Shown here: positions 1 through 64,000 of the stretch, piece after piece | Layout: every line of letters starts with the position of its first letter | How positions within the stretch are numbered: the first letter of the stretch is position 1 | Assembly (NCBI GenBank): GCA_041661265.1 | Contig: JBAZUT010000003.1 | Location: 15,191-79,190, forward strand | Reading direction: 5' to 3' | Origin: Minisyncoccota bacterium | Lineage (GTDB): Bacteria; Patescibacteriota; Minisyncoccia; JAHIHE01; JAGLIN01 | Length of the DNA: 64,000 bases | Program-made: the position numbers and the translations under genes | Notes under the pieces: generated by a model | Told to the model about the DNA's origin: nothing | The model's input: the letters and a program-made list of their open reading frames with translations, nothing else | Database searches by the model: none

Positions 1-327
1 CTTGGAGAATTTTCAAAAACAATGGTCGAGTCCGATTTTATCATCGCTCACAACATCAGTTTTGATGAAAAGATCATTGAGGCGGAATTCCTCAGGACCG
101 GAACGCAAAAAAGCCTTTTTTCACCGAAAAAAATGTGCACCAAGGACCTGTCCACGGAATTTTGCGCCATAGCCGGTACGTGCGGCTATAAATGGCCGTC
201 TTTGAAGGAGTTGCACATAAAGCTGTTTGGAGAGGATTTTGAAGATGCGCACGACGCTATGGTCGATGTGAAGGCTTGCGCGAGATGTTTCTTTGAGTTG
301 AAAAAACTTGGCGTTGTTTCCTGTTGA
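1..327 (+). CDS. DnaQ-like DEDDh 3'-5' exonuclease, C-terminal part (5' end outside window)
   Basis: Reading frame is open to the window start. Exo II-like 'AHNISFD' and Exo III-like 'HDAMVDVKA' motifs are present. Confidence 0.55.
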   Translation, partial: LGEFSKTMVESDFIIAHNISFDEKIIEAEFLRTGTQKSLFSPKKMCTKDLSTEFCAIAGTCGYKWPSLKELHIKLFGEDFEDAHDAMVDVKACARCFFELKKLGVVSC

Positions 328-345
328 AGATCAAATATCAAAATA

Positions 346-1011
346 ATGAAAAAAACGAAAATAAAGATTCTCCGTGCGGTTGCTGTCATGTTTGTATTTG
401 CGGCAATCGCGATCATTTCGATAAATTATATTGAAATAAAAAGCAGTGAAAGATCTGTATATAGGGATATAGGTGGTATTGAAACTAATCGGACGGCGAT
501 CGTGTTTGGGGCGAAGGTCCGCGGTGAAAATATGAGTTCGATGTTCGAGGACAGGGTTGTGTCGGCATTGGAACTATATCGTGCCCGGAAAATCGAAAAA
601 ATACTGGTGAGCGGTGACCATGGAAGGCCGGAATATGACGAAGTTAATGCGGCAAAAGATTATCTTGTGTCCAATGGAGCGGATGCGGATGATATTTTCA
701 CTGATTATGCGGGTTTTGACACATATGACACGCTGTATCGCGCAAAAGAGATCTTCGGTGTTGAAGGCGCAATTTTGGTAACACAGGAATTCCATTTGTA
801 TAGAGCGTTATTTATCGCGAAAAGCATAAATATGAATGTAGTCGGATATGCCTCAGACAGGCATGATTATCCAGGAAAAGAGATATATAGCGGAAGAGAA
901 CTGTTTGCCAGAGTCAAGGCGTATTTTGATGTAATATTGAAATCCAAGCCAAAGTTTCTGGGAGATAAAATTCCCATTGAGGGAGATGGAAGAGAAAGCT
1001 GGGATAATTGA
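346..1011 (+). CDS. DUF218 / SanA(YdcF)-like membrane-anchored protein
   Basis: 221 aa with an N-terminal TM helix. 'ILVSGDHGRPEYDEV' and 'GFDTYDT' resemble the DUF218 core. Confidence 0.5.
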   Translation: MKKTKIKILRAVAVMFVFAAIAIISINYIEIKSSERSVYRDIGGIETNRTAIVFGAKVRGENMSSMFEDRVVSALELYRARKIEKILVSGDHGRPEYDEVNAAKDYLVSNGADADDIFTDYAGFDTYDTLYRAKEIFGVEGAILVTQEFHLYRALFIAKSINMNVVGYASDRHDYPGKEIYSGRELFARVKAYFDVILKSKPKFLGDKIPIEGDGRESWDN

Positions 1012-1066
1012 TTTACAAATATGCATAATTATATTATAATTTTCATATAAATAAATAAGAAAAATT

Positions 1067-1510
1067 ATGGAAAAGAAATATCTGACTTTCTTGGGTCTTG
1101 CAGCTGTAATAATTATAATAATATCAATAACATTTATGAGCAACAAAGGTGATAAAAATGACAGCGAAAACGCTGAAAAGAGCGGAAATGAAACTGTCGA
1201 GAAGGCGAAGGATGATAAAACGGCAAGGGTGACGAAAGCCGGAGATGTAATTTCCGTTCATTATACCGGAAAATTGGCTGATGGCACGAAGTTCGATTCA
1301 AGCTTGGACAGGGGCGAGCCGTTCACATTCACTCTTGGCGCCGGCCAGGTCATTAAGGGGTGGGATCAGGGACTTGCGGGGATGAAGGTCGGAGAAAAGA
1401 AAACGCTCGTTCTGCCTCCGGAACTTGCATATGGCAAAAACGGATATCCTCCGGTGATCCCGCCGAATGCAACATTGACATTCGATGTCGAGCTGATATC
1501 CATAAAATAG
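1067..1510 (+). CDS. FKBP-type peptidyl-prolyl cis-trans isomerase with N-terminal membrane anchor
   Basis: FKBP domain signature '[16 protein letters not shown]...[33 protein letters not shown]'. Confidence 0.8.
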
Positions 1511-1550
1511 AACAGCTGACGAGATGCATTAATCCGGAAAATTACAAGCA

Positions 1551-2516
1551 ATGATGGAAAATAATAAATTTGAAAATAAGAATGAGTATGCTTTTGAGAA
1601 TTTGCTTGAAAAGTATAGGGAAGGCGGAGTCGAACTTCTGAAAGAGAGAAAATTCATCACCAAGGAAGAAATAGAGAATGGATTTAAAGACGAAAAAGTT
1701 CTTGTATGCGATGTTTATGTTAAGGATATAGAGAATCATAGGGAGGGCGATCATTTCAGAGACGGCAATATCTATAGTATAGATCATCATGCTCCATTGA
1801 AGGAATTCCAGCAAAAGATATCAAGCGCCAATATCGCCATAGAATATGTCAGAAATAACGGTCCGATCGGAAAAGATTTTAAAGTCATAACGAATCATAC
1901 CGATGCCGACAGTGTTCTGGCGTGCCTTATAATGCGCGGGGTTTTGCCGCCGGATGACAGATTTGCGAAAGCGGCCATTGCGGCAGACCATACGGGCGAG
2001 AAAAACGAAATTGCTGATCTTCTGCAGGCGATCCAATATGAGAGAGATATCGAACTTGCAGTCAGAAATCTGCAATTATTGCTTGACGGTGAGCCGCTTG
2101 AGAAAAGAGCCGCGGACCTTTTGAAAGAGAGGGATGAGGACCGCATTAAGGCGGAGAAAATGGTTGAAGAAGGAAATATCCAAGAGATCGGAGGCGTGAG
2201 CTATGTTGAACTTGAAAAAAAGATAGATCCGAATTTTTTCATCCCGATGATCCCGGGTGCCATGATCATTGTGACTTTCAGCAAGCATGGGGATTTTCCC
2301 GAACGGCTCGAGACGAGGGTGAGATTGGGGGAGGCCGGCCTGGAAAAGGGCGTGAGTCTGCTCGAACTCGGGATAGAAGACATTGATCCGAATTGGGGAG
2401 GCCGGTGGAATGCCGGTTCTGACAAAAGAGGCGGCGGGACTGACTTGCTGCCGGATGAATATGTCCGAAAGCTGAATGACAGATTGCAGGATCATTTGGA
2501 CAAAGAGGGTCAGTGA
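1551..2516 (+). CDS. hypothetical acidic protein (function unknown)
   Basis: 321-aa ORF. 'IDHH' and 'NHTDADS' motifs occur, but in the wrong order for a DHH phosphoesterase. Confidence 0.3.
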   Translation: MMENNKFENKNEYAFENLLEKYREGGVELLKERKFITKEEIENGFKDEKVLVCDVYVKDIENHREGDHFRDGNIYSIDHHAPLKEFQQKISSANIAIEYVRNNGPIGKDFKVITNHTDADSVLACLIMRGVLPPDDRFAKAAIAADHTGEKNEIADLLQAIQYERDIELAVRNLQLLLDGEPLEKRAADLLKERDEDRIKAEKMVEEGNIQEIGGVSYVELEKKIDPNFFIPMIPGAMIIVTFSKHGDFPERLETRVRLGEAGLEKGVSLLELGIEDIDPNWGGRWNAGSDKRGGGTDLLPDEYVRKLNDRLQDHLDKEGQ

Positions 2517-2574
2517 CCGCCCCGTTGTGGATAAAGGGTATTGACACGAATTTATTATGTGCTAGACTGGTATT

Positions 2575-2758
2575 GTAATTAAAAATATGAACTATTCAGC
2601 AGCACAATCAAATGAAGTAAGGATGACCAAAAAAGTTGGTCATGTTGTGGTTGTGGCAATTAAAAACCTACTAGTAAGGTAATTTGCTTTTGGCTTGATT
2701 AAGAGGAAACTACGTTAAGAATAAGGCTAAAAGCAAACTACTCGAAGTAGGTTTTTTG
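2575..2758 (+). ncRNA. candidate small RNA, copy A of a 4-member paralogous family (about 185 nt; ends approximate)
   Basis: Promoter TTGACA(2541-2546)-16-TAGACT(2563-2568). Core 'cttgattaagagg' is related to the cores of copies B, C and D. The distal stem acctact/agtaggt is followed by a T-run at 2751-2758. Confidence 0.4.
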
Positions 2759-3175
2759 TTTAATTATATATTTTCCCTGACTGATTGTATTGCTGCGAAG
2801 AATGCAGTTGTTAGTGAAAATATAGCTGCACATTGAGATCGCGATGATTTCCCATAAAGAGATCGTTAAAAAATGGCGTCAATCAAGCCGGAGGTTTTGA
2901 GCGAAATGCTACTACAATTGCGTTTTGCGGCAGGAAATATCTTTCAAGAAAGAAGCTTTGAATTTTCAGAGCAACACCATGGATCCCGCAACAACCGAAT
3001 CAATCTCAATTGTTTTCAGCCGTCACTAATCAATGCGGGATATGAAGAATAAAAAAAATATCTTCATATCCCAATCTCTCCCTTGTTTTTTTAAAACAGA
3101 TTTCTGAACAGTGGGATCAGAAATTTGCGTTAAAAAGATCAAAACGCGGTAAATTAAAAAAAAGGAGGATAAAAA

Positions 3176-3322
3176 ATGGTGTATTTTGCACAGGACGAGT
3201 CCGTAATAAACGGAATAGTGGACTCAAAAAAGAGCGAAGCCGACAAAGACAAGTATGGATTGCGCGATGAGCAATTCGATGTCGCAAGAAACACTGGCAA
3301 GGCACAAGAGTTTGGGGAATAG
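3176..3322 (+). CDS. small hydrophilic protein (48 aa), paralog of the 3513 ORF
   Basis: Strong RBS AAGGAGG 7 nt upstream. N-terminus MVYFAQDES and a G-L-R-DEQ motif are shared with the 3513 ORF. Missing from the ORF track because it is under 60 aa. Confidence 0.4.
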   Translation: MVYFAQDESVINGIVDSKKSEADKDKYGLRDEQFDVARNTGKAQEFGE

Positions 3323-3512
3323 GACTAAATATTCCCCGCTCGTATTTTAGAAAGTTTGTTTTTGTCCGCATGAAGCGAGCAGAAATAAGCTCTATAAAAG
3401 ACGGGCTTAAACAGGATGATAAGCATGCCATCACGGCGCTTATACTTTCACGACTTGGAAAAAAAGCCAAGCACGGCAAGATCCTTGAAAATAATAGAAA
3501 AGAGGGAAAAAT

Positions 3513-3635
3513 ATGGTAAGTTTTGCAAAAGAAGGTTCAAAAATAACCGCGTTTGAAATAGAAAAAGAAAGCAGAGAGCGTTTTGGAAGAAAGGATGAGC
3601 AGAACATAAACGGTAATTTTGAAAGAGGAAATTAA
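3513..3635 (+). CDS. small hydrophilic protein (40 aa), paralog of the 3176 ORF
   Basis: RBS AGAGGGA. MVSFAKEGS...GRKDEQ aligns with the 3176 ORF. The ATG overlaps the stop of an upstream 49-aa ORF (3371-3519). Confidence 0.35.
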   Translation: MVSFAKEGSKITAFEIEKESRERFGRKDEQNINGNFERGN

Positions 3636-3655
3636 ATAAACCATATAAACAATAA

Positions 3656-3692
3656 GGGAAGCGGAAACTTGACCGCTTCCCGGCCATTTTTC
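3656..3692 (+). terminator. intrinsic terminator
   Basis: Perfect 9-bp stem gggaagcgg/ccgcttccc, then 'ggccatttttc'. Confidence 0.55.
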
Positions 3693-4050
3693 ATATGATC
3701 CCGTCCATGCTTATAAGGTTTACAGGCACTGACGGGCTTAAAATGAAAAGCCCTTACACAAATAAGAGAGGTTAAACAACTAAAAAAAGTTGGGTGCTAT
3801 CCGACCAACATTCGGAAAAAGTTCCTGCCTCTCTTATACCAATCATCTGCGTGATAATTGCGAACCTATCCCTGTTTTAATGATTTAAACCGGAGATAGG
3901 CTCACAAAGCCGAGAGTTGCGGGGCATGGCCAAACATGCCATGAAGAAGTGAAAGCACTTTATTTCTTAAGGGAATTATTTTCCGACCCCAGCTCTAAAC
4001 ACTGATAACATTCCGTTATCGAACAAAATAAACAGAAAGAGGAGATAAAC

Positions 4051-4215
4051 GTGGCAAATAAAGACAAAGCAAATGAAGACACCGGTAATACCGATGAGAG
4101 AAAAAATAAGATCGAACACAACAATGAGGTTCATGAGAAAATGAAAAATAAAGATGCCGCCGGAATAATCGGCGACAAGTTCGTGGATGATCACTATGTA
4201 CCGAGGTGCTATTGA
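4051..4215 (+). CDS. small K/N/E-rich protein (54 aa, GTG start)
   Basis: RBS AAGAGGAG 8 nt upstream of GTG. Followed by the terminator at 4215-4238 (gaggaca/tgtcctc plus T7). Confidence 0.35.
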   Translation: MANKDKANEDTGNTDERKNKIEHNNEVHEKMKNKDAAGIIGDKFVDDHYVPRCY

Positions 4216-4242
4216 GGACAAAATGTCCTCATTTTTTTATGC

Positions 4243-4270
4243 TTGACATTATTATAAAATGTATTATACT
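4243..4270 (+). promoter_or_regulatory. sigma70-like promoter for the leader and LeuA/CimA-family gene
   Basis: TTGACA(4243-4248)-16-TATACT(4265-4270). Confidence 0.45.
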
Positions 4271-4290
4271 GAAACAAGTTAATAAAAAAT

Positions 4291-4362
4291 ATGACCGGAA
4301 ATCATAATACAATCATCAGCATTATCATTAACCGCGGGGCTTTGTCCTGTCGGCTATTTTGA
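4291..4362 (+). CDS. putative isoleucine-rich attenuation leader peptide (23 aa: MTGNHNTIISIIINRGALSCRLF)
   Basis: Five Ile codons within six consecutive codons (atc atc agc att atc att). First ATG after an in-frame stop. Lies in the 200-nt leader of a branched-chain pathway gene. Confidence 0.4.
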   Translation: MTGNHNTIISIIINRGALSCRLF

Positions 4363-4390
4363 TGCAAAAAAAATAGCACACAAGATAAAG

Positions 4391-4416
4391 TCCCGGGAAA
4401 GCGCCCGGGATTTTAA
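4391..4416 (+). terminator. attenuator-type terminator in the leader
   Basis: Stem tcccggg/cccggga followed by 'ttttaaatt', about 30 nt after the leader stop and about 50 nt before the structural gene RBS. Confidence 0.4.
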
Positions 4417-4468
4417 ATTATCAAGAAATAAAAATAAATATCAGAACAAAAAAAGGAGGAATAGAACA

Positions 4469-5974
4469 TTGACATTTAGAAAAGAAATAAAAATTCTGGA
4501 CACAACGCTTAGAGACGGAGAACAGACTCCGGGAATATCATTCAGCAAGGAAAGCAAGATGGCCATTGCTGAAAATCTTGATCTGTTGGGAGTCGATGTC
4601 ATCGAGGTCGGATCTGTTATAACCTCGGAAGGCGAGCGGGAATTCGCGAAAGAGATCACTAAAAAGAAACGCGAAGGAAAAATAAAAGCCGAGCTTTGCA
4701 CATATTCCAGGATAAGGAAAGAAGATATCGACTATGCCAAAGAATGCGGTCTTGATTCCGTTCATCTTGTGGTTCCGGTTTCCGATCTGCATATAACTGA
4801 AAAGTTGAAGCAGGACAGGAAAACGGTCATGAATACGGCAATTGAAATGGTGAAGTACGCCAAATCTCTCGGGCTGACAGTCGAACTCAGCGGAGAAGAC
4901 GCTTCGCGCGCGGATATGGTATTCCTGAAGGAATTATATAATGCGGGAATAGACGCAGGCGCAGACAGGCTGTGTTTCTGCGATACTGTCGGTATTCTGA
5001 CTCCGGAAAGGACATACGAGATATTTCTTGAGCTTTCAAAGCTTCGCGCCCCGATCAGTATACATTGCCATAATGATTTCGGAATGGCAACGGCTAATAC
5101 TGTCGCGGCACTCCGGGCTGGAGCCGCACAGGCCCACGTAACGATCAACGGGATCGGAGAGCGCGCAGGAAACACTTCTCTTGAAGAGGTTGTAATGACT
5201 CTCTATTCTTTATATAAGAAAGAGACGAATATAAAGACGAGAAACCTGTATAAATCCTCAAGGCTTGTCAGCAGGCTTAGCGGGATACCCGTTGCTCTCA
5301 ATAAGGCGATAGTCGGCGGAAATTCGTTCACGCATGAAGCGGGAATACACGTGCATGGCCTGAAGGCGAACACTGCGACATACGAGCCGATCACGCCGGA
5401 GCTTGTCGGACGCGAAAGAAGGATCCTTCTTGGAAAGCATGCTGGCAGAGCATCTGTCGAACTCGCAATGAGGGAACTTGGACTTACCGCGGATGACAAG
5501 CAGATAAATGAGATAACAAAGCGGGTAAAGGAGGTTGGAGACAAAGGCAAGCGCGTAACTGATGCCGATTTCGAAAAGATCGCCGAAGTGGTGCTCGGCA
5601 TATACAAAGAAGCAAAAGTCAAGCTCGAAGAACTGACGGTCGTTTCCGGGAATACAGTGATGCCGACGGCGTCGATCAAGATCCGCGTGAACGGAAAGCA
5701 GATCGTCGAGGCCGGAGTCGGCACAGGTCCCGTAGATGCGGCAAGAAATGCATTGGAAAAGGCTCTGAGTGCGATCGGAGACATCCGGCTTGAGGAATAT
5801 CATGTGGATGCCATCGAAGGCGGCACTAATGCGTTGGTCGAGGTCTGGGTGAAACTCAGCAAAGACGGAAAAACCATAACGGCGAAAGGCGCCAGGACGG
5901 ATATTATCATGGCTTCAGTCGAAGCGATGCTGGAAGGCATAAACCGCCTTTTGAACGGCAAGAATAAAGAATAA
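4469..5974 (+). CDS. 2-isopropylmalate synthase / (R)-citramalate synthase family (LeuA/CimA), TTG start
   Basis: HMGL-like N-terminus 'ILDTTLRDGEQTPG' and 'HCHNDFGMATANTVAALRAGA', plus a C-terminal LeuA-dimerisation-like region. RBS AGGAGG. The Ile-rich leader favours CimA. Confidence 0.8.
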   Translation: MTFRKEIKILDTTLRDGEQTPGISFSKESKMAIAENLDLLGVDVIEVGSVITSEGEREFAKEITKKKREGKIKAELCTYSRIRKEDIDYAKECGLDSVHLVVPVSDLHITEKLKQDRKTVMNTAIEMVKYAKSLGLTVELSGEDASRADMVFLKELYNAGIDAGADRLCFCDTVGILTPERTYEIFLELSKLRAPISIHCHNDFGMATANTVAALRAGAAQAHVTINGIGERAGNTSLEEVVMTLYSLYKKETNIKTRNLYKSSRLVSRLSGIPVALNKAIVGGNSFTHEAGIHVHGLKANTATYEPITPELVGRERRILLGKHAGRASVELAMRELGLTADDKQINEITKRVKEVGDKGKRVTDADFEKIAEVVLGIYKEAKVKLEELTVVSGNTVMPTASIKIRVNGKQIVEAGVGTGPVDAARNALEKALSAIGDIRLEEYHVDAIEGGTNALVEVWVKLSKDGKTITAKGARTDIIMASVEAMLEGINRLLNGKNKE

Positions 5975-6062
5975 TAAAGAAATAGAGAGCTTAAACGTAA
6001 GCTCCTTTTTTATTTTCTCAAAAAGTGATATTCTTAGTGTGTGAATAATTAATCATAAAAAT

Positions 6063-7211
6063 ATGGAATTTTCCGATAGGGCGAAACAGATGAAGGGTTC
6101 GGCAACTTTGTTTTGGGATATGAAGGTGAAAGAGGCGATGAAGCTGGATGCAAGCGTCATAAATCTTACTATCGGCCAGCCCGATTTCGATACTCCGGAA
6201 TTTCTTTCGCAGGCGATAAGGGCGGTTTCAGGCAAGACAGGCGTGAACCGATATGCGAATACGCAGGGAGAGCCGGAGCTGAGAAAGATATTAGCCGATA
6301 TATTGAAACAAAAGAAGGACGTGGAATACGATGAAAGCGAGATTATCTGGACGAGCTCCAAGGAGGCCATATTTCTGGCTGTCTCGGTTCTTGTCGGAAA
6401 AGGCGATGAGGTGATCTTGCTGAGTCCATGCTGGCCGACCTATGGCGAAGTTGTGAATTATTGCGACGGCAAGGCTGTGTACGTCGGGACTGACCGGAAT
6501 TTTCATCCTGTTGCGGAAGAAATAGAAAAAGCCGTGAACGAAAGAACGAAAGTGATAATCATCAACAGTCCGAATAATCCGTCGGGCGCGGTATATGGGG
6601 AACAAGAGATCGCCAAGATCGCCAAGATCGCGAAGGATCACGATCTTATTGTGATCTCTGATGAAGTTTACAGCAGCATTTTGTTTGATGGCGGGAAGCA
6701 TATTTCGATCGCAAGACTTGAGGGAATGAAGGAGAGAACGATAATCATCGAGGGATTCAGCAAAGGCCTTTCGGTTCCGGGTTTCAGGGCGGGCTATGCG
6801 GCGGGAGCAAAGGAAATTATCGGGAAAATAAGGGACCTTAAGAGCAATATCTCCGGCAACAGCGATTCGCTTATGCAGTATGCCATAATTGATTCGCTTT
6901 CAAACGGCCTGGAAGCTTATTTTGAATTTGAAAAAAAGCTCAAGGAGTCTTTTGAGAAGAGAAGGAATTTTTTCATTTCACATCTCAGCATACCGGGATC
7001 GATCGCGGCGCAGGGAGCATTCTATCTGTTCGCTCCGATCCCATCGAAAGTGTCGGGTTCAATGGAGTTTTGCGGTACAATGCTGGAGAAGAAGATCGGC
7101 ATCACGCCGGGCATATTCTTTCAGAAAGAAGGATATGCCAGAATCTCGTTCGCCGTTAAAGAGGAAAAACTTAAAATTGCGGCTGATATATTGCAAAATG
7201 AGTACAGATAG
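6063..7211 (+). CDS. class I/II PLP-dependent aminotransferase (aspartate/aromatic aminotransferase-like)
   Basis: 'INSPNNPSGAVY' and the PLP-lysine motif 'FSKGLSVPGFRAGY'. Confidence 0.75.
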   Translation: MEFSDRAKQMKGSATLFWDMKVKEAMKLDASVINLTIGQPDFDTPEFLSQAIRAVSGKTGVNRYANTQGEPELRKILADILKQKKDVEYDESEIIWTSSKEAIFLAVSVLVGKGDEVILLSPCWPTYGEVVNYCDGKAVYVGTDRNFHPVAEEIEKAVNERTKVIIINSPNNPSGAVYGEQEIAKIAKIAKDHDLIVISDEVYSSILFDGGKHISIARLEGMKERTIIIEGFSKGLSVPGFRAGYAAGAKEIIGKIRDLKSNISGNSDSLMQYAIIDSLSNGLEAYFEFEKKLKESFEKRRNFFISHLSIPGSIAAQGAFYLFAPIPSKVSGSMEFCGTMLEKKIGITPGIFFQKEGYARISFAVKEEKLKIAADILQNEYR

Positions 7212-7266
7212 AGCAGTTTTGCCGGGTGCTATTGACACGCGATTTCAGTCATGGTAATCTGAACTC

Positions 7267-7416
7267 AGTAAATAATAATCGTTATATGATAACACTGAAA
7301 AACCAAGCAATCTGTTGTTGTTGCGCTTTCTAAGAAGGCTGGTTTTATAGTGTTATGTAAATTATAATAAGATTTAGATGATACTGTGAAGCTGGTCTTT
7401 TTGGACCGGTTTTTTA
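7267..7416 (+). ncRNA. candidate small RNA, copy C of the paralogous family (about 150 nt)
   Basis: Promoter TTGACA(7232-7237)-17-TAATCT. Core 'ctttctaagaaggctggttttatagtgttatg' is homologous to copy B 'ccttccaataagataggtcgttttgtgatgag'. Terminator ggtct/ggacc plus T6 at 7394-7415. Confidence 0.45.
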
Positions 7417-7447
7417 GTTGTGTACATTGAAAAAGAGGTGAACATAC

Positions 7448-7567
7448 ATGCAGGAAGATAATGATAAGATCAATAAAAACAAAAATAAACAGGAGAATGA
7501 AGACGGATCAAAAAAAGATCTGAGAAAAAGAAAAAGGGGTTCGATCGCAGGTCCCGGCGGATGCTAG
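7448..7567 (+). CDS. small K-rich peptide (39 aa), speculative
   Basis: RBS AGAGGTG, then MQEDNDKINKNKNKQENEDGSKKDLRKRKRGSIAGPGGC. Composition resembles the 4051 ORF. Confidence 0.2.
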   Translation: MQEDNDKINKNKNKQENEDGSKKDLRKRKRGSIAGPGGC

Positions 7568-7596
7568 GACCGCTGAATCCGTCGAAAGAAACGTTT

Positions 7597-7713
7597 GCCG
7601 AGGTGGCCGAGAAGGATAGGCGGACTTCGTCTTGCTGAAAAGCCAGACTATGTCCCGCCAAAGGCAGAAGACAGCAGATCTTCAAAACACAGGTTCGAAT
7701 CCTGTCCTTGGCT
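7597..7713 (+). other. tRNA-like element, non-canonical (117 nt). Canonical 3' half, Leu-like 5' half, about 45-nt insertion between them
   Basis: Exact T-arm acagg-TTCGAAT-cctgt (7689-7705). The 3' acceptor strand ccttggc pairs with gccgagg at 7597-7603, allowing one G.U. 'tg' (U8, G9) and a D-arm gcc-gagaaGGata-ggc follow, like tRNA-Leu 'GCCGAGGTGG'. A stem-loop gaaga-cagcaga-tcttc (7667-7683) sits five nt before the T-arm. Confidence 0.35.
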
Positions 7714-7760
7714 TTCGAATTATTATTCAGAAAAAATAAAAAACAAAGGAGAAGATAAAA

Positions 7761-8435
7761 GTGGACGAAAATAAAAACAAGATCATATCTGTTCTCAACA
7801 GCCGCGGTGTAAGAAGAGAACAGCTCGACAGTGAAACGTTAAAAGACATCGAAAACATAATTTCCGCATGCGGAACAGAACCGATCAAGCTGGTCGGATA
7901 TTGGGGGGTCGGTGAAAAGCAAGAACCGACCGAGATAGACCGCAAAGCCCTAGATAAATTATCCGATATAATGAAGATGACCGACGATCGGATCAAAGTG
8001 CATCTGATATTGGCGGATAAGCATGGCGAGTTCAATGGCTATGAAAATGATATTTATCTCAATAAGATATCTTCAATAGCCGGAGAAAGGAATATCAGTA
8101 CCGCATTTCTGAGCGCGATATATCATGAAGTGGGCCTGGATGCCGCGGATCTTACAAATGTAAGCGATGACATCTGGAATAAATTTCCGGAATGTTACAG
8201 GTGTATTATCGAGAAAAGAGCGGGAATACATCAAAAGAAATGCGAAGCATCCGAAGATGCGAAAAGATATCTGCACATGACGCAGGTTGAAAAACAGAAA
8301 ATCGGAGCAGTTTATCCGAACTGCATATGGTTCACATATGGAGACATCAAGAACCTGAAGGATCTTTTTCCCAGGCCGGTAATTTCGATCTGGCCGATCA
8401 AAAGAGGGAAATCGGTACTGCCATGGTTCAGCTAG
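7761..8435 (+). CDS. hypothetical protein (224 aa, GTG start)
   Basis: RBS AAGGAG. No recognisable family. Followed by the terminator gggtgag/ctcaccc plus T6 at 8437-8470. Confidence 0.5.
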   Translation: MDENKNKIISVLNSRGVRREQLDSETLKDIENIISACGTEPIKLVGYWGVGEKQEPTEIDRKALDKLSDIMKMTDDRIKVHLILADKHGEFNGYENDIYLNKISSIAGERNISTAFLSAIYHEVGLDAADLTNVSDDIWNKFPECYRCIIEKRAGIHQKKCEASEDAKRYLHMTQVEKQKIGAVYPNCIWFTYGDIKNLKDLFPRPVISIWPIKRGKSVLPWFS

Positions 8436-8539
8436 CGGGTGAGATATAAACCAAACTCACCCTTTTTTATTTTAAATTATCTGATATAATTAACGTAATG
8501 CATGAACGAGAATGCTTATAAATCAACTAATTCAATTTT

Positions 8540-9355
8540 ATGGAAACTGCAGTAAGCAAATCTGTCTGGTTAAATGAACTTACCTGGCAGGACGTCGCGG
8601 AATATTTAAAACGGGACGATATTCTTATTATTCCGGTAGGTTCGACCGAACAGCATGGTCCAGCCGCTCCGCTGGGTCTTGATACATACGCCGCGATCGC
8701 ATTGGCCGATGATGCGGCCAAGAGAGCGAATGTCCTCTCTGCGCCGCCTTTGTGGTTCGGAGATTCATCTCATCATTCTAAATTTCCCGGCACAATATCC
8801 ATAAGGAGCGAAACATTGACTGAACTTATGAAAGATATTCTCAGGAACGTCATAAAAAATGGATTTAAGAAAGTGTTGATCATCAATGGCCACAAGAGCG
8901 CCAATCTGCCGGGCTTGATCAGCGCTGCGAAATATGTCCATGAGTATGATCATCCGAAAAGTTTTATTGCGGTGATCGATCCGATGAAGATCGCAAAAGG
9001 GATCGCAGCAAAAACTAAGGAAGAACCGGAGCATCATGCAGGGGAGCTGGAAACATCGCATCTTATGTATAAGTATCCGAATCTTATAGATAAGGAAAAG
9101 CTTTCCAAGAATAATATCGATGCGGAAAAGATTTTTTCCAAGTTTTTCAGTTTCGATCTGTTTGGCGGAGGAAAGGATGTCATAGATATCGTATGGAATT
9201 CCAGCGAGCAGCGCGAGTTCACGCCTTCGGGCGCATTTTCCGCTTCAAATAGGGCCTCTGCCGAAAAAGGAAAAGCGTATCATGATTACATGGTCGATAA
9301 TATCGTTGAATTTATTGGATGGCTTAGAAAGTATAATGGGCCTATCGGCAGATAG
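8540..9355 (+). CDS. creatininase-family amidohydrolase
   Basis: 'IIPVGSTEQHGP' and the 'LIINGHKS' fold signature. Confidence 0.65.
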   Translation: METAVSKSVWLNELTWQDVAEYLKRDDILIIPVGSTEQHGPAAPLGLDTYAAIALADDAAKRANVLSAPPLWFGDSSHHSKFPGTISIRSETLTELMKDILRNVIKNGFKKVLIINGHKSANLPGLISAAKYVHEYDHPKSFIAVIDPMKIAKGIAAKTKEEPEHHAGELETSHLMYKYPNLIDKEKLSKNNIDAEKIFSKFFSFDLFGGGKDVIDIVWNSSEQREFTPSGAFSASNRASAEKGKAYHDYMVDNIVEFIGWLRKYNGPIGR

Positions 9356-9388
9356 CAGTTTTATATGGATCAGGATTAATGAAACACA

Positions 9389-10330
9389 ATGAAATCAATA
9401 GAGATCGTACGAAAACTCGCGAGTCTTTCTCCGAGGCAGTTCGCCGGAGAGAAGCTAGCGAAAAATTATATAATCAAGATGCTCAAAGGGAATTCTGTGG
9501 ATTACAGTCTGCAGAACTTTGAAGTTGCCGTTCCGTCGTATGCGAAATATCATCTGAAGGCGGACGGGAAGAGCATAAAATGCATACCGACATCATTGGT
9601 CGGAGGAACGGTAGGGGAAGGATGCGATATAATAAGCTCATTGGATGCTTCATATGAAGGCGGTACATGCGGTAATATAAATTATAATCCTCATTCAGAC
9701 GGCATCTCACTGGCTAATTTCTATGATTCGCCGTCCTTTGCGGTTTCGAGGAGGGATGTGAAATTTATCAAAAATGCCGCAAAGATCGAGGGGCTGATAA
9801 AGATCAAAAAGCGAAAATATACATCATGCAATATTCTTGCGGGAAACAGGATCGATTCCAAAAATATATTTTTCGCCCACTACGACTGCTTTTTTGAAGG
9901 AGCGGTCGACAATGCCAGCGGCGTGGCAGTTTGTATGAGCTTGGTTAAAAATAATAAAAATATACTGAAAGATAATCTTATTGTTTTTTGCGGTGCGGAA
10001 GAGCTTTCGTACGATAGGCCTTTCTATTGGGGAAAGTGTTTCAGAGCTTTTGAGTCTAGGAACAGGAGGATAATGAAAAACGCAAAGAAGGTTATAATCG
10101 TAGATTGCGTCGGAACGGATAATGCCGAGGTTAGGAACGACGAGGAAGCGGTGTCTTTGTACTTTGCAAAGAAAAATAATGATAAAAAGAAGGTACTCGT
10201 GGTAACGTCGGTAGAAAGAAGACCTGAAAAATTTATGAGCGTGTATCATAGCAAGGCGGATCGTGCGAGCTGCGTTCGTGAGAAATATCTGCAGAACGCT
10301 TTCGAAAAATGTTTAAGCATAATCGAATAA
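9389..10330 (+). CDS. M28/M20-type zinc peptidase-like protein
   Basis: 'FFAHYDC', then 'GAVDNASGVA', then 'GAEELS' (HxD...D...EE metal-ligand pattern). Confidence 0.5.
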   Translation: MKSIEIVRKLASLSPRQFAGEKLAKNYIIKMLKGNSVDYSLQNFEVAVPSYAKYHLKADGKSIKCIPTSLVGGTVGEGCDIISSLDASYEGGTCGNINYNPHSDGISLANFYDSPSFAVSRRDVKFIKNAAKIEGLIKIKKRKYTSCNILAGNRIDSKNIFFAHYDCFFEGAVDNASGVAVCMSLVKNNKNILKDNLIVFCGAEELSYDRPFYWGKCFRAFESRNRRIMKNAKKVIIVDCVGTDNAEVRNDEEAVSLYFAKKNNDKKKVLVVTSVERRPEKFMSVYHSKADRASCVREKYLQNAFEKCLSIIE

Positions 10331-10331
10331 T

Positions 10332-11435
10332 ATGATCGGGGAACTGCAAAAATTGATAAGATTTAAGACGGTTGTCGGAAATCACAAAGAGAACGGCAAG
10401 GCTTTGAAGTGGGTCAGATCCGAATTAGCCGGTCTGGATGTCGATGTGAGGGAATTCGAGTCGGATGGATATCGATCGATCGTCATTACGACGCAAAAGA
10501 CTATGAAGCCTAAAGTTTTTCTGGCGGCTCACATGGATGTTGCCAAGGCATCAAATGATCTGTTTATTCCCAGGATATCCGGCGATAAATTGTTTGGACG
10601 AGGCGCATATGATATGAAATTCGCGATCGCTTGTTATTTGAGGTTATTGAAGGAGTTGAAGAAAGATCTTTTGAAATATGATCTGGGAATCATGATCACA
10701 TCAGATGAAGAGTGTGGAGGGAAGAACGGGGCCGGATATCTTCTTGGTAAAGGATACGGATGCGACGCTGTTGTGCTTCCCGATGGAAGCGAGAATTGGA
10801 AAATTGAAAAAGCTTCGAAAGGCGTGTGGTGTTTTGTCGTAAAAAGCTATGGAAAGTCGGCTCATCCGTCTATGCCGTGGAAAGGTATAAATGCGATCGA
10901 AGCATTGCTGGATTATTTCAGCGAGCTGCAGAAACCGTTCAAAACGGAACCGTGCGGAGATCCGCTGCATATCCATTCAACGATCGATATAAATGAATTC
11001 AATACGGGCCGTACGGGGGATAATCTTCCGGATTATGCGGAAGCAATGGCCGATATCTTCTTCATAAGCGGGAAAGAATATGAAAAGATCGTCAGAATGG
11101 AAAAAAGCATCAGAAAGAAATATTCCGGAATAAAGCTCATGACGACTATTTATAATCCGAGCGTAAGGATAAATATAAAAAACAGATTTGCGGATGAATT
11201 TTACCGGATCGCGCGGAATCTGTATGGCATAAGGAAAGAGGCGATGTTTACCCATGGAACATCCGACGCTCATTATTTTGTGGAAAAGAATATATCGGTT
11301 ATTGAAACGCGGCCAAAGGGCGGTGATTTTCATGGCGATGGAGAATGGATAGATCTTGTTGATCTGGAAAGGTTCTATCAGGTCCTGAAAGAATTTACGG
11401 TAAGAATGTCCGCGGTGGATAATGAGAAGATTTGA
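10332..11435 (+). CDS. M20 family peptidase (ArgE/DapE-like deacylase)
   Basis: 'AAHMDVA', 'GRGAYDMK', 'SDEECGG'. Confidence 0.65.
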   Translation: MIGELQKLIRFKTVVGNHKENGKALKWVRSELAGLDVDVREFESDGYRSIVITTQKTMKPKVFLAAHMDVAKASNDLFIPRISGDKLFGRGAYDMKFAIACYLRLLKELKKDLLKYDLGIMITSDEECGGKNGAGYLLGKGYGCDAVVLPDGSENWKIEKASKGVWCFVVKSYGKSAHPSMPWKGINAIEALLDYFSELQKPFKTEPCGDPLHIHSTIDINEFNTGRTGDNLPDYAEAMADIFFISGKEYEKIVRMEKSIRKKYSGIKLMTTIYNPSVRINIKNRFADEFYRIARNLYGIRKEAMFTHGTSDAHYFVEKNISVIETRPKGGDFHGDGEWIDLVDLERFYQVLKEFTVRMSAVDNEKI

Positions 11436-11487
11436 CAATATATTAAAATAGATATAAATTGACAATATAGAACTATATATATGAAAA

Positions 11488-11603
11488 TACATTCAATAAA
11501 CAGCTATTTCTTTTATTTTAGCCTTCCAATAAGATAGGTCGTTTTGTGATGAGGATAAAATAAAGAAAAAAGCAAAATGGCCTATCGGGGGCTGTTTTTT
11601 GTT
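11488..11603 (+). ncRNA. candidate small RNA, copy B of the paralogous family (about 115 nt)
   Basis: Two TTGACA -35 elements at 11432 and 11459. Core 'atttcttttattttagccttccaataagataggtcgttttgtgatgagg' is about 75% identical to copy D. The 3' hairpin is followed by T6 at 11595-11600. Confidence 0.5.
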
Positions 11604-11706
11604 ATGACATTGAAAACATATTATCGGTTTTAATACGGCATAAAACCGATAAAGTGGGTTCAAATGGACCTTGATAATCAAATAATACAAAAAAGGAGGA
11701 AAGAAG

Positions 11707-11988
11707 ATGATAGCGGGAAAGCCCAAAGATGAGATCGATGAGATGATCTATGCACTTCGCGAGATCTGCCCGGACGTCGGAATAATAAGAAAAAATGGAA
11801 AAATTATTATGACGGGAAATGGGATCATGCGCGTAAAAAAAACAGTGAAGATATTATCCGGAATAGAGAGGATCGAATCCATCAATAAATATGGCACACG
11901 GTGCATACTTGAGATGAAGGGCGACGAGGCGATCATAATGAATGTTGCCAGCAATGAACGAAGTGAGGAATTATGCGTTATAGCGTAA
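11707..11988 (+). CDS. hypothetical small protein (93 aa)
   Basis: Strong RBS AAGGAGG. First gene of a 4-gene small-protein cassette. Confidence 0.5.
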   Translation: MIAGKPKDEIDEMIYALREICPDVGIIRKNGKIIMTGNGIMRVKKTVKILSGIERIESINKYGTRCILEMKGDEAIIMNVASNERSEELCVIA

Positions 11989-12278
11989 TGGATATTGAAG
12001 ACGAAACATCTGAGCTGGTGGCCATGAAGAGGTCTGGAAGCGATGATTCGGCAGACATTCTCTGCTGGAGGATCGGCCAGATGCTGCCGGAAATCGCTAT
12101 CGGCCCAATGACAAGAAATGACAGGATAATGTCGGTGTTACAGAAAGTTGAAACGGCGATATGCTTCTTGTCGGACTCAAAAAACAAAAAAAATCTTGAG
12201 ATCGTGATCCGGAATAAAAAAGAAGAAATAAAAAAATCGGAGAGCCAAAGGGAAAATTTGGCTCTCCCCAACTTTTAA
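11973..12278 (+). CDS. hypothetical small protein (101 aa)
   Basis: Start overlaps the end of the upstream gene by 16 nt, which suggests translational coupling. Confidence 0.45.
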   Translation: MRYSVMDIEDETSELVAMKRSGSDDSADILCWRIGQMLPEIAIGPMTRNDRIMSVLQKVETAICFLSDSKNKKNLEIVIRNKKEEIKKSESQRENLALPNF

Positions 12279-12412
12279 TTTGATATGTTCAGCCATGGAC
12301 ACGGTTTTGCATCAGACGAAAGCTTTTAAAAAAGTTTCTGCCTGCGGCAAAAGCGGCTTGCGGGATAAGGCGATTGTCTTATTGAATTGAAAAAATAAAA
12401 GGAGGAAGAAAA

Positions 12413-12715
12413 TTGAAGGAAAAATGGAGCATAAGCGAAGAAGAAAAGATGATAATAGGTATGATAAGTGTTTATCGAAAGCGGATGAAGAAGTCAAAAA
12501 CGACCGCTAAAATGCTTTATTGCAGAGACCAGATGGATCGAAAAAAGGCTGAACTTGGCAGGCTGAGATCAAGGATCAGAGCGGCCGACTCGGAGAATGA
12601 GAACAGAAAAAGAAACAGGAATTATCCTCCGATGACGGATACGCCGGACCACTGTTCGACCTGCGACCAGAAGCTGAATGATACGTGGAATTGTCTCGGC
12701 TATCCCTCTGCATAA
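12413..12715 (+). CDS. hypothetical basic protein with Cys-rich C-terminus (100 aa, TTG start or internal ATG)
   Basis: RBS AGGAGG. Basic KRMKKSK stretch and C-terminal 'DHCSTCDQKLNDTWNC'. Confidence 0.4.
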   Translation: MKEKWSISEEEKMIIGMISVYRKRMKKSKTTAKMLYCRDQMDRKKAELGRLRSRIRAADSENENRKRNRNYPPMTDTPDHCSTCDQKLNDTWNCLGYPSA

Positions 12716-12746
12716 TGAATGTGACGATCGAAGAAGGTGAGTCAAA

Positions 12747-13091
12747 ATGGACAATATGGAATTAATGCCGCAATGGGCGAAAAATAGAGCTCCGTATTGG
12801 ATAAATGGCGATGAATGTCCCGCGTGCAACGGAGCGAACTATAAGATCGAGGTGATCGAGTGCAATGAATACCTGAAAACAGTCGAGATTCGCGCATTGT
12901 GCGGCGATTGTGGGCACCGGGAAAATAAATGTATATCGGAATGTTGGACGGAATGGGAGATCTGCCCCAGATGCAAAAAGAAAAGCGATGTAGCGGAAAA
13001 CAGTATTCCCGGAGGAGGGAATATCGTGCTGGCAGTGTCTTTCATATCCCGATGTTCCCATTGCGGATTTGAAGAATCATTCGGCTATTGA
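12747..13091 (+). CDS. zinc-ribbon-rich protein (114 aa, at least four CxxC pairs)
   Basis: CPACN, CGDCGH, CPRCKK and CSHCG motifs. RBS GAAGGTGAG. Confidence 0.5.
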   Translation: MDNMELMPQWAKNRAPYWINGDECPACNGANYKIEVIECNEYLKTVEIRALCGDCGHRENKCISECWTEWEICPRCKKKSDVAENSIPGGGNIVLAVSFISRCSHCGFEESFGY

Positions 13092-13555
13092 AAACAAAGA
13101 CGTGGTACAAAAGGCAGGCTTCAGGCTTGCCTTATTTATTATAACAAAAACCACCGGCGTTAGCCGGTGTGTGCGTTTAGAGCGATAGCTCTTGTGTAAC
13201 TGTAATATAGTAATTGCCATATTATCATTCTAGGTCGTGTCATCCTGAACTTGTTTCAGGATCTTCGTTACATTTCGTAAGAGTGATGTAGTAAAGCAAT
13301 AACGAAATAAAACGAGGATTCCGGATCCCTCCGGAGGCGGGCAGGCAAGTCCGGAATGACAAACAGGCAGATAATCGATTAAGACAGATCAGAAACTACA
13401 TAAAAAACCAAGATGTAAACAGAGTTGAATTAGCACAACAGACGTTATGGAAAAAACAGGCATAGCCTGCCAAGCAGATACCCTCGGCGTCAAGCCGGGG
13501 GTATGTTCATTATTTTCGACATTGACACATGCCTGCATTGTGCTATAATGGCAAA

Positions 13556-13683
13556 GTAAGCTCAAATATCATGAAATACGGTATAAATAACAATTTCTTC
13601 TTTTTTAGCTATAACTTCCTTAAAAGATAGGTTATTTTGTGATAATTCAGATGAAAATAGCCTGTCGAAGAGGCTGTTTTTTA
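13556..13683 (+). ncRNA. candidate small RNA, copy D of the paralogous family (about 128 nt)
   Basis: Consensus promoter TTGACA(13522-13527)-16-TATAAT(13544-13549). Core 'atttcttcttttttagctataacttccttaaaagataggttattttgtgataa'. Terminator agcct/aggct plus T6 at 13659-13682. Confidence 0.55.
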
Positions 13684-13854
13684 ATGATATAAAGAACCAT
13701 TCAGTTTTCCACGCGATGGAAGATTGAATGGTAAGTTAAATCTTGCCAATGTGCGCCTCGGTGGCTGAAAAGAGCGCCGGCATGAAACACCGGAATATGC
13801 GGATCAAAATTCCGCCCGAGGCAAAAAAATTAAAAAAATACAGGAGGAACCGAA

Positions 13855-14541
13855 TTGATACAAGGTTTGAAGATTTTCAATGACCCGGAAAAGCTTCCTC
13901 AGGGCCCTAACGAGCAAGGATTGGCATTGCGGTCGGAACTCGTAAAGAAAATAACATGTTTTGTTTTGGGTCCCATGGGAACCAATATGGAACAGGCCTG
14001 CGAGCAATGGATTCGGGAGATGGGAATCGAAAACAAAACAGAAATTGTTCTTTGTTCGACCCCGGAAGAGTCGATCGAAAAAGCAAGAAGTGTTACCAGT
14101 GAGGGGCATGTTGCAACATTTTGGACATGCGCAGTCTATAATTGCCTGTGCAATGTTTTTTTCCAAAACCCGGATACGCTCACGTTCTTTGCGGAGAAGG
14201 TGATGATGCTGGATGAAATGCAGCTTGCGACGCGGCGTGAAAAGATACATGAGATCAGAGACGGGATCCTTCCCGATTCGTGGATCATTGCATCGCACCC
14301 CTCTCCGGCGCCCCTGCTCAATGAAGTAAAGTGCAGCGTCAAGCTGACTACAAGCAATGCCAAGGCGGCAGAATTGTGCAGTGCGCTCGAGGCGGATGCG
14401 TGCATTACGACAGAAAGCGCAAGAAAGCTGAATGGACTCGAAACACTCCATGTTTTTGGAAGCCCGAAAATGGTTTTTTTTGCGGGGATCACGACTCACG
14501 GAGTGAGGGTTGTTTCAAAGGCATATAATGAGGCGAAATAA
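13855..14541 (+). CDS. prephenate dehydratase-like (PDT-fold) protein without ACT domain. Possibly a prephenate decarboxylase-like paralog. TTG start
   Basis: RBS AGGAGG. 'CFVLGPMGTNMEQA' is a PDT N-terminal motif and 'IASHPSPAPL' follows. The TRF-type motif is degenerate. Confidence 0.45.
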   Translation: MIQGLKIFNDPEKLPQGPNEQGLALRSELVKKITCFVLGPMGTNMEQACEQWIREMGIENKTEIVLCSTPEESIEKARSVTSEGHVATFWTCAVYNCLCNVFFQNPDTLTFFAEKVMMLDEMQLATRREKIHEIRDGILPDSWIIASHPSPAPLLNEVKCSVKLTTSNAKAAELCSALEADACITTESARKLNGLETLHVFGSPKMVFFAGITTHGVRVVSKAYNEAK

Positions 14542-14641
14542 CGCCTTATAAAAACAGGCATCGTGTGTTAGAATATAAACTATGAGCATGATGCCTTCAA
14601 TTTTATTTTAAACGACTTTATAATAATTTAAACAATATAAT

Positions 14642-16156
14642 ATGAAAATTGCTATTATCGGCGCGAACGGAGATATGGGAAAATTCCTGACCAGATTTCT
14701 GTCGCTACTGGGAGAGGTCAAGCCCATATCCAGGAATGTCTCGACTAAAGAAGACTGGCGCGAGGCATGGACTGCGGACGTGATCTGGCTTAGCATTCCG
14801 CGGGATGCGATCGATGGCCTGCTCGAGGGGAAGAAATTAGACAAGAGGCAGCTTATGGTCGATATCTGTTCGATCAAGAGAAATTTATCAGAGGTTATAA
14901 AGAAAACGGGAGCATCACATTTGTCTTTGCATCCTTTGCATGGTCCAAATATTCCCTTGAACGGTCAAAGATGGGCCGTCATAGACGGTTCAAGAAGGAG
15001 TGAACGGAATCAAAACGCCAAGAGAACTCTGGAGTTTCTGAAAGATCAGGGCATACAGCTTTTGGGCGCCAAATCCGAAGACTATCATGATTTTATGCTG
15101 GGATTAACTCTAAGTGTGCCGGAGCTGCTTACTGTCGTGATCGAGGAGCTGAAAAACGAATATATCAAAAATTGCAAAGAGATCAAGCCGACGAGGAGCG
15201 AGATGAATAAATGGTCTGTCCCGGCGTCCAATGCAATGTATGGGGCTTGTCATCATGTGATAAACAGCACGGCTTACTGGCTCAGGAAGGAGATTCTTTG
15301 TAATGCGCACAAGGACCTCTTGAAAAGCTCCAGGAAGGCTTTCTTAAGGCTTTCAAAATTAACCGATCAGGATATAAAGAAAAAATTCAAAGAACAGGAA
15401 AGAGATATAAAAACATTGTCGCCGGAAGAAAGGATCAAGATCAGATTGTGGATCGAGAATTGGTTCTCGGATGCGACGAAGTCCATATTTATGGAAAAGG
15501 ACTATTATAAGACAAAACCGGAGATCGCCATACAGTTCCAGGAGAACATTTCGGAAATATTTCCGGCTTCGACCGTGAAGCTTAGGGTCGGGATCCATGG
15601 CATAAAGGGGTGCTTTACGCATGAATCTATTCTTCGTTTTTGCGAAGAGGCCAAGGTCGATGAGACAAAACTGGATCTCAAGTTTCTTGTAACTGCCGAG
15701 AATGTTCTGCGCGAGCTGGATGAAGGCAAGATCGACAGGGGAATATTTGCGATGGCAAATTCCGGATCGGGGGCCTATGTTACAAGCATGGATCCCATGG
15801 GAAAATACACGTATAAGGTCATGGCTGTCTATGGGATGAAGATCATGCAGTGTCTTCTCTCGTATCCAAGCGAAAAAATAGAAAATATAAATGAAGTTTT
15901 CGGCCATCCGCAGGCCGTCAGCCAGTGCAAAAGAACCCTTGCAGAAAAATACCCATATCTGAAAATAACCTACGGAAAAGACGACGACGATACCGCTTTA
16001 TGCGCAAAGAGGATAGCGGAAGGCGAGCTTCCGAGAACGACAGCGACACTTGCGTCTCAGGTTGCGGCTAAGCTTTATAATTTGAACATATTGTCTTACA
16101 ATATGCACCATGATCCTTTCAATACGACAACTTTCTTGATTGTAAAAAAGCGGTAA
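14642..16156 (+). CDS. fused prephenate dehydrogenase (TyrA) and prephenate dehydratase (PDT) protein
   Basis: N-terminus 'MKIAIIGANGDMGKF' (NAD fold) with 'SLHPLHGP'. C-terminal PDT domain 'GIHGIKGCFTHE...FGHPQAVSQC...NTTTFLIV'. Confidence 0.7.
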   Translation: MKIAIIGANGDMGKFLTRFLSLLGEVKPISRNVSTKEDWREAWTADVIWLSIPRDAIDGLLEGKKLDKRQLMVDICSIKRNLSEVIKKTGASHLSLHPLHGPNIPLNGQRWAVIDGSRRSERNQNAKRTLEFLKDQGIQLLGAKSEDYHDFMLGLTLSVPELLTVVIEELKNEYIKNCKEIKPTRSEMNKWSVPASNAMYGACHHVINSTAYWLRKEILCNAHKDLLKSSRKAFLRLSKLTDQDIKKKFKEQERDIKTLSPEERIKIRLWIENWFSDATKSIFMEKDYYKTKPEIAIQFQENISEIFPASTVKLRVGIHGIKGCFTHESILRFCEEAKVDETKLDLKFLVTAENVLRELDEGKIDRGIFAMANSGSGAYVTSMDPMGKYTYKVMAVYGMKIMQCLLSYPSEKIENINEVFGHPQAVSQCKRTLAEKYPYLKITYGKDDDDTALCAKRIAEGELPRTTATLASQVAAKLYNLNILSYNMHHDPFNTTTFLIVKKR

Positions 16157-16188
16157 TAGAAGGCCTGTATTCATATTTGAGCATAATA

Positions 16189-16215
16189 AAAATAGCATTT
16201 AGAGATGCTATTTTT
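16189..16215. terminator. bidirectional terminator between convergent genes
   Basis: Perfect hairpin aaaatagcat/atgctatttt flanked by A and T runs. Confidence 0.55.
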
Positions 16216-16223
16216 ATATAGCA

Positions 16224-16790
16224 TTATTTTTCGACAGCGAGAAAACTCGTGAAATTGAATTTCAGGTCCTGAACGCCCTTTTCCATGATCATGAGCCCAA
16301 AAAGGGTGGCGCAGCTTTCGGGAGCAAGTATTGCAGTTTCATTGCCAAGCTTTCCTTCCGAAAGATCCCTTGCCGCCTTGGCCGTATCTTCCGTTTCTTT
16401 GAGATCTGCTTTTGACCATTGTTTTTTCAGATACATTTTGCATTGTTTCAGCGCCTGATCGTGAGACGCGATGCTTTTGATGTCATCCTTGGAAACGCCT
16501 TTTTTTGTCAGCAGGCAATGTATCACCGGGATCTCGAATATGTCCTTGATCTTGAAAATATATCTGCTCATTGCATATATGCTTTCGATAACTACTCCAC
16601 CATTCGAATTCTCGATTGGAAAAATGCCAAGGTCGATCTTCTTGTTCTCGAGCGAATTAAGGACTTTCTCGACCGAAATCAGATACACCAGTTCGTACTC
16701 GGTTATTTGATTCTTGCGGCAATATTCCACTGCGGCTTGCTCCGAAAAACTGCCTTCATCTCCCGAAATGCCGATCTTTATTTTTTCCAT
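16224..16790 (-). CDS. prephenate dehydratase (PDT domain only, 188 aa)
   Basis: 'IGISGDEGSFSEQAA', 'FPIENSNGGVV', 'SHDQALKQC', 'NFTSFLAV'. Confidence 0.7.
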   Translation of the reverse strand: MEKIKIGISGDEGSFSEQAAVEYCRKNQITEYELVYLISVEKVLNSLENKKIDLGIFPIENSNGGVVIESIYAMSRYIFKIKDIFEIPVIHCLLTKKGVSKDDIKSIASHDQALKQCKMYLKKQWSKADLKETEDTAKAARDLSEGKLGNETAILAPESCATLFGLMIMEKGVQDLKFNFTSFLAVEK

Positions 16791-17075
16791 ATATATTTAT
16801 CAAATTAATTATGCCTCAAACATATTATGAATATTATAAAAGGATAAAATAGGTCTTTAAAATAAGCATACTTATCCTTATGTTATTTTAACAAATATCC
16901 CTGATTCTGTTAATAAACCGCGGATAGTTACCAAAAATATATTTTCATGACATCATAATCGGCGAAAAAAGCCGAGATCGAAGCATTGATCGAAAAATTG
17001 AAGAGAATAAGAGAAGATGCAACGTCATAACAAAAAATCGTGAAATGATCACGACTTTTTTATGTATCTAAATAT

Positions 17076-19292
17076 CTATTTGCATTCTTTATTCGAACAC
17101 GCAACAGTGTCATTTTTTGCATAAAGCATTAGACTATTGCATTTGGGGCACAGCTCTCCCGTGGGTTTGGACCAAAGCGCGAATTTGCAATCCGGGTATC
17201 CGTTGCAGGCATAGAAGATCCTTCCTTGCTTCGATTTTTTTTCAACTATGTCATTTTTTTTGCATTGAGGGCATTTGACGCCGGTAGATTTTACGATCGG
17301 TTTTATGTTCTTGCAGTCGGGATAGCCGCTGCATCCCAGAAAAGTGCCATATCTTCCGCGCTTTACTTTCATGGGTTTTCCGCATTTATCGCAAATTTCA
17401 CCTGAAAATTCATCCTGCAGCGCTTTCTCGTCGCCGAACGGTTTTGTGGTTTTGCATTCGGGATAGTTCGTACATGCAAGGAACTTTCCAAATCTTCCAA
17501 GTTTAATGACCATGGGGGATCCGCATTTTTCGCATTTCTCGTCGGTTTTTTCTTCGGTGAGCTCCTTCTTGTCGATCGTTTTTTCCTTCTCTTTGAGATT
17601 TTTCGAGAATGGCTTATAGAATGCGCTGATCACCGGTACCCATTCTTTTTTATTCTCGGCTATCTCATCAAGTTCCGCTTCCATTTTTGCCGTGAATTGA
17701 ACATCGACGATCTCCGGAAAATTATCCACGAGAAGTCCATTCACAAGAACGCCGATCTCTTTCGGATGGAATCGTTTTTCGATCTTTTCGACATAGCCTC
17801 TTTCCTGGATCGTACTGATCGTCGGCGCATATGTCGAAGGTCTTCCAATGCCCAGCTGTTCAAGGGTCTTTACAAGACTTGCCTCGTTGAATCGAGCGGG
17901 CGGTTCAGTGAAATGTTGTTCATTTAAAATATCTTTCAGATCCAATATTTCGCCATTATCGATGACCGGGAGGATCGTATCTTCGGATTTGACCGGATAA
18001 ACTTTCAGGAATCCTTCGAATTTCAACACTGATCCGTTTGCCCTTAGTGCATATTTTTCACTGGCGCTGATGTCGATGCCTGTCTGGTCATATATGGCAC
18101 TGGACATTTGGGAGGCGATCATTCTTTGCCAGATGAGGTTGTAAACTTTGAATTGCTTGGGATCAAGGTGTTCCTTTATGGACTCAGGCGAAAGCGACGG
18201 GTTTGCCGGCCTGATGGCTTCATGCGCTTCCTGTGCGCCTTTCGATTTGGTCTTATAAAGCCGCTTCTCGTAATATTCATTGCCGAAATTTTCTTTTATG
18301 TATTTTTCCGCGTTCAGAAGCGAATCGTTGCTCAAATTCAATGAATCGGTTCTCATGTAGGTGATGAGTCCGGTAGCACCGCCTGAACCAAGTTCAATTC
18401 CTTCATAGAGCTGCTGGGCGATCATCATGGTCTGTTTCGAGCTATATCCCAGTCTGTTGTTTGCGGCCTGTTGAAGAGTACTGGTCGTGAAAGGCGGAAG
18501 GGGATTCTTTTTTGATTCCTTTTTTGTAATTGAAGAAACTTTATATTCGGAATTTTTCAGATCATTTTTGATCCTTTCGGATTCTTCTTTTGTCTTTATG
18601 CCGAGTTTTGGAATGCTTTTTCCGTTTTCCTTCATCAATTTTGCCCTGAAGAGTGCGCTTGGATCGTTCTTTCTGGAAAGATCTGTTTCGATCGTCCAAT
18701 ATTCTTCGCGTTTGAATTTATTGATCTCGTCTTCGCGTTCGACAATGAGCCTCACTGCGACCGATTGCACTCTTCCGGCAGAAAGTCCATATCTGATCTT
18801 TCGCCACAAAAGAGGAGACAGCTTGTAGCCCACGAGCCGGTCGAGTATCCTTCTCGCTTGCTGTGAATCGACAAGGTCCATGTCAATTTTTCTCGGATTT
18901 TCCAGCGCATCCTCTATCGCCTTTTTGGTTATTTCGTGAAAGACTATGCGTTTATAATCCTTGGCACCTTTTTTCTTTCCGAAATCACCCAAATTCAGCA
19001 TCTGTGCGATATGCCAAGCTATGGCTTCTCCTTCGCGGTCTTCGTCCGATGCGATTATAACCTCATCGCATTTTGTCGCGGCTTCTTTCAGTTCTGCGGC
19101 ATGTTTCTTGCTTTTCGGGCTGATAATGTATTCGGGTTCGAAGTTATTTTCAACGTCAACACCGAGCTTGCTCTTGGGAAGGTCGCGCAAGTGCCCGAAA
19201 GATGACTTTACTATATAATCCTTGCTAAGGAATCTTGAGATGGTTTTGGCCTTGGTGGGCGACTCAACGATAATAAGTTTTTTGCTTGGCAT
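17076..19292 (-). CDS. topA: DNA topoisomerase I
   Basis: TOPRIM N-terminus 'LIIVESPTKAKTI', the topoisomerase IA core, and C-terminal C4 zinc ribbons. Confidence 0.9.
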   Translation of the reverse strand: MPSKKLIIVESPTKAKTISRFLSKDYIVKSSFGHLRDLPKSKLGVDVENNFEPEYIISPKSKKHAAELKEAATKCDEVIIASDEDREGEAIAWHIAQMLNLGDFGKKKGAKDYKRIVFHEITKKAIEDALENPRKIDMDLVDSQQARRILDRLVGYKLSPLLWRKIRYGLSAGRVQSVAVRLIVEREDEINKFKREEYWTIETDLSRKNDPSALFRAKLMKENGKSIPKLGIKTKEESERIKNDLKNSEYKVSSITKKESKKNPLPPFTTSTLQQAANNRLGYSSKQTMMIAQQLYEGIELGSGGATGLITYMRTDSLNLSNDSLLNAEKYIKENFGNEYYEKRLYKTKSKGAQEAHEAIRPANPSLSPESIKEHLDPKQFKVYNLIWQRMIASQMSSAIYDQTGIDISASEKYALRANGSVLKFEGFLKVYPVKSEDTILPVIDNGEILDLKDILNEQHFTEPPARFNEASLVKTLEQLGIGRPSTYAPTISTIQERGYVEKIEKRFHPKEIGVLVNGLLVDNFPEIVDVQFTAKMEAELDEIAENKKEWVPVISAFYKPFSKNLKEKEKTIDKKELTEEKTDEKCEKCGSPMVIKLGRFGKFLACTNYPECKTTKPFGDEKALQDEFSGEICDKCGKPMKVKRGRYGTFLGCSGYPDCKNIKPIVKSTGVKCPQCKKNDIVEKKSKQGRIFYACNGYPDCKFALWSKPTGELCPKCNSLMLYAKNDTVACSNKECK

Positions 19293-19390
19293 AGAAAAAA
19301 AATTAAAATGAAAAAATAAAAGTGAAAAATGTTAATGATTTTCATGAAACAGAAATTCAATTGACATTTTTCATTTTGATTTTTAAAATT

Positions 19391-20485
19391 TTAATTTGCA
19401 ATAATATATCTCATCCCGCCAATATTTTTGACTTTACCTTTAATTTCCATCAGTGTCAATAAACTTGAAAGCGAGTTCATATTCATTTTAATGTTTTTTG
19501 AGAGCTGGTCAATGTGAGTGGCATTATCACGAGCCAGATTTTCCAGTATCAGTTTCTCGTCATCATTATCGGGAATTATATCTTTCAATTTCGATGCGTC
19601 AAGCGAAGTTTCAATGTCGAGCTCCTCAAGTATATCGCGGGGACGAGAAGCCAGTTTCGCTCCGAGCTTGATCAAATTGTTCGTACCGATCGAATTGCCG
19701 GAAAAAATACTGCCCGGAACCGCAAAAACATCTCTATTCTGTTCAAGTGAAAATTTGGCCGTTATAAGAGATCCGGAAGATTCAGATGCTTCGATAACAA
19801 GCACTCCTTTCGAGAGTCCGCTTATGATCCTGTTCCTTGCGGGAAAATGCTGTTTAAGCGGCGGGGTACCTATTGGGTATTCACTGATGAGGGCTCCAGA
19901 GCCGGAAATATCGCGCGCCAGCTTGCGATTGCTCAGGGGGTATATGCTTTTTTCGTCCAAGCCTCCTCCGAGAACTGCGATCGTACGTTTTTTTTGCTTC
20001 ACGCATTCAAGGTGAGCAACAGTATCTGCGCCGAAAGCAAGTCCGCTCACCAGAGTCAATCCGGATGCTGAAAGTTCCTTTGAGAGAAATGATGCGGCCT
20101 GAGTTCCATATGGCGAAAGCTTTCTTGATCCGACAACGGCAAGGCAGATGTCGCTATTGCTCAGAGAACCTTTTAGATATATCATGGCCGGACTGCTTGA
20201 TATTTCCAAAAGAAGATTTGGAAAGCGTTCATCCTTAAACGTCACCAGTTCTATGTTCTCTTCGGCAAGTTTTTCGTATTCTTTTTCCGGAGAGATATTC
20301 TTTTTGAAATCGATCATCCTCAGAACCGTTTTATTTTCGATGCCCGACGCCAGAAGATCATCAATGCCGGATCTCCAAGCATTTTCAAGAGATTTAAAAT
20401 GCGCCAGAAGCATTTTTAGTTTGGCCGGACCCATGAACGGCATGAGATTAAATGCGTTGTAATATTGACGCTCAGATATTGACAT
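19391..20485 (-). CDS. dprA: DNA processing protein DprA (Smf)
   Basis: Rossmann-like core 'LAVVGSRKLSPYG...VSGLAFGADTVAH...GLSKGVLVIEA'. The annotated start has no SD. Confidence 0.8.
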   Translation of the reverse strand: MSISERQYYNAFNLMPFMGPAKLKMLLAHFKSLENAWRSGIDDLLASGIENKTVLRMIDFKKNISPEKEYEKLAEENIELVTFKDERFPNLLLEISSSPAMIYLKGSLSNSDICLAVVGSRKLSPYGTQAASFLSKELSASGLTLVSGLAFGADTVAHLECVKQKKRTIAVLGGGLDEKSIYPLSNRKLARDISGSGALISEYPIGTPPLKQHFPARNRIISGLSKGVLVIEASESSGSLITAKFSLEQNRDVFAVPGSIFSGNSIGTNNLIKLGAKLASRPRDILEELDIETSLDASKLKDIIPDNDDEKLILENLARDNATHIDQLSKNIKMNMNSLSSLLTLMEIKGKVKNIGGMRYIIAN

Positions 20486-20507
20486 ATAAAATATAATATG
20501 CTATACT
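20479..20507 (+). promoter_or_regulatory. consensus sigma70-type promoter, antisense to the dprA start codon
   Basis: TTGACA(20479-20484)-17-TATACT(20502-20507). Confidence 0.45.
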
Positions 20508-20513
20508 GGGATG

Positions 20514-20888
20514 TTAATAAAAATCTGGAGGTTTTTTATTTTGCTGCATTTACAATCGGAAGCAACTAGGATTTTATGGGCGGCATTCTGTCTATGAGCT
20601 GTGAAAGCACAATAATCCCTCCTAATATTGTGCGAGTAGCTTAAGTCTAGGCATGTATTTCTTGTAAATACAGGCCTTACGCTTATAGGCAGTATGCCGG
20701 ATGTAAAAGATGGCAATGCCATGCACTTTTCTGTCTATGAGCGGCTATGATGCAACAATACCTCCTATAGTTGCATAACGGCCTAATGTTCAGGTCTTTA
20801 TTTCTTGTAAATACAGATCTTACGCTTATAGGCAGTAAAGTTTATGGCAGAAAACAGAAAAAGAAAGGGTCTCAGATCCTTTCTTTTA
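20514..20888 (+). ncRNA. candidate regulatory RNA of about 370 nt carrying the tandem repeats (strand uncertain)
   Basis: Bounded by the promoter at 20479-20507 and the bidirectional terminator at 20859-20888 (agaaagg/cctttct plus T). Loops read CCUCC on + and AGGAGG on -. Confidence 0.35.
20586..20871. repeat. two tandem direct repeats of about 143 nt (units start at 20586 and 20729)
   Basis: 'ttctgtctatgagc...cttgtaaatacag..cttacgcttataggcagta' is conserved in both units. Each unit holds a hairpin with CCTCC in the loop (20607-20633 and 20751-20775) and a gtattt/aaatac hairpin. Confidence 0.75.
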
Positions 20889-21399
20889 TATTGTCACGGA
20901 TCTTATCCGTAATTCCGTTTAAGATATCCGATTCGGCGGCCGATAAATTTGCGAGAACAAAATCTTCTGATGCCATATTGCCGCGGTCGGATTCTATGCC
21001 TATTCTGTATCGGGTGAAATCTTTTGTTCCAAGAGTATCGATTATCGATTGTATCCCTTTGTGACCTGCCGAGCTCCTGTCTTTTGTTACCTTAAATTCT
21101 CCGATCGCGATATCGAGCTCATCCTGGATCACCAACAGATCATTGTTCGATATTTTATAATAATCCATTGCCGATCTCACGGACGCGCCTGAACTGTTCA
21201 TAAATGTTTGCGGTTTCAGAAGCAACACCTTTTCGCCGCTTATGTTCCCGAAAGAAAGAAGCGCATTAAATTTTTTTTCGAATGCAAAGGGTTCAAAATT
21301 GAAAGATCCGGCTATTTTGTCGATCGCAATAAATCCCACGTTGTGCCTTGTTCGCTCGTATTCCTTTCCCGGATTGCCGAGGCCGACTATCAGTTTCAT
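20872..21399 (-). CDS. pth: peptidyl-tRNA hydrolase
   Basis: 'MKLIVGLGNPGKEYERTRHNVGF'. Confidence 0.9.
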   Translation of the reverse strand: MKLIVGLGNPGKEYERTRHNVGFIAIDKIAGSFNFEPFAFEKKFNALLSFGNISGEKVLLLKPQTFMNSSGASVRSAMDYYKISNNDLLVIQDELDIAIGEFKVTKDRSSAGHKGIQSIIDTLGTKDFTRYRIGIESDRGNMASEDFVLANLSAAESDILNGITDKIRDNIKERI

Positions 21400-21497
21400 A
21401 AATTGTAATAATTATTGATAAAGATAAAATACAAAATGAAAATTAATTACGGATATTTTGCATTGTTAATACCATTCCAATGCTTAGGTTTTAATTT

Positions 21498-22799
21498 TCA
21501 GAATCCTTTACCGAGGAGTATGACAAAATCCGCTTTACTATCCGAGATATCCGCTCCATCTTCAAGCATCGCGAGAAACTTGCTTTTGAGGATGGAAAGG
21601 GTCAGCGGCTTGAGGCCATTGGAATTGTTCAATATTTTTACTCCCGAAGCCGTCTCATCCGCTGTGTTTGTCGAATTGATTATCCTGAATCCGTAAGATT
21701 CAAGGTCCCTTGCAACCGTATTTGCAACATCAGGCGTTCCGGTGGCATTTTTAATTTCAATGGTGGCACTTTCTTTTTTTATGGAATCTCGTTCCTCATC
21801 GCTCATGGAAAGAGTGAAAATGTCTTCGCTGAATTTTTTGATGTTCTCATAATCTTTTGATTTTGTATCGAGGGTGTATCCCAGTCCGACATACGACCGC
21901 GCAAGATAGTTGCTCGTGTCTATGGATTCCGTTGTGATCTTGTGATTTCCGATATCTTTCGCTATTTTGTAGAATCTCGGGATCTCTTTCGGTTCGATGT
22001 CCGTTTGCAGATGGTCTCCCAGGTCGGTCAATATGTTTTTGAATGCCATGATGTCGACACTGGAATATTTTTCAAATATTTTCTGCCTGAACGCCTTGAG
22101 AATATTCTGCTGTCTTTTTATTCTGTCGAAATCTCCCATTTTGCTGTGCCTCGATCTTGCGACTTTGAGAGCGAGTGCTCCGTCAAGGTGATGCAAGCCC
22201 TTTTTTATATAGAATGGGTCGTATCCATTGGAAAAATTGGGATATGTCGGATCATTAATGTCGTTTTCAAGCTCAATGTCTATTCCGCCCACATCATCAA
22301 TGATCTTCGTGAACCCGCTAAAATCCAGTTGCAGATAATAATTGATCTTTTGGCCGGATATTTCCTCGATCGTATTCTTCAGAAGGAGCATGCCATCTTT
22401 GCCATTTTTGTCGCCGAGCGCCTTGACAGCATTGATCTTTGTTCCGATGTTCAATTCCGTAACATGGACGAAAAGATCCCTGGGTATCGAAATAAATGCG
22501 GCTTCTTTTTTTTGCGGCTTTATTCTTGCGATCATGATTGTATCTGTGAGATCTCCTCCATTGTGGTGTTTTCCTCCGATCCCAAGAAGGAGTATGTTGA
22601 TGCTGTCTTCATTTTCACCATCAAGGGATTGCGCCGGACTGAAGATCATTTCTGAAAATTGCTTGATTATGGAATCAGAACCTTCTTTCTTCGAAAATAT
22701 CTTATTTCCGGTCTGAAAAAATTCATATGAAAAACCAACGAGCGGTATGAGTGCAAGTAAAAGCATCAGAAAAAAGAATTTTACGGCAATCTTCAGCAT
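21498..22799 (-). CDS. LytR-CpsA-Psr (LCP) family cell-envelope protein
   Basis: N-terminal TM helix. 'ILLLGIGGKHHNGGDLTDTIMIARI...SIPRD'. Confidence 0.7.
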   Translation of the reverse strand: MLKIAVKFFFLMLLLALIPLVGFSYEFFQTGNKIFSKKEGSDSIIKQFSEMIFSPAQSLDGENEDSINILLLGIGGKHHNGGDLTDTIMIARIKPQKKEAAFISIPRDLFVHVTELNIGTKINAVKALGDKNGKDGMLLLKNTIEEISGQKINYYLQLDFSGFTKIIDDVGGIDIELENDINDPTYPNFSNGYDPFYIKKGLHHLDGALALKVARSRHSKMGDFDRIKRQQNILKAFRQKIFEKYSSVDIMAFKNILTDLGDHLQTDIEPKEIPRFYKIAKDIGNHKITTESIDTSNYLARSYVGLGYTLDTKSKDYENIKKFSEDIFTLSMSDEERDSIKKESATIEIKNATGTPDVANTVARDLESYGFRIINSTNTADETASGVKILNNSNGLKPLTLSILKSKFLAMLEDGADISDSKADFVILLGKGF

Positions 22800-22988
22800 A
22801 TGGAATTCAGTTCAATTTTATTCTACAATAATGCGGTGGAAGTGTCTAATGAAAAGCGGCATTGCGCGGCGAGGTGCGATAAATTAGGCAAAAAAAGAAG
22901 CAGGAGAATATTTGACTCGCGGGTCTAAAAGTTGTATTCTGTAGTTATCATGTAAAAATTAATTCATAATGAAATTGGAAAATATCGT

Positions 22989-23591
22989 ATGGATCAAGGG
23001 GAAAAAAAATCGAGCGGATTAAGATTGATCATTGAAGATATATTGGGATTATCAGCTGAAACTGCAAAGATCGTGATAATAAGTCTTGTTGTCATAATAG
23101 GCATCAGAACTTATGTAATGCAGCCTTTTTTTGTGAGCGGAAGCAGCATGGAGCCTAATTTCCATGATGGCGATTATTTGATAGTCGACGAGCTAAGCTA
23201 TGAGATCGGTGAGCCAAAAAGAGGAGATGTCATAATATTCAAATATCCGAAAAATCCTAACGAATATTTTATTAAGAGGATAATTGGATTGCCGGGTGAA
23301 AAAATTGAAATATCAAACAACACTATACGGATCTATAATAATGCAAGGCCGGAGGGGTTTGTTGTCGGTGAAGATAAATACATACCGCAGACAACCGTCA
23401 CTACGGGTAATTATATTGCCGAGCTTAAGAATGACGAATATTACGTTCTGGGAGATAACAGAGTTGCGAGCGCGGATTCAAGATGGTGGGGCGTTTTGGA
23501 TAGACATTTTATTGTCGGAAAGGCACTGATCAGAGCGTGGCCGTATAATGATCTTGCGATATTCGAAGGGGCACAATACGAGAATCCGTAA
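22989..23591 (+). CDS. lepB: signal peptidase I
   Basis: 'GSSMEPNFHDGD', 'KRIIGLPGE', 'VLGDNRVASADSRWWG'. Confidence 0.85.
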   Translation: MDQGEKKSSGLRLIIEDILGLSAETAKIVIISLVVIIGIRTYVMQPFFVSGSSMEPNFHDGDYLIVDELSYEIGEPKRGDVIIFKYPKNPNEYFIKRIIGLPGEKIEISNNTIRIYNNARPEGFVVGEDKYIPQTTVTTGNYIAELKNDEYYVLGDNRVASADSRWWGVLDRHFIVGKALIRAWPYNDLAIFEGAQYENP

Positions 23592-23612
23592 TCGCTTTAA
23601 TAAAATAATTTC

Positions 23613-24152
23613 GTGAATATGAAAATAATTGCTTTTTGCGGCAGTGCGAGAAAGGGAAATACCGAATATATTCTGAATAAAGTGCTGACAAAGGCGGACA
23701 GGATGGGGCATCAAACGGACCTGATTCTTCTCCGCGAGAAAAGGATCGAGCTTTGCGACGGATGCTTTGAATGCGATGCTACCAATAAATGCAAGATCAA
23801 AGACGGCATGCAGGACATATATGACAGGATGGAGAGAAGCGATCTCGTGATATTCGCGAGTCCGAATTATTTCGACAGCTATACGGGCCTTATGAAAAAT
23901 TTCATTGACAGATTGAGGCCATATTGCACAAGCGGGAAGATGAATGGAAAAAAAATGGTAGTGATCTCTGTCGGCGGAGGCGGTCCTATTTCAACTAAAC
24001 GCCTAAATTCGAATTTTGATGTCGTTGCGGATAAGCTTGGAATGATCCTGGTGGGTGATCTGGATTTTATCGCAAAGGGACCGAACGATGTTGAGAATGA
24101 TCCTGAAAATATCAGCAAAATAGAGAATTTCATTCAAGGCGTATTGTCTTAA
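23613..24152 (+). CDS. flavodoxin-like NAD(P)H-dependent FMN reductase family protein
   Basis: 'KIIAFCGSARKGNTE...VIFASPNYF' flavodoxin-like fold with Cys-rich inserts. Confidence 0.5.
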   Translation: MNMKIIAFCGSARKGNTEYILNKVLTKADRMGHQTDLILLREKRIELCDGCFECDATNKCKIKDGMQDIYDRMERSDLVIFASPNYFDSYTGLMKNFIDRLRPYCTSGKMNGKKMVVISVGGGGPISTKRLNSNFDVVADKLGMILVGDLDFIAKGPNDVENDPENISKIENFIQGVLS

Positions 24153-24176
24153 TTTTATAAAGTAAATTTCAAATAA

Positions 24177-25505
24177 ATGCCAAGAGTTAAAAAGATCGAA
24201 AAAAAAGAAGAAAAGAAACCGCGAAAGAAGACAAATCCTATACAAACCGTAAGGGGAATGAAGGATGTTTTGCCGCCGGAACAGATGCTCTGGGATTATG
24301 TGATCAGTGAGAGCAGGAGGCTGTGCCAGAATTTCGGTTTTGGAAGAATTGAAACGCCCGTTGTTGAATTCGCAGATTTGTTCGAACGCGGAGTTGGCGA
24401 GCTGACGGATATAGTTGAGAAGGAAATGTTCGTTTTTGAGACCAAGGGTGATGAAAAAGTTGCATTAAGGCCCGAAGGGACTGCCGGCATAGTGAGGTCG
24501 TATATAGAGAATGGCATGAGCAAGTGGTCACAGCCCGTGAGGCTTTATTATGAGGGTCCGATGTTCAGATATGACAGGCCTCAGACGGGAAGATACAGAG
24601 AGTTCCATCAATTCGGGTTTGAGGTGTTCGGAGATGCCTGTCCTGCAGTTGATGCGCAGGTTATCTATCTGGCATGGAAGATTTTCCAGAGAATCGGTTT
24701 GAAAAATGTGACGATTCAGATCAATAGCATAGGATGCAAGGAATGCAGATCGAACTACAAGAATGTTCTGACGGATTATTATGAAATGAAAATCAATAAA
24801 TTATGCACCGACTGCAAAAGGAGATTGCTTAAAAACCCGCTAAGGCTTTTGGATTGCAAAGAAGAAAAATGCATGCAAGTCGCATCATCAGCGCCTCAAA
24901 TAATCGACAGTTTATGTACGGGATGTCATGATCACTTCAAGAACGTACTTGAATTCCTTGATGAGTTGGAGCTTCCCTATGTATTGAATTCCAGTCTGGT
25001 GAGGGGCCTTGATTATTACACAAAAACAGTGTTTGAGATCTGGGCGGCGGATCCGGAGGGCGGTTCAAGGCAGCTGTCTCTCGGGGGCGGCGGCAGGTAT
25101 GATAATCTCGTACAGTCGCTGGGCGGCGAACCTACGGCTGCTGTGGGATATTCATTCGGCCTCGAGAGGGTGATCGAGCAGCTTATCAGAGCAAAGATAA
25201 GTATTGATATGAAAATCAAAAAGGAAGTATTTCTGGTGCAGCTCGGAGATAAAGCCAGAAAAAAAATATTAAAGCTATTCGACAAGCTAATAGATGCGAA
25301 TATATCCGTTGGTGAATCTGTGGGGCGGGGCAGCATAAAGTCGCAGCTTCGGATCGCAAACAGGTATAGCAGCAAGCTAGCTCTTATAATCGGTCAGAAG
25401 GAAGCATTGGACAATACGGTTATAATAAGGGATATGGAAAGCGGGATGCAGGAGGTTGTGACATTGGAAGACGCGGTTACTGAAGTCAAAAGAAGACTCG
25501 CATAA
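24177..25505 (+). CDS. hisS: histidine--tRNA ligase
   Basis: Class II motifs 'RLYYEGPMFRYDRPQ' and 'GGGRYD', plus an anticodon-binding C-terminus. Contains a Cys-rich insertion (about 8 Cys). Confidence 0.9.
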   Translation: MPRVKKIEKKEEKKPRKKTNPIQTVRGMKDVLPPEQMLWDYVISESRRLCQNFGFGRIETPVVEFADLFERGVGELTDIVEKEMFVFETKGDEKVALRPEGTAGIVRSYIENGMSKWSQPVRLYYEGPMFRYDRPQTGRYREFHQFGFEVFGDACPAVDAQVIYLAWKIFQRIGLKNVTIQINSIGCKECRSNYKNVLTDYYEMKINKLCTDCKRRLLKNPLRLLDCKEEKCMQVASSAPQIIDSLCTGCHDHFKNVLEFLDELELPYVLNSSLVRGLDYYTKTVFEIWAADPEGGSRQLSLGGGGRYDNLVQSLGGEPTAAVGYSFGLERVIEQLIRAKISIDMKIKKEVFLVQLGDKARKKILKLFDKLIDANISVGESVGRGSIKSQLRIANRYSSKLALIIGQKEALDNTVIIRDMESGMQEVVTLEDAVTEVKRRLA

Positions 25506-25526
25506 ATTTATCAAATAAAAACAAAA

Positions 25527-25874
25527 ATGGATTGCATATTCTGCAAAATATCAAAAAAAGAAATACCTGCAAACGTGGTATTTGAGAATGAAGACATAAT
25601 AGCCTTTAAGGACATCAATCCCGTTGCGCCGGTGCACGTTCTGGTCATTCCCAAAAAACATATTGAATCTGTCGTTGACGTAAAAGATAGCGACGAGGCT
25701 CTGATGGGCAAGATGATAATAGCAGCAAAGAAAATAGCCGAGCAGATGAAGATATCCGAAAGTGGATACAAGCTTCTGGTAAGGGTCGGAAAAAATGGCG
25801 GACAGGAGATCGGGCATATTCATATGCATTTGCTGGGCGGAGCGCGGCTTTATGAAAATATCAGACCGGCATAG
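25527..25874 (+). CDS. HIT family (histidine triad) protein
   Basis: 'GHIHMHLLGG' triad. Confidence 0.85.
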   Translation: MDCIFCKISKKEIPANVVFENEDIIAFKDINPVAPVHVLVIPKKHIESVVDVKDSDEALMGKMIIAAKKIAEQMKISESGYKLLVRVGKNGGQEIGHIHMHLLGGARLYENIRPA

Positions 25875-25978
25875 TCCCGAATAGCATTTTCGGGTGAGGG
25901 TATTGCCAAGCTAAGTTAATGTGTTATAATCAACTCAGTCGATTTTTATTATAAATATTAATTTTTTAGGGGTGTAAA

Positions 25979-26212
25979 ATGATTGAAGTTAAAAGAAAAG
26001 ACAATGAAAGCGTCGGAAGCCTGCTGAGAAGATTTTCCAAAAAAGTACAGCAGAGCGGTCTTCTTATCCAAGCGCGAAATTCAAGGTTCAAGGAAAAGAC
26101 AAAGAGCCGGACCGAGAGAAGAAAAAGCGCACTCAGGAGAAATGAGATCGTGAGCGAAAAGGAAAGATTGAGAAAATTGGGCAAGCTTGAAGAAGAATAC
26201 AGCAAGTATTAA
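25979..26212 (+). CDS. rpsU: 30S ribosomal protein S21
   Basis: 77 aa, basic. 'ALRRFSKK...GLL' S21-like. Confidence 0.65.
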   Translation: MIEVKRKDNESVGSLLRRFSKKVQQSGLLIQARNSRFKEKTKSRTERRKSALRRNEIVSEKERLRKLGKLEEEYSKY

Positions 26213-26237
26213 TTTATTTCCGCAATAAATTAAATAA

Positions 26238-26690
26238 ATGGGCTTAAAAGATAAAATTAGGAGTGATCTCAAGGCTTCCATGAAAAATCAAGACAAGATA
26301 TCTTTGTCAGTTTTGAGGTTGCTGAATTCGGATATACGGAACAAGGAGATTGAGCTCATAAAGGAGATCGGTGACGACGATGTTGTAAAGATAATTAAAA
26401 GCAATGTAAAAAAAAGAAAAGATTCTGTGGAAATGTATAAACAGGGAAAACGAGAAGATCTTGTTAAGCAGGAAGAAAGTGAAATCGTAATTTTACAGAA
26501 GTATCTTCCGGAGGAAATGGGCGAAGAGGCGATAAGAACTATCGTAAAGAATGTTATATCAAAAACCGGCCTCGGCAAATCTTCCGATTTCGGCGGACTC
26601 ATGAAAGAAGTTATGAAAGAAACGGGAGGCAATGCGGATGGCAAAACCGTAAGCTCTATTGTCAGAGATGAGCTTGGAAAAATCCAATAA
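26238..26690 (+). CDS. GatB/YqeY domain protein
   Basis: 'LKASMKNQDKISLSVLRLL' YqeY-like. Confidence 0.75.
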   Translation: MGLKDKIRSDLKASMKNQDKISLSVLRLLNSDIRNKEIELIKEIGDDDVVKIIKSNVKKRKDSVEMYKQGKREDLVKQEESEIVILQKYLPEEMGEEAIRTIVKNVISKTGLGKSSDFGGLMKEVMKETGGNADGKTVSSIVRDELGKIQ

Positions 26691-26702
26691 GGACATTTAT
26701 AT

Positions 26703-27146
26703 ATGCCGTTTCATATAAGATATTTATCAAGAAAAACTGTCAATGAGGCATACATTAAACATATAGTTGAAAGCAGTTTGAGATCGATGCATAAAGATGA
26801 TGCGGAATTCGACTTGGTGTTCATCGGAAAAAAAAGAATGAGAGATCTCAATAGAATTTACAGAGGAAAGGACAAGGTAACTGACGTGCTGTCTTTCGGA
26901 AATACTTACGGAAGCAAGAAAGATCCGTTTGTCAGCCCCCGCGATATTCCTGAAAATTTAGGTGAAATATTCATTTGCACTGAGCGTGCCAAAGAGCAAG
27001 CGAAACAGAAGGGGCATAGCTTAAAAAAGGAGCTGTCAATACTTTTAATTCACGGAATATTGCATCTCGCGGGATTCGATCATGAGGATGATAAAGATGC
27101 GCGCATTATGCAACGGACTGAAAACAGGTTGCTTTCGGAACTGTAA
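26703..27146 (+). CDS. ybeY: rRNA maturation RNase YbeY
   Basis: 'HGILHLAGFDHEDD' metal-binding motif. Confidence 0.85.
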   Translation: MPFHIRYLSRKTVNEAYIKHIVESSLRSMHKDDAEFDLVFIGKKRMRDLNRIYRGKDKVTDVLSFGNTYGSKKDPFVSPRDIPENLGEIFICTERAKEQAKQKGHSLKKELSILLIHGILHLAGFDHEDDKDARIMQRTENRLLSEL

Positions 27147-27167
27147 TATCTTAAGGATCAAAATACG

Positions 27168-27527
27168 ATGCCATTCAGTATAAAAAATTTTTACAGGAGC
27201 TTAATAAACGCTTCAAGGGGGATTAAATATGCGGCAAAAGAGCAAAATTTCAGGATACAGATAATAATTTCGACGATTGTTATTTTTTTTGCTCAATATT
27301 TTGATGTTCGGGCGTGGGAAAAATTGACTTTGGTCCTTATAATAGTGCTGATCCTGGTGCTAGAAATTCTGAATAGTGTATTTGAAAGGGTTGTGGATAT
27401 TCTTGAGCCCAGAGTTCATCCATACGCGAAGATCATAAAGGACATGATGGCTGCAGCGGTTCTTATTTCGGCCATTGGCGCTGTGATCATTGGTTTGATA
27501 ATTTTTGGTCCTCGTATCGGAGTATAA
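27168..27527 (+). CDS. dgkA: diacylglycerol/undecaprenol kinase
   Basis: 119 aa, three TM helices, DgkA-like 'EILNSVFERVVD'. Confidence 0.75.
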   Translation: MPFSIKNFYRSLINASRGIKYAAKEQNFRIQIIISTIVIFFAQYFDVRAWEKLTLVLIIVLILVLEILNSVFERVVDILEPRVHPYAKIIKDMMAAAVLISAIGAVIIGLIIFGPRIGV

Positions 27528-27641
27528 AAGCTTTTTATTTTTTTTGTTTTGTATTATAATGTAATGTATAACTCGATAGAATTCGAAGTTAATTGTTTTT
27601 AGTTAAAACGATAATTGCAGCGGAGGTAAAAAACAAATATT

Positions 27642-28889
27642 ATGTCAAAAGACGATATCATAGTCGGGCTGGATATAGGGACAAGTTCGGTCAGGACCGT
27701 AATTGCCCAAAAACAAAGCGATACTTCAAAGCTTATGGTGCTGGGCGTTGGAGTTGCACCGTCGAACGGGTTGAACGGGGGTATTGTTGTTGACGTGGAA
27801 GAAGTAATAAGGTCAATCGTCGAGTCGAAGGAACTGGCCGAGAGAACGGCGGGAATTCCGGTTGAGCATGCTATAGTAAGCATTAACGGAAGTCATATTT
27901 TTTCGCAATTTTCAAAAGGTGTTGTTGCCGTATCCAGGGCGGATGGCGAGATAAGCGAGGACGACGTGGCGCGCGTCATAAATGCGGCTCAGGCCATATC
28001 GATCCCCAATAACAAAGAGATAATTAATCTTTTTCCCTGCAATTATACAATAGACGGGCAGGAAAAAATAAAGGATCCTGTGGGAATGAATGGCGTCAGG
28101 CTGGAGGTCAATGCTCTGGTTGTTGAAGGAACGACGCCGTTTATAAAGAATCTGAATAAATGCGTAGAACGGTCGGGAATAGATGTTGAATGTATTGTGT
28201 TCTCAAATCTTGCAGCAGCTAAGGCGGTTTTGACAAAAAGGCAGAAAGAATTGGGTGTTGTAGTTGTTGATATTGGAAAGGGAATTACAGGGATATCGGT
28301 ATATGAGGATGGAAACATATTGCTATCGTGCGTCATACCGGTGGGTGCGGGGCACATTACGAATGATGTTGCGATCGGACTCAGGACGTCGATCGACGTT
28401 GCAGAGAAGATCAAACTTGAATATGGAACAGTGCAGTCGTCGGATGTCGGTAAGAATGAAAAGATCGTACTTTCTGAATTCGATGAAAATGAAGAAGGGG
28501 AGTTCAGTCGCAAGTATCTTGCGGAAATAGTCGAGGCGAGGGTGGATGAAATCTTTTCAATGGTTGACGACGAGTTGAAAAAGATCGATAAAAGCGGGAT
28601 GCTTCCTTCGGGGGTCGTTATAACCGGAGGCGGAGCAAAGCTTCCGGGAATCGTGAATCTTGCGAAAAAAGCGTTAAGGCTTCCGGCGCAGATCGGATAT
28701 CCGAAGGAGATGGATGGCATCATTGATCGCGTCGATGATCCTTCGTTTGCGACCTCTATCGGATTGATTTTGTGGGAGTCTGATGAGAACGGTTATTTTC
28801 AGTCAAGTTCGAGCGGTATGATGGATAAGATATCCATCGATAAAATAGGAAAAAAGATCAGGAAATTATTCAAAACATTGCTGCCTTGA
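27642..28889 (+). CDS. ftsA: cell division protein FtsA
   Basis: Actin-like 'IIVGLDIGTSSVRTVIAQ', directly upstream of ftsZ. Confidence 0.9.
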   Translation: MSKDDIIVGLDIGTSSVRTVIAQKQSDTSKLMVLGVGVAPSNGLNGGIVVDVEEVIRSIVESKELAERTAGIPVEHAIVSINGSHIFSQFSKGVVAVSRADGEISEDDVARVINAAQAISIPNNKEIINLFPCNYTIDGQEKIKDPVGMNGVRLEVNALVVEGTTPFIKNLNKCVERSGIDVECIVFSNLAAAKAVLTKRQKELGVVVVDIGKGITGISVYEDGNILLSCVIPVGAGHITNDVAIGLRTSIDVAEKIKLEYGTVQSSDVGKNEKIVLSEFDENEEGEFSRKYLAEIVEARVDEIFSMVDDELKKIDKSGMLPSGVVITGGGAKLPGIVNLAKKALRLPAQIGYPKEMDGIIDRVDDPSFATSIGLILWESDENGYFQSSSSGMMDKISIDKIGKKIRKLFKTLLP

Positions 28890-28968
28890 AAACGAAAAAA
28901 TATGGATTTGCGTGAAAATAAAAAAAAATGTAATATGAAATTAGAATATAATAATTTATGAATATATT

Positions 28969-30303
28969 ATGAAAGAAATTAAGCCGGAACTTGAAACATT
29001 TGCGAGGATCAAGGTTATTGGGGTGGGCGGAGGCGGAAATCATGCGATAAGCCGCATGGCTGAGGCGAATCTGAAAGGCATAGATTTTATTGCAGTCAAT
29101 ACTGATGCTCAGGATCTGCATCATTGCAGGGTGACTGAAAAAATTCATATAGGAAAGAACTTAACTAGAGGTCTGGGAGCAGGAATGAATCCTGACATGG
29201 GACGGCAAGCTGCGGAAGAAAATAAAGACGAGATTCAGGATGCTCTGAAAAATTCAGATATGGTTTTTGTTACATGCGGACTTGGCGGAGGAACAGGCAC
29301 GGGAGCTGCTCCGATAATTGCTGAAGTTGCAAAGGAAAGCGGTGCATTGACCGTTGCAGTGGTCACGAGGCCTTTTTTGTTCGAGGGGATACAGCGAAGA
29401 AGGATAGCTGACGAAGGGCTTGAAATATTAAGAAGACAGGTTGATGCGATCATTACGATCCCCAATGACAAATTGTTGCAGATAATAGACAAAAAAACAT
29501 TGCTTCTTGATTCATTTAAGATAGTAGATGATGTACTCAGGCAAGCCGTACAGGGAATTTCGGATCTTATAACAATTCCCGGCATCGTTAATGTGGATTT
29601 CGCGGATGTGAAGGCTGTCATGGAAAACACGGGAACGTCGCTGATGGGGATCGGGCGGGCAAGCGGTGAAAATAGAGCAAGTGAAGCGGCAAAACAGGCG
29701 ATAAACAGCCCTCTTTTGGATATTTCGATACATGGAGCAAAGGGTGTGTTGTTCAACATAAGCGGAGGGTTGGACCTTACTATGATGGAAGTGAATGAAG
29801 CGGCAAACGTGATCGTTGAATCCATAGACCCTGATGCAAAAGTCATATTCGGAGCCATTACCGACGAAACATTGAAGAAGGGAGAGATAAAGGTTACGGT
29901 TATCGCCACCGGATTCGGAGACGAGGTCCATAAAAAAATTATCTCGCGAAGCAGTTTTCGTCCGAGCTTGGGATTGAAAAAAAGCGAAAGTAGAATCGAG
30001 AAATTTTTCGAAAAAGAAGGACTAAAGCGCGAAGAAAGTGAAAATGTTCCCGAAAAGCCAGTTAATCAGGTGCCGTCGAAAAAAATGAATGTTGAAGCTC
30101 AGAACTCAGATCTTATTTCAAAGACGATCCCTGCTCAGGAAAGCAAGAAATATGATGAGCCTGTGTTTGAAAGAATTGCTGAGGAAAAAGAAGAAAAAAC
30201 ATTTGAATCCAAAATTAATCCTCTTAAGTATAACGACGAAATAGATATTCCGGCATTTATAAGAAGAAAAATGATCAAAAAGGATTACGAAGACGAAGAT
30301 TGA
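28969..30303 (+). CDS. ftsZ: cell division GTPase FtsZ
   Basis: '[10 protein letters not shown]' tubulin signature. Confidence 0.95.
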
Positions 30304-30461
30304 AAAATTAAAAAAACAAAAACAAATTAGACATAAAATAAAAAGATCTGTCCTTTATTTTGAATAATATTGAGCAGAAATTATAAAGGCAGTTTTTTGT
30401 TGAGCATTAACGGGTATTGGATCATAGCATTTTTATTAGGTAAGCCATTAATAAAAAATAG

Positions 30462-32204
30462 ATGAACGAGAAAAAAACAAAAGTGACCAAAATCAGGAAA
30501 CGAGACGGCAGGGTTGTCAGGTTTGATAAGGCAAAGATCACAAGTGCGATACATAAAGCGCTGACTGCTACGGGCGAAGGCGGAAAGAGGAATGCGCAGG
30601 AACTGGCAAAAAAGATCGAACATGAAGTGAATAAGCGTTTCTATGTTCGGAACGGCGGCGGAAAATTCAAGGCCGAAATTCCGACCGTTGAAGAAATGCA
30701 GGATATCGTCGAGGATTATTTGATCCGCGAAAATTATTTGGATACTGTAAAGGCTTACATTATATACAGAGAACAGCACAGATTGATACGTGAAAATCAT
30801 GATGTTCTGAAAAAATCCATTGATCTCGTTGATGATTACTTGAGCGAAGCTGACTGGCAAGTCAAAGAGAATAGTAATATGTCATATTCATTGCAGGGAT
30901 TGAACAATTATATTTCCAATGTAATTACTTCGAAGTATTGGCTCGAGAAGATCTATCCGCCGGAAATAAGAGAGGCGTATGTGAGTGGAGATTTTCATAT
31001 CCATGATCTCGGACTTTTGTCCGTGTATTGCTGCGGATGGGACCTGAAAGACCTCCTGACGAGGGGTTTTGGAGGCGTAAAGGGCAAAATTGACAGCAAG
31101 CCGCCCAAGCATTTCAGAAGCGCATTGGGGCAGGTTGTGAATTTTTTCTATACACTTCAGGGAGAAGCTGCGGGAGCGCAGGCTTTCTCGAATTTCGATA
31201 CTCTTTTGGCACCATATATCAAATACGATCAGCTGACATACAGGGATGTGAAACAGGCAATGCAGGAATTTGTCTATAACATGAATGTTCCGACCAGAGT
31301 TGGTTTCCAGACGCCTTTTACGAATATAACAATGGATCTGAAGGCGCCTTCAAATCTTGCGGATGAACCTGTGATCATCGGCGGAGTCATACAAAAGGAG
31401 CAATATAAGGACTTTTCAAACGAGATAAGCCTCATAAACAAGGCATTTGCAGAAGTGATGTATGAAGGCGACGCTTCGGGACGGGTCTTTACGTTTCCGA
31501 TCCCAACTTATAATATTACGAAGGATTTTGACTGGGATGACCCTAATCTTGAACCGATCTGGGAAATGACCGCTAAGTATGGAATTCCTTATTTCGCGAA
31601 CTATGTTAACAGCGACATGAAGCCTGAGGATGCGAGATCAATGTGCTGCAGACTAAGGCTTGATACGAGAGAACTTTATAAAAGAGGCGGAGGGCTTTTC
31701 GGAGCTCATCCTCTTACGGGTTCCATCGGAGTTGTCACCATCAACTTGCCAAGATTGGGATATTTGTCGAAAAATAAGGCCGATTTCTTCGTCCGGCTGG
31801 AAAAAATGATGGATCTGGCCAAAGAAAGTCTTGAAATCAAGAGGAAGACGCTTGAAAATTTCACGGAGAAAGGATTGTATCCCTACTCGAAATATTATCT
31901 GTCGAATATTAAACTTCAAAGGGGCGAATTCTGGGGAAATCATTTCTCAACTATCGGAATAATAGGAATGAATGAAGCACTGTTGAACTTTATGGGAAAA
32001 AAGTCGGGCATAATCACTGAAAAGGGAAATAAATTTGCCGAGGAAGTGCTCATGTTTATGAGGGATAAAATGGTTAAATATCAGGAAGAAACAGGTAATT
32101 TATATAATCTCGAAGCGACTCCGGGAGAAGGAACATCTTACAGGCTTGCCAAGAAAGACGTGGAGAGATACCCGAATATAATAACCGCAGTAGTCGAATA
32201 TTAA
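30462..32204 (+). CDS. nrdD: anaerobic ribonucleoside-triphosphate reductase NrdD, apparently missing the C-terminal glycyl-radical domain (possible pseudogene or truncation)
   Basis: ATP-cone N-terminus plus an NrdD core ending at '...LYNLEATPGEGTSYRLAKKDVERYPNIITAVVEY*'. No Zn-ribbon or RVCGY-type Gly-radical motif in any downstream frame. A 175-nt non-coding gap precedes nrdG. Confidence 0.7.
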   Translation: MNEKKTKVTKIRKRDGRVVRFDKAKITSAIHKALTATGEGGKRNAQELAKKIEHEVNKRFYVRNGGGKFKAEIPTVEEMQDIVEDYLIRENYLDTVKAYIIYREQHRLIRENHDVLKKSIDLVDDYLSEADWQVKENSNMSYSLQGLNNYISNVITSKYWLEKIYPPEIREAYVSGDFHIHDLGLLSVYCCGWDLKDLLTRGFGGVKGKIDSKPPKHFRSALGQVVNFFYTLQGEAAGAQAFSNFDTLLAPYIKYDQLTYRDVKQAMQEFVYNMNVPTRVGFQTPFTNITMDLKAPSNLADEPVIIGGVIQKEQYKDFSNEISLINKAFAEVMYEGDASGRVFTFPIPTYNITKDFDWDDPNLEPIWEMTAKYGIPYFANYVNSDMKPEDARSMCCRLRLDTRELYKRGGGLFGAHPLTGSIGVVTINLPRLGYLSKNKADFFVRLEKMMDLAKESLEIKRKTLENFTEKGLYPYSKYYLSNIKLQRGEFWGNHFSTIGIIGMNEALLNFMGKKSGIITEKGNKFAEEVLMFMRDKMVKYQEETGNLYNLEATPGEGTSYRLAKKDVERYPNIITAVVEY

Positions 32205-32379
32205 TCCAAATCAATGGGATTTCTGTTTCAAATGGTAGCATATTCAAATGCTGTACAAAAAAGCATCTTATGATGTTTTTTTGTTTTGCCGGCAGCGGAG
32301 GCATAAAATTGAACAAAAATGATTATAGTGCTATATTGTTAACAGTGGTAAACGAATTTAACCGGGAAACGAATATAAC

Positions 32380-33105
32380 ATGATCATAGGCGGAATGCAA
32401 AAATTTACCCTGCTTGATTATCCGGGCAAAATATCGGCAATTGTTTTTACGAAAGGCTGCAATTTGAGGTGCCCTTATTGCCATAATCCCGAAATAGTCG
32501 ATCCCAAAAAGATAGATTATGAAAATAATATAAGCGAACAAGACGTTATTAAGTTCCTCGAAACAAGAAAGGGTGATCTTGACGGGGTTTGCATAACGGG
32601 AGGGGAGCCTACCCTGCAGATAGGATTAAGCGGTTTCATCAGGAAAATAAAAGATATGGGTTTTTTGGTCAAGCTCGATACGAATGCGACTCAGTTGGGA
32701 ACCGTCAAGAATCTGGTAAAGGACGACATTGTCGACTATTGGGCGGTGGATATAAAAACGGTACCGAAAAAATATATAATTCTGGGCGGCGGCGATGGCG
32801 TTGTAAAAAATATTGAAAAAAGCCTGGGTCTGATGATCAATAGCGGCAAAAAACTTGAACTCAGGACAACGGTTGTCAGGGGGCTGGTGAATGAGGGTGA
32901 TATAGATGTAATGATGGCGTGGCTGAATGGCATTAATAAGGAGATACTCAAAAAGATAGACAGATATTCACTCCAGGGATTCAGGCCGGAGAAGACTCTG
33001 CTTGCCGGATATGCAGCAGTCGTGCCCTATCCCAGGGAAATGCTTGAAATAATGGCTGAAAAAATAAAGCCATTTTGCAGGAATGTAATAATTATGTCTG
33101 ATTAA
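32380..33105 (+). CDS. nrdG: anaerobic RNR activating radical-SAM protein
   Basis: 'CNLRCPYCHN' radical-SAM cluster motif with a 'DGVCITGGEP' glycine-rich SAM motif. Confidence 0.8.
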   Translation: MIIGGMQKFTLLDYPGKISAIVFTKGCNLRCPYCHNPEIVDPKKIDYENNISEQDVIKFLETRKGDLDGVCITGGEPTLQIGLSGFIRKIKDMGFLVKLDTNATQLGTVKNLVKDDIVDYWAVDIKTVPKKYIILGGGDGVVKNIEKSLGLMINSGKKLELRTTVVRGLVNEGDIDVMMAWLNGINKEILKKIDRYSLQGFRPEKTLLAGYAAVVPYPREMLEIMAEKIKPFCRNVIIMSD

Positions 33106-33108
33106 AAC

Positions 33109-33381
33109 ATGAAATTTAGATGCAAGGTCATCACCAGGTCATCAAGGAATGAGGTGGTGGGTATCGACAATTTATATCGGCTTGATCTTGGTTTTAAGGG
33201 AAGGGCGAAAGATGACGAACTTCCGATGCTGAGAATATATCTGACGGCCGTTCCGGAAAATGGAAAAGCGAATAAGAAGCTGGTTGAGGTTTTGTCCGAA
33301 GCAATGGATATCAGTAGGAGCAGGATCAGTATCATTAAAGGTGAAAAAAGCCATGAGAAGGTCATAGAGATCGATGACTAG
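33109..33381 (+). CDS. DUF167 (YggU-like) protein
   Basis: 'IYLTAVPENGKANKKLVEVLSEAMDISRSRISIIKGEKS'. Confidence 0.6.
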   Translation: MKFRCKVITRSSRNEVVGIDNLYRLDLGFKGRAKDDELPMLRIYLTAVPENGKANKKLVEVLSEAMDISRSRISIIKGEKSHEKVIEIDD

Positions 33382-34879
33382 GTCGGAATTATTTTTAGTT
33401 CTTTGCGGAGCATTCATATCCGGAGTGCTGCTTGGATCGTATTGTTTTGTTGAGATCTGGCTATTGATATTTTATTCAGGCATCGCGGCGATGCTGTTTT
33501 TTATTTTCAGAAAAGGCAATGCCGCGAAATTATCGCTTGTAATACTGATCATTCTGGCAGGAGCAGTCAGCATAGAAATGCGCGTGAAAAATGATGAGGC
33601 TGCAGTAAAATTAAATGGATTTGAGGAGGGGCGAAAAATTAAAATCGAGGGCAGAATGGCGCATATTGGAACTGCAAAGAACAGTGATCAGGAAATAGTG
33701 CTTGATAGTCTGAAGAACTCGGCAAGCGGAAGTGCAATTCCTGGAAAAATCATCGTATATCTTCCCCACTATCCCGCCTATAAGGCATGCAGCGCTATTG
33801 TTATTGAGGGGAAGATCAATATGCCAAGTAATTTCAGCGGCTTTGACTACAGGATGTATCTTGCGTCAAAAGGTATATATTATACAATGTATTATCCCAA
33901 AATAGAATCCGTAAAGAATACCACAGATCTTTTGTGCGGGTATTCCGCAGGAATCAGAGATTTTGCATCCGAGCTCAATAAAAAGATATATCCCCAGCCG
34001 CAATCCGCCATTATGAATGCTCTGATATTGGGCATCGAATCGGATATAAGCGAAGAAGTGATAAACGCTTTCAATAAAACGGGAACGCGTCATCTTCTCG
34101 CAATATCCGGCTTTAATATTTCCATAATTGCGATCATTCTGATGAGTCTTCTGCTGTCGTTGGGAATAAGGAGGGACAGAGCATTTTATTTTTCATCGAT
34201 CGGGATCATACTTTATGTTATGATCATAGAAAGTTCGTCTTCGTCGATCAGAGCCGGTATAATGGGCGAATTAGTGCTTGTAGCGTTCAAGCTTGGCAGG
34301 CTTCCTTCGGCTCTGAACGCCATTGTTTTTGCGGCCAGCGCAATGCTTCTTGAAAATCCTTATCTGCTCCGATATGACGTGGGATTTCAGCTTTCATTTC
34401 TTGCGGTGATGGGTCTGATGTTCATCTATCCGAAATTTGATAAACATCTGTCCGGCATCAGGGACATATTCGGCATGAAGACGATATTTATGGCAACGAT
34501 TTCCGCACAGATCGCGGCTTTGCCGATACTGTTGTATAATTTCGGGAACGTATCGGTCCTTTCTGTTGTTTCGAATATGCTTGTATTGCCGTTTGCCATA
34601 GCTGTCATGATCGGAGGATTTGCCATAATATTCATAGGGACGTTCAGCTTGTATCTTGCAAGGGTTCTGTCATGGCCCATCTGGCTTCTGATCGAATATC
34701 AAGTGGAGACGATCAAATATATCTCAAAAATAGATTTGTTCGCTATAAGATATGACGATCCGAATTATTTATTCGTGCCCGCATATTATATGATTTTGAT
34801 AGGATTACTTCGGGGTAAAACATTTTTGAATAGCATAATGTCCGGAAACGCAAACAATAAAAAAATCCCGAAGCCTTGA
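33374..34879 (+). CDS. comEC: ComEC/Rec2 competence channel protein (DUF4131 plus competence domain, without the beta-lactamase domain)
   Basis: Polytopic membrane protein with 'GTRHLLAISGFNIS'. Confidence 0.7.
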   Translation: MTRSELFLVLCGAFISGVLLGSYCFVEIWLLIFYSGIAAMLFFIFRKGNAAKLSLVILIILAGAVSIEMRVKNDEAAVKLNGFEEGRKIKIEGRMAHIGTAKNSDQEIVLDSLKNSASGSAIPGKIIVYLPHYPAYKACSAIVIEGKINMPSNFSGFDYRMYLASKGIYYTMYYPKIESVKNTTDLLCGYSAGIRDFASELNKKIYPQPQSAIMNALILGIESDISEEVINAFNKTGTRHLLAISGFNISIIAIILMSLLLSLGIRRDRAFYFSSIGIILYVMIIESSSSSIRAGIMGELVLVAFKLGRLPSALNAIVFAASAMLLENPYLLRYDVGFQLSFLAVMGLMFIYPKFDKHLSGIRDIFGMKTIFMATISAQIAALPILLYNFGNVSVLSVVSNMLVLPFAIAVMIGGFAIIFIGTFSLYLARVLSWPIWLLIEYQVETIKYISKIDLFAIRYDDPNYLFVPAYYMILIGLLRGKTFLNSIMSGNANNKKIPKP

Positions 34880-34898
34880 GCTTGGGATGCTTTGAAGA

Positions 34899-35198
34899 TC
34901 AACTGAACATCGGCATTCCTGTCTCCAGTTTTTTCTTAGATGTCTTTTTTATCGGATTAAGCGGGTCCATTGCGCTTTCATCGCACTCTTCCATGTCTTT
35001 ATCATATTCTGCGATCTCGCTGCGTATAGAGCGTAATTTGCTCGCTGAAACGTTTTTGTGTTTCGTTATGCTGCCCGATCCGGGATGAAATTCATGAAGT
35101 ATTTTTTTTCCTTTATTTTCGCGAAGATAAACAAACGTATCGCCATATCGCTCATCGAACCTGATCCCGAGAAATGTCGTGAAAGGCACATTTATCAC
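34899..35198 (-). CDS. hypothetical protein (99 aa, GTG start), speculative
   Basis: Only sizeable ORF in the gap between the two comEC parts. Weak RBS. Confidence 0.2.
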   Translation of the reverse strand: MINVPFTTFLGIRFDERYGDTFVYLRENKGKKILHEFHPGSGSITKHKNVSASKLRSIRSEIAEYDKDMEECDESAMDPLNPIKKTSKKKLETGMPMFS

Positions 35199-35319
35199 TA
35201 CTCCATTTATCGGAATTATCTCGATTTTCTCGTCAATCGTCTTTCTTTTTGTTTTTTTGGGAATATCAACACCTCCATATGATAAATCATAATCTTTAAG
35301 GATATTTTGTCAACGAAAT

Positions 35320-36144
35320 ATGATGGCATTGTTCAAAAATATAAGGACTGTATTGATTATATTTCTTGGAATTGTAAACTTCTTTATTTTGATGGTTTTT
35401 GGAAGCGATATGCAAAGCGTTCGTGCGAAGATCGTATTTCTGGATGTGGGCCAGGGCGATGCGACTCTGATTCTGGCGGAAAACGATGACCAGGTGCTGA
35501 TAGACGGCGGCGATGGAAAGAGGATAATGGATGAATTGGGAAAAAATATGCCTTTTTATGATCATACGATCGAATTAGTTGTTATAACGCATCCGGACAG
35601 CGATCACGCAGGAGGATTGATCGAGGTGCTGAAATATTATGAGGTTGACGAGATTCTTCAGACGAGATATTCCTGCGATACTCAGATCTGCAAAGAGCTT
35701 GACGCGGTCATATCGGAAAAAGGAATTAAAAGACGTTATGCCCAATTCGGCCAAATGATCCATGCAGGCGATCAAAGTGCCGAGATTTTGCATTTCGGAG
35801 ATGCCGGCACGGGTGCCAGCGATGACAATAACGATTCTATCGTCTTAAAGGCGTCGATCAATGGAAAAACCATATTGCTCATGGGTGATGCGGGATCGCT
35901 TGTTGAAAGCGATCTGATAAGACGCGGCATTGATATCGACTCGGATATATTGAAAGTGTCGCATCATGGAAGCAAGTCTGCCACATCCGCAGAATTCATT
36001 GAAAAAGTATCTCCTCAAAAAGCCATTATATCCGTCGGAAAGAACAAATACGGGCATCCATCGGATGATGTTCTGAACAGATTGAAAAATGTGAACATTG
36101 AGGTATTAAGAACGGATATTTCGGGCGATGTTGCCGTCGAGTGA
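35320..36144 (+). CDS. ComEC-type metallo-beta-lactamase-fold protein with its own N-terminal TM anchor
   Basis: 'LDVGQGDATL...VITHPDSDHAGG...KVSHHGSK' MBL motifs. Confidence 0.7.
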   Translation: MMALFKNIRTVLIIFLGIVNFFILMVFGSDMQSVRAKIVFLDVGQGDATLILAENDDQVLIDGGDGKRIMDELGKNMPFYDHTIELVVITHPDSDHAGGLIEVLKYYEVDEILQTRYSCDTQICKELDAVISEKGIKRRYAQFGQMIHAGDQSAEILHFGDAGTGASDDNNDSIVLKASINGKTILLMGDAGSLVESDLIRRGIDIDSDILKVSHHGSKSATSAEFIEKVSPQKAIISVGKNKYGHPSDDVLNRLKNVNIEVLRTDISGDVAVE

Positions 36145-36212
36145 AGTATTTACTTTTGAACTATTAATTGCTATTATGAACTATGTAGGGTGCGAATAAT
36201 AATTTATTTGAT

Positions 36213-36842
36213 ATGGATACTAAAAATATCGAGATCGAGATTCGCGGGCCGCTTGACGATGAATCGCATAAGCAACTTTTGAAATATATCGACAAGAACG
36301 GAAGGCTTTTGAAAAAACAGAGCCGATTTCTTGTTGATTATTCCACGTTTCTTGAGGGCATCGGGGATAGGAAGTCGGATATCCGTCTCAGGGTGACAAA
36401 TGGAAAGATCGAACTGATCGTTAAGAAGGGAAAGTTCGGAGCTTTTGCCAGGGAGGAGGCATCTGTTTTTGTGGAAGGCGGCGATCTGAAAAATGCTTTT
36501 TCGTTCATGGCTCTTTTGGGATTTAGAAAAGGCGTGGCAGCGGTCAGAAAAATTCTGAGATATGACGTTGACGGTGTTGAGATCGCAATTCAGGATGTGA
36601 TCAGATACGGTACAAAAGATGAGATACACTCCAGATTCTATGAAGCTGAAGTAATGACGAGCAAAACGGACGCTGAAAAGGGAAAAAACCGGATAATCGC
36701 ATTGCTAGACAAGATCGGTCTGAAAAAGTTCGGCGAAGAAGACTGGAACGAGTATATAGCGAAATTGAACAAAGAGGCTAATGGAGTGTATGACTATGAC
36801 AAAGACAATGCAGATTCTCTGAAAAGCATGCCGGGTCTTTAA
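36213..36842 (+). CDS. CYTH-domain (triphosphate tunnel metalloenzyme) protein
   Basis: N-terminal 'IEIEIRGPL' ExExK-type motif. Confidence 0.55.
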   Translation: MDTKNIEIEIRGPLDDESHKQLLKYIDKNGRLLKKQSRFLVDYSTFLEGIGDRKSDIRLRVTNGKIELIVKKGKFGAFAREEASVFVEGGDLKNAFSFMALLGFRKGVAAVRKILRYDVDGVEIAIQDVIRYGTKDEIHSRFYEAEVMTSKTDAEKGKNRIIALLDKIGLKKFGEEDWNEYIAKLNKEANGVYDYDKDNADSLKSMPGL

Positions 36843-36870
36843 TCAATATTTAATAAATAAACGAATTACA

Positions 36871-37476
36871 ATGGAAAAACATCCAAAAAAAGAACGAACA
36901 CTGGTAATTATTAAACCTGATGGCATCCAGAGGTCGCTAGTCGGAGATATTATAGGACGATTGGAGAGAGTCGGTTTGAAGTTTGTGGCTTTTAAATTTG
37001 TCATACCGAAGGAAGATCAATGCTGGGCGCATTATAACAAGAATGATGCGTGGTTTCAGATCAAGGGCGAGAGACAGGTGAATGAAAGGAAGGAACTCGG
37101 ATTGAAGGTCGAAAAGTCGGCGATAGAATATGGAAAAGATATATTGAGAGCGAATATTGACTTCTTTATGTCGGGACCCGTTCTTGTGATACTGCTAGAA
37201 GGCAATCAGGCGGTGGGGATCACCAAAAAACTTGTGGGCGGAACCGAACCGCTGACTTCTGATGTTGGAACGATAAGGGGAGATCTGACGCTGGATTCCT
37301 ATAGTGTTGCCGGGATCGACGGAAGAGCTGTCAGAAATCTCATACACTGTTCAGACAGTCCGATCGAGGCTGAAAGAGAATCGAAGATCTGGTTAAAAGA
37401 CGGTGATGTAATTGAATACAGGCTCGTTCAGGATCAGATCCTGTATGATGTTAATTTGGACGGCATATTAGAATAA
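36871..37476 (+). CDS. ndk: nucleoside diphosphate kinase (with about 50-aa insertion)
   Basis: 'LVIIKPDG', 'NLIHCSDS'. Confidence 0.8.
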   Translation: MEKHPKKERTLVIIKPDGIQRSLVGDIIGRLERVGLKFVAFKFVIPKEDQCWAHYNKNDAWFQIKGERQVNERKELGLKVEKSAIEYGKDILRANIDFFMSGPVLVILLEGNQAVGITKKLVGGTEPLTSDVGTIRGDLTLDSYSVAGIDGRAVRNLIHCSDSPIEAERESKIWLKDGDVIEYRLVQDQILYDVNLDGILE

Positions 37477-37494
37477 AAAATAAACGAGAAATCA

Positions 37495-39780
37495 ATGTAT
37501 CTAAAAAGGATAGAAACATCCGGCTTCAAATCATTTGCAAACAAGACAGATCTTGATTTTCCGAAAGGAGTCACGGGGATCGTAGGCCCGAACGGATCCG
37601 GAAAATCCAATATTGCCGATGCGGTGAAGTGGGTGCTGGGAGAGCAGAGCATGAAAAGTCTCCGAAGCAAGAAAGGAGAAGATGTTATATTCACGGGAAG
37701 CAGTAAGAAGGCGAAAATGAGCGCTGCGTCAGTTTCGCTTTTTCTTGATAATAATGATAAAAAGATCCCTATAGATTATGATGAAGTTGTGCTGACGAGA
37801 AAATTATTCAGAAACGGAGACAGTGAATATCTGATAAACAAGAACAGGGTCAGGCTTTCGGACATTGTCGATCTTCTCGTGAAGTCCGGCGTAAGCCAGA
37901 GAGGTTATTGCGTAATAAATCAGGGTATGGCTGATTCCATTTTGGCGGCATCTCCGACCGAAAGGATGGTTATTTTCGAGGAAGCGACAGGGGTTCGGGC
38001 ATTCCAGATCAAGAAAAACCATACGATAAAGAAACTTGATGCAACGAAAAGAAACATGGTGAGGGTAACCGATCTTCTTGTTGAGATCGAGCCAAGGCTT
38101 GCTTTTCTGAAAAGACAGGCTTCAAGAGCGCTGAAGCGCGGAGAGGTTGAAAAGGAGTTGCGTGATGAACAGAATAGGCTTTATGGCGCTATATGGAAAA
38201 AATTGAACAAAGACAATGAGATATACAGGCAGCAGAAGGATGAAGTTGAGAAGGTGCTCGGTGGAAGCGAGAAAGAGATCGAGGAACTGAAAAAGCAATT
38301 GGAGGCATGTGATGGCAAGGATGTTGATTATAGCGGCGAATTCGAGAAGCTCAGGAATGAAATTGATTCGATACAAGTCACGATGAATGACCTGAGAAAG
38401 CACCTTTCGATGACTGAAGGCAGGATAGAGATCGAGAACGAAAGAAAGGTAAAAATAGAGAATCCCGACTTTCTGCCTATAAATCTGAAATACGTGAAAG
38501 AAAAGCTTACGAATATCATGGGTATTTTCAATAAATTGGCCTCAATTCTTGAGAATTTCGATAACCCCGAGAAGATCAATGAAGCGAGAAAAGAAGGCGC
38601 GGAAATAAAAGCCTTGATAATCGATCTATATGATGAAGTTCAGTCCGGAAAGATAAGCCAGAAGAAGCACGATATTCAATTTGACGACTCGAAGCTGAAG
38701 GAGCTGGAGAAAGAAAAGGGGCATATCGGCGGAAAAATCGAGGATCACCGGAAAAAATATGAAGAGGTCAGGAAGAAGATCGGCGAACTTAGCGACGAGG
38801 AAAAGGAAAAAAGAAAAGCGTTCTATGAATATGAAAGCAGGCTTCGCATCAGACAGGAAGAGATGAACAGATTGAAGGATAATATGAACCGGATAGGGAT
38901 CGAGCTGGCGAAATTCGAGGTCAGAAAAGAGGATCTTACGAATGAAGTGCGGGATGAGCTCGGGACCGCAAACCCTGTTTATGAGAGAATAGAAAAAAAC
39001 ATAATCAATGGAGGATCGGAGCTTGAAAATATAAATATCGATGAATCAAGGCAAAAGGTCAGAAGGTTAAAGGTCCAATTCGAGCAGATCGGAGGCATTG
39101 ATCCGCTTGTAGTGGAGGAATATGAGGAAACGGAAAAACGATTCGAATTTCTGACTGCGCAATCCAAAGATCTTGATCAGGCATCAGAGTCCATGAGGAG
39201 GATCATAGGGGAGCTGGATGAAAAAATAGAAAAACGTTTTAAGAGCTCGTTTAAGAATATCAGCGATGAATTTGACAGATATTTCAAGATAATCTTTTCC
39301 GGTGGAAAGGCGAATTTGTCGATAAGATATGAAGCTGAAAGCGAGGCCGCTGCCGGCGAAGAGGGTTCCGAGGAACAAGAATCAGGCGGTGAAGCTGATG
39401 AAATGGAAAGCGCGGAAAAAAAGCAAAGGATAGCGGGTATTGAAGTGAATGTTGCGCCTCCCGGAAAAAAGATCGCAAGTCTCGATATGCTTTCGGGCGG
39501 TGAAAGGGCGCTGACATCTATAGCTATACTGTTTGCTATCATTGCCAATAATCCGCCGCCATTTTCGGTTTTGGACGAGATAGATGCTGCATTGGATGAG
39601 GCAAATTCCGCGAAGCTATCTACAATAATAAAGGAAGTTTCAAAGAGTACGCAGTTTATTCTGATAACCCACAACCGAGAAATGATGAAGCAGGCCGATA
39701 TACTTTATGGAGTCACTATGCACGATGACGGCGTTTCGAAAATAATATCGATCAAACTCGAGGAAATAAAGGAAAAATAG
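37495..39780 (+). CDS. smc: SMC-family chromosome segregation ATPase (short, 761 aa)
   Basis: N-terminus 'IVGPNGSGKSNIADAVKWVLGEQS'. C-terminus 'LSGGERALTSIAILFAI...FSVLDEIDAALD'. Confidence 0.7.
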   Translation: MYLKRIETSGFKSFANKTDLDFPKGVTGIVGPNGSGKSNIADAVKWVLGEQSMKSLRSKKGEDVIFTGSSKKAKMSAASVSLFLDNNDKKIPIDYDEVVLTRKLFRNGDSEYLINKNRVRLSDIVDLLVKSGVSQRGYCVINQGMADSILAASPTERMVIFEEATGVRAFQIKKNHTIKKLDATKRNMVRVTDLLVEIEPRLAFLKRQASRALKRGEVEKELRDEQNRLYGAIWKKLNKDNEIYRQQKDEVEKVLGGSEKEIEELKKQLEACDGKDVDYSGEFEKLRNEIDSIQVTMNDLRKHLSMTEGRIEIENERKVKIENPDFLPINLKYVKEKLTNIMGIFNKLASILENFDNPEKINEARKEGAEIKALIIDLYDEVQSGKISQKKHDIQFDDSKLKELEKEKGHIGGKIEDHRKKYEEVRKKIGELSDEEKEKRKAFYEYESRLRIRQEEMNRLKDNMNRIGIELAKFEVRKEDLTNEVRDELGTANPVYERIEKNIINGGSELENINIDESRQKVRRLKVQFEQIGGIDPLVVEEYEETEKRFEFLTAQSKDLDQASESMRRIIGELDEKIEKRFKSSFKNISDEFDRYFKIIFSGGKANLSIRYEAESEAAAGEEGSEEQESGGEADEMESAEKKQRIAGIEVNVAPPGKKIASLDMLSGGERALTSIAILFAIIANNPPPFSVLDEIDAALDEANSAKLSTIIKEVSKSTQFILITHNREMMKQADILYGVTMHDDGVSKIISIKLEEIKEK

Positions 39781-40131
39781 ATAAGAAAATGATACATTCG
39801 AATATCTTATTATTTGGAGTGAAACGAAAATATATAAATACAAAGAACGGCAGCAACATTTGACAATATAACTATAATGCGTTATTGTGATGTGTTTTGC
39901 GGTGATGCGTTATATTTTATCAAATACGGCGCCTCGTCAGCAGAACGAGCAGTATAATATCAAGCGGTAATGTTTTTTAAGTCCGTAATATTTTCTCTAA
40001 TCCGATAAAATGTTATTGATTTTAAAAATTTCTGAATAAATCGATTCAGAAAGGATCCCGTTCTTTGATACAATACATCAGAAGAAAAACGATTCATGTT
40101 GACCGAAGTCGGTTTTGGGAGGTGAATTGGC

Positions 40132-40782
40132 ATGAAAATTATTCTCGATTTTGATGATGCGATATTTAATATGTATGCGATGATGGCTGAATTCAAAATG
40201 ATATTCCATAGATCAGGATTTACATGTGACGAGTTCGATAAACTCTATAAAATTTGCAAAGAGATGACCGGCGGAAGTTTTGATTCCGAATTGATGGTTG
40301 ATCTGTTTGAAAGAATCAGGCCGTACAACAAAAGATCAGCTCTGGATGAGATAAATTCGATCATACACAGATCAAGGGATTTCGTTTATGCGGATTTCTA
40401 TGAGTTTATTAATTATTTCAGGCAAAACGAACTTATTTTGCTTTCATTCGGCACTACCAGGTTTCAGTACGAAAAGATCAATAATTCCGGTATTGCTGAT
40501 AATTTCGGGAAAAGGATAATAACTGCAAAAGATAAATCCGAGGAAATTGAATTGCTGATGAGCGATCCGCGCGATGATATTGCGTTTTTCATAGACGATA
40601 AAGCGATCGTGATCGATAAGGTAAAAAGACGATTTCCCGAAATTATTGCTATGAAAATAGAGCGACCCCAGGGCGGTCATATCAGCAAAAAATCAATGTG
40701 CGCCGATTACAGGATCCGTGATCTGTATGAAGCGAGGCAAATAATAAATGCAACCATAAGAATAAGCGTTAGTGCAGGTTAA
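40132..40782 (+). CDS. HAD-superfamily hydrolase-like protein
   Basis: Motif I 'ILDFDDAIF', late 'FFIDDK'. RBS GGGAGGTG. Confidence 0.45.
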   Translation: MKIILDFDDAIFNMYAMMAEFKMIFHRSGFTCDEFDKLYKICKEMTGGSFDSELMVDLFERIRPYNKRSALDEINSIIHRSRDFVYADFYEFINYFRQNELILLSFGTTRFQYEKINNSGIADNFGKRIITAKDKSEEIELLMSDPRDDIAFFIDDKAIVIDKVKRRFPEIIAMKIERPQGGHISKKSMCADYRIRDLYEARQIINATIRISVSAG

Positions 40783-40962
40783 AGACCGATGCGGTCGGGG
40801 GAAACGGCCTTAACGGATTGTTTTTCTTCTTCTTTTTTAACAAGTATTATAGATTGATTTATATATCTGGAAAAATCGAATCAGATGTCGAAATGCTATG
40901 ATAGTTTGACATTATCGTAGAAATGAATTAGTATATAATATGTTAATAAATAACGGTATAAT

Positions 40963-41310
40963 ATGCTGAAAATAAGATTAAACAGGATAGGGAAAAAGAA
41001 CAGGGCTAGCTTCCGGGTTACAGTATCTGATTCGAGAAGGGCTCCGGGAGGAAAATTTATTGAAATTCTGGGTTATTACGATCCGCTCACAAAAGAAAAG
41101 TCATTTAATAAAGAGAGAATACTCTATTGGATGTCAAAAGGCGCTCAAACATCGGCAACCATGAATAATTTTTTTGTAGATGCGGGAATAATAAAAGGCG
41201 AAAAGGTTGTTGTATGGAGGCCAAAAAAGAAAGAGGAAGACAAGGGTAAGACATCGCCGGCGGCTACGGCAGCTCCTGCAGCAAAGCCGAAAGAAGAGGC
41301 CAAGAAATAA
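40963..41310 (+). CDS. rpsP: 30S ribosomal protein S16
   Basis: 'MLKIRLNRIGKKNRASFRVTVSDSRRAPGGKFIEILGYYDP'. Promoter TTGACA...TATATAAT upstream. Confidence 0.9.
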   Translation: MLKIRLNRIGKKNRASFRVTVSDSRRAPGGKFIEILGYYDPLTKEKSFNKERILYWMSKGAQTSATMNNFFVDAGIIKGEKVVVWRPKKKEEDKGKTSPAATAAPAAKPKEEAKK

Positions 41311-41535
41311 ACAAAAAAAGCAACAATAAAAGTGCAATATTGACAAAATCCCGAAATTTGATATAATTATATTACAAAATGTGCAGTTTAATTATAATAA
41401 GCACATATTTCGTCTTTACGAAGCGAATAAAAGGTCGTAAGTTATAAAAAAGCTGCTGTGATTTACAGAAAGAATAATCAGTTAAACAGTGATTCCAAGC
41501 AATTTTGGCTGGAAGCTAATGAAGGAAAAAACAGA

Positions 41536-41853
41536 ATGGAAAAAGATAAAGAGTTTGTTGAATTTGTAGTAAAATCAATCGTCGATCATCCGGAAGATGT
41601 TAGGATCGAAAGATCAGTCGATGAAATGGGAGTGCTGATCACTCTCAATATCAACCCTGAGGATATGGGCCAAGTCATTGGCAGGCAGGGTACTACCGCT
41701 AAGTCAATCAGGAACCTCTTGAGAGTTATCGGAGCAAAGAACAATGCCCGAGTAAATTTCAAGATCGTGGAACCGGAAGGTTCATTGAGATCAAGAGCTC
41801 CAAGAGAGAGAGAAACGAATGTTGACGACGTGGTAAACGATCTCAAATTGTAA
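41536..41853 (+). CDS. KH-domain RNA-binding protein (YlqC/UPF0109-like)
   Basis: 'GQVIGRQGTTAKSIRNLL' KH GxxG motif. The start was moved to the ATG with an AAGGA RBS. Confidence 0.7.
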   Translation: MEKDKEFVEFVVKSIVDHPEDVRIERSVDEMGVLITLNINPEDMGQVIGRQGTTAKSIRNLLRVIGAKNNARVNFKIVEPEGSLRSRAPRERETNVDDVVNDLKL

Positions 41854-41879
41854 TTTCTCTGGATTTACAATAAGGAAAA

Positions 41880-41916
41880 ACCGTGCTATTTTCTAAATAG
41901 ACGGTTTTTTGTGTGT
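41880..41916 (+). terminator. intrinsic terminator
   Basis: Stem aaaccgt..ctattt/aaatag..acggttt plus T6. The extended -10 promoter TGTGTGTATAAT follows. Confidence 0.55.
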
Positions 41917-41996
41917 ATAATGTTTGTAATGAAATATTACAAATCTATTATGAATTGATAATATGAGTATTTATAAGAGAAAAATTTGGAGAAAAT

Positions 41997-43025
41997 GTGA
42001 ATTATTCTGATAAAAAACCAGATATAGATCATGTGAATAATTTCCTGCACAATGATGATAAAAAAGAAAAGCCTGGATTCAGACGTGAAAAGTTTTATTT
42101 TGCAGAAAAATCAACAACAAAATTGCCATCATTGCTTTCTCGGGAAACCATCAAGGAGGAAGTTGATAAAATTGTTAATGAAAAAATAAAATTAACAAAA
42201 CAAGATCTTAAAGAAGAATTTGGAATGGAAGAAACACCAGAAATGATCGAGAACAGAAATAATCTGAAAGATAGGTTGAAGATCAGGCTGATTAAATTTG
42301 CGCAAGAAAGAGGTCTTAATGTAAAAGACCGCTTAGCTGAAAACGATGATATATATTTTCTCAATAAAAAAGGATATGAAGATATCGGCGGAGATATAAA
42401 TGAGCATGGCTGTAATATAGGCAATGATATTTTTGTTCGAGGTGAAAACAATGCAGATGAGAATACGATGCTACAGCACGAGTTAGTTCATTCTGCCTGT
42501 CTCCATAAGTTCTATATAAGCAATAATCCTGTGAAGGAAAATAATAAAACTCACGTAATAAGCTCGGGGTATGCCTCTTGTGTAGGAAATAAATATCTCA
42601 AGTATTTTAATGAAGGACTTACGGAGGTTACGGCGCTACAAATAAGTATGGAAAATAAGGATATATCTTATTCTAAGGGTGGGTATCGACCTCACGTAAT
42701 TCTTATAACGGAGTTAGTTAGGGATGTCGCTGAAAAGTTAAGCGAAAGAGAAAATATGAATATCACACAAAAGGATATTTTAACCCATTTACAAATTGGA
42801 ATGTTTCAAGCAAAAAGGGGTTATTTGGGCATAATTTCGGATATATATGGAAAAGGAGCACTTGAGTCGTTAATGAAAATGGGGATGGAAAAACAGGATG
42901 TGATTGAAGTTTCGAGAATTTTCAAATTATTATCGGCTGAAAAGAAAATTACTGATTATTATAATAACAAAGAAACAAGAATTCATATGGGAGATTCGGA
43001 CATCGTATTTAATTCTGAAGATTAA
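41997..43025 (+). CDS. hypothetical HExxH zinc-metallopeptidase-like protein (342 aa, GTG start), occupying the usual rimM position
   Basis: 'LQHELVHSACLH', then 'FNEGLTE' about 40 aa later (gluzincin-like). Strongly K/N-rich, which reflects AT-rich codons. Confidence 0.45.
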   Translation: MNYSDKKPDIDHVNNFLHNDDKKEKPGFRREKFYFAEKSTTKLPSLLSRETIKEEVDKIVNEKIKLTKQDLKEEFGMEETPEMIENRNNLKDRLKIRLIKFAQERGLNVKDRLAENDDIYFLNKKGYEDIGGDINEHGCNIGNDIFVRGENNADENTMLQHELVHSACLHKFYISNNPVKENNKTHVISSGYASCVGNKYLKYFNEGLTEVTALQISMENKDISYSKGGYRPHVILITELVRDVAEKLSERENMNITQKDILTHLQIGMFQAKRGYLGIISDIYGKGALESLMKMGMEKQDVIEVSRIFKLLSAEKKITDYYNNKETRIHMGDSDIVFNSED

Positions 43026-43038
43026 TTTATTTATATAT

Positions 43039-43743
43039 ATGCAATTCGACATTATAACAATTTTTCCGAAGATTTTTGAATCATACTTTAATGAAAGTAT
43101 TTTAGGTAGAGCGCAGAAGAATAAAATGGTAAGGATTGCAATTCATGATCTGAGAGATTTTGCTCACGATAAACACAAAACAGTTGATGATTCGACGTAT
43201 GGCGGGGGAGCCGGAATGGTTCTGAAGATTGAACCTATTTTTGAAATGCTTAAACACTTAAAGATAATAAAAAAAGACGGTACAAGGGTCAAGAGATCTT
43301 CGAATGATACTAAAGTTATCCTAATGTCCGCAAAAGGAGAAATATATAATCAGAAAATAGCCGTTGAAATGTCTAAGATAAAAAGAGTAGTAATTATTTG
43401 CGGAAGATACGAAGGAGTTGATGAAAGGGTGTCGAAATATTTGGTGGATGAAGATATCTCGATCGGAAAATATGTGTTAACGGGCGGCGAGATCCCTGCT
43501 ATGGCATTGGTTGATTCCATTTCTCGATTGATTCCGGGCGTTGTCGGGAATAAAGAATCAATAGAGGATGAATCTTTTTCAAAAGAAGGATATCTTGAAT
43601 ATCCGCAATACACAAGGCCGGAATTGTTCTCTCCGGTAAAGGGCGTGAATTGGAGAGTCCCCGGAGTCTTGCTGTCGGGGGATCATTCAAAGATCAAAGA
43701 GTGGAGAGAAAAAATGTCAGTGAACGGGAACAAAATAAATTAA
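43039..43743 (+). CDS. trmD: tRNA (guanine37-N1)-methyltransferase
   Basis: 'MQFDIITIFP', 'YGGGAGMVL', 'IICGRYEGVDERV'. The start was trimmed from the 42904 ORF. Confidence 0.9.
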   Translation: MQFDIITIFPKIFESYFNESILGRAQKNKMVRIAIHDLRDFAHDKHKTVDDSTYGGGAGMVLKIEPIFEMLKHLKIIKKDGTRVKRSSNDTKVILMSAKGEIYNQKIAVEMSKIKRVVIICGRYEGVDERVSKYLVDEDISIGKYVLTGGEIPAMALVDSISRLIPGVVGNKESIEDESFSKEGYLEYPQYTRPELFSPVKGVNWRVPGVLLSGDHSKIKEWREKMSVNGNKIN

Positions 43744-43747
43744 AAAA

Positions 43748-44512
43748 ATGGAGCGGAACAAGGCGGGCTGTCAAAAGCCGGCCGAGGGAAATATCTATGC
43801 AGGAATCGGGCATTTACTAATGGTTTTTTTGTGCGCATTGATATTGTTCAATCAGCTGCTTATCATAAACATAAAGACGAAGCTTGGGATAGACGGCTAT
43901 TTTTCAAAAATGGTTTATAATGTCATTTATACAAGGACAAATGAAACTCCTGCGGGCAGAGATCTGAAGCTGACGGGAAATATCCAAAAAGATGCGATTG
44001 AGATCGTTATGATTAAAGGACAGCCTGATCTGTATGGGAAAAAATTAAATGTATCTTTTGACAGGGTGCAGGAATCAATAGATATAATGAAAAAATACGA
44101 TCCGAATATTAATATTTTTACTGAGCTGGAATTTGAAAGATATGCCGAAATAACAGGAAAAATATCATGTGAATTTTGCTGTCCGGTAACAGCGTTAACT
44201 TATGCCGATGGAAAACCCACATGCAATTGCGATCATGCCAAGGCAATGAGAGGTCTTGCCGCGCATTTGATCAAGAATTACGGCAATAAATTCAGCGATG
44301 ATGAGATCTTGCGGGAACTTGCAAGATGGAAGGGATTATTCTTTCCGAAACAGATGATAAGTAAACTCATAGGCGAGATCAAAAGCGGAAAATTATCCCC
44401 GGATATCGCTGCGGTTTTAAACGGGATACAATTACCAAAATATGATCTTACCGATCAGAATATGAATAATGGCGAAATGGAAAATGTTCCCGACATGGTT
44501 GGAGGATGTTAA
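43748..44512 (+). CDS. hypothetical membrane-anchored Cys-rich protein
   Basis: 'CEFCCP...CNCDHAKAM...GGC'. Confidence 0.4.
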   Translation: MERNKAGCQKPAEGNIYAGIGHLLMVFLCALILFNQLLIINIKTKLGIDGYFSKMVYNVIYTRTNETPAGRDLKLTGNIQKDAIEIVMIKGQPDLYGKKLNVSFDRVQESIDIMKKYDPNINIFTELEFERYAEITGKISCEFCCPVTALTYADGKPTCNCDHAKAMRGLAAHLIKNYGNKFSDDEILRELARWKGLFFPKQMISKLIGEIKSGKLSPDIAAVLNGIQLPKYDLTDQNMNNGEMENVPDMVGGC

Positions 44513-44529
44513 ATTAATAATATATAAAA

Positions 44530-44742
44530 ATGAACAATATAAATGATAAAGACCGTGCGAGTGAAGAAAATAATACATCCGAGGTAGCAGCAGCCGAGAT
44601 GAATAGGGCAGTACCTTTGTGCGATCGGAGCAACAGATGGCTGATCATTGTTTTGATCATTATCCTGATCATTACGACGTTGCAAATGTCGGAATTATTG
44701 AAAATATTGGATGCTTTGAGAAAAATGAACGGAAATTTGTAA
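44530..44742 (+). CDS. small membrane protein (70 aa)
   Basis: One TM helix 'LIIVLIIILIITTL'. Confidence 0.35.
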   Translation: MNNINDKDRASEENNTSEVAAAEMNRAVPLCDRSNRWLIIVLIIILIITTLQMSELLKILDALRKMNGNL

Positions 44743-44788
44743 TAATTTCATATAGAGAGCCAATCGCTCAATTGATTAAGAAAATCGG

Positions 44789-45589
44789 ATGAATTGTATG
44801 ATAAAAAAATCTCTTAATGGGAATAGGTTCGAAGTCGCCTTGGCAGCAATCATTGCCATTGTTTCGATTTTCAGTTTATTGACTGTGTTTGAGTCCGACA
44901 AGGCGTTAAATGGCATGCTGACTAAATATCAGGAGAAAAACAGACCGGCAAATCTTGATATTGTTCTGATAAAGGACAATAATTGTCCATATTGTTATGA
45001 TGCAGCCGAACTGATAAGTGAAATAGAGACTGAGAATGTCAATATGGTATCAAGGCACGTTTTGGATTACCGGAGCAATGAAGCAAAGGAGATAATAATG
45101 AAATACCGAATTGAAAAAGTTCCGGCTGTTATAATCAAGGGCGAGATCGATAAGGTCGGTAATTTATACAATAAGTTCAAGGATATCGGCGAGATCATGG
45201 ATGACGTTTTCATCTTTCGAGATGCCATGATGCCTTACGTCGATATCAAGTCCGGAAAATCCGTCGGAAATGTAAAAGTTGTATTGATGACGGCTGATGG
45301 TTGTGCTGATTGCTATAATTACGATAAATATATAGCAGAACTGAAAATACTTGGAATACCGACGTCGAACAGAGAGATAATCGATTATAAGTCGAATTCG
45401 GGGCAGGTCATGGTGAAAGCCAATGCGATCGAAAATGTGCCGACATTCATACTTACAGGAGATCTTGGGCGGTATCCGGCGCTTAAAAAGATACAGGACT
45501 ATGACGATAATATATTCGTCTTAAGGAACGTGATCAAGCCGTATCTGAATATAGGCGACGGAAAGGTTTATACAAAAACGGATCAATAA
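44789..45589 (+). CDS. membrane-anchored tandem thioredoxin-fold protein with two CxxC motifs
   Basis: 'NCPYCYDA' and 'DGCADCYNYD', each followed by a thioredoxin-like segment. Confidence 0.5.
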   Translation: MNCMIKKSLNGNRFEVALAAIIAIVSIFSLLTVFESDKALNGMLTKYQEKNRPANLDIVLIKDNNCPYCYDAAELISEIETENVNMVSRHVLDYRSNEAKEIIMKYRIEKVPAVIIKGEIDKVGNLYNKFKDIGEIMDDVFIFRDAMMPYVDIKSGKSVGNVKVVLMTADGCADCYNYDKYIAELKILGIPTSNREIIDYKSNSGQVMVKANAIENVPTFILTGDLGRYPALKKIQDYDDNIFVLRNVIKPYLNIGDGKVYTKTDQ

Positions 45590-45629
45590 AAAAAACAGCC
45601 TCGGGCTGTTTTTCGCCGTATGAAATGAT

Positions 45630-47210
45630 TTATTCCGTGGGCAGATTATCCAGTATGCTTCGTCCGGTCATTTCATCCGGTTTTTGAAGTCCCAGAACGG
45701 CAAGAACTGTTGGTGCGACATCGCTAAGCATTCCGCCGACCCGCATATCTATATCATATTTCCGGGGCGTTGCAAATTTATTGTTTTTGCTTATAACAAT
45801 AAAAGGAACCGGATTCGTCGTGTGTTCAGTCATGATTTCGCCGGTTTTGGGATTGAACATTTCTTCAGCATTGCCATGATCCGCAGTGATCAGAAGCGTA
45901 ACATCGTTTCGCATGCAAGCCTCATAAATTCTGCCGAGGCAAATATCAATGATCTCTATGGCCTTTATTGTTTGTTTGAAATTTCCGGTATGACCCACCA
46001 TGTCAGCATTGGCATAATTAAGCAGAATAAAATCAAATCTTCCTGAGTCCATGTCTTTAACAACGGTTTCAGTCAGCGTATCAGCGCTCATTTCCGGCGT
46101 TTGGTCATATGTTGAAACAGAAGGCGATGGTACAAGCGTCCGGTATTCGTTTTCAAATGGCGATTCTTTTCCGCCATTGAAGAAATATGTCACGTGTGCG
46201 TATTTTTCTGTTTCCGCGATCCTTAATTGTCTTAATCCATTATCGCTTATGACCCTTCCAAGCGGGTTTTCTACGATTTCGGGCGGAAAAACGACATTTA
46301 CGGGAAGACCTTTCTCATATTCCATCATTGTGGCAATATATAGGTTTTCAATTTTTGCGCCCCTGTCGAAATTATCGAATTTATCGAGAGCGAATGCTTT
46401 TGTAAGCTGTCTCGCACGATCTTCTCTGATATTGTAATATATAATCGAATCATTTTCCTTTATTGGCGCGTAATTATTGAATTTGTCTGGAAAAATGGCC
46501 GGTTTAATGAATTCATCGGTCACATTCTGGGCATAGCTTTTTTCAAGTGCCAATTTCGGATCCAATTCCTTTATGCCGACCAGGTTTGCCAGGCAATAAT
46601 ATGCCATCTTCGTTCTGTCCCATGTCTGATTACGGTCCATTGCATAATATCTACCCATAATACTTGCAACATGGCCCGGCCAATTTTCTTCTTTAAGATT
46701 CCGCGTAAGTTCGGATAAATATTTCAGTCCTGCTGTTGTTTCAGTATCCCGGCCGTCAGTGAATATGTGTATAAATACTTTTTCGGTAGCAATATTGTGC
46801 ATTTTAAGCATTTCCAATATGGCATAAAGGTGGTCGATGTGGCTATGGACCCCGCCGTCACTAAGCAGTCCCATTACATGAATATTGGAATTATTGTCTA
46901 TTGAATGGGCTATGGCGTTAAGCAGCACGTCGTTGGAATAAAAAGTTTTGTCCTGGATAGACAGCGAGACGCGGGGCAAATTCTGATATAAGGTCTTTCC
47001 TGCGCCAAGTATAAGATGCCCTACTTCAGAATTTCCCATCTTTCCCCAAGGCAGTCCTGCTGCAATTCCAGATGCCTGAAGTATGGTATTGGGATAATAT
47101 TTTATGAATGCGTCCATATTGGGAGTGGATGCATTCAGAATAGCGTTACCGCTTTGTTCGGGGCTGATTCCCCATCCGTCCAATACTACCAACATTGCTT
47201 TCTTGTTCAT
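45630..47210 (-). CDS. gpmI: 2,3-bisphosphoglycerate-independent phosphoglycerate mutase
   Basis: 'VLDGWG...NAI', 'GNSEVGHL', 'TADHGN'. Confidence 0.9.
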   Translation of the reverse strand: MNKKAMLVVLDGWGISPEQSGNAILNASTPNMDAFIKYYPNTILQASGIAAGLPWGKMGNSEVGHLILGAGKTLYQNLPRVSLSIQDKTFYSNDVLLNAIAHSIDNNSNIHVMGLLSDGGVHSHIDHLYAILEMLKMHNIATEKVFIHIFTDGRDTETTAGLKYLSELTRNLKEENWPGHVASIMGRYYAMDRNQTWDRTKMAYYCLANLVGIKELDPKLALEKSYAQNVTDEFIKPAIFPDKFNNYAPIKENDSIIYYNIREDRARQLTKAFALDKFDNFDRGAKIENLYIATMMEYEKGLPVNVVFPPEIVENPLGRVISDNGLRQLRIAETEKYAHVTYFFNGGKESPFENEYRTLVPSPSVSTYDQTPEMSADTLTETVVKDMDSGRFDFILLNYANADMVGHTGNFKQTIKAIEIIDICLGRIYEACMRNDVTLLITADHGNAEEMFNPKTGEIMTEHTTNPVPFIVISKNNKFATPRKYDIDMRVGGMLSDVAPTVLAVLGLQKPDEMTGRSILDNLPTE

Positions 47211-47336
47211 TTTTGTTTTAAGCTAGATTTTTTATCATTTGACATTTCATATTATATCATTTATTCTATGTTTATACAAGAAAATTCAGCTTTATCAAGA
47301 ACATATATATTTAATTTATGTTATTGGTAATAAATT

Positions 47337-47537
47337 ATGAAAGAATGTCAAAATTGCGGCATGCCCATGGTGAAAAATGAGGATTTCGGGAATAGCGACC
47401 CGAAAAGTGTTTTGTGCAGACTGTGTTTTTCCGATAAAAGTGCGGACGAAGAGAAAAAGGCAAGAGTTCCTGAGAAGGAAATTAAAATAATTGAACTGGT
47501 GGATCTGGACAGGCTGGATAGCGGAGATCTATTTTAA
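47337..47537 (+). CDS. small zinc-ribbon protein (66 aa)
   Basis: 'CQNCGMP...CRLCF'. Own terminator agacc/ggtct plus T7 at 47556-47578. Confidence 0.4.
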   Translation: MKECQNCGMPMVKNEDFGNSDPKSVLCRLCFSDKSADEEKKARVPEKEIKIIELVDLDRLDSGDLF

Positions 47538-47623
47538 GCTTTCGATAGGCGATAGACCTTATGCAGGTCTTTTTTTGTTGCAAATAATGACGAAAATCGT
47601 TATAATTATAACAATAGAAATAA

Positions 47624-48454
47624 ATGAATAATAAATTCATATTAGCAATAATTGTTGTTGTCAGCGCACCGATGGTTGCGGCTTATTTGTGGTATAAGAC
47701 TGACGAACTGTCCCCGGAACCTGTTAAAGAAAACATGTCCTATTATGAGATTGTAAAAGAAGACGAAAAATGCGCTGACAATTGTTTTTTGGAATATATC
47801 GTTATGTCAGATGGCGTGGTCATGGAGAAATATATAAAAGATTTCAACAATAAAGAAAAGAACGGAATAAGGATGCTGAATGCGGGTGTTGAAGTGGAAA
47901 AGCTATTCGAAAAAGTTGCGTTATTTTTTAATAAATACGGAACAAATGACGGCATCAGCTGCGAGAGCTGTTCGTCATATCATTTATATTACTCGGGACG
48001 CGACGGCAGGAGATCGTTCGCGACAATAGAAGGAAGCAACGATTCGGAGGTCGTGAATATTCTTAGCGCCACTATGGATCTCATTGCAAAAGCAAGCGAG
48101 GGTAATGTTGATTTTTTTCATTTTTATTACGGCAAAAAAGACGGCGGATATCTTGATTATCATATTTTCACGGATGGCGTGATAATCCGTGAGGTGTTCG
48201 GCAAACGGAACGGCCAACTTCTGGAGTCGGATATTTATCGGTCAGATGGCAAAAGGATAGCTGATGTCATAAATTTAACGAAGGCGGATTTTTTTAATGA
48301 GAATAGTGAAATCAAGTTTTGCAACAACAGGGAGTTTCTATGGGGTTATCTTGAAGTAAAAACGCGAGAAAGCTATAATTACATATATACATGCGGCGAC
48401 GGAAAGAATGATTCCGACATAATCTTCGATTATTTATATAATAATTTTGAATAG
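47624..48454 (+). CDS. hypothetical secreted or membrane-anchored protein (276 aa). First gene of a 4-gene operon
   Basis: N-terminal anchor. Stop overlaps the next start (TAGATG). Promoter TTGCAA-17-TATAAT upstream. Confidence 0.5.
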   Translation: MNNKFILAIIVVVSAPMVAAYLWYKTDELSPEPVKENMSYYEIVKEDEKCADNCFLEYIVMSDGVVMEKYIKDFNNKEKNGIRMLNAGVEVEKLFEKVALFFNKYGTNDGISCESCSSYHLYYSGRDGRRSFATIEGSNDSEVVNILSATMDLIAKASEGNVDFFHFYYGKKDGGYLDYHIFTDGVIIREVFGKRNGQLLESDIYRSDGKRIADVINLTKADFFNENSEIKFCNNREFLWGYLEVKTRESYNYIYTCGDGKNDSDIIFDYLYNNFE

Positions 48455-49369
48455 ATGAAATATACGGCAATATCCATATCGATTATCGCTGTTTGTTTCG
48501 CAAAAATTGCGGAAGCGATCATTATAGTCCCTCCGATCATTTATATTGCCACCTTTTCCGTCGGATCATTTGTATTGAATACATTTATGATGACGGCCGT
48601 CTATATGGCTGGCCGGGGACTTGTGGATCGTTTTTATCTCGGGAAGCAGATGCATGAAATTGTCGGCATTGCGTTTTCATATCTGGGATATATATTTGTT
48701 ATTATAGTTACGTCATTTGTTTCCATAGCCATCTTTGATCCGATCGATGCGCGAAGCCTGTTCTATGCGAGCGTTTTCTCTACCTTTTTGAGCTTTCTTA
48801 TGATGGCTCTGAATAATTTCAGAAAATACACGCTTGCAGATTCGCACAAGAGGAATGAGATTGTTCTGCCGATGATAGTTTTTTCTGTGATCGTTTTTAT
48901 AATAACGTTCGTGTCTGCATATTTCTCGATCAGTACCAGCATTATAAAAAAACAGGACCTTCCGAAAAAAACGGCGGTAACCGAGGATGTGTCAAATGCT
49001 CCCAGTGTTAATTTCGGAATTAATTTTGAAGCGAGCAAGAAAATGGCCGGTGAATACAAGAAGCAGGATGCGTCCGTTGCGGCGCCTGAAACCAAGGAAG
49101 ATATTTGGTTCTATCCGTATATGAATGGAACATGCGAGATATACGTGGGAGGACGGCTCATCAAAGCTGAAATGCCATCGGGAAAATGCTTCTATTACGA
49201 TAACAGCAATAATACGAGAAGAATGATATGTCCTATATATCTGACATTTGAAGAACTGAGCAGGTCACAGCCCAAGAAGAGCGCGTTAATGCAAATAGAA
49301 GGAAGGGGTTCGTGTCTCGACAGCTACAGGGTATATATAACCGAGAGCGGATTTAAATATGTTCAATAG
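48455..49369 (+). CDS. hypothetical polytopic membrane protein with Cys-containing C-terminal extracytoplasmic domain
   Basis: About 4 TM helices, then a 130-aa soluble domain. Confidence 0.5.
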   Translation: MKYTAISISIIAVCFAKIAEAIIIVPPIIYIATFSVGSFVLNTFMMTAVYMAGRGLVDRFYLGKQMHEIVGIAFSYLGYIFVIIVTSFVSIAIFDPIDARSLFYASVFSTFLSFLMMALNNFRKYTLADSHKRNEIVLPMIVFSVIVFIITFVSAYFSISTSIIKKQDLPKKTAVTEDVSNAPSVNFGINFEASKKMAGEYKKQDASVAAPETKEDIWFYPYMNGTCEIYVGGRLIKAEMPSGKCFYYDNSNNTRRMICPIYLTFEELSRSQPKKSALMQIEGRGSCLDSYRVYITESGFKYVQ

Positions 49370-49372
49370 AAA

Positions 49373-51802
49373 ATGAAAACAAAATTGAGACAAATAAAAA
49401 TTAAGGGTCTCGGAAAATTGAATATTTACGGGACGGGCGAAGGCGATGTTGTTGTGTTGGAGAAAGATGAGAATTCTTACTTTATGGGCGCGTCAAAAGA
49501 ATGTACGCAAGATTTTTTTGATAGAATATATGATGAAAATGGGCCTTTCTGGAGGCTTTATGCGAATGCAGGATTTGCGGTCAGGCCGCAACAGACCAAA
49601 TATGCCGTATATGTCGGCAACGCCTTATATTTCAGGAAAAGCGTTGAGGAAAGGTATATGTATAATGCCGGTATTGAGAAGGATTATGCCATAAAAAACA
49701 ATTACCTCATAAGAAAAACGAAATGGGATTTGCGCAATCTGATATATCTGCTGACATTGCCCTTTGATGAGGCAAGACAATTTGTAAACATGATAAAATT
49801 CAGCTTTTATGCGAATGAAATGATCCGAGGATATGAAAGATCATACAGAAGCGCCATTGAATTTTATAATTTTTATTCAAGTGAAGGAAATATTTATGAT
49901 CCTGCAAAGACGGCAAAAGAGGCAATGGAACGAGCTGTGGAAATGATGGAATATTCAATTGCGGCTTTTATATGCAATAAATACGGAATAAAATTAAAGC
50001 ATTCAAAATATATCGACGAATGCGAGCTTGAAAAGCTGTCGACTTATATCGAAACGAATAACACGATGGCGATCCTGGATGAGTTCGAATTTTATTCGCT
50101 CAATCCCTATGACATATCTGTGCCCCGGCTCTTCGAGGACGATTTTAGGATCAATAAATTTTCAGGTTTCAAGGTGCCCGGCGATAATTCATTAAGATGG
50201 AGAGAAAATGTAAAATTCATAGTTGCGAGATACATGCATATAATGAGGATGTGCTATAAACTGATAGGAGACAATAGTAAAATGGGCGATCTTATATTCT
50301 ATTTGAAGATAAATGAATTAAGCAAAATCGATCCGGATGCGGAAGGATCGGTCCGGGACCTCATTGATGTTGCGCTAAAAAGAAAAAATGATCTTGAAAC
50401 GATAAGGAATATCGGATTGCCAAGCGTTCTGGTGTATAAGAATGAAAAATATTATGAAAAGGCGGGAATCGATCTTGCCGATAAATCGAAAAATAGGCTG
50501 AACGCGATAAGTGTATCGTCAAAGAAAAGTGTCAGCGGACCCATAGTCAATATAAACAGCATGGGTGATTATGAAAAATGCGCAGAGGGTTCCATAATAC
50601 TTTCAAAAACATTATCTCCGAATCTTGTGATCCTGTTCAAGAAGGCTGCAGGGATCATAGCTGAAAGCGGGGGATCGCTGTGCCATGCCGCAATAATAGC
50701 TCGAGAGATGAATTTGCCGTGCCTGATACAATTAAAGACGAAGAACGGCATCCCGGATGGAAGCATTGTAAGGCTGGACGGCAAAAATGCGACAGTTACG
50801 ATATTGGATGCTGAAAAAAAGGCTGAAAAAGAAACAACTCACAACGAACTGAACAAAGCTAGTGCAGAGCTGGAGACCGCGCGCAAAAATCCGGATCAGT
50901 CCGTGCACGAAAGAATTGTTCTTAACAAAGGTCAAAAGGTGGATTTTTATATGTTGAGCGGCGGAAAGCTTCAAAGCAAAAGCGCAGGAAACAAGGCGGC
51001 TAATCTTTCAGAGATATATTCTCATTTCAATGTCCCTGATGGGTTCGTCATCGACTCTGAGTATTTTAGAAAATTGAACGGCTTTGAAAGGATCGGATCC
51101 ATAGTGAGAGAAATTAATAAGGCCAATGCGTCGGAAATAGCGAAATTGGAGGAGCATTACAATGTTTTGAAAAATGAATTTTCGAATATAGAATTCTCCA
51201 GAAAATTGGCGGATGAACTTGGACTGTTCTATGAAAAACTGGCCTCACGGCTGGTTGCGGCAAGGTCCAGTTCTTCCAGTGAGGATAGCGCCAAGGCGTC
51301 TTTTGCGGGACAATTCGATTCATACATCAATATCGGCGACATTAACAATCTTGAGTATGCGATAAAGAGCTGCTGGGCTTCGTTCTATTCCCCAAGGTCT
51401 GTTGTATATAGGAAAGAAAACAGAATTAAAAATGATAGCGCAAATATGGCGATATTGGTTCAAAAAATGATCGAAGCGAAATATTCCGGAATAGCATTTT
51501 CAAAGGACATAATGAATGATAATGCAATGTCTATAGAGGTTATTCCCGGTACATGTGAAAAACTGGCATCAGGAGAGGTTTCACCGAATGTTTATATTAT
51601 CGAAAGAGAAAGCATGTCGGTGTTGAAGGTTAATGCAAATTTTGATTTCGATGACAATCTTGTCACAGGTCTTGCAACAGAGGTTCTAAAGCTCGAAAAT
51701 TATTTCAAGGCGCCGCAAGATGTCGAATGGTGCATAGATAATGAGAATAAGATATGGATAATTCAAACCAGGCCGATAACTTCGGCGTGTAAAATCAAAT
51801 AA
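49373..51802 (+). CDS. PEP-utilising-enzyme family protein with permuted domain order (unknown N-domain, then His-swivel domain, then PPDK_N ATP-grasp domain)
   Basis: 'GGSLCHAAIIAREMNLP' (phospho-His swivel) at about aa 430-450. 'GGKLQSKSAGNKAANLSE...VEWCIDNENKIWIIQTRPIT' (nucleotide-binding domain) at about aa 505-809. Confidence 0.6.
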   Translation: MKTKLRQIKIKGLGKLNIYGTGEGDVVVLEKDENSYFMGASKECTQDFFDRIYDENGPFWRLYANAGFAVRPQQTKYAVYVGNALYFRKSVEERYMYNAGIEKDYAIKNNYLIRKTKWDLRNLIYLLTLPFDEARQFVNMIKFSFYANEMIRGYERSYRSAIEFYNFYSSEGNIYDPAKTAKEAMERAVEMMEYSIAAFICNKYGIKLKHSKYIDECELEKLSTYIETNNTMAILDEFEFYSLNPYDISVPRLFEDDFRINKFSGFKVPGDNSLRWRENVKFIVARYMHIMRMCYKLIGDNSKMGDLIFYLKINELSKIDPDAEGSVRDLIDVALKRKNDLETIRNIGLPSVLVYKNEKYYEKAGIDLADKSKNRLNAISVSSKKSVSGPIVNINSMGDYEKCAEGSIILSKTLSPNLVILFKKAAGIIAESGGSLCHAAIIAREMNLPCLIQLKTKNGIPDGSIVRLDGKNATVTILDAEKKAEKETTHNELNKASAELETARKNPDQSVHERIVLNKGQKVDFYMLSGGKLQSKSAGNKAANLSEIYSHFNVPDGFVIDSEYFRKLNGFERIGSIVREINKANASEIAKLEEHYNVLKNEFSNIEFSRKLADELGLFYEKLASRLVAARSSSSSEDSAKASFAGQFDSYINIGDINNLEYAIKSCWASFYSPRSVVYRKENRIKNDSANMAILVQKMIEAKYSGIAFSKDIMNDNAMSIEVIPGTCEKLASGEVSPNVYIIERESMSVLKVNANFDFDDNLVTGLATEVLKLENYFKAPQDVEWCIDNENKIWIIQTRPITSACKIK

Positions 51803-51806
51803 AAAC

Positions 51807-52967
51807 ATGATATTAAAAGATCCTCTTTACGGTTTTATCTCAATCGGCGAGCCTTTCAAGAGCCTGATGGATACCGAGCAATTCCAGCGTTTGCGGAATA
51901 TAAAGCAGCTCGGACAAAGCTATATTGTTTATTCATCTGCAAATCATACGAGATTCGAGCATTCGATCGGAACATATTATCTTGCTCAAAAGGTCGCAGA
52001 AAATAATGCAATTGAAAATAAAGATGAATTCATTGCGGCAGCTTTATTGCATGATATCGGGCATTATCCATTCTCACATTCCATTGAGAAGGCCGTCAGG
52101 CAATTGACGGAGAAGGGCCACGAGCAGCAAAGCATTGAGATCATCAGAAATACGAATATTTCAAAAATATTAAGAGATCATGGATTGGATATTGAGCTTA
52201 TCTGCAATTATATAGAAGGAAAAGGGAAATATGCCAGCCTGATCTCGGGTCAGATCGACGTTGACCGTATGGATTATCTGAAAAGAGATTCATATTATAC
52301 GGGCGTAGCTTACGGGATTATTGAATCTGATGTTATTATCAATAATTATACGATAAAAGGCGACGACTATATAGCCGATATCAAATATCTGCCGGCATTT
52401 GAGTCCGTTCTAATCGCCAGATACCTGATGTATTCAATGGTATATATGCACCATAGGACCATAATTGCGAATACAATGCTCCGCAGCGCATTTATTGAAG
52501 CTCTTAATAACGGCGATTTTAAGATCGAAAAGCTCATTGAATTCGATGATATTGATCTCATAAGCAGATTCAGATCGTCTTCTTCTCCCGCAAAACAACT
52601 TATGGATGCCATTACGAAAAGAAATTTATACAAGGAAGCCATTATTTTCAGCAAAGATGATTTTGAAGATGCAGGTAAGATGATAGGATACGATAAAGTG
52701 CAGGAAGTCGAGGCGTTGATCGCTAAAGAATTGAAATTAAATCGGTATGAGGTGCTGATTAATATCATGGGATTTCCAAAATCAAACAAAAGCAGGATAC
52801 TGATCAGTCCTTCGATGAAAAAACTTGAGGATATATCGCCGATCGTAAGCTCTCTGAATATGGCAGAATGGAATCACTGGTTTGCCGGAGTTTATTGCCA
52901 GGAAAAGGATATTGATAAAATCCGGCAAAAAAAAGATATGATCAGGTCATATCTTATAGGAAAATAG
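51807..52967 (+). CDS. HD-domain phosphohydrolase (dGTPase-like)
   Basis: 'FEHSIGTYYLAQ', 'LLHDIGHYPFSH', 'DVDRMDYLKRD'. Confidence 0.65.
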   Translation: MILKDPLYGFISIGEPFKSLMDTEQFQRLRNIKQLGQSYIVYSSANHTRFEHSIGTYYLAQKVAENNAIENKDEFIAAALLHDIGHYPFSHSIEKAVRQLTEKGHEQQSIEIIRNTNISKILRDHGLDIELICNYIEGKGKYASLISGQIDVDRMDYLKRDSYYTGVAYGIIESDVIINNYTIKGDDYIADIKYLPAFESVLIARYLMYSMVYMHHRTIIANTMLRSAFIEALNNGDFKIEKLIEFDDIDLISRFRSSSSPAKQLMDAITKRNLYKEAIIFSKDDFEDAGKMIGYDKVQEVEALIAKELKLNRYEVLINIMGFPKSNKSRILISPSMKKLEDISPIVSSLNMAEWNHWFAGVYCQEKDIDKIRQKKDMIRSYLIGK

Positions 52968-52984
52968 CACTGAAGGATAATGTT

Positions 52985-54334
52985 CTATATAGCATTATCC
53001 TTTTTCATTATCTCAATAGCTTCTATCACCGAAAAAGCCGCGCGAGTAATGCCCATACTTCTCATATCGGCGTCAGTACCGACTAAATACAGTCCTTTAA
53101 TGGGCACTTTGGGTGAGGGAAATTCTATATTGACCTTTATGGCGCCTTTTTCCGGTATTATGGTTTGAACATGCTCAAACTCGACATTCTGTTCCGCGTT
53201 CGGGATTGCTTTGAAAATACATTCTTTCAGGTTCTTAAGCTGTTTTTCAAAACTGCTTTCTTTGAATATCGTTGTAAATCCAACCAGCTGCTTGTTCTTG
53301 GGGCATAAAGTGTTATCGTAATTAGACGAAGGAACTGCCCAAAAAGGCGTTTCTGAATCGAAAAATATTTCAGAACCTATATATGCAAACTCTGGTAATT
53401 TTTTTTTAAAACCGAGCCAAAGAGTAAAGCTAAGCGTTTGCTCGATTTTTTTCAACTGATCCGAGAACTTAGCGGGCAAGGCCCTGCAGAGGCGGGGAAG
53501 GTCTTTGGCGTAGCCTGAAAAAATCACAAGATCTGATCGATAAACCTCCTTGTGTGTTCGGACGGAGTATATCGATCCTTCTTTTGTAATAAGCTCAGTC
53601 ACATCTTCAGCCAAATGTATCTCGACATTAGGTTTATTGAATGAATTTATTGCGCAGGACGTTATGCTCTGAATGCCTCCAAGCGGATATCCCTGGGAAG
53701 AAAAATCCTGTCTTGCGATCTTCATGAATTTGCGTAAATGGCTTGTGGCGCTGCCGGTATCGCCATCCAAATATCCCGACCCGCCGAGAATCCTCCATGC
53801 AGGAGTTTCTTTTATGGATTTGCCGCTTAGGAAATATGAAACCGCATCCAGAAATCTGATCGATTTCGGCGACATATTATATTTTCCTATGAAGCTGTAT
53901 ACGCTCTGGTTCAGTATATTCTTATTGAGCGAGGAGTTAGCAACGGCGTCTATGAGAGCCCCCGAGAGCAGCAGCCGGTCTTTTTTCGAGAGAATATCGA
54001 ATTTTGCAAGCTGGATCAGCGTTAGAGGAAACTCCTGGAATTTATTCTGATATCTGACATAATACATTCCGAACGGCACGAAGCGAGGGATCACCGTAAA
54101 ATATTTTTTCATGATGAATGTTAGCGGGCCTTTCACTAAGTCCGTAATTGCGTGAGGCCCCGTGTCCACAAAATATCCATCGATCTCATAAGTACGGCAA
54201 TTCCCTCCCAAATAAGAGTTTTTTTCTATTATCAGTACTTTCTTGCCTTCCTTGGAAAGGATCAGTGCGGACAATAGACCGCTGATACCGCCCCCGACAA
54301 CTATTGCGTCATATTTTTTATTTTCAGAATTCAT
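52985..54334 (-). CDS. FAD-dependent oxidoreductase (phytoene-desaturase/amine-oxidase-like)
   Basis: 'YDAIVVGGGISGLLSALIL...GGNCRT'. Confidence 0.6.
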   Translation of the reverse strand: MNSENKKYDAIVVGGGISGLLSALILSKEGKKVLIIEKNSYLGGNCRTYEIDGYFVDTGPHAITDLVKGPLTFIMKKYFTVIPRFVPFGMYYVRYQNKFQEFPLTLIQLAKFDILSKKDRLLLSGALIDAVANSSLNKNILNQSVYSFIGKYNMSPKSIRFLDAVSYFLSGKSIKETPAWRILGGSGYLDGDTGSATSHLRKFMKIARQDFSSQGYPLGGIQSITSCAINSFNKPNVEIHLAEDVTELITKEGSIYSVRTHKEVYRSDLVIFSGYAKDLPRLCRALPAKFSDQLKKIEQTLSFTLWLGFKKKLPEFAYIGSEIFFDSETPFWAVPSSNYDNTLCPKNKQLVGFTTIFKESSFEKQLKNLKECIFKAIPNAEQNVEFEHVQTIIPEKGAIKVNIEFPSPKVPIKGLYLVGTDADMRSMGITRAAFSVIEAIEIMKKDNAI

Positions 54335-54428
54335 TTTCGGAATTATTTATAATTACAGATTAATATTATGACAGATCGCATAAAAAATCAAATTGACATA
54401 TGACGGGATATGCGGATATAATTGAAAA

Positions 54429-55952
54429 ATGATAATATCAAACAAAAGATTATATCTCATAGTATTCATTACTGGCGCGATCGTCATGATCTTGGAATTG
54501 GTCGGATCGAGGATACTTGCGCCGACACTGGGAACGTCGATTTATGTCTGGACGAGTCTGATCGGAATCATTTTGGGAGCTATGAGCCTTGGATATTATC
54601 TGGGCGGACGTTTGTCCGACAAAGATCCCAATACGCAGACATTTTCGAATTTGTTGTTGATCTCCGGTCTTTTTGTTTTTTTTATCATAGTAATGAAAAA
54701 GCCCGTTCTTGATGCAAGTATTCATTTAGAATTAAAATATGCCGCTATATTTGCCGCATTGACGCTATTTTCTATCCCAGGAATATTATTAGGTGCCATA
54801 TCTCCATATTCCGTAAGACTTGCTATGAAAAATGTGGAAACCTCCGGAAACACTGTAGGCAATCTTTACGCCGTATCAACATTCGGCAGTATTATCGGCA
54901 CTTTTTTGGCCGGTTTTTATTTCATACCGAATTATGGAAGTACGAATATACTTTACGGACTCGCCATCGGTCTATGTGTCATATCACTGATCGCTAATAG
55001 CAAGAAGGATAAAGCGATAAGATTAATGCTCGTCTTTTTTTTGGCTATTGGCGTCTCCGTAGTTGCTGGCGCTTCGGAAACAAATAAATACTTAGTTGAT
55101 GAGGATAGCGAATATAATCACATAAGGGTATATGATACGACAGGTTCCGATGGAAAAACATTGCGCATCATGTCTGTCGAGAATGCCTTTGATTCCGGAA
55201 TGTATTTGGATTCAGATGAGCTGGCGTTCGCTTATTCGAAATATTTCAGACTTGCGGACCTATTCAATCGAAAAATGAAGAAAGTTGCTGTGTTCGGGGG
55301 AGCCGCTTATACAATACCCAAGGACATACTAAAAAGACATGAGGCTACTTTTGTTGATGTTGTTGAAATAGATCCAAAAACGACAAAAATCGCGGAGGAA
55401 TATTTCAATCTTGATCGGAATAATGAACGACTCGGCACATACCATATGGACGCGAGGAAGTTTCTGAACGAAAAGAGCGGTGCCGTTTCGGAAAAATACG
55501 ATGCGATCTATAATGACGCTTTCAGCTCGACTTGCACAGTACCCTTTCAATTGACAACACTGGAGGCGGTGAAGCAAATATCAGGCATGCTTAATGACGA
55601 AGGAGTATACGTAATGAATGTAATATCTTCGATAAGAGGAGAGAAGTCGGAATTTTTCAGATCTGAATTCAGAACGATGAAATCAGTGTTCAAGAACGTT
55701 TATGTGTTTGCGACGGTATCCAATGAAGAAAAATATTCCGAAATTAATCAGAATCTGGTTGTTATTGCGGTGAAAAAGGACTATGATATTGGAAATATGG
55801 CAGCGGAGAATATCGGAAACGAGTATGGCGAGATGATCACAAAGTATTGGAATGGAGGCATCGAAATCGGCGATGCGATAATATTAACTGACGACTATGC
55901 GCCCGTGGAGCATTTCACTTCAAAGCTGTGCCAGGTCGTAAACAGAAATTGA
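54429..55952 (+). CDS. spermidine-synthase-family methyltransferase fused to an N-terminal membrane domain
   Basis: Multi-TM N-terminus. C-terminus 'VAVFGGAAYT...VDVVEIDP...YDAIYNDAFS'. Confidence 0.55.
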   Translation: MIISNKRLYLIVFITGAIVMILELVGSRILAPTLGTSIYVWTSLIGIILGAMSLGYYLGGRLSDKDPNTQTFSNLLLISGLFVFFIIVMKKPVLDASIHLELKYAAIFAALTLFSIPGILLGAISPYSVRLAMKNVETSGNTVGNLYAVSTFGSIIGTFLAGFYFIPNYGSTNILYGLAIGLCVISLIANSKKDKAIRLMLVFFLAIGVSVVAGASETNKYLVDEDSEYNHIRVYDTTGSDGKTLRIMSVENAFDSGMYLDSDELAFAYSKYFRLADLFNRKMKKVAVFGGAAYTIPKDILKRHEATFVDVVEIDPKTTKIAEEYFNLDRNNERLGTYHMDARKFLNEKSGAVSEKYDAIYNDAFSSTCTVPFQLTTLEAVKQISGMLNDEGVYVMNVISSIRGEKSEFFRSEFRTMKSVFKNVYVFATVSNEEKYSEINQNLVVIAVKKDYDIGNMAAENIGNEYGEMITKYWNGGIEIGDAIILTDDYAPVEHFTSKLCQVVNRN

Positions 55953-55954
55953 CC

Positions 55955-57241
55955 ATGAAAAACAGAATCGAGCTCCTTGCGCCAGCCGGAAGCTATGAAA
56001 AAATGATCTATGCATTGGAATACGGAGCAGATGCCGTTTATGCGGGACTGCCTGATTTCAGTTTGAGAGCGAGAATCAATAAATTCGATGAAAATAAGAT
56101 CATTGAAGCTATTGATTATGTTCATAGAAAAAAGAGGAAAATATATATTACAGTGAATGTATTTGCTCATAATTCCCATATAAAAAAAATCGAGGCATTC
56201 TTGAAGTTATTAAAAACTCACAGACCTGATGCCATTATTGCAAGTGATCCGGGTGTGATCGAAATGATAGGCAAGCAACTTCCCGGCATGGACGTGCATC
56301 TTTCAACACAAGCGAACACTACGAACTGGCGGAGCGTGAAATTCTGGAAAGCGCAAGGAGTGAAAAGGATCATTCTTGCACGTGAATTGAATCTGGGCGA
56401 AATAGCCGAGATCCACAGGAATGTACCGGGCATCGAGTTGGAATATTTCGTACATGGAGCGATGTGCATGGCCTATTCCGGACGCTGCCTCCTCAGCTCA
56501 TGGATGACCGGAAGAAGTTCGAATCTCGGAGATTGTTCACAGAATTGCCGGTGGAGATATGACTTGGTCGAAGAAAAAAGCCCGAATGAATATATTCCCG
56601 TTGAGCAAGATATGCACGGGTCATATTTATTGAATTCAAAAGATATATGTCTTATCGATCATCTCGATGAGCTTGGGAAGGCAGGAATATCTTCATTTAA
56701 GATCGAGGGCAGGGCGAAAAGCGCGTATTATCTTGCCCAAGTGGTTAAATCTTACAGGGAAGCTATGGATATAAAGGAAAAAGGCAAGAAGAAGATCGCG
56801 AAGATCAGGGCTATAAAGCATAATCTCAGTAAACTGCAGAACAGGAGCTATAGCACAGGGTTTCTTTTTGATGAGTGTGAAAAGAAAGGATTCGAAACCA
56901 GATATTCCCATACGAGCGAAGAGCATGTTTTTGTCGGTGAAGTGATGGAGATTAAAAATGAAAAGTTAAAAATGAAAAAAGAAAATCCGGAAGACAATAG
57001 AAATCAATTAAATAATAATCTTGTGAAAATAAAAGTTCACAATGCGTTATATAAAGGAGATAAGGTTGAGATCATCAGCCCCAAAGGCAAAAACATGACC
57101 TCCAGAATTAAAAAGATCATTGAAATCGATTCCATGCAAGAATCCGATTCGGCGCATGGGGGCCAGAACAAAATGGTTTATGTCAGCTTGGGGGTGAAAC
57201 CTGAAAAATATAGCATAATAAGAAAATACAAACACAGCTAG
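55955..57241 (+). CDS. U32 family peptidase-like protein
   Basis: 'IELLAPAGSYEKMIYALEYGADAVYAG'. The start was moved to the ATG after the upstream stop. Confidence 0.7.
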   Translation: MKNRIELLAPAGSYEKMIYALEYGADAVYAGLPDFSLRARINKFDENKIIEAIDYVHRKKRKIYITVNVFAHNSHIKKIEAFLKLLKTHRPDAIIASDPGVIEMIGKQLPGMDVHLSTQANTTNWRSVKFWKAQGVKRIILARELNLGEIAEIHRNVPGIELEYFVHGAMCMAYSGRCLLSSWMTGRSSNLGDCSQNCRWRYDLVEEKSPNEYIPVEQDMHGSYLLNSKDICLIDHLDELGKAGISSFKIEGRAKSAYYLAQVVKSYREAMDIKEKGKKKIAKIRAIKHNLSKLQNRSYSTGFLFDECEKKGFETRYSHTSEEHVFVGEVMEIKNEKLKMKKENPEDNRNQLNNNLVKIKVHNALYKGDKVEIISPKGKNMTSRIKKIIEIDSMQESDSAHGGQNKMVYVSLGVKPEKYSIIRKYKHS

Positions 57242-57317
57242 ATCTGTGCTTATTGACTTTGTTGAAGACATGGGCTATGCTATTTTCATTCGATAAATTC
57301 GAAGCTGGAAGTGAAAA

Positions 57318-57449
57318 ATGGTAAAAGTAAAATTATTTGAAAGGATGGATTGTTCGGTTTGCGGAGGGGGAGGAATAAAGAATGGCAAGTGGTGCACTAA
57401 TTGTAGCGGCAACGGGGAAATAACTGTAATCTTTTCATTACATAAATAA
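57318..57449 (+). CDS. DnaJ-like CxxCxGxG zinc-finger mini-protein (43 aa), speculative
   Basis: 'CSVCGGGG' and 'CTNCSGNG'. Confidence 0.25.
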   Translation: MVKVKLFERMDCSVCGGGGIKNGKWCTNCSGNGEITVIFSLHK

Positions 57450-57523
57450 TGCTCTTGCCGATCCTACTATCCATTGCGCTTATTCAAAAAGCTGCAATTC
57501 GGTAGTTTTTTTATTTTGTGAGA

Positions 57524-57553
57524 AGGTTATTGACAGAAAATGCAAATCTGCTA
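57524..57553 (+). promoter_or_regulatory. consensus promoter upstream of nusA
   Basis: TTGACA-17-TATAAT. About 100-nt leader with hairpin gcgac/gtcgc and a T7 run just before the nusA start. Confidence 0.45.
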
Positions 57554-57658
57554 TAATAGGTATGTAATGAATACTGAACCGAAGCGACTTTTCGTCGCAA
57601 GAACCTAAGCCGGAAGCGGATGGGTTTTTTTAAAATCATAATCAATTTAAGAAATAAT

Positions 57659-58912
57659 ATGGAACAGAAACAATTTATCATGGCGATCAACCAGATCTGC
57701 GATGAAAAAGGAATTCCGAAGGAAAAAGCAATGGAGATAGTTGAAGCTGCTCTTGCTGCCGCATATAAAAAAGATTACGGCAAAAAGGGGCAGGTTATCA
57801 CGGTAAAATTTGATGAGAAAACCGGAGGTATGGAAGTTTATCAGATCAAAACCGTTGCGGAAGAAGTTCCCGAAGGCGAGATCGAAGATGAATCTGAATC
57901 CGTTGAGGCTGATGAAAAAAGCGATAAAAAGAGATTCAATCCGGACAAGAATATAACTGTCGAGGAAGCAAAGAAATATCTCGATGATCCGAAGATTGAC
58001 GATGAAGTCAGGATCGAACTTCCGGTACATACTGAATTCGGTCGAATCGCAGCTCAGACTGCAAAGCAGGTCATGATACAAAGAATAAGAGAAGCTGAAA
58101 AGGAGGCCATATTCAATGAATTCAAAGACAAAGAGGGCGAAGTTGTGAATGGGATCGTACAGAGAATTGAAGGACGAAATGTTTTTGTCGACGTTGGCAA
58201 AGCGATCGGGGTGATCTATCCGATGGAACAGATATACGGAGAACATTACAGGATCGGTCAGAGACTGAAGGTATATATCGCGAAGATCGACAAAGAGACA
58301 AAAGATTCCAATCTCGTATTGTCGAGAACAAATGCAAATATCATAAAAAAAATGTTCGAGATCGAAGTGCCTGAGATCAGCAATAAAACCGTCGAGATCA
58401 AGTCGATCGCGAGGGAAGCTGGATCGAGAACAAAGATAGCGGTAACATCAAATGAAGAGGGAATTGACCCCGTAGGTTCATGCGTGGGTCAGCGTGGATC
58501 AAGGATTCAGACCATAATAAACGAACTTGGGGGCGAGAAAATTGATATTATTGAATGGAATGAGAATGTCAAAAAGTTCATTCAGCACGCACTTTCTCCG
58601 GCCAAGGTGTCTCGAATTGATATCGACGAAAAGACAAAATCCGCAATGGCTTTTGTTGCGGGAGATCAGTTATCGCTTGCGATCGGAAAACAGGGACAGA
58701 ATGTCCGGCTTGCAGCAAAGCTGACCGGCTGGAAGATCGATGTTGTTGAGAAAAGAGAAAGCGACACCGAGAATGAGAGCAAGCAGGAAGCCGCTAAGGC
58801 CAACGATGACGTGGCGGTAAAAAGCGAAAAAACGGAAGCACCTGAAAAAGACGAAGAAAAGTCAGATGAGTCGAAGAAAAAGAAGAGAAAAAGCAAAAAA
58901 AATGCGGAATAA
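57659..58912 (+). CDS. nusA: transcription termination/antitermination factor NusA
   Basis: 'GIPKEKAMEIVEAAL...S1 domain...KH domains 'GSCVGQRGSRIQ'. Acidic and basic tail. Confidence 0.85.
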   Translation: MEQKQFIMAINQICDEKGIPKEKAMEIVEAALAAAYKKDYGKKGQVITVKFDEKTGGMEVYQIKTVAEEVPEGEIEDESESVEADEKSDKKRFNPDKNITVEEAKKYLDDPKIDDEVRIELPVHTEFGRIAAQTAKQVMIQRIREAEKEAIFNEFKDKEGEVVNGIVQRIEGRNVFVDVGKAIGVIYPMEQIYGEHYRIGQRLKVYIAKIDKETKDSNLVLSRTNANIIKKMFEIEVPEISNKTVEIKSIAREAGSRTKIAVTSNEEGIDPVGSCVGQRGSRIQTIINELGGEKIDIIEWNENVKKFIQHALSPAKVSRIDIDEKTKSAMAFVAGDQLSLAIGKQGQNVRLAAKLTGWKIDVVEKRESDTENESKQEAAKANDDVAVKSEKTEAPEKDEEKSDESKKKKRKSKKNAE

Positions 58913-58963
58913 GTATTTGAAGGTCTGTTTTGGGTTTAATCAAATAATAACATAATCAAAAAA

Positions 58964-61045
58964 ATGAGTACGACAATCGCAGAAGGAGCTTTAAGCGGGA
59001 ATACCTTACTGTATTCTGCTCCGGTAGCCGCTATGATCGGTTTAGCGGTCGCAGTATATCTTGTTTATTATATTATGAAGCTTGATGCCGGGACTGACAG
59101 AATGAAGCAGATCGCATCGGCTATTCAGGAAGGTGCAATGGCATATCTGAAAAGACAATACAAGACCGTTGCTATAATCGCAGCTATATTGTCGGTCGTA
59201 ATTGCCATTGCCATTAACGTCGAAACAGCGATCGCATTTGTGATCGGAGCGGTTATGTCCGCAGGCGCAGGATTTCTCGGTATGAGTATTTCAGTAAGAA
59301 GCAATGTGAGATGCGCAAACGCTGCAAAGGGAGGTATGAAAAAAGCTCTCGATGTAGCATTTAAGGGTGGCGCGGTTACAGGATTGTCGGTTGCAAGCCT
59401 TGCACTTCTCGGTGTCAGCGGTCTTTTTATATTTTTTGGAGCCAATGAAGGAGCTGTGGAAAAGATCGTAGGATTCGGTTTCGGCGCTTCGCTTATCAGC
59501 CTTTTCGCCAGGATAGGCGGAGGGATCTTCACTAAAGCGGCTGATGTCGGTACGGATCTTGTTGGAAAAGTTGAGGCGGGAATTCCGGAAGACGATCCAA
59601 GAAATCCCGGAGTCATTGCGGACAATGTCGGCGATAATGTCGGCGATTGCGCGGGTATGGCAGCTGACCTATTTGAGACCTATGCGGTCACTGCGCTTGG
59701 CGCAATGCTCATCGGAGTCACGGTTATCAGCACATATCCGAATGCGATCATATACCCCTTGGTCCTCGGTGCGGCTGCGATAATCGCTTCGATCGTCGGC
59801 ATATTTTTTGTAAAACTCGGAAGATCCGGGAATATCATGGGCGCGATGTATAATGGTGCGATCATTGCAGGAGTTATATCTCTGCTGTTCTTTTATGAGA
59901 TAACTGTAGTTTTGATGAAAGGTGATATGAATTTATTCATCAGCGCTCTTGTAGGTCTTGGCGTGACAGCGGCAATGATCATAATCACTGAGTATTATAC
60001 TTCAACGGAATACGGTCCCGTCAGAGCGATCGCAAATGCTTCGGTTACCGGCCCCGGAACGAATGTTATCACGGGCCTTGCTGTCGGACTTCAGAGCACT
60101 GCATTGCCGGTGCTGGTGATATGCGCAGGAACATTGATCTCATATACTGTTATGGGAGGCGGAGTGCTTGGTCTATATGGCGTTTCCGTTGCAGCGGCAG
60201 CAATGTTGTCTGTTACGGGTATAATTATCGCTATAGATTCATATGGACCTATAACTGATAATGCCGGCGGAATTGCGGAAATGGCTGAATTATCCAAAGA
60301 GGTCAGGGACATAACCGATCCATTGGATGCTGTCGGAAATACGACAAAGGCGGTAACAAAAGGTTATGCGATCGGTTCAGCCGCGCTTGGCGCACTTGCG
60401 CTATATTCGGCATATAGCAGCGAGATAACGAAACTGAGCGGAGGAGTGCCATTGGAATTAAAACTTTCGGATCCCATGGTGCTTGTCGGGTTGCTTATCG
60501 GAGGCATGATACCATTCCTTTTCGCCAGCTTTCTGATGGGCGCAGTTGGAAGAGCCGCGACAACCATCGTTACGGAAATAAGAAGACAGTTTAAAGAAAT
60601 TAAAGGCATAATGGATGGAACCGGAAAACCTGATTATGGACGATGTGTTGACATTGTTACAATAGCCGCTCAGAAAGAAATGATAATTCCGGGACTGCTT
60701 TCCGTACTTTCTCCGCTCGTGGTCGGTTTCATTCTCGGTCCGGTGGCATTGGGGGGCCTTCTTATTGGCGTGATCATTTCGGGTCTCTTGCTTGCTCTCA
60801 TGATGACGACTGGAGGTGCTGCATGGGACAACGCAAAGAAATACATCGAATCAGGTCATCTTGGAGGCAAGAAATTGCCGGATGGAAGCAAAAACCCGAC
60901 GCATGCAGCCGCTGTTGTGGGTGATACGGTCGGAGATCCGACAAAAGATACAGCAGGCCCCGCGATCAATCCGTTGATCAAAGTAATGAACATTGTTGCC
61001 ATATTATTCGCTGCTGCCATACTGAAATACCATATCTTCGGATAG
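58964..61045 (+). CDS. hppA: membrane-bound ion-translocating pyrophosphatase
   Basis: '[22 protein letters not shown]' and multiple TM helices. Confidence 0.9.
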
Positions 61046-61104
61046 TTGAAATAATACTATCGCAGAATAGGCAATATTAACGACTGAATTAACTAAAATA
61101 ATGC

Positions 61105-61521
61105 ATGAGTAAAAAAACGAAATTCAGCAATACTGCATATTTGTTGTTATCATTGTCGTTTTTATCGGCCATAATCTATGACGTAAGAATAGTATCTATC
61201 GAACAAATAAGCGAATATTTCGGTTTTATTCCCTATATTCCATATTTATTTATTTTTACGATTATCGTTTCGCTATTCGCATCTCAAAAAATAATCGATC
61301 TTTATGAAAAAAGTGCAATGTCGTATTGGGAAGACCTTATCTTAATATTCCCAAGTATTATTATTACGCTGATTTCATATTCGTTATTATTTTCATTTCA
61401 CATTATTTCTTTCGAAATAGCCTCAGACAAAATGGTATATCTGTTTATGTTTTGGTTTTTTGTTTATAAACTCGGAATAAGTGCTAAAATACATAGAAGA
61501 GAAGACCTCTCAGATAAATAA
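61105..61521 (+). CDS. hypothetical membrane protein (138 aa)
   Basis: Four predicted TM helices. Confidence 0.4.
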   Translation: MSKKTKFSNTAYLLLSLSFLSAIIYDVRIVSIEQISEYFGFIPYIPYLFIFTIIVSLFASQKIIDLYEKSAMSYWEDLILIFPSIIITLISYSLLFSFHIISFEIASDKMVYLFMFWFFVYKLGISAKIHRREDLSDK

Positions 61522-61545
61522 TTAAATTACTAAATAATAAATATA

Positions 61546-62835
61546 ATGAAAATATCGGTTAAAAAGCTTCCAAAGTCATTGGTCGAAATATCGGTCGAGG
61601 TCGGGAGCGAAGAGATGTCTAAGAATATGGATGCTTCAGCGAAGAAAATGGCGGCGGCGGGTACATTTGACGGTTTCAGACAGGGAAAAGCTCCGGTTGA
61701 TGTCGTTTATCAGAGGATTGGCAAGCAGAAGATATTTGAGGATGCTGTTCAGACGACGATCGAAAGATCATATGGCAGCGCGGTAAAAGACAATAAGCTG
61801 ATCCCGATCGGTTATCCGAAAGCTGAGATCAAAAAAGCGGCTATCGGGAATGAGCTGATCTTCGATCTTGTTGTAACTGTACTTCCGGAAGTTAGATTGG
61901 GAGATTATAGCAAGATAAAAGGAAAGGCAGAGGCGAAAAAAGTTACAAGCGAGGACGTTGAAACTGAGCTTAAGGCGCTGCAAAAAAAACGCGCAAAATA
62001 TATCACAAAAGAAGAGCCGGCTTCAAAAGGCGACAGAATTGAGATCGATTTTGAGTCGAGGTTGAACGGCGTAAAGGTTGAGGGCGGAGAAAGCAAGAAT
62101 CATCCATTGGTTCTTGGCAACGGGATGTTCGTTCCAGGTTTTGAAGATAATCTCGCGGGCATGAAGAAAGATGAATCGAAAGAATTCAATATTATATTTC
62201 CAAAGGATTATTATAAAAAAGAGCTTGCTGAAAAGAATGTGAATTTCAAAGTTACTATGAAGCTGGTTCAGAAGGTCGAGCTTCCGGAGCTTAATGATGA
62301 GTTTGCGAAGTCTATCGGTAAATTTGACACTCTCGAAATCCTCAAAAAGAACATTGAAGAGGGGATCAGCATGGAGGAGAAAATGAAAGCAAAAAATGAG
62401 ATCAGAAAAAAACTTATCGATGAGATCGTTGAATCGTCTAAAACCGAGATCCCGGATGTTTTGATAGAGTCGGAAAAGGATAATATGATTCATGAATTGG
62501 AACATAATGTATCTCATATGGGAGTTGAGTTCGACATATACCTCAAAAGTGTGAATACGAGCATAGAAAAATTACGGTCCGAATGGTCCGAGCAGGCTGA
62601 GAAAAGAGTTAAGGCGAATCTTGTGATTGGAGAGATCGCCAAAAAAGAAGAAATAAAAGCTACTGAACAGGAGATAGAAGAAAAGGCGAACGAAACGCTG
62701 AGATGTTATCCGAACGAGGAAGAAGTGAGAAAAAAAATAGATATAAACAAGTTTAAAGACTATATTGCAGGAACTATCATAAATGAGAAAGTTTTTGAAC
62801 TCCTGGAAGACATCGCACAAAGGAATGCCAAATAA
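61546..62835 (+). CDS. tig: trigger factor
   Basis: N-terminal ribosome-binding domain 'FDGFRQGKAP' and central FKBP-like domain. Upstream of clpP. Confidence 0.85.
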   Translation: MKISVKKLPKSLVEISVEVGSEEMSKNMDASAKKMAAAGTFDGFRQGKAPVDVVYQRIGKQKIFEDAVQTTIERSYGSAVKDNKLIPIGYPKAEIKKAAIGNELIFDLVVTVLPEVRLGDYSKIKGKAEAKKVTSEDVETELKALQKKRAKYITKEEPASKGDRIEIDFESRLNGVKVEGGESKNHPLVLGNGMFVPGFEDNLAGMKKDESKEFNIIFPKDYYKKELAEKNVNFKVTMKLVQKVELPELNDEFAKSIGKFDTLEILKKNIEEGISMEEKMKAKNEIRKKLIDEIVESSKTEIPDVLIESEKDNMIHELEHNVSHMGVEFDIYLKSVNTSIEKLRSEWSEQAEKRVKANLVIGEIAKKEEIKATEQEIEEKANETLRCYPNEEEVRKKIDINKFKDYIAGTIINEKVFELLEDIAQRNAK

Positions 62836-62859
62836 AAAAAATAGGCAAGCACGTTTTTA

Positions 62860-63078
62860 TTATGCTTCCCTATATGAAACGCCCGAAATATCATTGATAT
62901 GGACCCATCCTTTGTGAGTCTGGTATTTGTTAGCGTCGAGCTTGAGATAGACTATGTTGTTTTCGATTTTTAATATGACGCCTTCCAGTTTATGGCCCCC
63001 GGACAAAAGCAGGGTTATATCAAACTTATTGCTTGCGAGAGCCTTGAGTTCTTTCAATGCAGTTTTGGTTGCTTTCAT
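62860..63078 (-). CDS. small conserved protein (72 aa), possibly Veg-like
   Basis: Internal Met of the 164-aa track ORF, which otherwise overlaps clpP. RBS GGAGGA 7 nt upstream. 'LLLSGGHKLEGVILKIENNIVYLKLD'. Confidence 0.45.
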   Translation of the reverse strand: MKATKTALKELKALASNKFDITLLLSGGHKLEGVILKIENNIVYLKLDANKYQTHKGWVHINDISGVSYREA

Positions 63079-63213
63079 TCGATTATCCTCCGTATCGATA
63101 AAAAGAACGTAACACAACTTAATTAATTTGTCAATAGCATGTTTTGTAATAAACATTGAGTGAGCGTATGTAGTTTTATAAAAATACACTTTAAATAAAA
63201 TAAAATAAATAAT

Positions 63214-63789
63214 ATGAATCTGATACCAACAGTCATTGAAAAGACGAATTATGGAGAAAGAGCTTATGACATATATTCCAGGCTTCTGAAGGAAAGGATC
63301 ATTTTTCTGGGCGGCCCGATCGATGATAGTGTGGCAAATACGATCATCGCGCAACTCCTATTCCTGGAAAAACAGGATCCGAAATCCGATGTGATGTTTT
63401 ACATAAATTCTCCAGGAGGTGTTGTGACCTCGGCGCTGGCGATCTATGACACCATGAACTATATCAAGTGCGATGTCTCGACGGTTTGCGTCGGCATGGC
63501 AGCTTCGGCAGCATCGCTGCTTCTTTCAAGTGGAGCGAAAGGAAAGAGACTTATCCTTCCAAATGCCGAGGTTTTGATCCATCAGGTGATGGGTGGCGCT
63601 GAAGGACAAGCAAGTGATATCGATATTTCGGCGCGACACATTCTGAAAATGAAAGAGAGGCTGAATAAGATCCTGGCGCACAACACGGATCAGCCGATCG
63701 AGAAGATCGAGAAAGATTCGGACAGGGATTTCTACATGACCGCGGAAGAAGCTAAGAAATACGGGATCGTGGATAAGATATTGAAATAG
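63214..63789 (+). CDS. clpP: ATP-dependent Clp protease proteolytic subunit
   Basis: '[18 protein letters not shown]...[11 protein letters not shown]' Ser-His-Asp triad context. Confidence 0.95.
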
Positions 63790-63838
63790 ATTTAGAGGAC
63801 GCATATGCGTCCCTAGTTTAAAATGTTAGTTAAAAATA

Positions 63839-64000
63839 ATGAAATATAAATTCAATGATCTATTTGATGAAAGTGATGGAACTTTAATGCCCAAAAAAAC
63901 TATTAAATTAAAATCCGTTACTCTCAGTCCATCAATAACCTTTAAAAAGGGAGTCTCATTTAGCGGAATAGATATATTTGATTTTAAAGATATGGATATT
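63839..64000 (+). CDS. hypothetical protein, N-terminal fragment (continues past window end)
   Basis: Open frame from ATG 63839 to the window end. Not clpX-like. Confidence 0.25.
   Translation, partial: MKYKFNDLFDESDGTLMPKKTIKLKSVTLSPSITFKKGVSFSGIDIFDFKDMDI

Follow-up and report, generated by a model that had tools for sequence, protein, structure and literature searches.

What is encoded in the spacer between pth and dprA of a Minisyncoccota bacterium (assembly GCA_041661265.1), where two tandem repeats form hairpins that expose a CCUCC loop? We analysed the 64,000 nt around it (contig JBAZUT010000003.1, positions 15,191 to 79,190 of the forward strand), hereafter the window; coordinates are window positions, position 1 being its first letter. 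Comparative sequence evidence indicates that the spacer encodes a conserved small structured RNA of Patescibacteria (CPR), whose gene is present here as a tandem duplicate. The gene lies between two conserved, syntenic neighbours on the minus strand, namely dprA (19391-20485; PF02481, E = 1.5e-70, and PF17782), which is divergent from the RNA, and pth (20872-21399; PF01195, E = 1.5e-57), which is convergent with it, and a domain search of the flanking genes placed a TopA gene beyond the DprA gene. The RNA is confined to the spacer and overlaps no coding sequence.

The two direct repeats start at 20586 and 20729, a spacing of 143 nt, and align in blocks of 39 nt (74% identity) and 55 nt (84% identity). 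The window contains exactly two occurrences of the 17-mer CTTACGCTTATAGGCAG, where 0.08 would be expected by chance, and TTCTGTCTATGAGC is found there only at the two repeat sites. Hairpin arms GCACAATA/TATTGTGC and TGCAAC/GTTGCA surround CCCTCCT (20617-20623) and ACCTCCT (20760-20766). Repeats, hairpins, promoter and terminator all lie where the original prediction had placed them, and its wording needs amending only for the second hairpin of unit 2, which starts with TTATTTC and not GTATTTC. Each unit consists of a closing helix, P1, and two hairpins, P2 and P3. Unit 1 (20582-20698, plus strand; covariance model scores of 121 and 112 bits) has the P1 strands GGCAU.CUGUCUAUGAGC and GCUUAUAGGCAG.AUGCC and a single-sequence fold of -37.5 kcal/mol (z = -4.4); in the minimum-energy fold its motif CCCUCCU is unpaired within the 11-nt P2 loop AAUCCCUCCUA. 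Unit 2 (20718-20848, plus strand; 107 and 92 bits; -38.0 kcal/mol, z = -5.6) has the same architecture with an extended P1 (GCCAU...AUGGC), differs from unit 1 by compensatory changes in P2 and P3, and carries the loop motif ACCUCCU, a single substitution away from the family consensus. Scanning 20300-21000 with the full model returned exactly two copies, and a model scan with filters off found no third, degenerate copy in the leader.

The repeat pair had been presented as the element, and the window does hold two copies; more precisely, a single three-way junction, about 115 nt long (about 115-130 nt for the window units), makes up the functional unit. The RNA is single-copy in most relatives, and tandem pairs recur independently in three other lineages (loci L085, L008 and L011). 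Across the family, P1 is a long closing helix of 12-20 bp, P2 combines a purine-rich internal loop with an apical loop of 11-12 nt, and P3 is a hairpin of variable length, from about 15 to about 90 nt. Within the RNA we found no conserved GGAGG that could serve as an internal pseudoknot partner for the loop; the AGG and GAGG bases near the loop belong to the P3 stem.

Covariance models recovered 19-20 copies at 17 loci, with about 20 homologous copies across 16 other Patescibacteria genomes or metagenome contigs. Plain MAFFT of the distant copies aligned P1 alone and was replaced by a covariance model seeded from close relatives. Standard base pairs make up 91.3% of 653 pair cells and 33 of the 36 pairs show changes on both sides, values of pairing and covariation that none of 500 shuffles reached, and shifted-register controls were 36-45% paired. 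Covariation was counted on a model-fitted alignment that is biased toward the structure, a concern lessened by the MAFFT-only result for P1 and by independent single-sequence folds, which gave the closing stem and two hairpins in 16 of 19 copies and, in 18 of 19, a hairpin loop in which the motif is unpaired. Read on the plus strand, the pairs include 77 G.U cells against 15 A.C cells, and folding of the window region gives z = -6.7 on the plus strand against z = -4.6 on the minus strand. The excess of G.U over A.C places the RNA on the plus strand, antisense to pth and dprA. The covariance model found no match in dprA loci outside Patescibacteria, including Chloroflexota and Acidobacteriota, pattern scans found none in viral contigs, and the RNA is absent from many Patescibacteria dprA loci. 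A recent local duplication fails as an explanation given the covarying homologues in many relatives and the two units being only 71% identical, comparable to their distance from copies in other species; by these comparisons the repeat is a genuine RNA gene and not a local oddity.

The plus-strand promoter, TTGACA-17-(TG)TATACT (20479-20507), matches the consensus at 11 of 12 positions and has the TG extension. Every homologous locus carries a TTGAC(A/T) promoter with 16-18-nt spacing 5' of the RNA and on its strand, in most cases with an extended -10 element. Placing the start about 7 nt past the -10 element gives a predicted 5' leader at 20514-20581 (plus strand), which contains GGAGG at 20527-20531 and an 18-codon TTG mini-ORF (GGAGG-N9-TTG). 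In relatives the leaders have a (G)AGGUUUUUU-like stretch in common but no ORF; we therefore rejected the mini-ORF as coding, since it is not conserved in relatives, which upholds the earlier view of the region as non-coding. The window leader also holds a 12-nt match to half of P3.

At the other end lies a bidirectional intrinsic terminator (20859-20888) common to the RNA on the plus strand and pth on the minus strand, an inverted repeat with 14-nt arms (20859-20872 and 20874-20887; 93% complementary) that folds into a stem of 13 bp with UUUUAUAUU after it. Both strands have U-runs, and the pth stop codon falls inside the terminator. It was missed by a simple terminator scan, whose loop and GC rules exclude it. 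The same bidirectional arrangement is found in L003 and L087, and terminators or U-tracts follow P1 in relatives. A primary transcript driven by the near-consensus promoter would start at 20514 and stop at this terminator, near 20892, giving about 380 nt that carry both units. We infer from these signals that the RNA is expressed, either intact or cut into units. The folds, promoters and terminator bear out the proposed structured plus-strand RNA as an independent transcription unit.

The P2 loop, (R)AU-CCCUCCU-(W)A, is the sole long invariant block of the family, invariant or nearly so in all homologues while every helix varies, and it stays invariant across RNA-bearing lineages in which DprA identity to the window protein is only 42-60%; the earlier emphasis on the CCUCC loops was well placed. 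The block resembles the 16S rRNA 3' tail GAUCACCUCCUUA. As none of the analysed sequences includes a 16S 3' end, our assumed reference is the E. coli 16S end GGAUCACCUCCUUA, from which the hosts' own tails may differ. Against it the likeness spans 12-14 nt and takes in GAU and UUA outside the CCUCC core through the AU...UWA flanks, for example GGGAUCCCUCCUUAA in L052 and GUGAUCCCUCCUUAA in L085. The A that precedes CCUCC in 16S is C in nearly all RNA copies. Several members have a P2 internal loop that we take to be of the AGUA/GAA type. Sites reading AAAGGAGGA occur at only a minority of window genes, and pth, dprA and topA have none. The complementarity of the loop to Shine-Dalgarno (SD) sites is a generic 6-8 nt, and no individual mRNA showed a longer complementary stretch.

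As the most likely role we tentatively propose a stable RNA that presents an anti-SD sequence in trans. The P2 loop, kept single-stranded on a rigid scaffold, would be the working part, pairing with AGGAGG(G) ribosome-binding sites in competition with 30S subunits; the affected mRNAs would be the minority that depend on an SD sequence, and two tandem copies could double dose or valency. That the loop pairs with ribosome-binding sites is what we infer from its complementarity to them. Several points count against the proposal. A seven-base loop gives little specificity, the strong SD sites of the window read AGGAGGA rather than the AGGAGGG that the loop would prefer, and the strict position between pth and dprA is left unexplained. 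Moreover, the near-consensus promoter, co-transcription with tRNAs and elaborate scaffold better fit a housekeeping RNA-protein complex than a typical base-pairing regulator.

The latter features lend weight to an alternative that we consider rather unlikely, yet the strongest of the rivals, in which the RNA is a protein decoy or part of an RNA-protein complex and its loop mimics the 16S tail to titrate or deliver a tail-binding protein, with the Era KH domain, bS21 or bS18, IF3 and a 3'-end maturation nuclease such as YbeY as candidates. Precedents by analogy are 6S RNA, which mimics an open promoter, and CsrB, which mimics CsrA sites; Era is reported to bind AUCACCUCC of 16S rRNA. The likeness to 16S past the CCUCC core, the conserved scaffold with the P2 internal loop of several members, the promoter, and the tRNA operons of L024 and L054, of which the RNA is the first gene, would all suit such a decoy. 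It is weakened by the C that replaces the 16S A before CCUCC, and by the neighbourhood comparison, in which no protein gene co-varies with the RNA besides the housekeeping neighbours pth, dprA and topA. A broader formulation, which we regard as doubtful, takes the RNA as a natural mimic of the 16S 3' tail, a free-floating anti-SD module that, if strongly expressed, might soak up either SD-led mRNAs selectively, such as those of horizontally acquired or phage genes, or a tail-binding factor (Era, bS21 or YbeY). Such an RNA decoy would set ribosome specificity or 30S maturation in cells where most genes start without an SD sequence.

The fixed genomic position speaks for a local effect instead, which we judge improbable, namely that the strong plus-strand promoter and its transcript serve mainly to insulate dprA from pth read-through or to repress dprA by promoter occlusion or antisense pairing. 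All copies but one (L052) occupy the pth-dprA gap and are encoded opposite to both genes. Among 80 dprA loci the RNA occupies 12 of 19 pth-dprA gaps, only one RNA locus lacks that adjacency, and all four loci found by DNA pattern alone are at pth-dprA. In the window the promoter -35 hexamer overlaps the dprA ATG (20485-20483, opposite strand), as it does in L002, L003 and L005, and a promoter-like site for dprA itself, TTAACA-16-TATATT, overlaps the RNA promoter. The promoter overlap with the dprA start, originally described for the window, is shared by only some lineages; the promoter is 70 to more than 600 nt from the dprA start in seven loci (L004, L006, L008, L010, L011, L054 and L085). 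Nor would an antisense mechanism need an invariant loop and a covarying fold, because its complementarity comes free; in L052 the RNA shares the strand of dprA and ends before it, and bidirectional terminators would halt pth transcripts ahead of the RNA region.

What follows the RNA bears on a further, still less probable reading, in which the RNA is a cis-acting 5' leader. It would use its anti-SD loop to cover the ribosome-binding site of a small ORF further along the same transcript, in the manner of a structured leader or of a riboswitch-like sensor. Small ORFs with strong SD sites lie 3' of the RNA in L002, L004, L006, L007, L019 and L085; in L085 the sequence AAGGAGGG has 8 nt of complementarity to the loop, and L015 and L026 retain the promoter and a small ORF where the RNA is absent. 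However, the window copy is followed by the terminator and convergent pth with no downstream ORF, stand-alone copies with their own terminator are also found in L003, L008 and L010, others precede tRNAs, the downstream ORFs show no relationship among themselves, and the length and stability of P1 are not those of a switching helix. Assignment to the riboswitches or cis-regulatory leaders was rejected on this variety of following genes (terminator and convergent gene in the window and L003, tRNAs in L024 and L054, unrelated small ORFs). A type I toxin-antitoxin leader was likewise rejected, as the window has no small hydrophobic toxin ORF; only L006, L007 and L019 have small two-transmembrane ORFs after the RNA. 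Least probable is the minus-strand element suggested earlier: AGGAGG(G) loops within the spacer of the pth-dprA mRNA would serve as ribosome-binding decoys or, as a variant of that idea, as CsrA-type GGA sites. The loops there read UAGGAGGGAUU, resembling SD sites and A(N)GGA motifs, and the minus strand does fold better than shuffled sequence, but on it the 77 G.U cells become A.C mismatches and pairing falls from 91% to 82%, its folding is the weaker of the two strands, the plus strand carries the conserved promoters and U-tracts, and a terminator separates pth from the element.

The RNA matched no known family. At the gathering threshold, Rfam 15 (4227 models) found only a tRNA (7597-7713) in the window, and ARAGORN found no tRNA or tmRNA anywhere in it; searching 20400-20950 at E <= 10 gave chance matches only, of 14-22 bits against thresholds of 33-128 bits. 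Thirteen homologous loci yielded only tRNAs, and positions 1900-2330 of L054 nothing relevant. The tRNA-operon context had raised 5S rRNA, SRP RNA, 6S RNA and RNase P RNA as candidates, which we rejected for want of Rfam support and whose signature sequences are presumably absent from the RNA. We found no Patescibacteria-specific regulatory or housekeeping RNA in the literature searched, and no description of this RNA in the accessible parts of full-text publications and of the 224-motif paper (PMC5737381).

Patescibacteria make up a large share of bacterial diversity, for which this analysis adds a well-supported new structured RNA family with a covariance model, a fixed address in the pth-dprA gap and a sharply defined loop site. 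If the RNA does act as a free anti-SD sequence or a tail decoy, it would be a novel means of adjusting translation initiation or 30S maturation in organisms whose genomes are reduced and whose SD use is mixed; were it an ordinary base-pairing small RNA, it would still be a first handle on post-transcriptional control in Patescibacteria.

Among known systems, 5S rRNA is similar in size (about 115-120 nt) and is likewise a three-way junction closed by pairing of its 5' and 3' ends, with a purine-rich internal loop in one arm and occasional transcription with tRNAs. However, RF00001 gave no match (20400-20950 at E <= 10; thirteen loci at the gathering threshold), the conserved 5S blocks are absent, the arm order is reversed, P3 varies widely in length, and the RNA is missing from many dprA loci of Patescibacteria. 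With the antisense RNAs CopA, Sok and RNAI it shares a position opposite a conserved gene junction, a strong, apparently constitutive promoter and exposed stem-loop loops, whereas its loop is invariant across diverged lineages, it overlaps no coding sequence, and its orientation is reversed in L052; overlap with a dprA 5' UTR would hinge on where the dprA promoter lies, and the terminator blocks pth read-through. Like 6S RNA and CsrB/RsmZ, it would be a stable RNA (abundance being predicted here) with a conserved single-stranded feature that imitates the ligand of a machine, and repeated units would raise capacity as in CsrB. It has no central bubble, unlike 6S RNA, and its GGA loops are on the minus strand while the plus strand is favoured, so it does not have the form of a CsrB/RsmZ-type sponge; the imitated ligand would here be the 16S 3' tail, and we know of no described natural RNA mimic of that tail. 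RsaE/RoxS, Listeria LhrC1-5 and the streptococcal csRNAs resemble our RNA in being small stand-alone genes, each with a promoter and terminator, that have covarying helices and display a conserved C/U-rich motif in a loop left unpaired. Action at ribosome-binding sites, predicted for our RNA, is a further common point, and LhrC and csRNA genes are multi-copy or tandem as well. These RNAs show no sequence or model similarity to ours (no Rfam match at E <= 10) and form a row of hairpins with UCCC or CCCC motifs, whereas the RNA described here is a closed three-way junction with a terminal helix of 12-20 bp, carries one motif per unit that copies the 16S tail over 12-14 nt, and holds a fixed genomic position in its Patescibacteria hosts.

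The two tandem units of the window (20582-20698 and 20718-20848, + strand) belong to a conserved structured RNA family that its sequence signals predict to be independently transcribed. The direct repeats of the original prediction do start at 20586 and 20729, 143 nt apart; both contain the 17-mer CTTACGCTTATAGGCAG, found at no other site in the window (chance expectation 0.08), and scanning 20300-21000 with the family model, filters off, returned exactly two copies. The other predicted parts were also recovered: a TTGACA-17-TATACT promoter at 20479-20507 (11 of 12 positions matching, with a TG extension), whose -35 hexamer shares positions with the ATG of dprA (minus-strand ORF 19391-20485), and a bidirectional terminator at 20859-20888, with a 13-bp stem, 14-nt arms that are 93% complementary and U-runs on both strands. 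The terminator hairpin contains the stop codon of pth (ORF 20872-21399), and TopA is located beyond DprA. A promoter-like TTAACA-16-TATATT at 20490-20517 (-) overlaps the RNA promoter on the opposite strand and stops 4 nt short of the dprA ATG; the dprA mRNA may be leaderless or near-leaderless, arising from this putative promoter in competition with that of the RNA.

A DprA protein search restricted to one genome per species yielded 80 loci, in which the DNA upstream of dprA was inspected (loci and metagenome contigs compared with the window carry handles from L002 to L091). One RNA copy each is present in the nearest relatives, L002-L005, which share 56-60% DprA identity with the window, and more diverged copies occur in L006, L007, L008, L010, L011, L019 and L024. 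A covariance model, first built from six close copies and rebuilt from 19, with E-values that are rough given its short calibration, recovered the known copies together with L052 and L054, and a DNA-pattern scan of metagenome contigs, independent of dprA, added L084, L085 (two copies), L087 and L091. Searching dprA loci of Chloroflexota, Acidobacteriota and other non-Patescibacteria with the model gave zero matches. Deposited taxon labels of the carriers are Paceibacterota, Parcubacteria, Moraniibacteriota, Falkowbacteria, Buchananbacteria, Jacksonbacteria and "Saccharibacteria", with L054 labelled Pirellulales. Tandem pairs also occur in L008, L011 and L085, the last with a spacing of ~137 nt and units that share 75% identity, nearer to each other than to any other copy. 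Identity between the two units of the window is 71%, similar to what they show against copies from other species, so their duplication is old or has diverged under selection and is not a recent local accident.

In each window unit, a closing helix (P1) pairs CUGUCUAUGAGC with GCUUAUAGGCAG, is extended by flanking pairs (GGCAU/AUGCC in unit 1, GCCAU/AUGGC in unit 2), and encloses two hairpins (P2 and P3). Differences between the units in the first hairpin are fully compensatory, and its loop retains CCCUCCU (20617-20623) and ACCUCCU (20760-20766). Across the 19-sequence alignment, 91.3% of 653 pair cells are standard pairs (36-45% in shifted-register controls) and 33 of 36 pairs show changes on both sides, values reached by 0 of 500 shuffles. 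This alignment was fitted to the covariance model and is biased toward the structure; we therefore checked it independently in two ways. With plain MAFFT alignment, 7 of the 12 P1 pairs already show compensatory changes; when each sequence is folded alone, the closing stem and both hairpins form in 16 of 19 copies, and the loop motif stays unpaired within a hairpin loop in 18 of 19.

Every helix varies across copies, P3 ranging from ~15 to ~90 nt, and CCCUCCU, in the loop of P2, is the sole long block that stays invariant; its usual setting is (R)AU-CCCUCCU-(W)A. Weaker conservation is seen in GAGC/GCU at the inner end of P1, UAAG linking P2 to P3 and, in many members, a P2 internal loop that we presume to be of the GAA / (G)AGUA type. 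The 3' end of E. coli 16S rRNA is GGAUCACCUCCUUA, and the loops of L052 (GGGAUCCCUCCUUAA) and of L085 unit 2 (GUGAUCCCUCCUUAA) each match it at all but one position. Comparison of the copies establishes, at the level of sequence, an exposed copy of the anti-Shine-Dalgarno (anti-SD) tail as the feature under selection.

Our tentatively preferred mechanism, held at somewhat less than even confidence, is that the RNA would present the anti-SD sequence in trans, its loop pairing with AGGAGG(G) ribosome-binding sites. Most long ORFs in the window, including pth, dprA, topA and lytR, have A/T-rich upstream regions without an SD sequence, and a minority carry textbook AAAGGAGGA sites, so a free anti-SD would affect part of the gene set. 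Two modes of translation initiation seem to coexist in this genome. A gene run at ~3100-14100 (+) has AAAGGAGGA-N7-start sites (starts at 3176, 4469, 11707, 12413 and 13855), and this SD-rich block may be an acquired island. At 7597-7713 (+), an Rfam tRNA match (43.7 bits) contains 47 inserted nt in the region of the D arm; this may be an unusual tRNA gene, for instance one with an intron. ARAGORN reported zero tRNAs across the whole 64-kb window.

The main rival, which we consider unlikely, is that the RNA imitates the 16S tail as a decoy for a protein or as part of an RNA-protein complex; the elaborate scaffold, the near-consensus promoter and the tRNA-operon contexts speak for it. On the strand of the RNA, a TTGAC(A/T) -35 hexamer spaced by 16-18 nt is present at every locus; most loci also show an extended TG -10 element, and in most the -10 lies 20-90 nt 5' of the RNA. 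A separate terminator follows the RNA in the window, L003, L087, L008, L010 and L011, a U-tract immediately follows the extended P1 in L006, L007, L019 and L052, and three tRNA genes follow in L024 and L054. In L054, a GC-rich, structured-looking stretch of ~180 nt (1930-2110, -) lies between the RNA and the tRNA genes in one apparent operon, with nothing in Rfam at E <= 5. The L084 leader, upstream of 8347 (-), has a ~200-nt insertion between promoter and RNA with a long inverted repeat (gtccccctgataaggggg ... cccccttatcagggggaac), resembling a miniature mobile element.

The fixed position would be accounted for by a role that is purely local, through antisense or promoter interference: in every locus but L052, including loci recovered by DNA pattern alone, the RNA sits between pth and dprA of a lytR-pth-dprA-topA cluster, on the strand opposite these genes. 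Among the 80 dprA loci, pth is immediately upstream of dprA in 19, 12 of which have the RNA; the other seven gaps are short (59-366 nt), some with just a small membrane ORF. L052 alone has the RNA without this adjacency, there on the dprA strand. Overlap of the promoter with the dprA start codon is confined to the window and its close relatives; elsewhere the promoter lies 70 to >600 nt away. Such a role would leave the invariant loop and covarying fold unexplained, and we regard it as improbable. In the Patescibacteria L015 and L026 (2700-3010, -), an equivalent promoter by the dprA start leads to a small two-transmembrane ORF without the RNA, and in L006, L007 and L019 the RNA lies between that promoter and a similar ORF.

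Less probable still is a cis-leader role, compatible only with loci having downstream ORFs; in L002, L004, L006, L007, L019 and L085 the RNA is followed by small ORFs that are unrelated to one another and have strong ribosome-binding sites. A hairpin, AAGAAGAAAAU...UCCUUCUU, is common to the downstream-ORF 5' UTRs of L002 (2640-2710, -) and L004 (2590-2650, -), just before the strong SD, and perhaps represents another conserved cis element, one that masks or flanks the ribosome-binding site. The minus-strand reading, which the original prediction had also entertained, is disfavoured by the promoters on the RNA strand, by the better + strand fold (z = -6.7 versus -4.6) and by an excess of G.U over A.C cells (77 versus 15), G.U pairs in P1 of the window units becoming A.C mismatches and overall pairing dropping to 82%.

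No Rfam 15 family matches the RNA, and it is not a member of the RsaE/RoxS, LhrC, csRNA, 6S or CsrB families; full-text literature searches and a look-up in a 224-motif survey (PMC5737381) turned up no account of it. We give a low probability to its being a molecule of a new type, one that mimics the 16S tail. Returning to presentation of the anti-SD in trans, its nearest counterparts in function would be RsaE/RoxS, LhrC and csRNAs, small RNAs whose loops are rich in C and U, and 6S and CsrB would resemble it conceptually as RNA mimics.

Follow-up and report, generated by a model that had tools for sequence, protein, structure and literature searches.

The 64-kb window, by which the whole stretch of analysed DNA is meant, carries on its forward strand two neighbouring genes of an anaerobic (class III) ribonucleotide reductase (RNR), separated by a short non-coding spacer. 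The first of these, here called nrdD-N (30462..32204, + strand), runs from an ATG start to a TAA stop and encodes a protein of 580 amino acids, which we regard as the larger, N-terminal part of a class III RNR that is split. An ATP-cone allosteric domain (aa 10–107, 30489..30782; Pfam PF03477, E=2.7e-20), which can be aligned with the ATP-cone of P. copri NrdD (PDB 8P23), precedes the class III RNR core NRDD (aa 136–575, 30867..32186; Pfam PF13597, E=2.6e-148), and the assignment of both domains in an earlier, sequence-only reading of this DNA is thereby confirmed. The protein scores 444.8 with TIGR02487, above the cutoff for family membership of 326.35, and 885 bits with NCBIfam NF006126, for which the cutoff is 548. 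Its core comprises most of the alpha/beta barrel, without the last part, and maps to residues 99–510 of T. maritima NrdD (4COI); in P. copri NrdD the correspondence reaches as far as residue 600 or so. Since only profile positions 1–435 of the 562 of PF13597 are matched, about 127 positions are missing. Within the core, direct reading of the sequence reveals the segment 'SMCCRL' (aa 393–398, 31638..31655, + strand), which aligns to 'TMGCRTR', residues 417–423 of P. copri NrdD, beside the radical cysteine Cys416 of that enzyme (PMC11226230). The corresponding alignment columns (M399 C400 C401 R402 L403) are invariant in full-length relatives, and by this alignment the segment should represent the Cys loop region that is expected to take the radical from the glycyl residue.

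The C-terminus of the protein reads '...LAKKDVERYPNIITAVVEY'. Directly after the conserved '...YPNIITA' there is a variable tail 'VVEY' with the TAA stop (32190..32204, + strand), which we consider to be the point of fission. Full-length NrdD relatives are 699–724 aa long, so that nrdD-N falls about 120–145 aa short, in agreement with the 130–150 aa estimated previously. Both the Cys4 Zn-ribbon and the RVxGY glycyl-radical motif are absent from the nrdD-N polypeptide and from every frame of the 64-kb window, as judged from a six-frame regular-expression search and from tblastn with three NrdD C-termini, the best tblastn match having E=0.6. This includes the spacer of 175 nt that follows (32205..32379), where the lack of Zn-site and RVCGY-type motifs in the three frames had already been remarked and where no hidden exon or intron half was found, NrdD motifs being missing in all three frames. 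The span of 30462–32379 initially given for nrdD has the correct start, but its end is that of the spacer, the reading frame itself ending at 32204. Among relatives the spacer is unconserved and varies in length from 42 to about 180 nt. At the Rfam gathering threshold nothing was detected in the spacer and no intron near either gene piece; the search for intron halves and riboswitches near both pieces returned only tRNAs and LOOT RNA, located elsewhere. One promoter-like site in the spacer (32309–32337) does not exceed chance expectation, and the promoter and terminator scan of the nrdD-N locus gave counts that were not above those of shuffled controls. The second gene, nrdG (32380..33105, + strand), encodes a radical-SAM activase of anaerobic RNR of 241 aa (Pfam Radical_SAM and Fer4_12), which scores 185 bits with TIGR02495 (NrdG2; cutoff 131), possesses the CxxxCxxC motif and is intact, as was originally thought. 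The gene order nrdD-N, nrdG is kept in all relatives inspected. No alternative RNR is encoded by the large open reading frames of the window.

The short form of nrdD is widespread among relatives. Examination of the 120 closest clusters, which were formed at 90% identity from JGI, ENA, Logan and NCBI Patescibacteria assemblies and are 69–100% identical, revealed that 87 lack RVVGY and stop at the same '...IITA' point as the window NrdD. Homologs of the same length in relatives had been named in advance by the sequence-only reading as an observation that would argue against a defective gene, and they are common. The tails after 'IITA' usually consist of 1–8 variable amino acids (AV, AI, VVEY, LVEA, TSEK, TMKT and others), and of 10–40 in one sister subclade. 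In unsplit NrdDs the position of the break is occupied by a linker of hypervariable length, and AF2 predicts the region to be a low-confidence coil (residues 575–606) in P0073, the closest relative with an unsplit NrdD, the model being of moderate confidence only (mean pLDDT 70). The dN/dS ratio (omega) of nrdD-N among relatives is 0.03–0.05, and the gene is under strong purifying selection. Some relatives harbour an intein-like insertion of about 320 aa in nrdD-N, which brings the protein to about 900 aa; Pfam does not recognise this insertion as an intein, and its description as such is based on motifs only.

What the short protein lacks occurs in relatives as abundant stand-alone genes of 130–160 aa, here called nrdD-C. 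These have their own ATG, with an in-frame stop just upstream in all 17 complete metagenome loci. The encoded proteins consist of about 60 residues of the catalytic barrel (P. copri 609–671), the Zn-ribbon and the glycyl radical domain, and start with unconserved, Lys-rich leaders of 4–25 aa that precede (P/H)(F/Y)YTNS; YTNS, the Cys4 Zn site and RVVGY are invariant. Where dS is unsaturated, omega is 0.05–0.11, and nrdD-C is under purifying selection as well. On contigs of up to 98 kb the gene is found in the order release-factor gene (RF), nrdD-C, ftsE, ftsX, with a conserved TGTATAAT promoter-like element upstream. No shared upstream motif or NrdR-box linking nrdD-N and nrdD-C was found, and the window shows no synteny with the surroundings of nrdD-C. 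A scan of JGI metagenomes with a degenerate pattern yielded 19 nrdD-C loci, none of them on the window contig, while a scan of genome collections with an nrdD-C alignment yielded mostly full-length NrdDs, L012 being the only stand-alone piece among the matches listed. In the search with the P0147 representative, clustering at 50% merges stand-alone pieces with full-length proteins and fragments, so that it is hardly informative on how many independent short lineages there are. As to the window organism, nrdD-C is absent from the 64-kb window, and the C-pieces P0143, P0285, P0283, P0282 and P0294 were traced to sister samples and not to the window samples ERZ27249449 and SRR6484324. Its nrdD-C, if present, thus lies outside the window.

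The two pieces fit each other closely. On the 684 positions of NF006126 the N-piece covers 2–551 and the C-piece 547–683; on P. copri NrdD (8P23) the N-piece extends to about residue 600 and the C-piece covers 609–735; on T. maritima NrdD the respective ranges are 99–510 and 516–644. Judged by these alignments, the N- and C-pieces complement each other exactly. They also occur together, the evidence for presence in the same genome consisting of one MAG and one pair found in three samples. The MAG contains nrdD-N P0058 (MBW6440516.1, contig Ga0369713_1000244) and nrdD-C P0291 (MBW6440427.1/428.1, K0B03_00115, contig Ga0369713_1000167), which were assigned to one genome on the basis of a shared JGI sample and NCBI accessions that are 89 apart. 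This pair emerged via cluster members, matching of NCBI accessions among ten proteins having given no N/C pair. The second pair, P0059 and P0138, is present together in three out of three ENA samples, with matching GC contents of 32–33%.

The short nrdD is not a broken gene: an anaerobic RNR gene is split across a clade of ultra-small CPR/Paceibacteria. For the window, there is a good probability that nrdD is the large piece of a class III RNR of which the gene was split in the ancestor of a clade of Paceibacteria (CPR/Patescibacteria), the tail being supplied by a distant nrdD-C. The ATP-cone, the Cys loop and the greater part of the barrel would come from NrdD-N. NrdD-C, transcribed and translated independently at its distant locus, would complete the barrel with the two final strands and the accompanying helices, and would add the Cys4 Zn-ribbon as well as the glycyl-radical loop with RVVGY. 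The most likely mechanism, as we infer it, is non-covalent assembly of two polypeptides of which the small one is activated by NrdG, and this is favoured because intein or intron signatures are absent. The catalytic unit presumably is an (N.C)2 complex, in which NrdG would generate the radical at the glycine that the small piece carries, from where it may move to the Cys loop of NrdD-N as in an ordinary NrdD. More tentatively, a NrdD-C of about 17 kDa, once activated by NrdG, might dock into a NrdD-N of about 66 kDa and, after cleavage by oxygen or loss of the radical, be replaced without the need to remake the large subunit.

Four other explanations should be considered. NrdD-N could have no partner at all and act as a regulatory nucleotide binder or with another source of radicals, the C-pieces being GrcA-like spares for full-length NrdDs. 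It is true that the partnership of N- and C-pieces is deduced from sequence, and GrcA and Y06I of phage T4 are known stand-alone radical domains that serve a full-length glycyl radical enzyme (PMC8683613). We nevertheless regard this explanation as very unlikely, since NrdD-N has kept its Cys loop, the activase gene nrdG is always next to it while the sole known substrate of NrdG is the very glycine that NrdD-N misses, and the N- and C-pieces tile one profile with virtually no overlap. The C-piece moreover carries YTNS and two barrel strands that a full-length enzyme already has, and this duplication makes simple docking onto a full-length NrdD impossible.

Even less likely is that a full-length NrdD is obtained after expression through covalent joining of the pieces, for which a split intein or a trans-splicing group I or II intron would be responsible. 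Inteins and introns are well known for invading RNR genes (PMC3653736, PMC2988022), and the intein-like insertion of some relatives is situated elsewhere in nrdD-N itself. For the N-half of a split intein, however, an N-intein that starts with Cys or Ser and comprises at least some 25 aa would be needed, whereas the tails after 'IITA' are too short and variable and have no conserved initial Cys or Ser. For the C-half, the HN[CST] junction is missing in front of (P/H)(F/Y)YTNS, where only the variable, Lys-rich leaders are found. The independent start codon of nrdD-C, the upstream in-frame stops, the promoter-like element, the unconserved spacer after nrdD-N, with a length of down to 42 nt, and the negative Rfam result for introns near either gene all plead against splicing.

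Less probable again is the pseudogene explanation put forward by the sequence-only reading, according to which nrdD has lost its 3' end by deletion and what is left is in decay, another RNR or salvaged deoxynucleotides being used instead. CPR bacteria have reduced genomes in which pathways are frequently lost, essential Gly and Zn motifs are missing from the window frame, and a C-piece has not been located for the window organism itself. Decay is contradicted by the same endpoint and intact frames across 87 distinct clusters with identities as low as 69%, by the low omega of nrdD-N, by the conservation of the neighbouring nrdG, by the intein-like insertion that the short gene still carries in some lineages, by the matching C-piece gene in the MAG of a relative, and by the lack of another RNR among the large frames of the window, and the proposal has to be abandoned. 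An assembly artefact, also raised at that stage, in which a mis-join or frameshift removed the end of an nrdD of normal length (about 700 aa), has nothing but the unusual length to recommend it and a negligible probability. Over 13–22 kb across the locus the window is matched at 100% identity by ENA (MEGAHIT) and Logan assemblies that derive from different runs; the short-nrdD architecture is found again in assemblies of relatives from JGI, NCBI, ENA and Logan, dozens of them independent and with the same stop position; and NrdD sequence is missing from the three downstream frames.

It is instructive to compare the split enzyme with the canonical single-chain NrdD and its NrdG, as in E. coli, phage T4, T. 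maritima and P. copri (PDB 1H7A, 4COI, 8P23). The order of domains is the same, with an ATP-cone, a barrel with the Cys loop, a Zn-ribbon and an RVxGY glycyl loop; the activase is the same; and both pieces together span NF006126 end to end. What differs is that the chain is broken after '...IITA' and that the last 130 residues or so come from a gene at another locus. The NrdD glycyl radical domain has been described as a mobile, quasi-rigid module (PMC11226230). A precedent for an RNR catalytic subunit made from two gene pieces is found in Aeromonas phage Aeh1, where two polypeptides, NrdA-a and NrdA-b, assemble without splicing to an active RNR (PMC3045599) and where, as here, both pieces have short novel tails at the break. 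Split nrdD genes are known from phages T4, 949 of Lactococcus and phiAS4 (PMC3653736). In these phage cases the pieces are adjacent, with a homing endonuclease or intron in between, whereas the split nrdD described here involves unlinked chromosomal loci in cellular genomes, clade-wide and without a mobile element between the pieces. Aeh1 furthermore concerns a class Ia instead of a class III enzyme, with a different position of the break. The homing-endonuclease type of genes in pieces was considered as a layout and rejected, since nrdD-N is directly followed by nrdG, and nrdD-C is located at RF-ftsEX on other contigs. Active assembly without splicing of the Aeh1 type may nevertheless be expected, since the pieces are complementary and signatures of splicing are absent.

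A second comparison is with GrcA/YfiD of E. coli and Y06I of phage T4, which are autonomous glycyl-radical spare parts for pyruvate formate-lyase (PFL; PMC8683613). Like GrcA/YfiD, nrdD-C of the relatives is small and stand-alone, and its product is a homolog of the C-terminus of a glycyl radical enzyme, including the radical glycine; like for GrcA and Y06I, a phage-encoded version of the small piece exists. GrcA, however, backs up a full-length PFL after cleavage by oxygen, whereas NrdD-N is constitutively short in the 87 clusters. Since the large protein never has a radical domain of its own, the small piece would be obligatory, unlike GrcA. It also exceeds a bare radical domain in size, by some 60 extra barrel residues and the Zn-ribbon, and its parent is RNR rather than PFL. 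The early suggestion of a radical domain provided in trans in the manner of GrcA thus holds as far as provision in trans is concerned, in view of the stand-alone genes and their occurrence in the same genome as nrdD-N; the role of a spare part does not, the product of nrdD-C being the sole copy of an obligatory part that includes a section of the barrel.

To our knowledge, glycyl radical enzymes carry the radical glycine on the active-site chain. In the literature searched, including a 2026 review (PMC13450708), no description of a natively split class III RNR was found. If the two-piece NrdD is real, an RNR can obtain its radical domain in trans in an obligate manner. The enzyme would offer a ready system to separate activation by NrdG, during which the radical domain swings out, from catalysis, and would provide RNR with an equivalent of the GrcA repair strategy, in organisms living near oxic/anoxic boundaries.

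Two phage contigs from IMG/VR contain nrdD-C and no other piece of the enzyme, which makes sense only if nrdD-C works in trans. It is conceivable, although this should be taken as tentative, that NrdD-C is an exchangeable and consumable radical module and that phages of these bacteria bring their own nrdD-C. During infection the phage would then supply this gene and nothing else of the enzyme, by which the host RNR could be boosted or re-armed. If correct, the split RNR would be the first glycyl radical enzyme that natively consists of two subunits and has a radical subunit interchangeable between host and phage, and nrdD-C would be a new kind of phage auxiliary gene, namely an enzyme fragment that depends on the complementary fragment of the host. 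In pipeline annotations the large piece is designated 'ribonucleoside triphosphate reductase' and the small piece 'hypothetical protein' (e.g. KAI67_00775, K0B03_00115), as a result of which dNTP synthesis may be misjudged in metabolic reconstructions of CPR bacteria.

The short nrdD of the window is very probably the large piece of a split gene, nrdD-N, of which the C-terminal counterpart is encoded by a separate gene, nrdD-C. The ORF (30462-32204, + strand, 580 aa) runs from an ATG to a TAA stop and ends in '...LAKKDVERYPNIITAVVEY'. It carries an ATP-cone (Pfam, aa 10-107) and an NRDD family match (Pfam, aa 136-575) covering only profile positions 1-435 of 562, and it spans positions 2-551 of the 684 of NCBIfam NF006126 (885 bits, cutoff 548). 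Directly 3' lies a gap of 175 nt, and an intact nrdG, the radical-SAM activase gene, is found at 32380-33105 (TIGR02495, 185 bits, cutoff 131). The ORF and these matches confirm the sequence-only reading that nrdD ends before the Zn-ribbon and glycyl-radical motif while nrdG is complete. Its claim that the three gap frames lack NrdD motifs was borne out as well and can be extended: neither RVxGY in an NrdD context nor an NrdD Zn-ribbon occurs in any frame of the 64 kb. The large ORFs of the window include no alternative RNR. Since the locus is flanked by FtsA, FtsZ, DUF167 and ComEC genes and all its named relatives are Patescibacteria MAGs, the organism is a member of the CPR.

Unsplit relatives (P0073, P0096 and P0098; 699-724 aa, 68-75% identical to the window ORF) continue past IITA, the conserved break point, through a short linker into 'PYYTNSxQLPV...KYTGGTV.H...CPxHGY...CPKC...CEVYSRVVGYLRPVQQW'. 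A search with the C-terminal segment of unsplit NrdD recovered many stand-alone proteins of 130-160 aa, which have their own ATG and, ahead of the C-terminal module, a leader of 4-25 residues that is Lys-rich and variable. YTNS, the four Zn cysteines and RVVGY are invariant in their alignment (A1). JGI and ENA metagenomes were scanned with a degenerate DNA pattern encoding GERLPSGKEAK, a peptide specific to the clade. It matched 19 loci, and all 17 with a complete ORF have an in-frame stop a few codons 5' of the ATG. The gene order is conserved (peptide-chain release factor gene, nrdD-C, ftsE, ftsX), and neither nrdD-N nor nrdG occurs near nrdD-C on its contigs, which reach 98 kb. An extended -10-like TGTATAAT is present about 90-100 nt upstream of nrdD-C in several lineages, and dN/dS of nrdD-C is 0.05-0.11.

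The two pieces are complementary. On NF006126 the C-piece covers positions 547-683; on Prevotella copri NrdD (8P23) the N-piece extends to about residue 600 and the C-piece covers 609-735, and on Thermotoga maritima NrdD (4COI) the respective ranges are 99-510 and 516-644. Since the P. copri core barrel comprises residues 123-671 and the glycyl radical domain 676-739 (PMC11226230), the C-piece corresponds to about 60 barrel residues plus the whole radical domain. In an AF2 model of P0073, the nearest unsplit relative (moderate confidence, mean pLDDT 70, pTM 0.68), the break falls in a coil at 575-606, with pLDDT <50 at 584-589 and 600-607, and the part equivalent to the C-piece has two strands and several helices together with the Zn hairpins and Gly loop. 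The linker at this point is highly variable in length across unsplit NrdDs, which makes it a natural site for fission.

Both pieces were found together in two lineages. NrdD-N protein P0058 (MBW6440516.1, contig Ga0369713_1000244) and nrdD-C protein P0291 (MBW6440427.1/428.1, locus tag K0B03_00115, contig Ga0369713_1000167) are both labelled 'Patescibacteria group bacterium'; their shared JGI sample and NCBI accessions, 89 apart, point to a single MAG. In a sister lineage, N-piece P0059 and C-piece P0138 are both present in each of ERZ23498471, ERZ23498480 and ERZ23498510, and their contigs agree in GC (32-33%). The window itself holds no nrdD-C, and none of five candidates from sister samples mapped to its samples.

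The best-supported interpretation is that the two polypeptides would assemble non-covalently into a catalytic unit, in which NrdG would activate the glycine on the small chain. There are precedents: the two-polypeptide NrdA of phage Aeh1 is active and needs its break-point tails for assembly (PMC3045599), and the NrdD radical domain is a mobile, quasi-rigid body (PMC11226230). Covalent joining by a split intein or intron is unlikely: the tails of the N-piece have neither the length nor the constancy expected of an N-intein, no conserved C-intein junction is present in the leaders of the C-piece, the C-piece is initiated separately, the spacer 3' of nrdD-N is unconserved and as short as 42 nt, and Rfam gave no intron near either gene. 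A pseudogene, one of the three options of the sequence-only reading, is ruled out by the endpoint shared with relatives and by a dN/dS of 0.03-0.05 among short NrdD forms (unsaturated synonymous sites). Homologs of the same length, which the sequence-only reading had itself named as a refuting observation, proved to be common: the glycyl motif is missing in 87 of the 120 closest protein clusters (90% identity). Proteins of the main clade, with 577-582 aa and 78-100% identity, stop 1-8 residues past '...YP(D/N)IITA', and those of a sister clade, about 590-610 aa long and about 70% identical, stop 10-40 residues past IITA. An assembly artefact, another of its options, is ruled out by ENA and Logan assemblies of different runs that are 100% identical to the window over 13-22 kb across the locus.

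Relatives of about 900 aa (P0036, P0044, P0057, P0061 and P0066; 899-904 aa) are the same short NrdD-N with an insertion of about 320 aa at VGFQ|TPFTN. By its motifs (start C[IV]SEDTEIL, LAGLIDADG-like 'LIAWIVAEGS', end GN|T) the insertion appears intein-like; the Pfam NRDD match is divided at this site, and no Pfam intein domain was called within it.

Compared with canonical NrdD/NrdG, the split system would work alike, but its Zn-ribbon and Gly motif reside on another polypeptide. It resembles the 'genes-in-pieces' NrdA of Aeh1 in being a two-piece RNR, and differs in being chromosomal and conserved across a clade, with unlinked pieces and no endonuclease between them. Like GrcA/Y06I, the nrdD-C product is a stand-alone radical-bearing protein, although an obligatory and larger one. 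In full-text literature searches, split nrdD turned up only in phages, where the gene pieces are adjacent; the searches gave no account of a cellular genome with a dispersed split NrdD.

Phages also carry nrdD-C. P0283, 85-89% identical to chromosomal C-pieces, is encoded on a 49-kb IMG/VR contig (IMGVR_UViG_3300035208_000971; L141 10001-10459, the same DNA as L132-L134) beside genes for a DnaB-like helicase, repair exonuclease, NinB, NinG and HNH endonucleases. A second stand-alone copy (L142 6912-7337) lies on the 39-kb IMGVR_UViG_3300033145_000694, which also encodes a tape-measure protein and an endolysin-like peptidase. Since neither nrdD-N nor nrdG occurs in the roughly 17-20 kb examined of each of the two contigs, these copies are most easily explained if their products act in trans, partnering the large piece of the host. 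Phage nrdD-C would be an auxiliary gene made of a single enzyme fragment, a case parallel to Y06I of phage T4, a GrcA homolog (PMC8683613).

Some further observations can be added. On a 188-kb large-phage contig (IMGVR_UViG_3300029705_000023, GC 55%), an nrdD ORF (L143 8627-10282) ends within the Zn-ribbon region at '...HETCPYDT*'; nrdG lies downstream at a distance of about 4.6 kb, and no RVVGY continuation turned up in the 20 kb examined. By analogy with other phages, an intron or endonuclease may interrupt this nrdD. Sister-clade proteins P0074-P0088 (about 601-614 aa) bear a longer semi-conserved tail after the break ('...EKADLVV.LVN.E.QKQAVCA'), which might be an interaction tail resembling those of Aeh1 NrdA. 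MBW6440427.1 and MBW6440428.1 are tandem nrdD-C copies (L121 3001-3465 and 3590-4054, on Ga0369713_1000167), 100% identical in nucleotides including about 100 nt upstream; they stem either from a duplication that is very recent or from misassembly. In one lineage (L136 9365-10000 and its equivalent in L137-L140) an unusually long non-coding stretch of about 640 nt separates the release-factor gene from nrdD-C; it gave no Rfam match at the gathering threshold. Downstream of ftsX, L136 carries a LOOT RNA (RF03000, 74 bits, 19891-20018, + strand) adjoining an integrated-element-like block with serine recombinase, primase-like and AAA_25 genes. In the window, an Rfam tRNA match covering the full model (1-71; 43.7 bits) extends over 117 nt at 7597-7713 (+ strand), where ARAGORN called no tRNA; this may be a tRNA with about 45 nt of inserted or intronic sequence.

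Follow-up and report, generated by a model that had tools for sequence, protein, structure and literature searches.

A rare gene cassette of CPR bacteria and DPANN archaea encodes two predicted envelope proteins and a putative RPH-type dikinase of permuted domain order

Gene organization of the locus

The window, i.e., the whole analysed stretch of 64,000 nucleotides from a contig of a candidate-phylum bacterium (Minisyncoccota; Paceibacterota), contains four closely spaced ORFs in the same orientation, which are designated P1 to P4 (Table 1). The P1/P2 junction is formed by the sequence TAGATG (48452-48457), P2 and P3 are joined by TAG-aaa-ATG (49367-49375) and P3 and P4 by TAA-aaac-ATG (51800-51809), resulting in a spacing of 0-4 nt. 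A preliminary description of this DNA had proposed a tightly packed four-gene operon, and both the ORFs and their junctions were found exactly as stated there.

The unit is bracketed by terminator-like hairpins and surrounded by housekeeping genes. Its 5' boundary is a hairpin followed by a T-run, located 3' of a gene for a 66-aa Zn-ribbon protein, and its 3' boundary is a 13-bp hairpin that separates P4 from a convergent amine-oxidase-like gene. The upstream terminator of the preliminary description is thus confirmed. The promoter that had been placed ahead of P1 corresponds to a sigma-70-like match occupying the sole intergenic gap upstream of this gene. As promoter-like matches are not enriched in the region (28 observed vs. 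22 +/- 4.6 in shuffled sequences), the support for this promoter is positional.

Table 1. Coordinates of the P1-P4 unit, its flanking elements and the domains of P3 within the window.
Feature	Position	Strand	Description
Terminator-like hairpin and T-run	47554-47577	+	stem 47554-47570, followed by TTTTTTTG
Sigma-70-like promoter match	47578-47606	+	TTGCAA-17-TATAAT, 10/12 matches; position only
P1	47624-48454	+	ORF, 276 aa
P2	48455-49369	+	ORF, 304 aa
P3	49373-51802	+	ORF, 809 aa
P3 residues 1-382	49373-50518	+	reduced RPH-type substrate-binding domain (hhalign, AF2 model, Foldseek)
P3 residues 383-480	50519-50812	+	phospho-histidine swivel domain (PF00391, E 4e-17)
P3 residues ~481-520	50813-50932	+	linker at the inferred fusion junction (low pLDDT, variable alignment)
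P3 residues ~521-809	50933-51802	+	ATP-grasp (PPDK_N) nucleotide-binding domain (PF01326, E 7e-60)
P4	51807-52967	+	ORF, 386 aa
13-bp hairpin	52972-53003	+	3' boundary of the unit, 3' of P4

Domain architecture and catalytic residues of P3

A Pfam scan of P3 identified the PEP-utilizers domain at residues 405-472 and the PPDK_N domain at residues 537-754 and further toward the C-terminus, while neither a match to the PEP/pyruvate TIM-barrel domain (PF02896) nor any Pfam match within residues 1-400 was obtained. The order of domains is substrate domain (1-382), swivel (405-472) and ATP-grasp (537-805). Both the position of the swivel ahead of PPDK_N and the absence of the TIM barrel had been predicted in the preliminary description, which had considered the N-terminal ~400 aa to be uncharacterized; this region can now be assigned to a reduced substrate-binding domain of the RPH type.

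Direct sequence searches of the N-terminal domain against the PDB returned only noise, and its homology had therefore to be established by profile-profile and fold comparisons. An hhalign comparison with RPH-like enzymes (96.7%, E 3.6e-10) covers residues 230-384 only, and for the first ~230 residues the relationship is supported by the fold alone. With the AF2 model of the domain (pLDDT 84.7) as a query, the top five Foldseek matches in the PDB were all RPH structures (probability at least 0.99), followed by a match with a probability of 0.06. The RPH matches themselves are moderate (E about 1e-3, TM 0.33-0.46), and the domain is smaller than the RIF-binding domain of RPH.

Catalytic residues of RPH can be located in P3. 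The second phosphotransfer of RPH depends on R666, E667 and K670 (PMC4844700), which map via P0012 to the invariant P3 residues R277, E278 and K281 in the motif R277-E278-N-V-K281 (50201-50215). In the swivel domain, the sequence GGSLCHAAIIARE (50669-50707) includes the motif GGSLCH438, which fits the pattern GGxxxH and contains the catalytic His438 (codon at 50684-50686), conserved in nine of ten full-length homologues. The ATP-grasp domain, whose PDB matches comprise RPH, PEP synthase and HpeI (9goj), carries K541, R631 and S650 at positions aligned to K22, R117 and T136, which serve as ligands of the nucleotide phosphates in RPH; the first two are invariant among homologues and S650 is nearly so. 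Between swivel and ATP-grasp lies a charged linker with pLDDT values below 50 for residues 480-512 and a variable, gapped alignment.

The names that databases attach to P3 suggest another identity. It is listed at NCBI as "PEP/pyruvate-binding domain-containing protein" and the top-ranking names from NCBIfam and the PDB read "phosphoenolpyruvate synthase," which would make P3 a diverged enzyme of central metabolism, either a PEP synthase or a pyruvate phosphate dikinase. However, P3 lacks the TIM barrel, its scores stay below the family cut-offs (235 vs. 598 for NF005057) and its third domain is of the RPH type. This identity is effectively refuted, with next to no probability left to it, and the database names require correction, as P3 is not a PEP synthase.

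The P3 family is rare, with 47 matches among 1.84 billion representatives, distributed over CPR bacteria and DPANN archaea; a metagenome scan added at least one locus. Several relatives are split forms of 450-530 aa that comprise only the N-terminal domain and the swivel. In one of these loci (L017), a stand-alone PPDK_N gene is situated immediately 3' of the split kinase gene. For most split forms, no ATP-grasp gene was found within the flanks retrieved. The fused forms constitute one derived clade in a neighbor-joining tree calculated without support values. A literature search for the arrangement of P3, or for its family in CPR bacteria and DPANN archaea, did not yield any reports.

The P1-P2-P3 cassette and its relation to P4

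The preliminary description had regarded P1 and P2 as envelope proteins, and predictions of hydrophobic and transmembrane segments agree with this view. P1 exhibits a single N-terminal hydrophobic segment and cysteines at positions 50, 54, 113, 116, 233 and 257, of which C233 and C257 are invariant across 12 orthologues. Orthologues from L003, L008 and L014-L018 carry lipobox-like sequences (...GC or ...AC); the lipobox signal is found in most archaeal P1 orthologues and an N-terminal anchor in the P1 of the window. P1 is therefore predicted to be a Cys-rich protein that is tethered to the cell surface and represents a new family. P2 contains a signal-like N-terminal segment and four transmembrane segments with K/R-rich loops at residues 55-68 and 123-134. 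Its invariant residues include P27, Y30, T33, S35 and F39 in TM1 as well as C227, C245, C259 and C287 in the C-terminal domain, which is predicted to face outward in what would be a four-transmembrane protein of a second new family. Neither protein yielded a Pfam or PDB match, profile searches included. A paralogous relationship between P1 and the P2 ectodomain was considered and rejected (hhalign probability of 1%). Hydrophobic segments were not found in P3 and P4.

Homologues of P2 are located directly upstream of the kinase gene in 12 of 15 independent loci from CPR bacteria and DPANN archaea, and homologues of P1 are likewise present in these loci wherever the sequence extends far enough upstream. 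For example, the genes upstream of the kinase match P1 and P2 with E-values of 2e-44 and 3e-47 in L003 and of 4e-40 and 2e-27 in L008, and P1/P2 homologues also adjoin the kinase gene in L014-L019. The neighborhoods of the cassette loci are otherwise unrelated, and P1, P2 and P3 are the only genes that recur across independent loci. As in the window, the cassette genes abut or overlap in these relatives, with frequent overlaps of the stop and start codons of P2 and the kinase. Conservation of the gene neighborhood, which the preliminary description had named as a check, thus extends to the kinase and the two envelope genes. It is this gene order that suggests a functional or physical link between the three proteins.

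A kinase acting without partners would also be conceivable. P3 has the architecture and the catalytic residues of RPH, and enzymes of the RPH family act alone on soluble substrates (PMC4844700). Furthermore, the loci L004/L013, L005, L010 and L012, which belong to one Patescibacteria clade, encode a fused kinase with neither P1 nor P2 found within 8 kb of it, indicating that a kinase gene need not have its partners next to it. On this basis, P3 could be a self-sufficient xenobiotic- or antibiotic-inactivating kinase, with P1 and P2 as conserved neighbors serving a separate envelope function. We judge this decidedly unlikely, as the placement of P2 directly upstream of the kinase, often with overlapping codons, is maintained across two domains of life. 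In addition, P1 is represented by only eight clusters in 5.8 billion, none of them outside the cassette, an exclusivity that would be difficult to account for if the proteins did not share a function.

P4 belongs to the SAMHD1/dGTPase superfamily. Pfam assigns an HD domain (PF01966) to residues 49-160 and HD_assoc_2 (PF19276) to residues 176-375, and the motifs HTRFEH, HDIGH and DRMD are present in the sequence. In these H..H, HD and D motifs and in HD_assoc_2, P4 resembles the HD dNTPases of the SAMHD1, EF1143 and Aq_1910 type, as well as in its strong PDB matches to 2hek (E 1e-50), 2q14, 2o6i/3irh and SAMHD1 (E 1e-19). P4 is probably a SAMHD1/EF1143-type HD phosphohydrolase, i.e., a dNTP triphosphohydrolase. 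P4 does not reach the NCBIfam cut-offs for dGTPase equivalogs or for anti-phage dGTPases (17.7 bits vs. 400 for antiphage_dGTPase, NF041026).

The preliminary description had combined all four genes into a nucleotide-modification, signaling or defence-type module. The compact arrangement of the unit between its hairpins is consistent with this view, and the same four genes do occur together in L001, L002 and L006. Some members of the SAMHD1/dGTPase superfamily act in defence, and P4 gives a weak padloc match to a dGTPase model (E 6.6e-10). However, the three loci originate from close relatives that share extended synteny with the window (iPGM upstream; amine oxidase, MFS/spermidine synthase, U32 and NusA downstream) and therefore do not represent independent evidence. 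In every more distant cassette (L003, L019, L008 and L014-L018), the HD gene is absent. With the HD gene confined to syntenic relatives, a functional link of P4 to the cassette, and with it the proposed connection to nucleotides, is unsupported. The defence aspect did not hold up either, since P1-P3 do not match any padloc defence system, relatives of the cassette were not found on IMG/VR viral contigs and the surroundings are of the housekeeping kind. A single four-gene module is accordingly considered very unlikely. Given the common transcription unit, P4 may be linked to the cassette specifically in the lineage of the window.

Taken together, we favor with moderate confidence a locus composed of two layers, namely a conserved P1-P2-P3 dikinase cassette and a housekeeping SAMHD1-type homologue, P4, that happens to share the unit.

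Proposed function and comparison with known systems

P3 is most likely an ATP-dependent dikinase acting on a small molecule that is handled by P1 and P2. It would be a cytoplasmic enzyme of the RPH kind, in which an A part (substrate domain and His-swivel) precedes a B part (ATP-grasp). In the proposed mechanism, the C-terminal ATP-grasp domain would bind ATP via K541, R631 and S650 and transfer the beta-phosphate to His438 of the swivel under release of AMP and Pi. The swivel, held by flexible linkers, would then travel to the N-terminal domain, where R277, E278 and K281 would position the phospho-histidine for transfer of the phosphate to a hydroxyl group of a small molecule. At the membrane, P1 and P2 would most likely capture or present this substrate, possibly a compound that is lipophilic or stems from a host.

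An alternative is that P3 phosphorylates or regulates a protein, either P2 or an envelope machine composed of P1 and P2, in the manner of a phosphorelay-like transmembrane device. The swivel of P3 is homologous to that of PTS enzyme I, which phosphorylates proteins, and Y61, G63, H67, E68, R123 and Y125 on the cytoplasmic side of P2 are conserved in the clade of the window. Yet the DPANN orthologues of P2 have not kept these loop residues, His67 among them, leaving no conserved acceptor residue, and the N-terminal domain of P3 retains the motif of the RPH small-molecule site. The probability of a protein substrate is accordingly slight. A PTS-like phosphorelay to His67 in particular, which is invariant in the clade of the window and replaced in DPANN orthologues, was rejected.

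The genomes of CPR bacteria and DPANN archaea are tiny, and both groups rely on hosts for lipids, nucleotides and cofactors. To our knowledge, the uptake and activation of host compounds in these organisms is largely unexplained. The cassette could represent a hitherto unrecognized capture-and-phosphorylate system of ultra-small episymbionts that horizontal transfer has made common to CPR bacteria and DPANN archaea. The lipoprotein P1 would, together with P2, take up a host-derived, possibly lipophilic compound, which the dikinase would phosphorylate on the cytoplasmic side. This specific proposal is tentative and, taken as a whole, rather unlikely. In function, it could resemble group translocation by the PTS or the salvage of lipids and polyprenols, with membrane parts that are unrelated. 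Retained as a rare cassette in both groups, P1-P2-P3 is a testable candidate for a step in which host compounds are salvaged or modified, and it exemplifies the sharing of genes between two domains of life.

Among characterized enzymes, P3 shares the ATP-grasp domain, the alpha-helical substrate-binding domain and the His-swivel with RPH-Lm (PDB 5FBS/5FBT/5FBU, 5HV1-3), together with the catalytic histidine, the lysine and arginine of the ATP site and the Arg-Glu-x-x-Lys motif. The RPH-like small-molecule dikinases compared with P3 also include the prodigiosin ligases PigC and HapC. The order of domains differs, with ATP-grasp, substrate domain and swivel in RPH and substrate domain, swivel and ATP-grasp in P3, which is therefore a circular permutation relative to RPH. 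In comparison with RPH, the ~385-aa substrate domain of P3 is too diverged in its first 230 residues for detection by Pfam/HMMER, and P3 scores 184.8 bits against the NCBIfam RPH model NF041857, whose cut-off is 999. Envelope-protein neighbors, as present in 12 of the 15 independent P3 loci, do not accompany RPH.

The permuted order has a counterpart in the two-component dikinases HpeHI, CreHI and PpsAB, whose A subunit consists of substrate domain and swivel and whose B subunit is the ATP-grasp (PMC12167813). Given this layout and the RPH-type N-terminal domain, the apparent permutation amounts to an A-B fusion of a known two-component arrangement, and the order in P3 is the one that a fusion of the A and B subunits of enzymes such as HpeHI or PpsAB would be expected to give. 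The resemblance extends to relatives with split A genes and to L017 with its adjacent B gene. In the window, A and B parts form one chain, whereas they are separate polypeptides in enzymes of the PpsAB (phenylphosphate synthase) type. PpsA-like NCBIfam models (PRK08296) match P3 only in its swivel part, at residues 371-479 with 49 bits, compared to cut-offs of 578-730. The hosts differ as well: P3 is found in CPR bacteria and DPANN archaea and not in organisms that degrade aromatics, and the cassette is neighbored by housekeeping or unfamiliar genes and not by genes of aromatic catabolism (carboxylase, phosphatase). Partners such as P1 and P2 are not described for the two-component enzymes.

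With PEP synthase, PPDK and PTS enzyme I, P3 has in common a homologous ATP-grasp and/or swivel domain and the mechanism of a swivelling phospho-histidine; a PTS-style coupling of phosphorylation to membrane proteins in the cassette would be an analogy only. As an A-B fusion, P3 adds a third natural topology to the family of RPH and two-component dikinases and points to a swivel mechanism that can operate in circularly permuted enzymes. Compared with these systems, the kind of enzyme, an RPH-type dikinase, is known, and the arrangement of P3 and the partner families P1 and P2 are new.

Gene layout and surrounding features

Four consecutive ORFs, P1 to P4, were found on the forward strand at exactly the positions assigned to them in the preliminary description, and are separated by the junctions TAGATG (P1/P2), TAG-aaa-ATG (P2/P3) and TAA-aaac-ATG (P3/P4). 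A terminator had been placed behind the upstream mini-gene, and a hairpin with a T-run is indeed present there. The proposed promoter ahead of P1 has a matching element, but the region does not exceed shuffled sequences in its number of promoter-like matches, so position is the sole argument for it. Housekeeping genes of bacterial type are present in the window (NusA, trigger factor, bacterial TopA, ComEC, SMC, NrdD, Na+-pyrophosphatase).

Features of the P1-P4 operon and its boundaries (positions in the window)
Feature	Position	Strand	Remark
Hairpin with T-run	47554-47577		terminates 66-aa Zn-ribbon gene upstream of P1
TTGCAA-17-TATAAT promoter-like match	47578-47606		basis: position only
P1	47624-48454	+	ORF
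P2	48455-49369	+	ORF
P3	49373-51802	+	ORF
P4	51807-52967	+	ORF
13-bp hairpin	52972-53003		between P4 and convergent amine-oxidase-like gene

The mini-gene just 5' of the operon (47337-47537, +) codes for a 66-aa Zn-ribbon_2 protein and has its own terminator-like hairpin. Among the related loci, a similar 66-aa Zn-ribbon mini-gene with a weak Pfam match was called at this place in L001, and a 53-aa unannotated ORF alone in L002; none was called 5' of distant cassettes (P1, P2 and P3 sets).

Elsewhere in the window, Rfam reports a tRNA match of 117 nt at 7597-7713 (+; 43.7 bits) with a 47-nt insertion 3' of the D-arm, and ARAGORN finds no tRNA in the whole 64 kb. As its 5' end (GCCGAGGUGGCCGAGAAGG) resembles a class-II (Leu/Ser-type) tRNA, it may represent a long-arm tRNA with an intron-like insert. 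An SMC-like ORF at 37495-39780 (+) has just 761 aa, against 1181 positions in the SMC_prok_B model, and aligns with that model in two stretches, the head and the tail; it thus resembles an SMC shortened by strong reduction of its coiled coil. The 2.3 kb at 11500-13800 contain only short ORFs of at most 114 aa, including a Cys-rich 114-aa ORF with several CxxC pairs (12747-13091), and have no Rfam match.

Domain order and catalytic residues of P3

The 809-aa kinase-like protein P3 is soluble by hydropathy. Pfam places PEP-utilizers (405-472) ahead of PPDK_N (537-754 and beyond) and finds no TIM-barrel domain, in agreement with the preliminary description. Residues 1-400 lack any Pfam match and had been considered uncharacterised, which no longer holds. 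In HMMER searches against the PDB, residues 307-479 align with rifampin phosphotransferase (RPH) over the last part of its RIF-binding domain and its swivel. The N-terminal profile (A4) matches a profile of RPH-like enzymes (A5) with 96.7% probability (E 3.6e-10), equating residues 230-384 with the segment immediately ahead of the swivel domain. For residues 1-382, the AlphaFold2 model (pLDDT 84.7, pTM 0.84) retrieved RPH structures as the top five Foldseek matches (prob 0.99-1.0; sixth, 0.06).

The second phosphotransfer of RPH-Lm requires Arg666 and Glu667, and Lys670 is part of their network (PMC4844700). Counted through the alignments of RPH-Lm with protein P0012 and of P0012 with P3, these residues correspond to R277, E278 and K281, which lie within an invariant WRENVKF motif. 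The ATP-grasp residues K541, R631 and S650 correspond to K22, R117 and T136 of RPH, and His438 occupies the catalytic histidine position and is kept in nine of ten homologues. Since all these positions are matched, P3 keeps the residues that an RPH-type dikinase needs for each of its two half-reactions.

In the full-length homologue P0009 (locus L005, 210-2669), Asp replaces His438 in alignment A1 (GSALSDISIIARE); its nearest relative, P0010, retains the histidine. This substitution may reflect a sequencing error, loss of activity in this copy or phosphomimicry.

In the two-component dikinases HpeHI, CreHI and PpsAB, one subunit (A) comprises the substrate domain and swivel and the other (B) the ATP-grasp (Dexter et al., PMC12167813). 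The layout of P3 is exactly what fusion of A and then B would give. The N-domain profile found only 47 matches among 1.84 billion representatives. Some six of these are fused proteins (807-821 aa) and some 25 have a length of 450-530 aa, with only a C-terminal swivel domain in all ten of the shorter ones tested. In locus L017 (uncultured archaeon), a separate 316-aa PPDK_N gene (E 2e-99) lies directly downstream on the opposite strand. The segment between swivel and ATP-grasp in P3 (~480-520) is neither conserved nor modelled with confidence, as expected of a fusion linker. An NJ tree without support values groups the fused forms in a single clade, surrounded by diverse split forms.

In Iainarchaeum (L018, 2582-4138, +), the kinase A gene codes for a longer protein of 519 aa. 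The profile aligns with its N-domain as two overlapping segments (model positions 7-156 and 114-375), suggesting an internal insertion or a partial duplication. Two DPANN-type loci have a second swivel gene within a few kb of the cassette (L016, 7343-8794, -, 484 aa; L007, 2584-3645, -, 354 aa), in which a C-terminal swivel follows a different N-terminal region without Pfam match. Such genes point to several A-type acceptor subunits in each genome, which may share one ATP-grasp subunit.

Partner proteins and distribution of the cassette

Hydropathy bears out the envelope location proposed for the first two proteins, with a single N-terminal anchor in P1 and a signal-like segment plus four TM helices in P2. 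Neither has a Pfam, NCBIfam or PDB sequence match, profile searches included, nor are they related to each other. P1 orthologues of L003, L008 and the DPANN loci start with lipobox-like signals, and C233 and C257 of P1 are invariant; its profile retrieved only eight clusters among 5.8 billion, every one from a cassette. In P2, TM1 has an invariant motif (P27, Y30, T33, S35, F39), and the C-terminal domain, extracellular by predicted topology, contains four invariant cysteines. The fourth protein, P4, is soluble by hydropathy and is an HD hydrolase as first described (Pfam HD and HD_assoc_2), resembling SAMHD1/EF1143-type proteins (2hek, E 1e-50). It falls far under the cut-offs for dGTPase and anti-phage dGTPase, and padloc gives a weak dGTPase match and nothing stronger.

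Nineteen related loci were collected, each annotated with profiles of every part. All four genes recur in L001, L002 and L006 (kinase identity 47-63%), but these loci are syntenic far beyond the operon (iPGM, amine oxidase, MFS/spermidine synthase, U32, NusA) and consequently do not constitute independent evidence. The HD gene is missing in every more distant locus (L003, L008, L014-L019; L007, L009, L011). The simplest reading of P4 is that of a housekeeping gene next to the cassette. Neighbourhood conservation was instead evident for P1 and P2, whose homologues directly precede the kinase in the unrelated neighbourhoods of L003 (E 2e-44 and 3e-47), L008 (E 4e-40 and 2e-27) and L014-L019; L007, L009 and L011 have P2 C-terminal fragments at contig ends. 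An all-against-all comparison found the kinase (15 independent groups), P2 (12) and P1 to be recurrent, and nothing else. In the Patescibacteria clade L004/L013, L005, L010 and L012, the kinase is fused and P1 and P2 are not nearby.

By their database records, the loci fall in Paceibacterota, Patescibacteria and Minisyncoccia, and in Nanoarchaeota, Micrarchaeota and Iainarchaeum/Diapherotrites; the cassette is therefore common to candidate-phylum (CPR) bacteria and small-genome (DPANN) archaea. No relative was detected on viral contigs. L003 (JGI 3300067987 contig) combines a fused kinase with lipobox P1 and P2, amid genes of archaeal or actinobacterial appearance (NucS, DUF7343-type HTH, rubrerythrin, TspO), so the fused form may not be restricted to CPR bacteria.

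Proposed mechanism and relation to known dikinases

By homology, P3 is an RPH-type dikinase with intact sites. In the proposed mechanism, ATP bound at the C-terminal ATP-grasp would phosphorylate His438, the swivel would take the phosphate to the N-domain, and R277, E278 and K281 would mediate its transfer onto a hydroxyl of a small molecule. Judging from gene order alone, P1 and P2 may supply or present the substrate at the membrane. No account of the fused dikinase arrangement, or of its family in CPR or DPANN, was found in the searchable literature. Both the chemistry and the split architecture are already known; new are the A-B fused topology of P3, the diverged and reduced substrate domain, the two envelope protein families tied to a dikinase, and an occurrence confined to CPR and DPANN.
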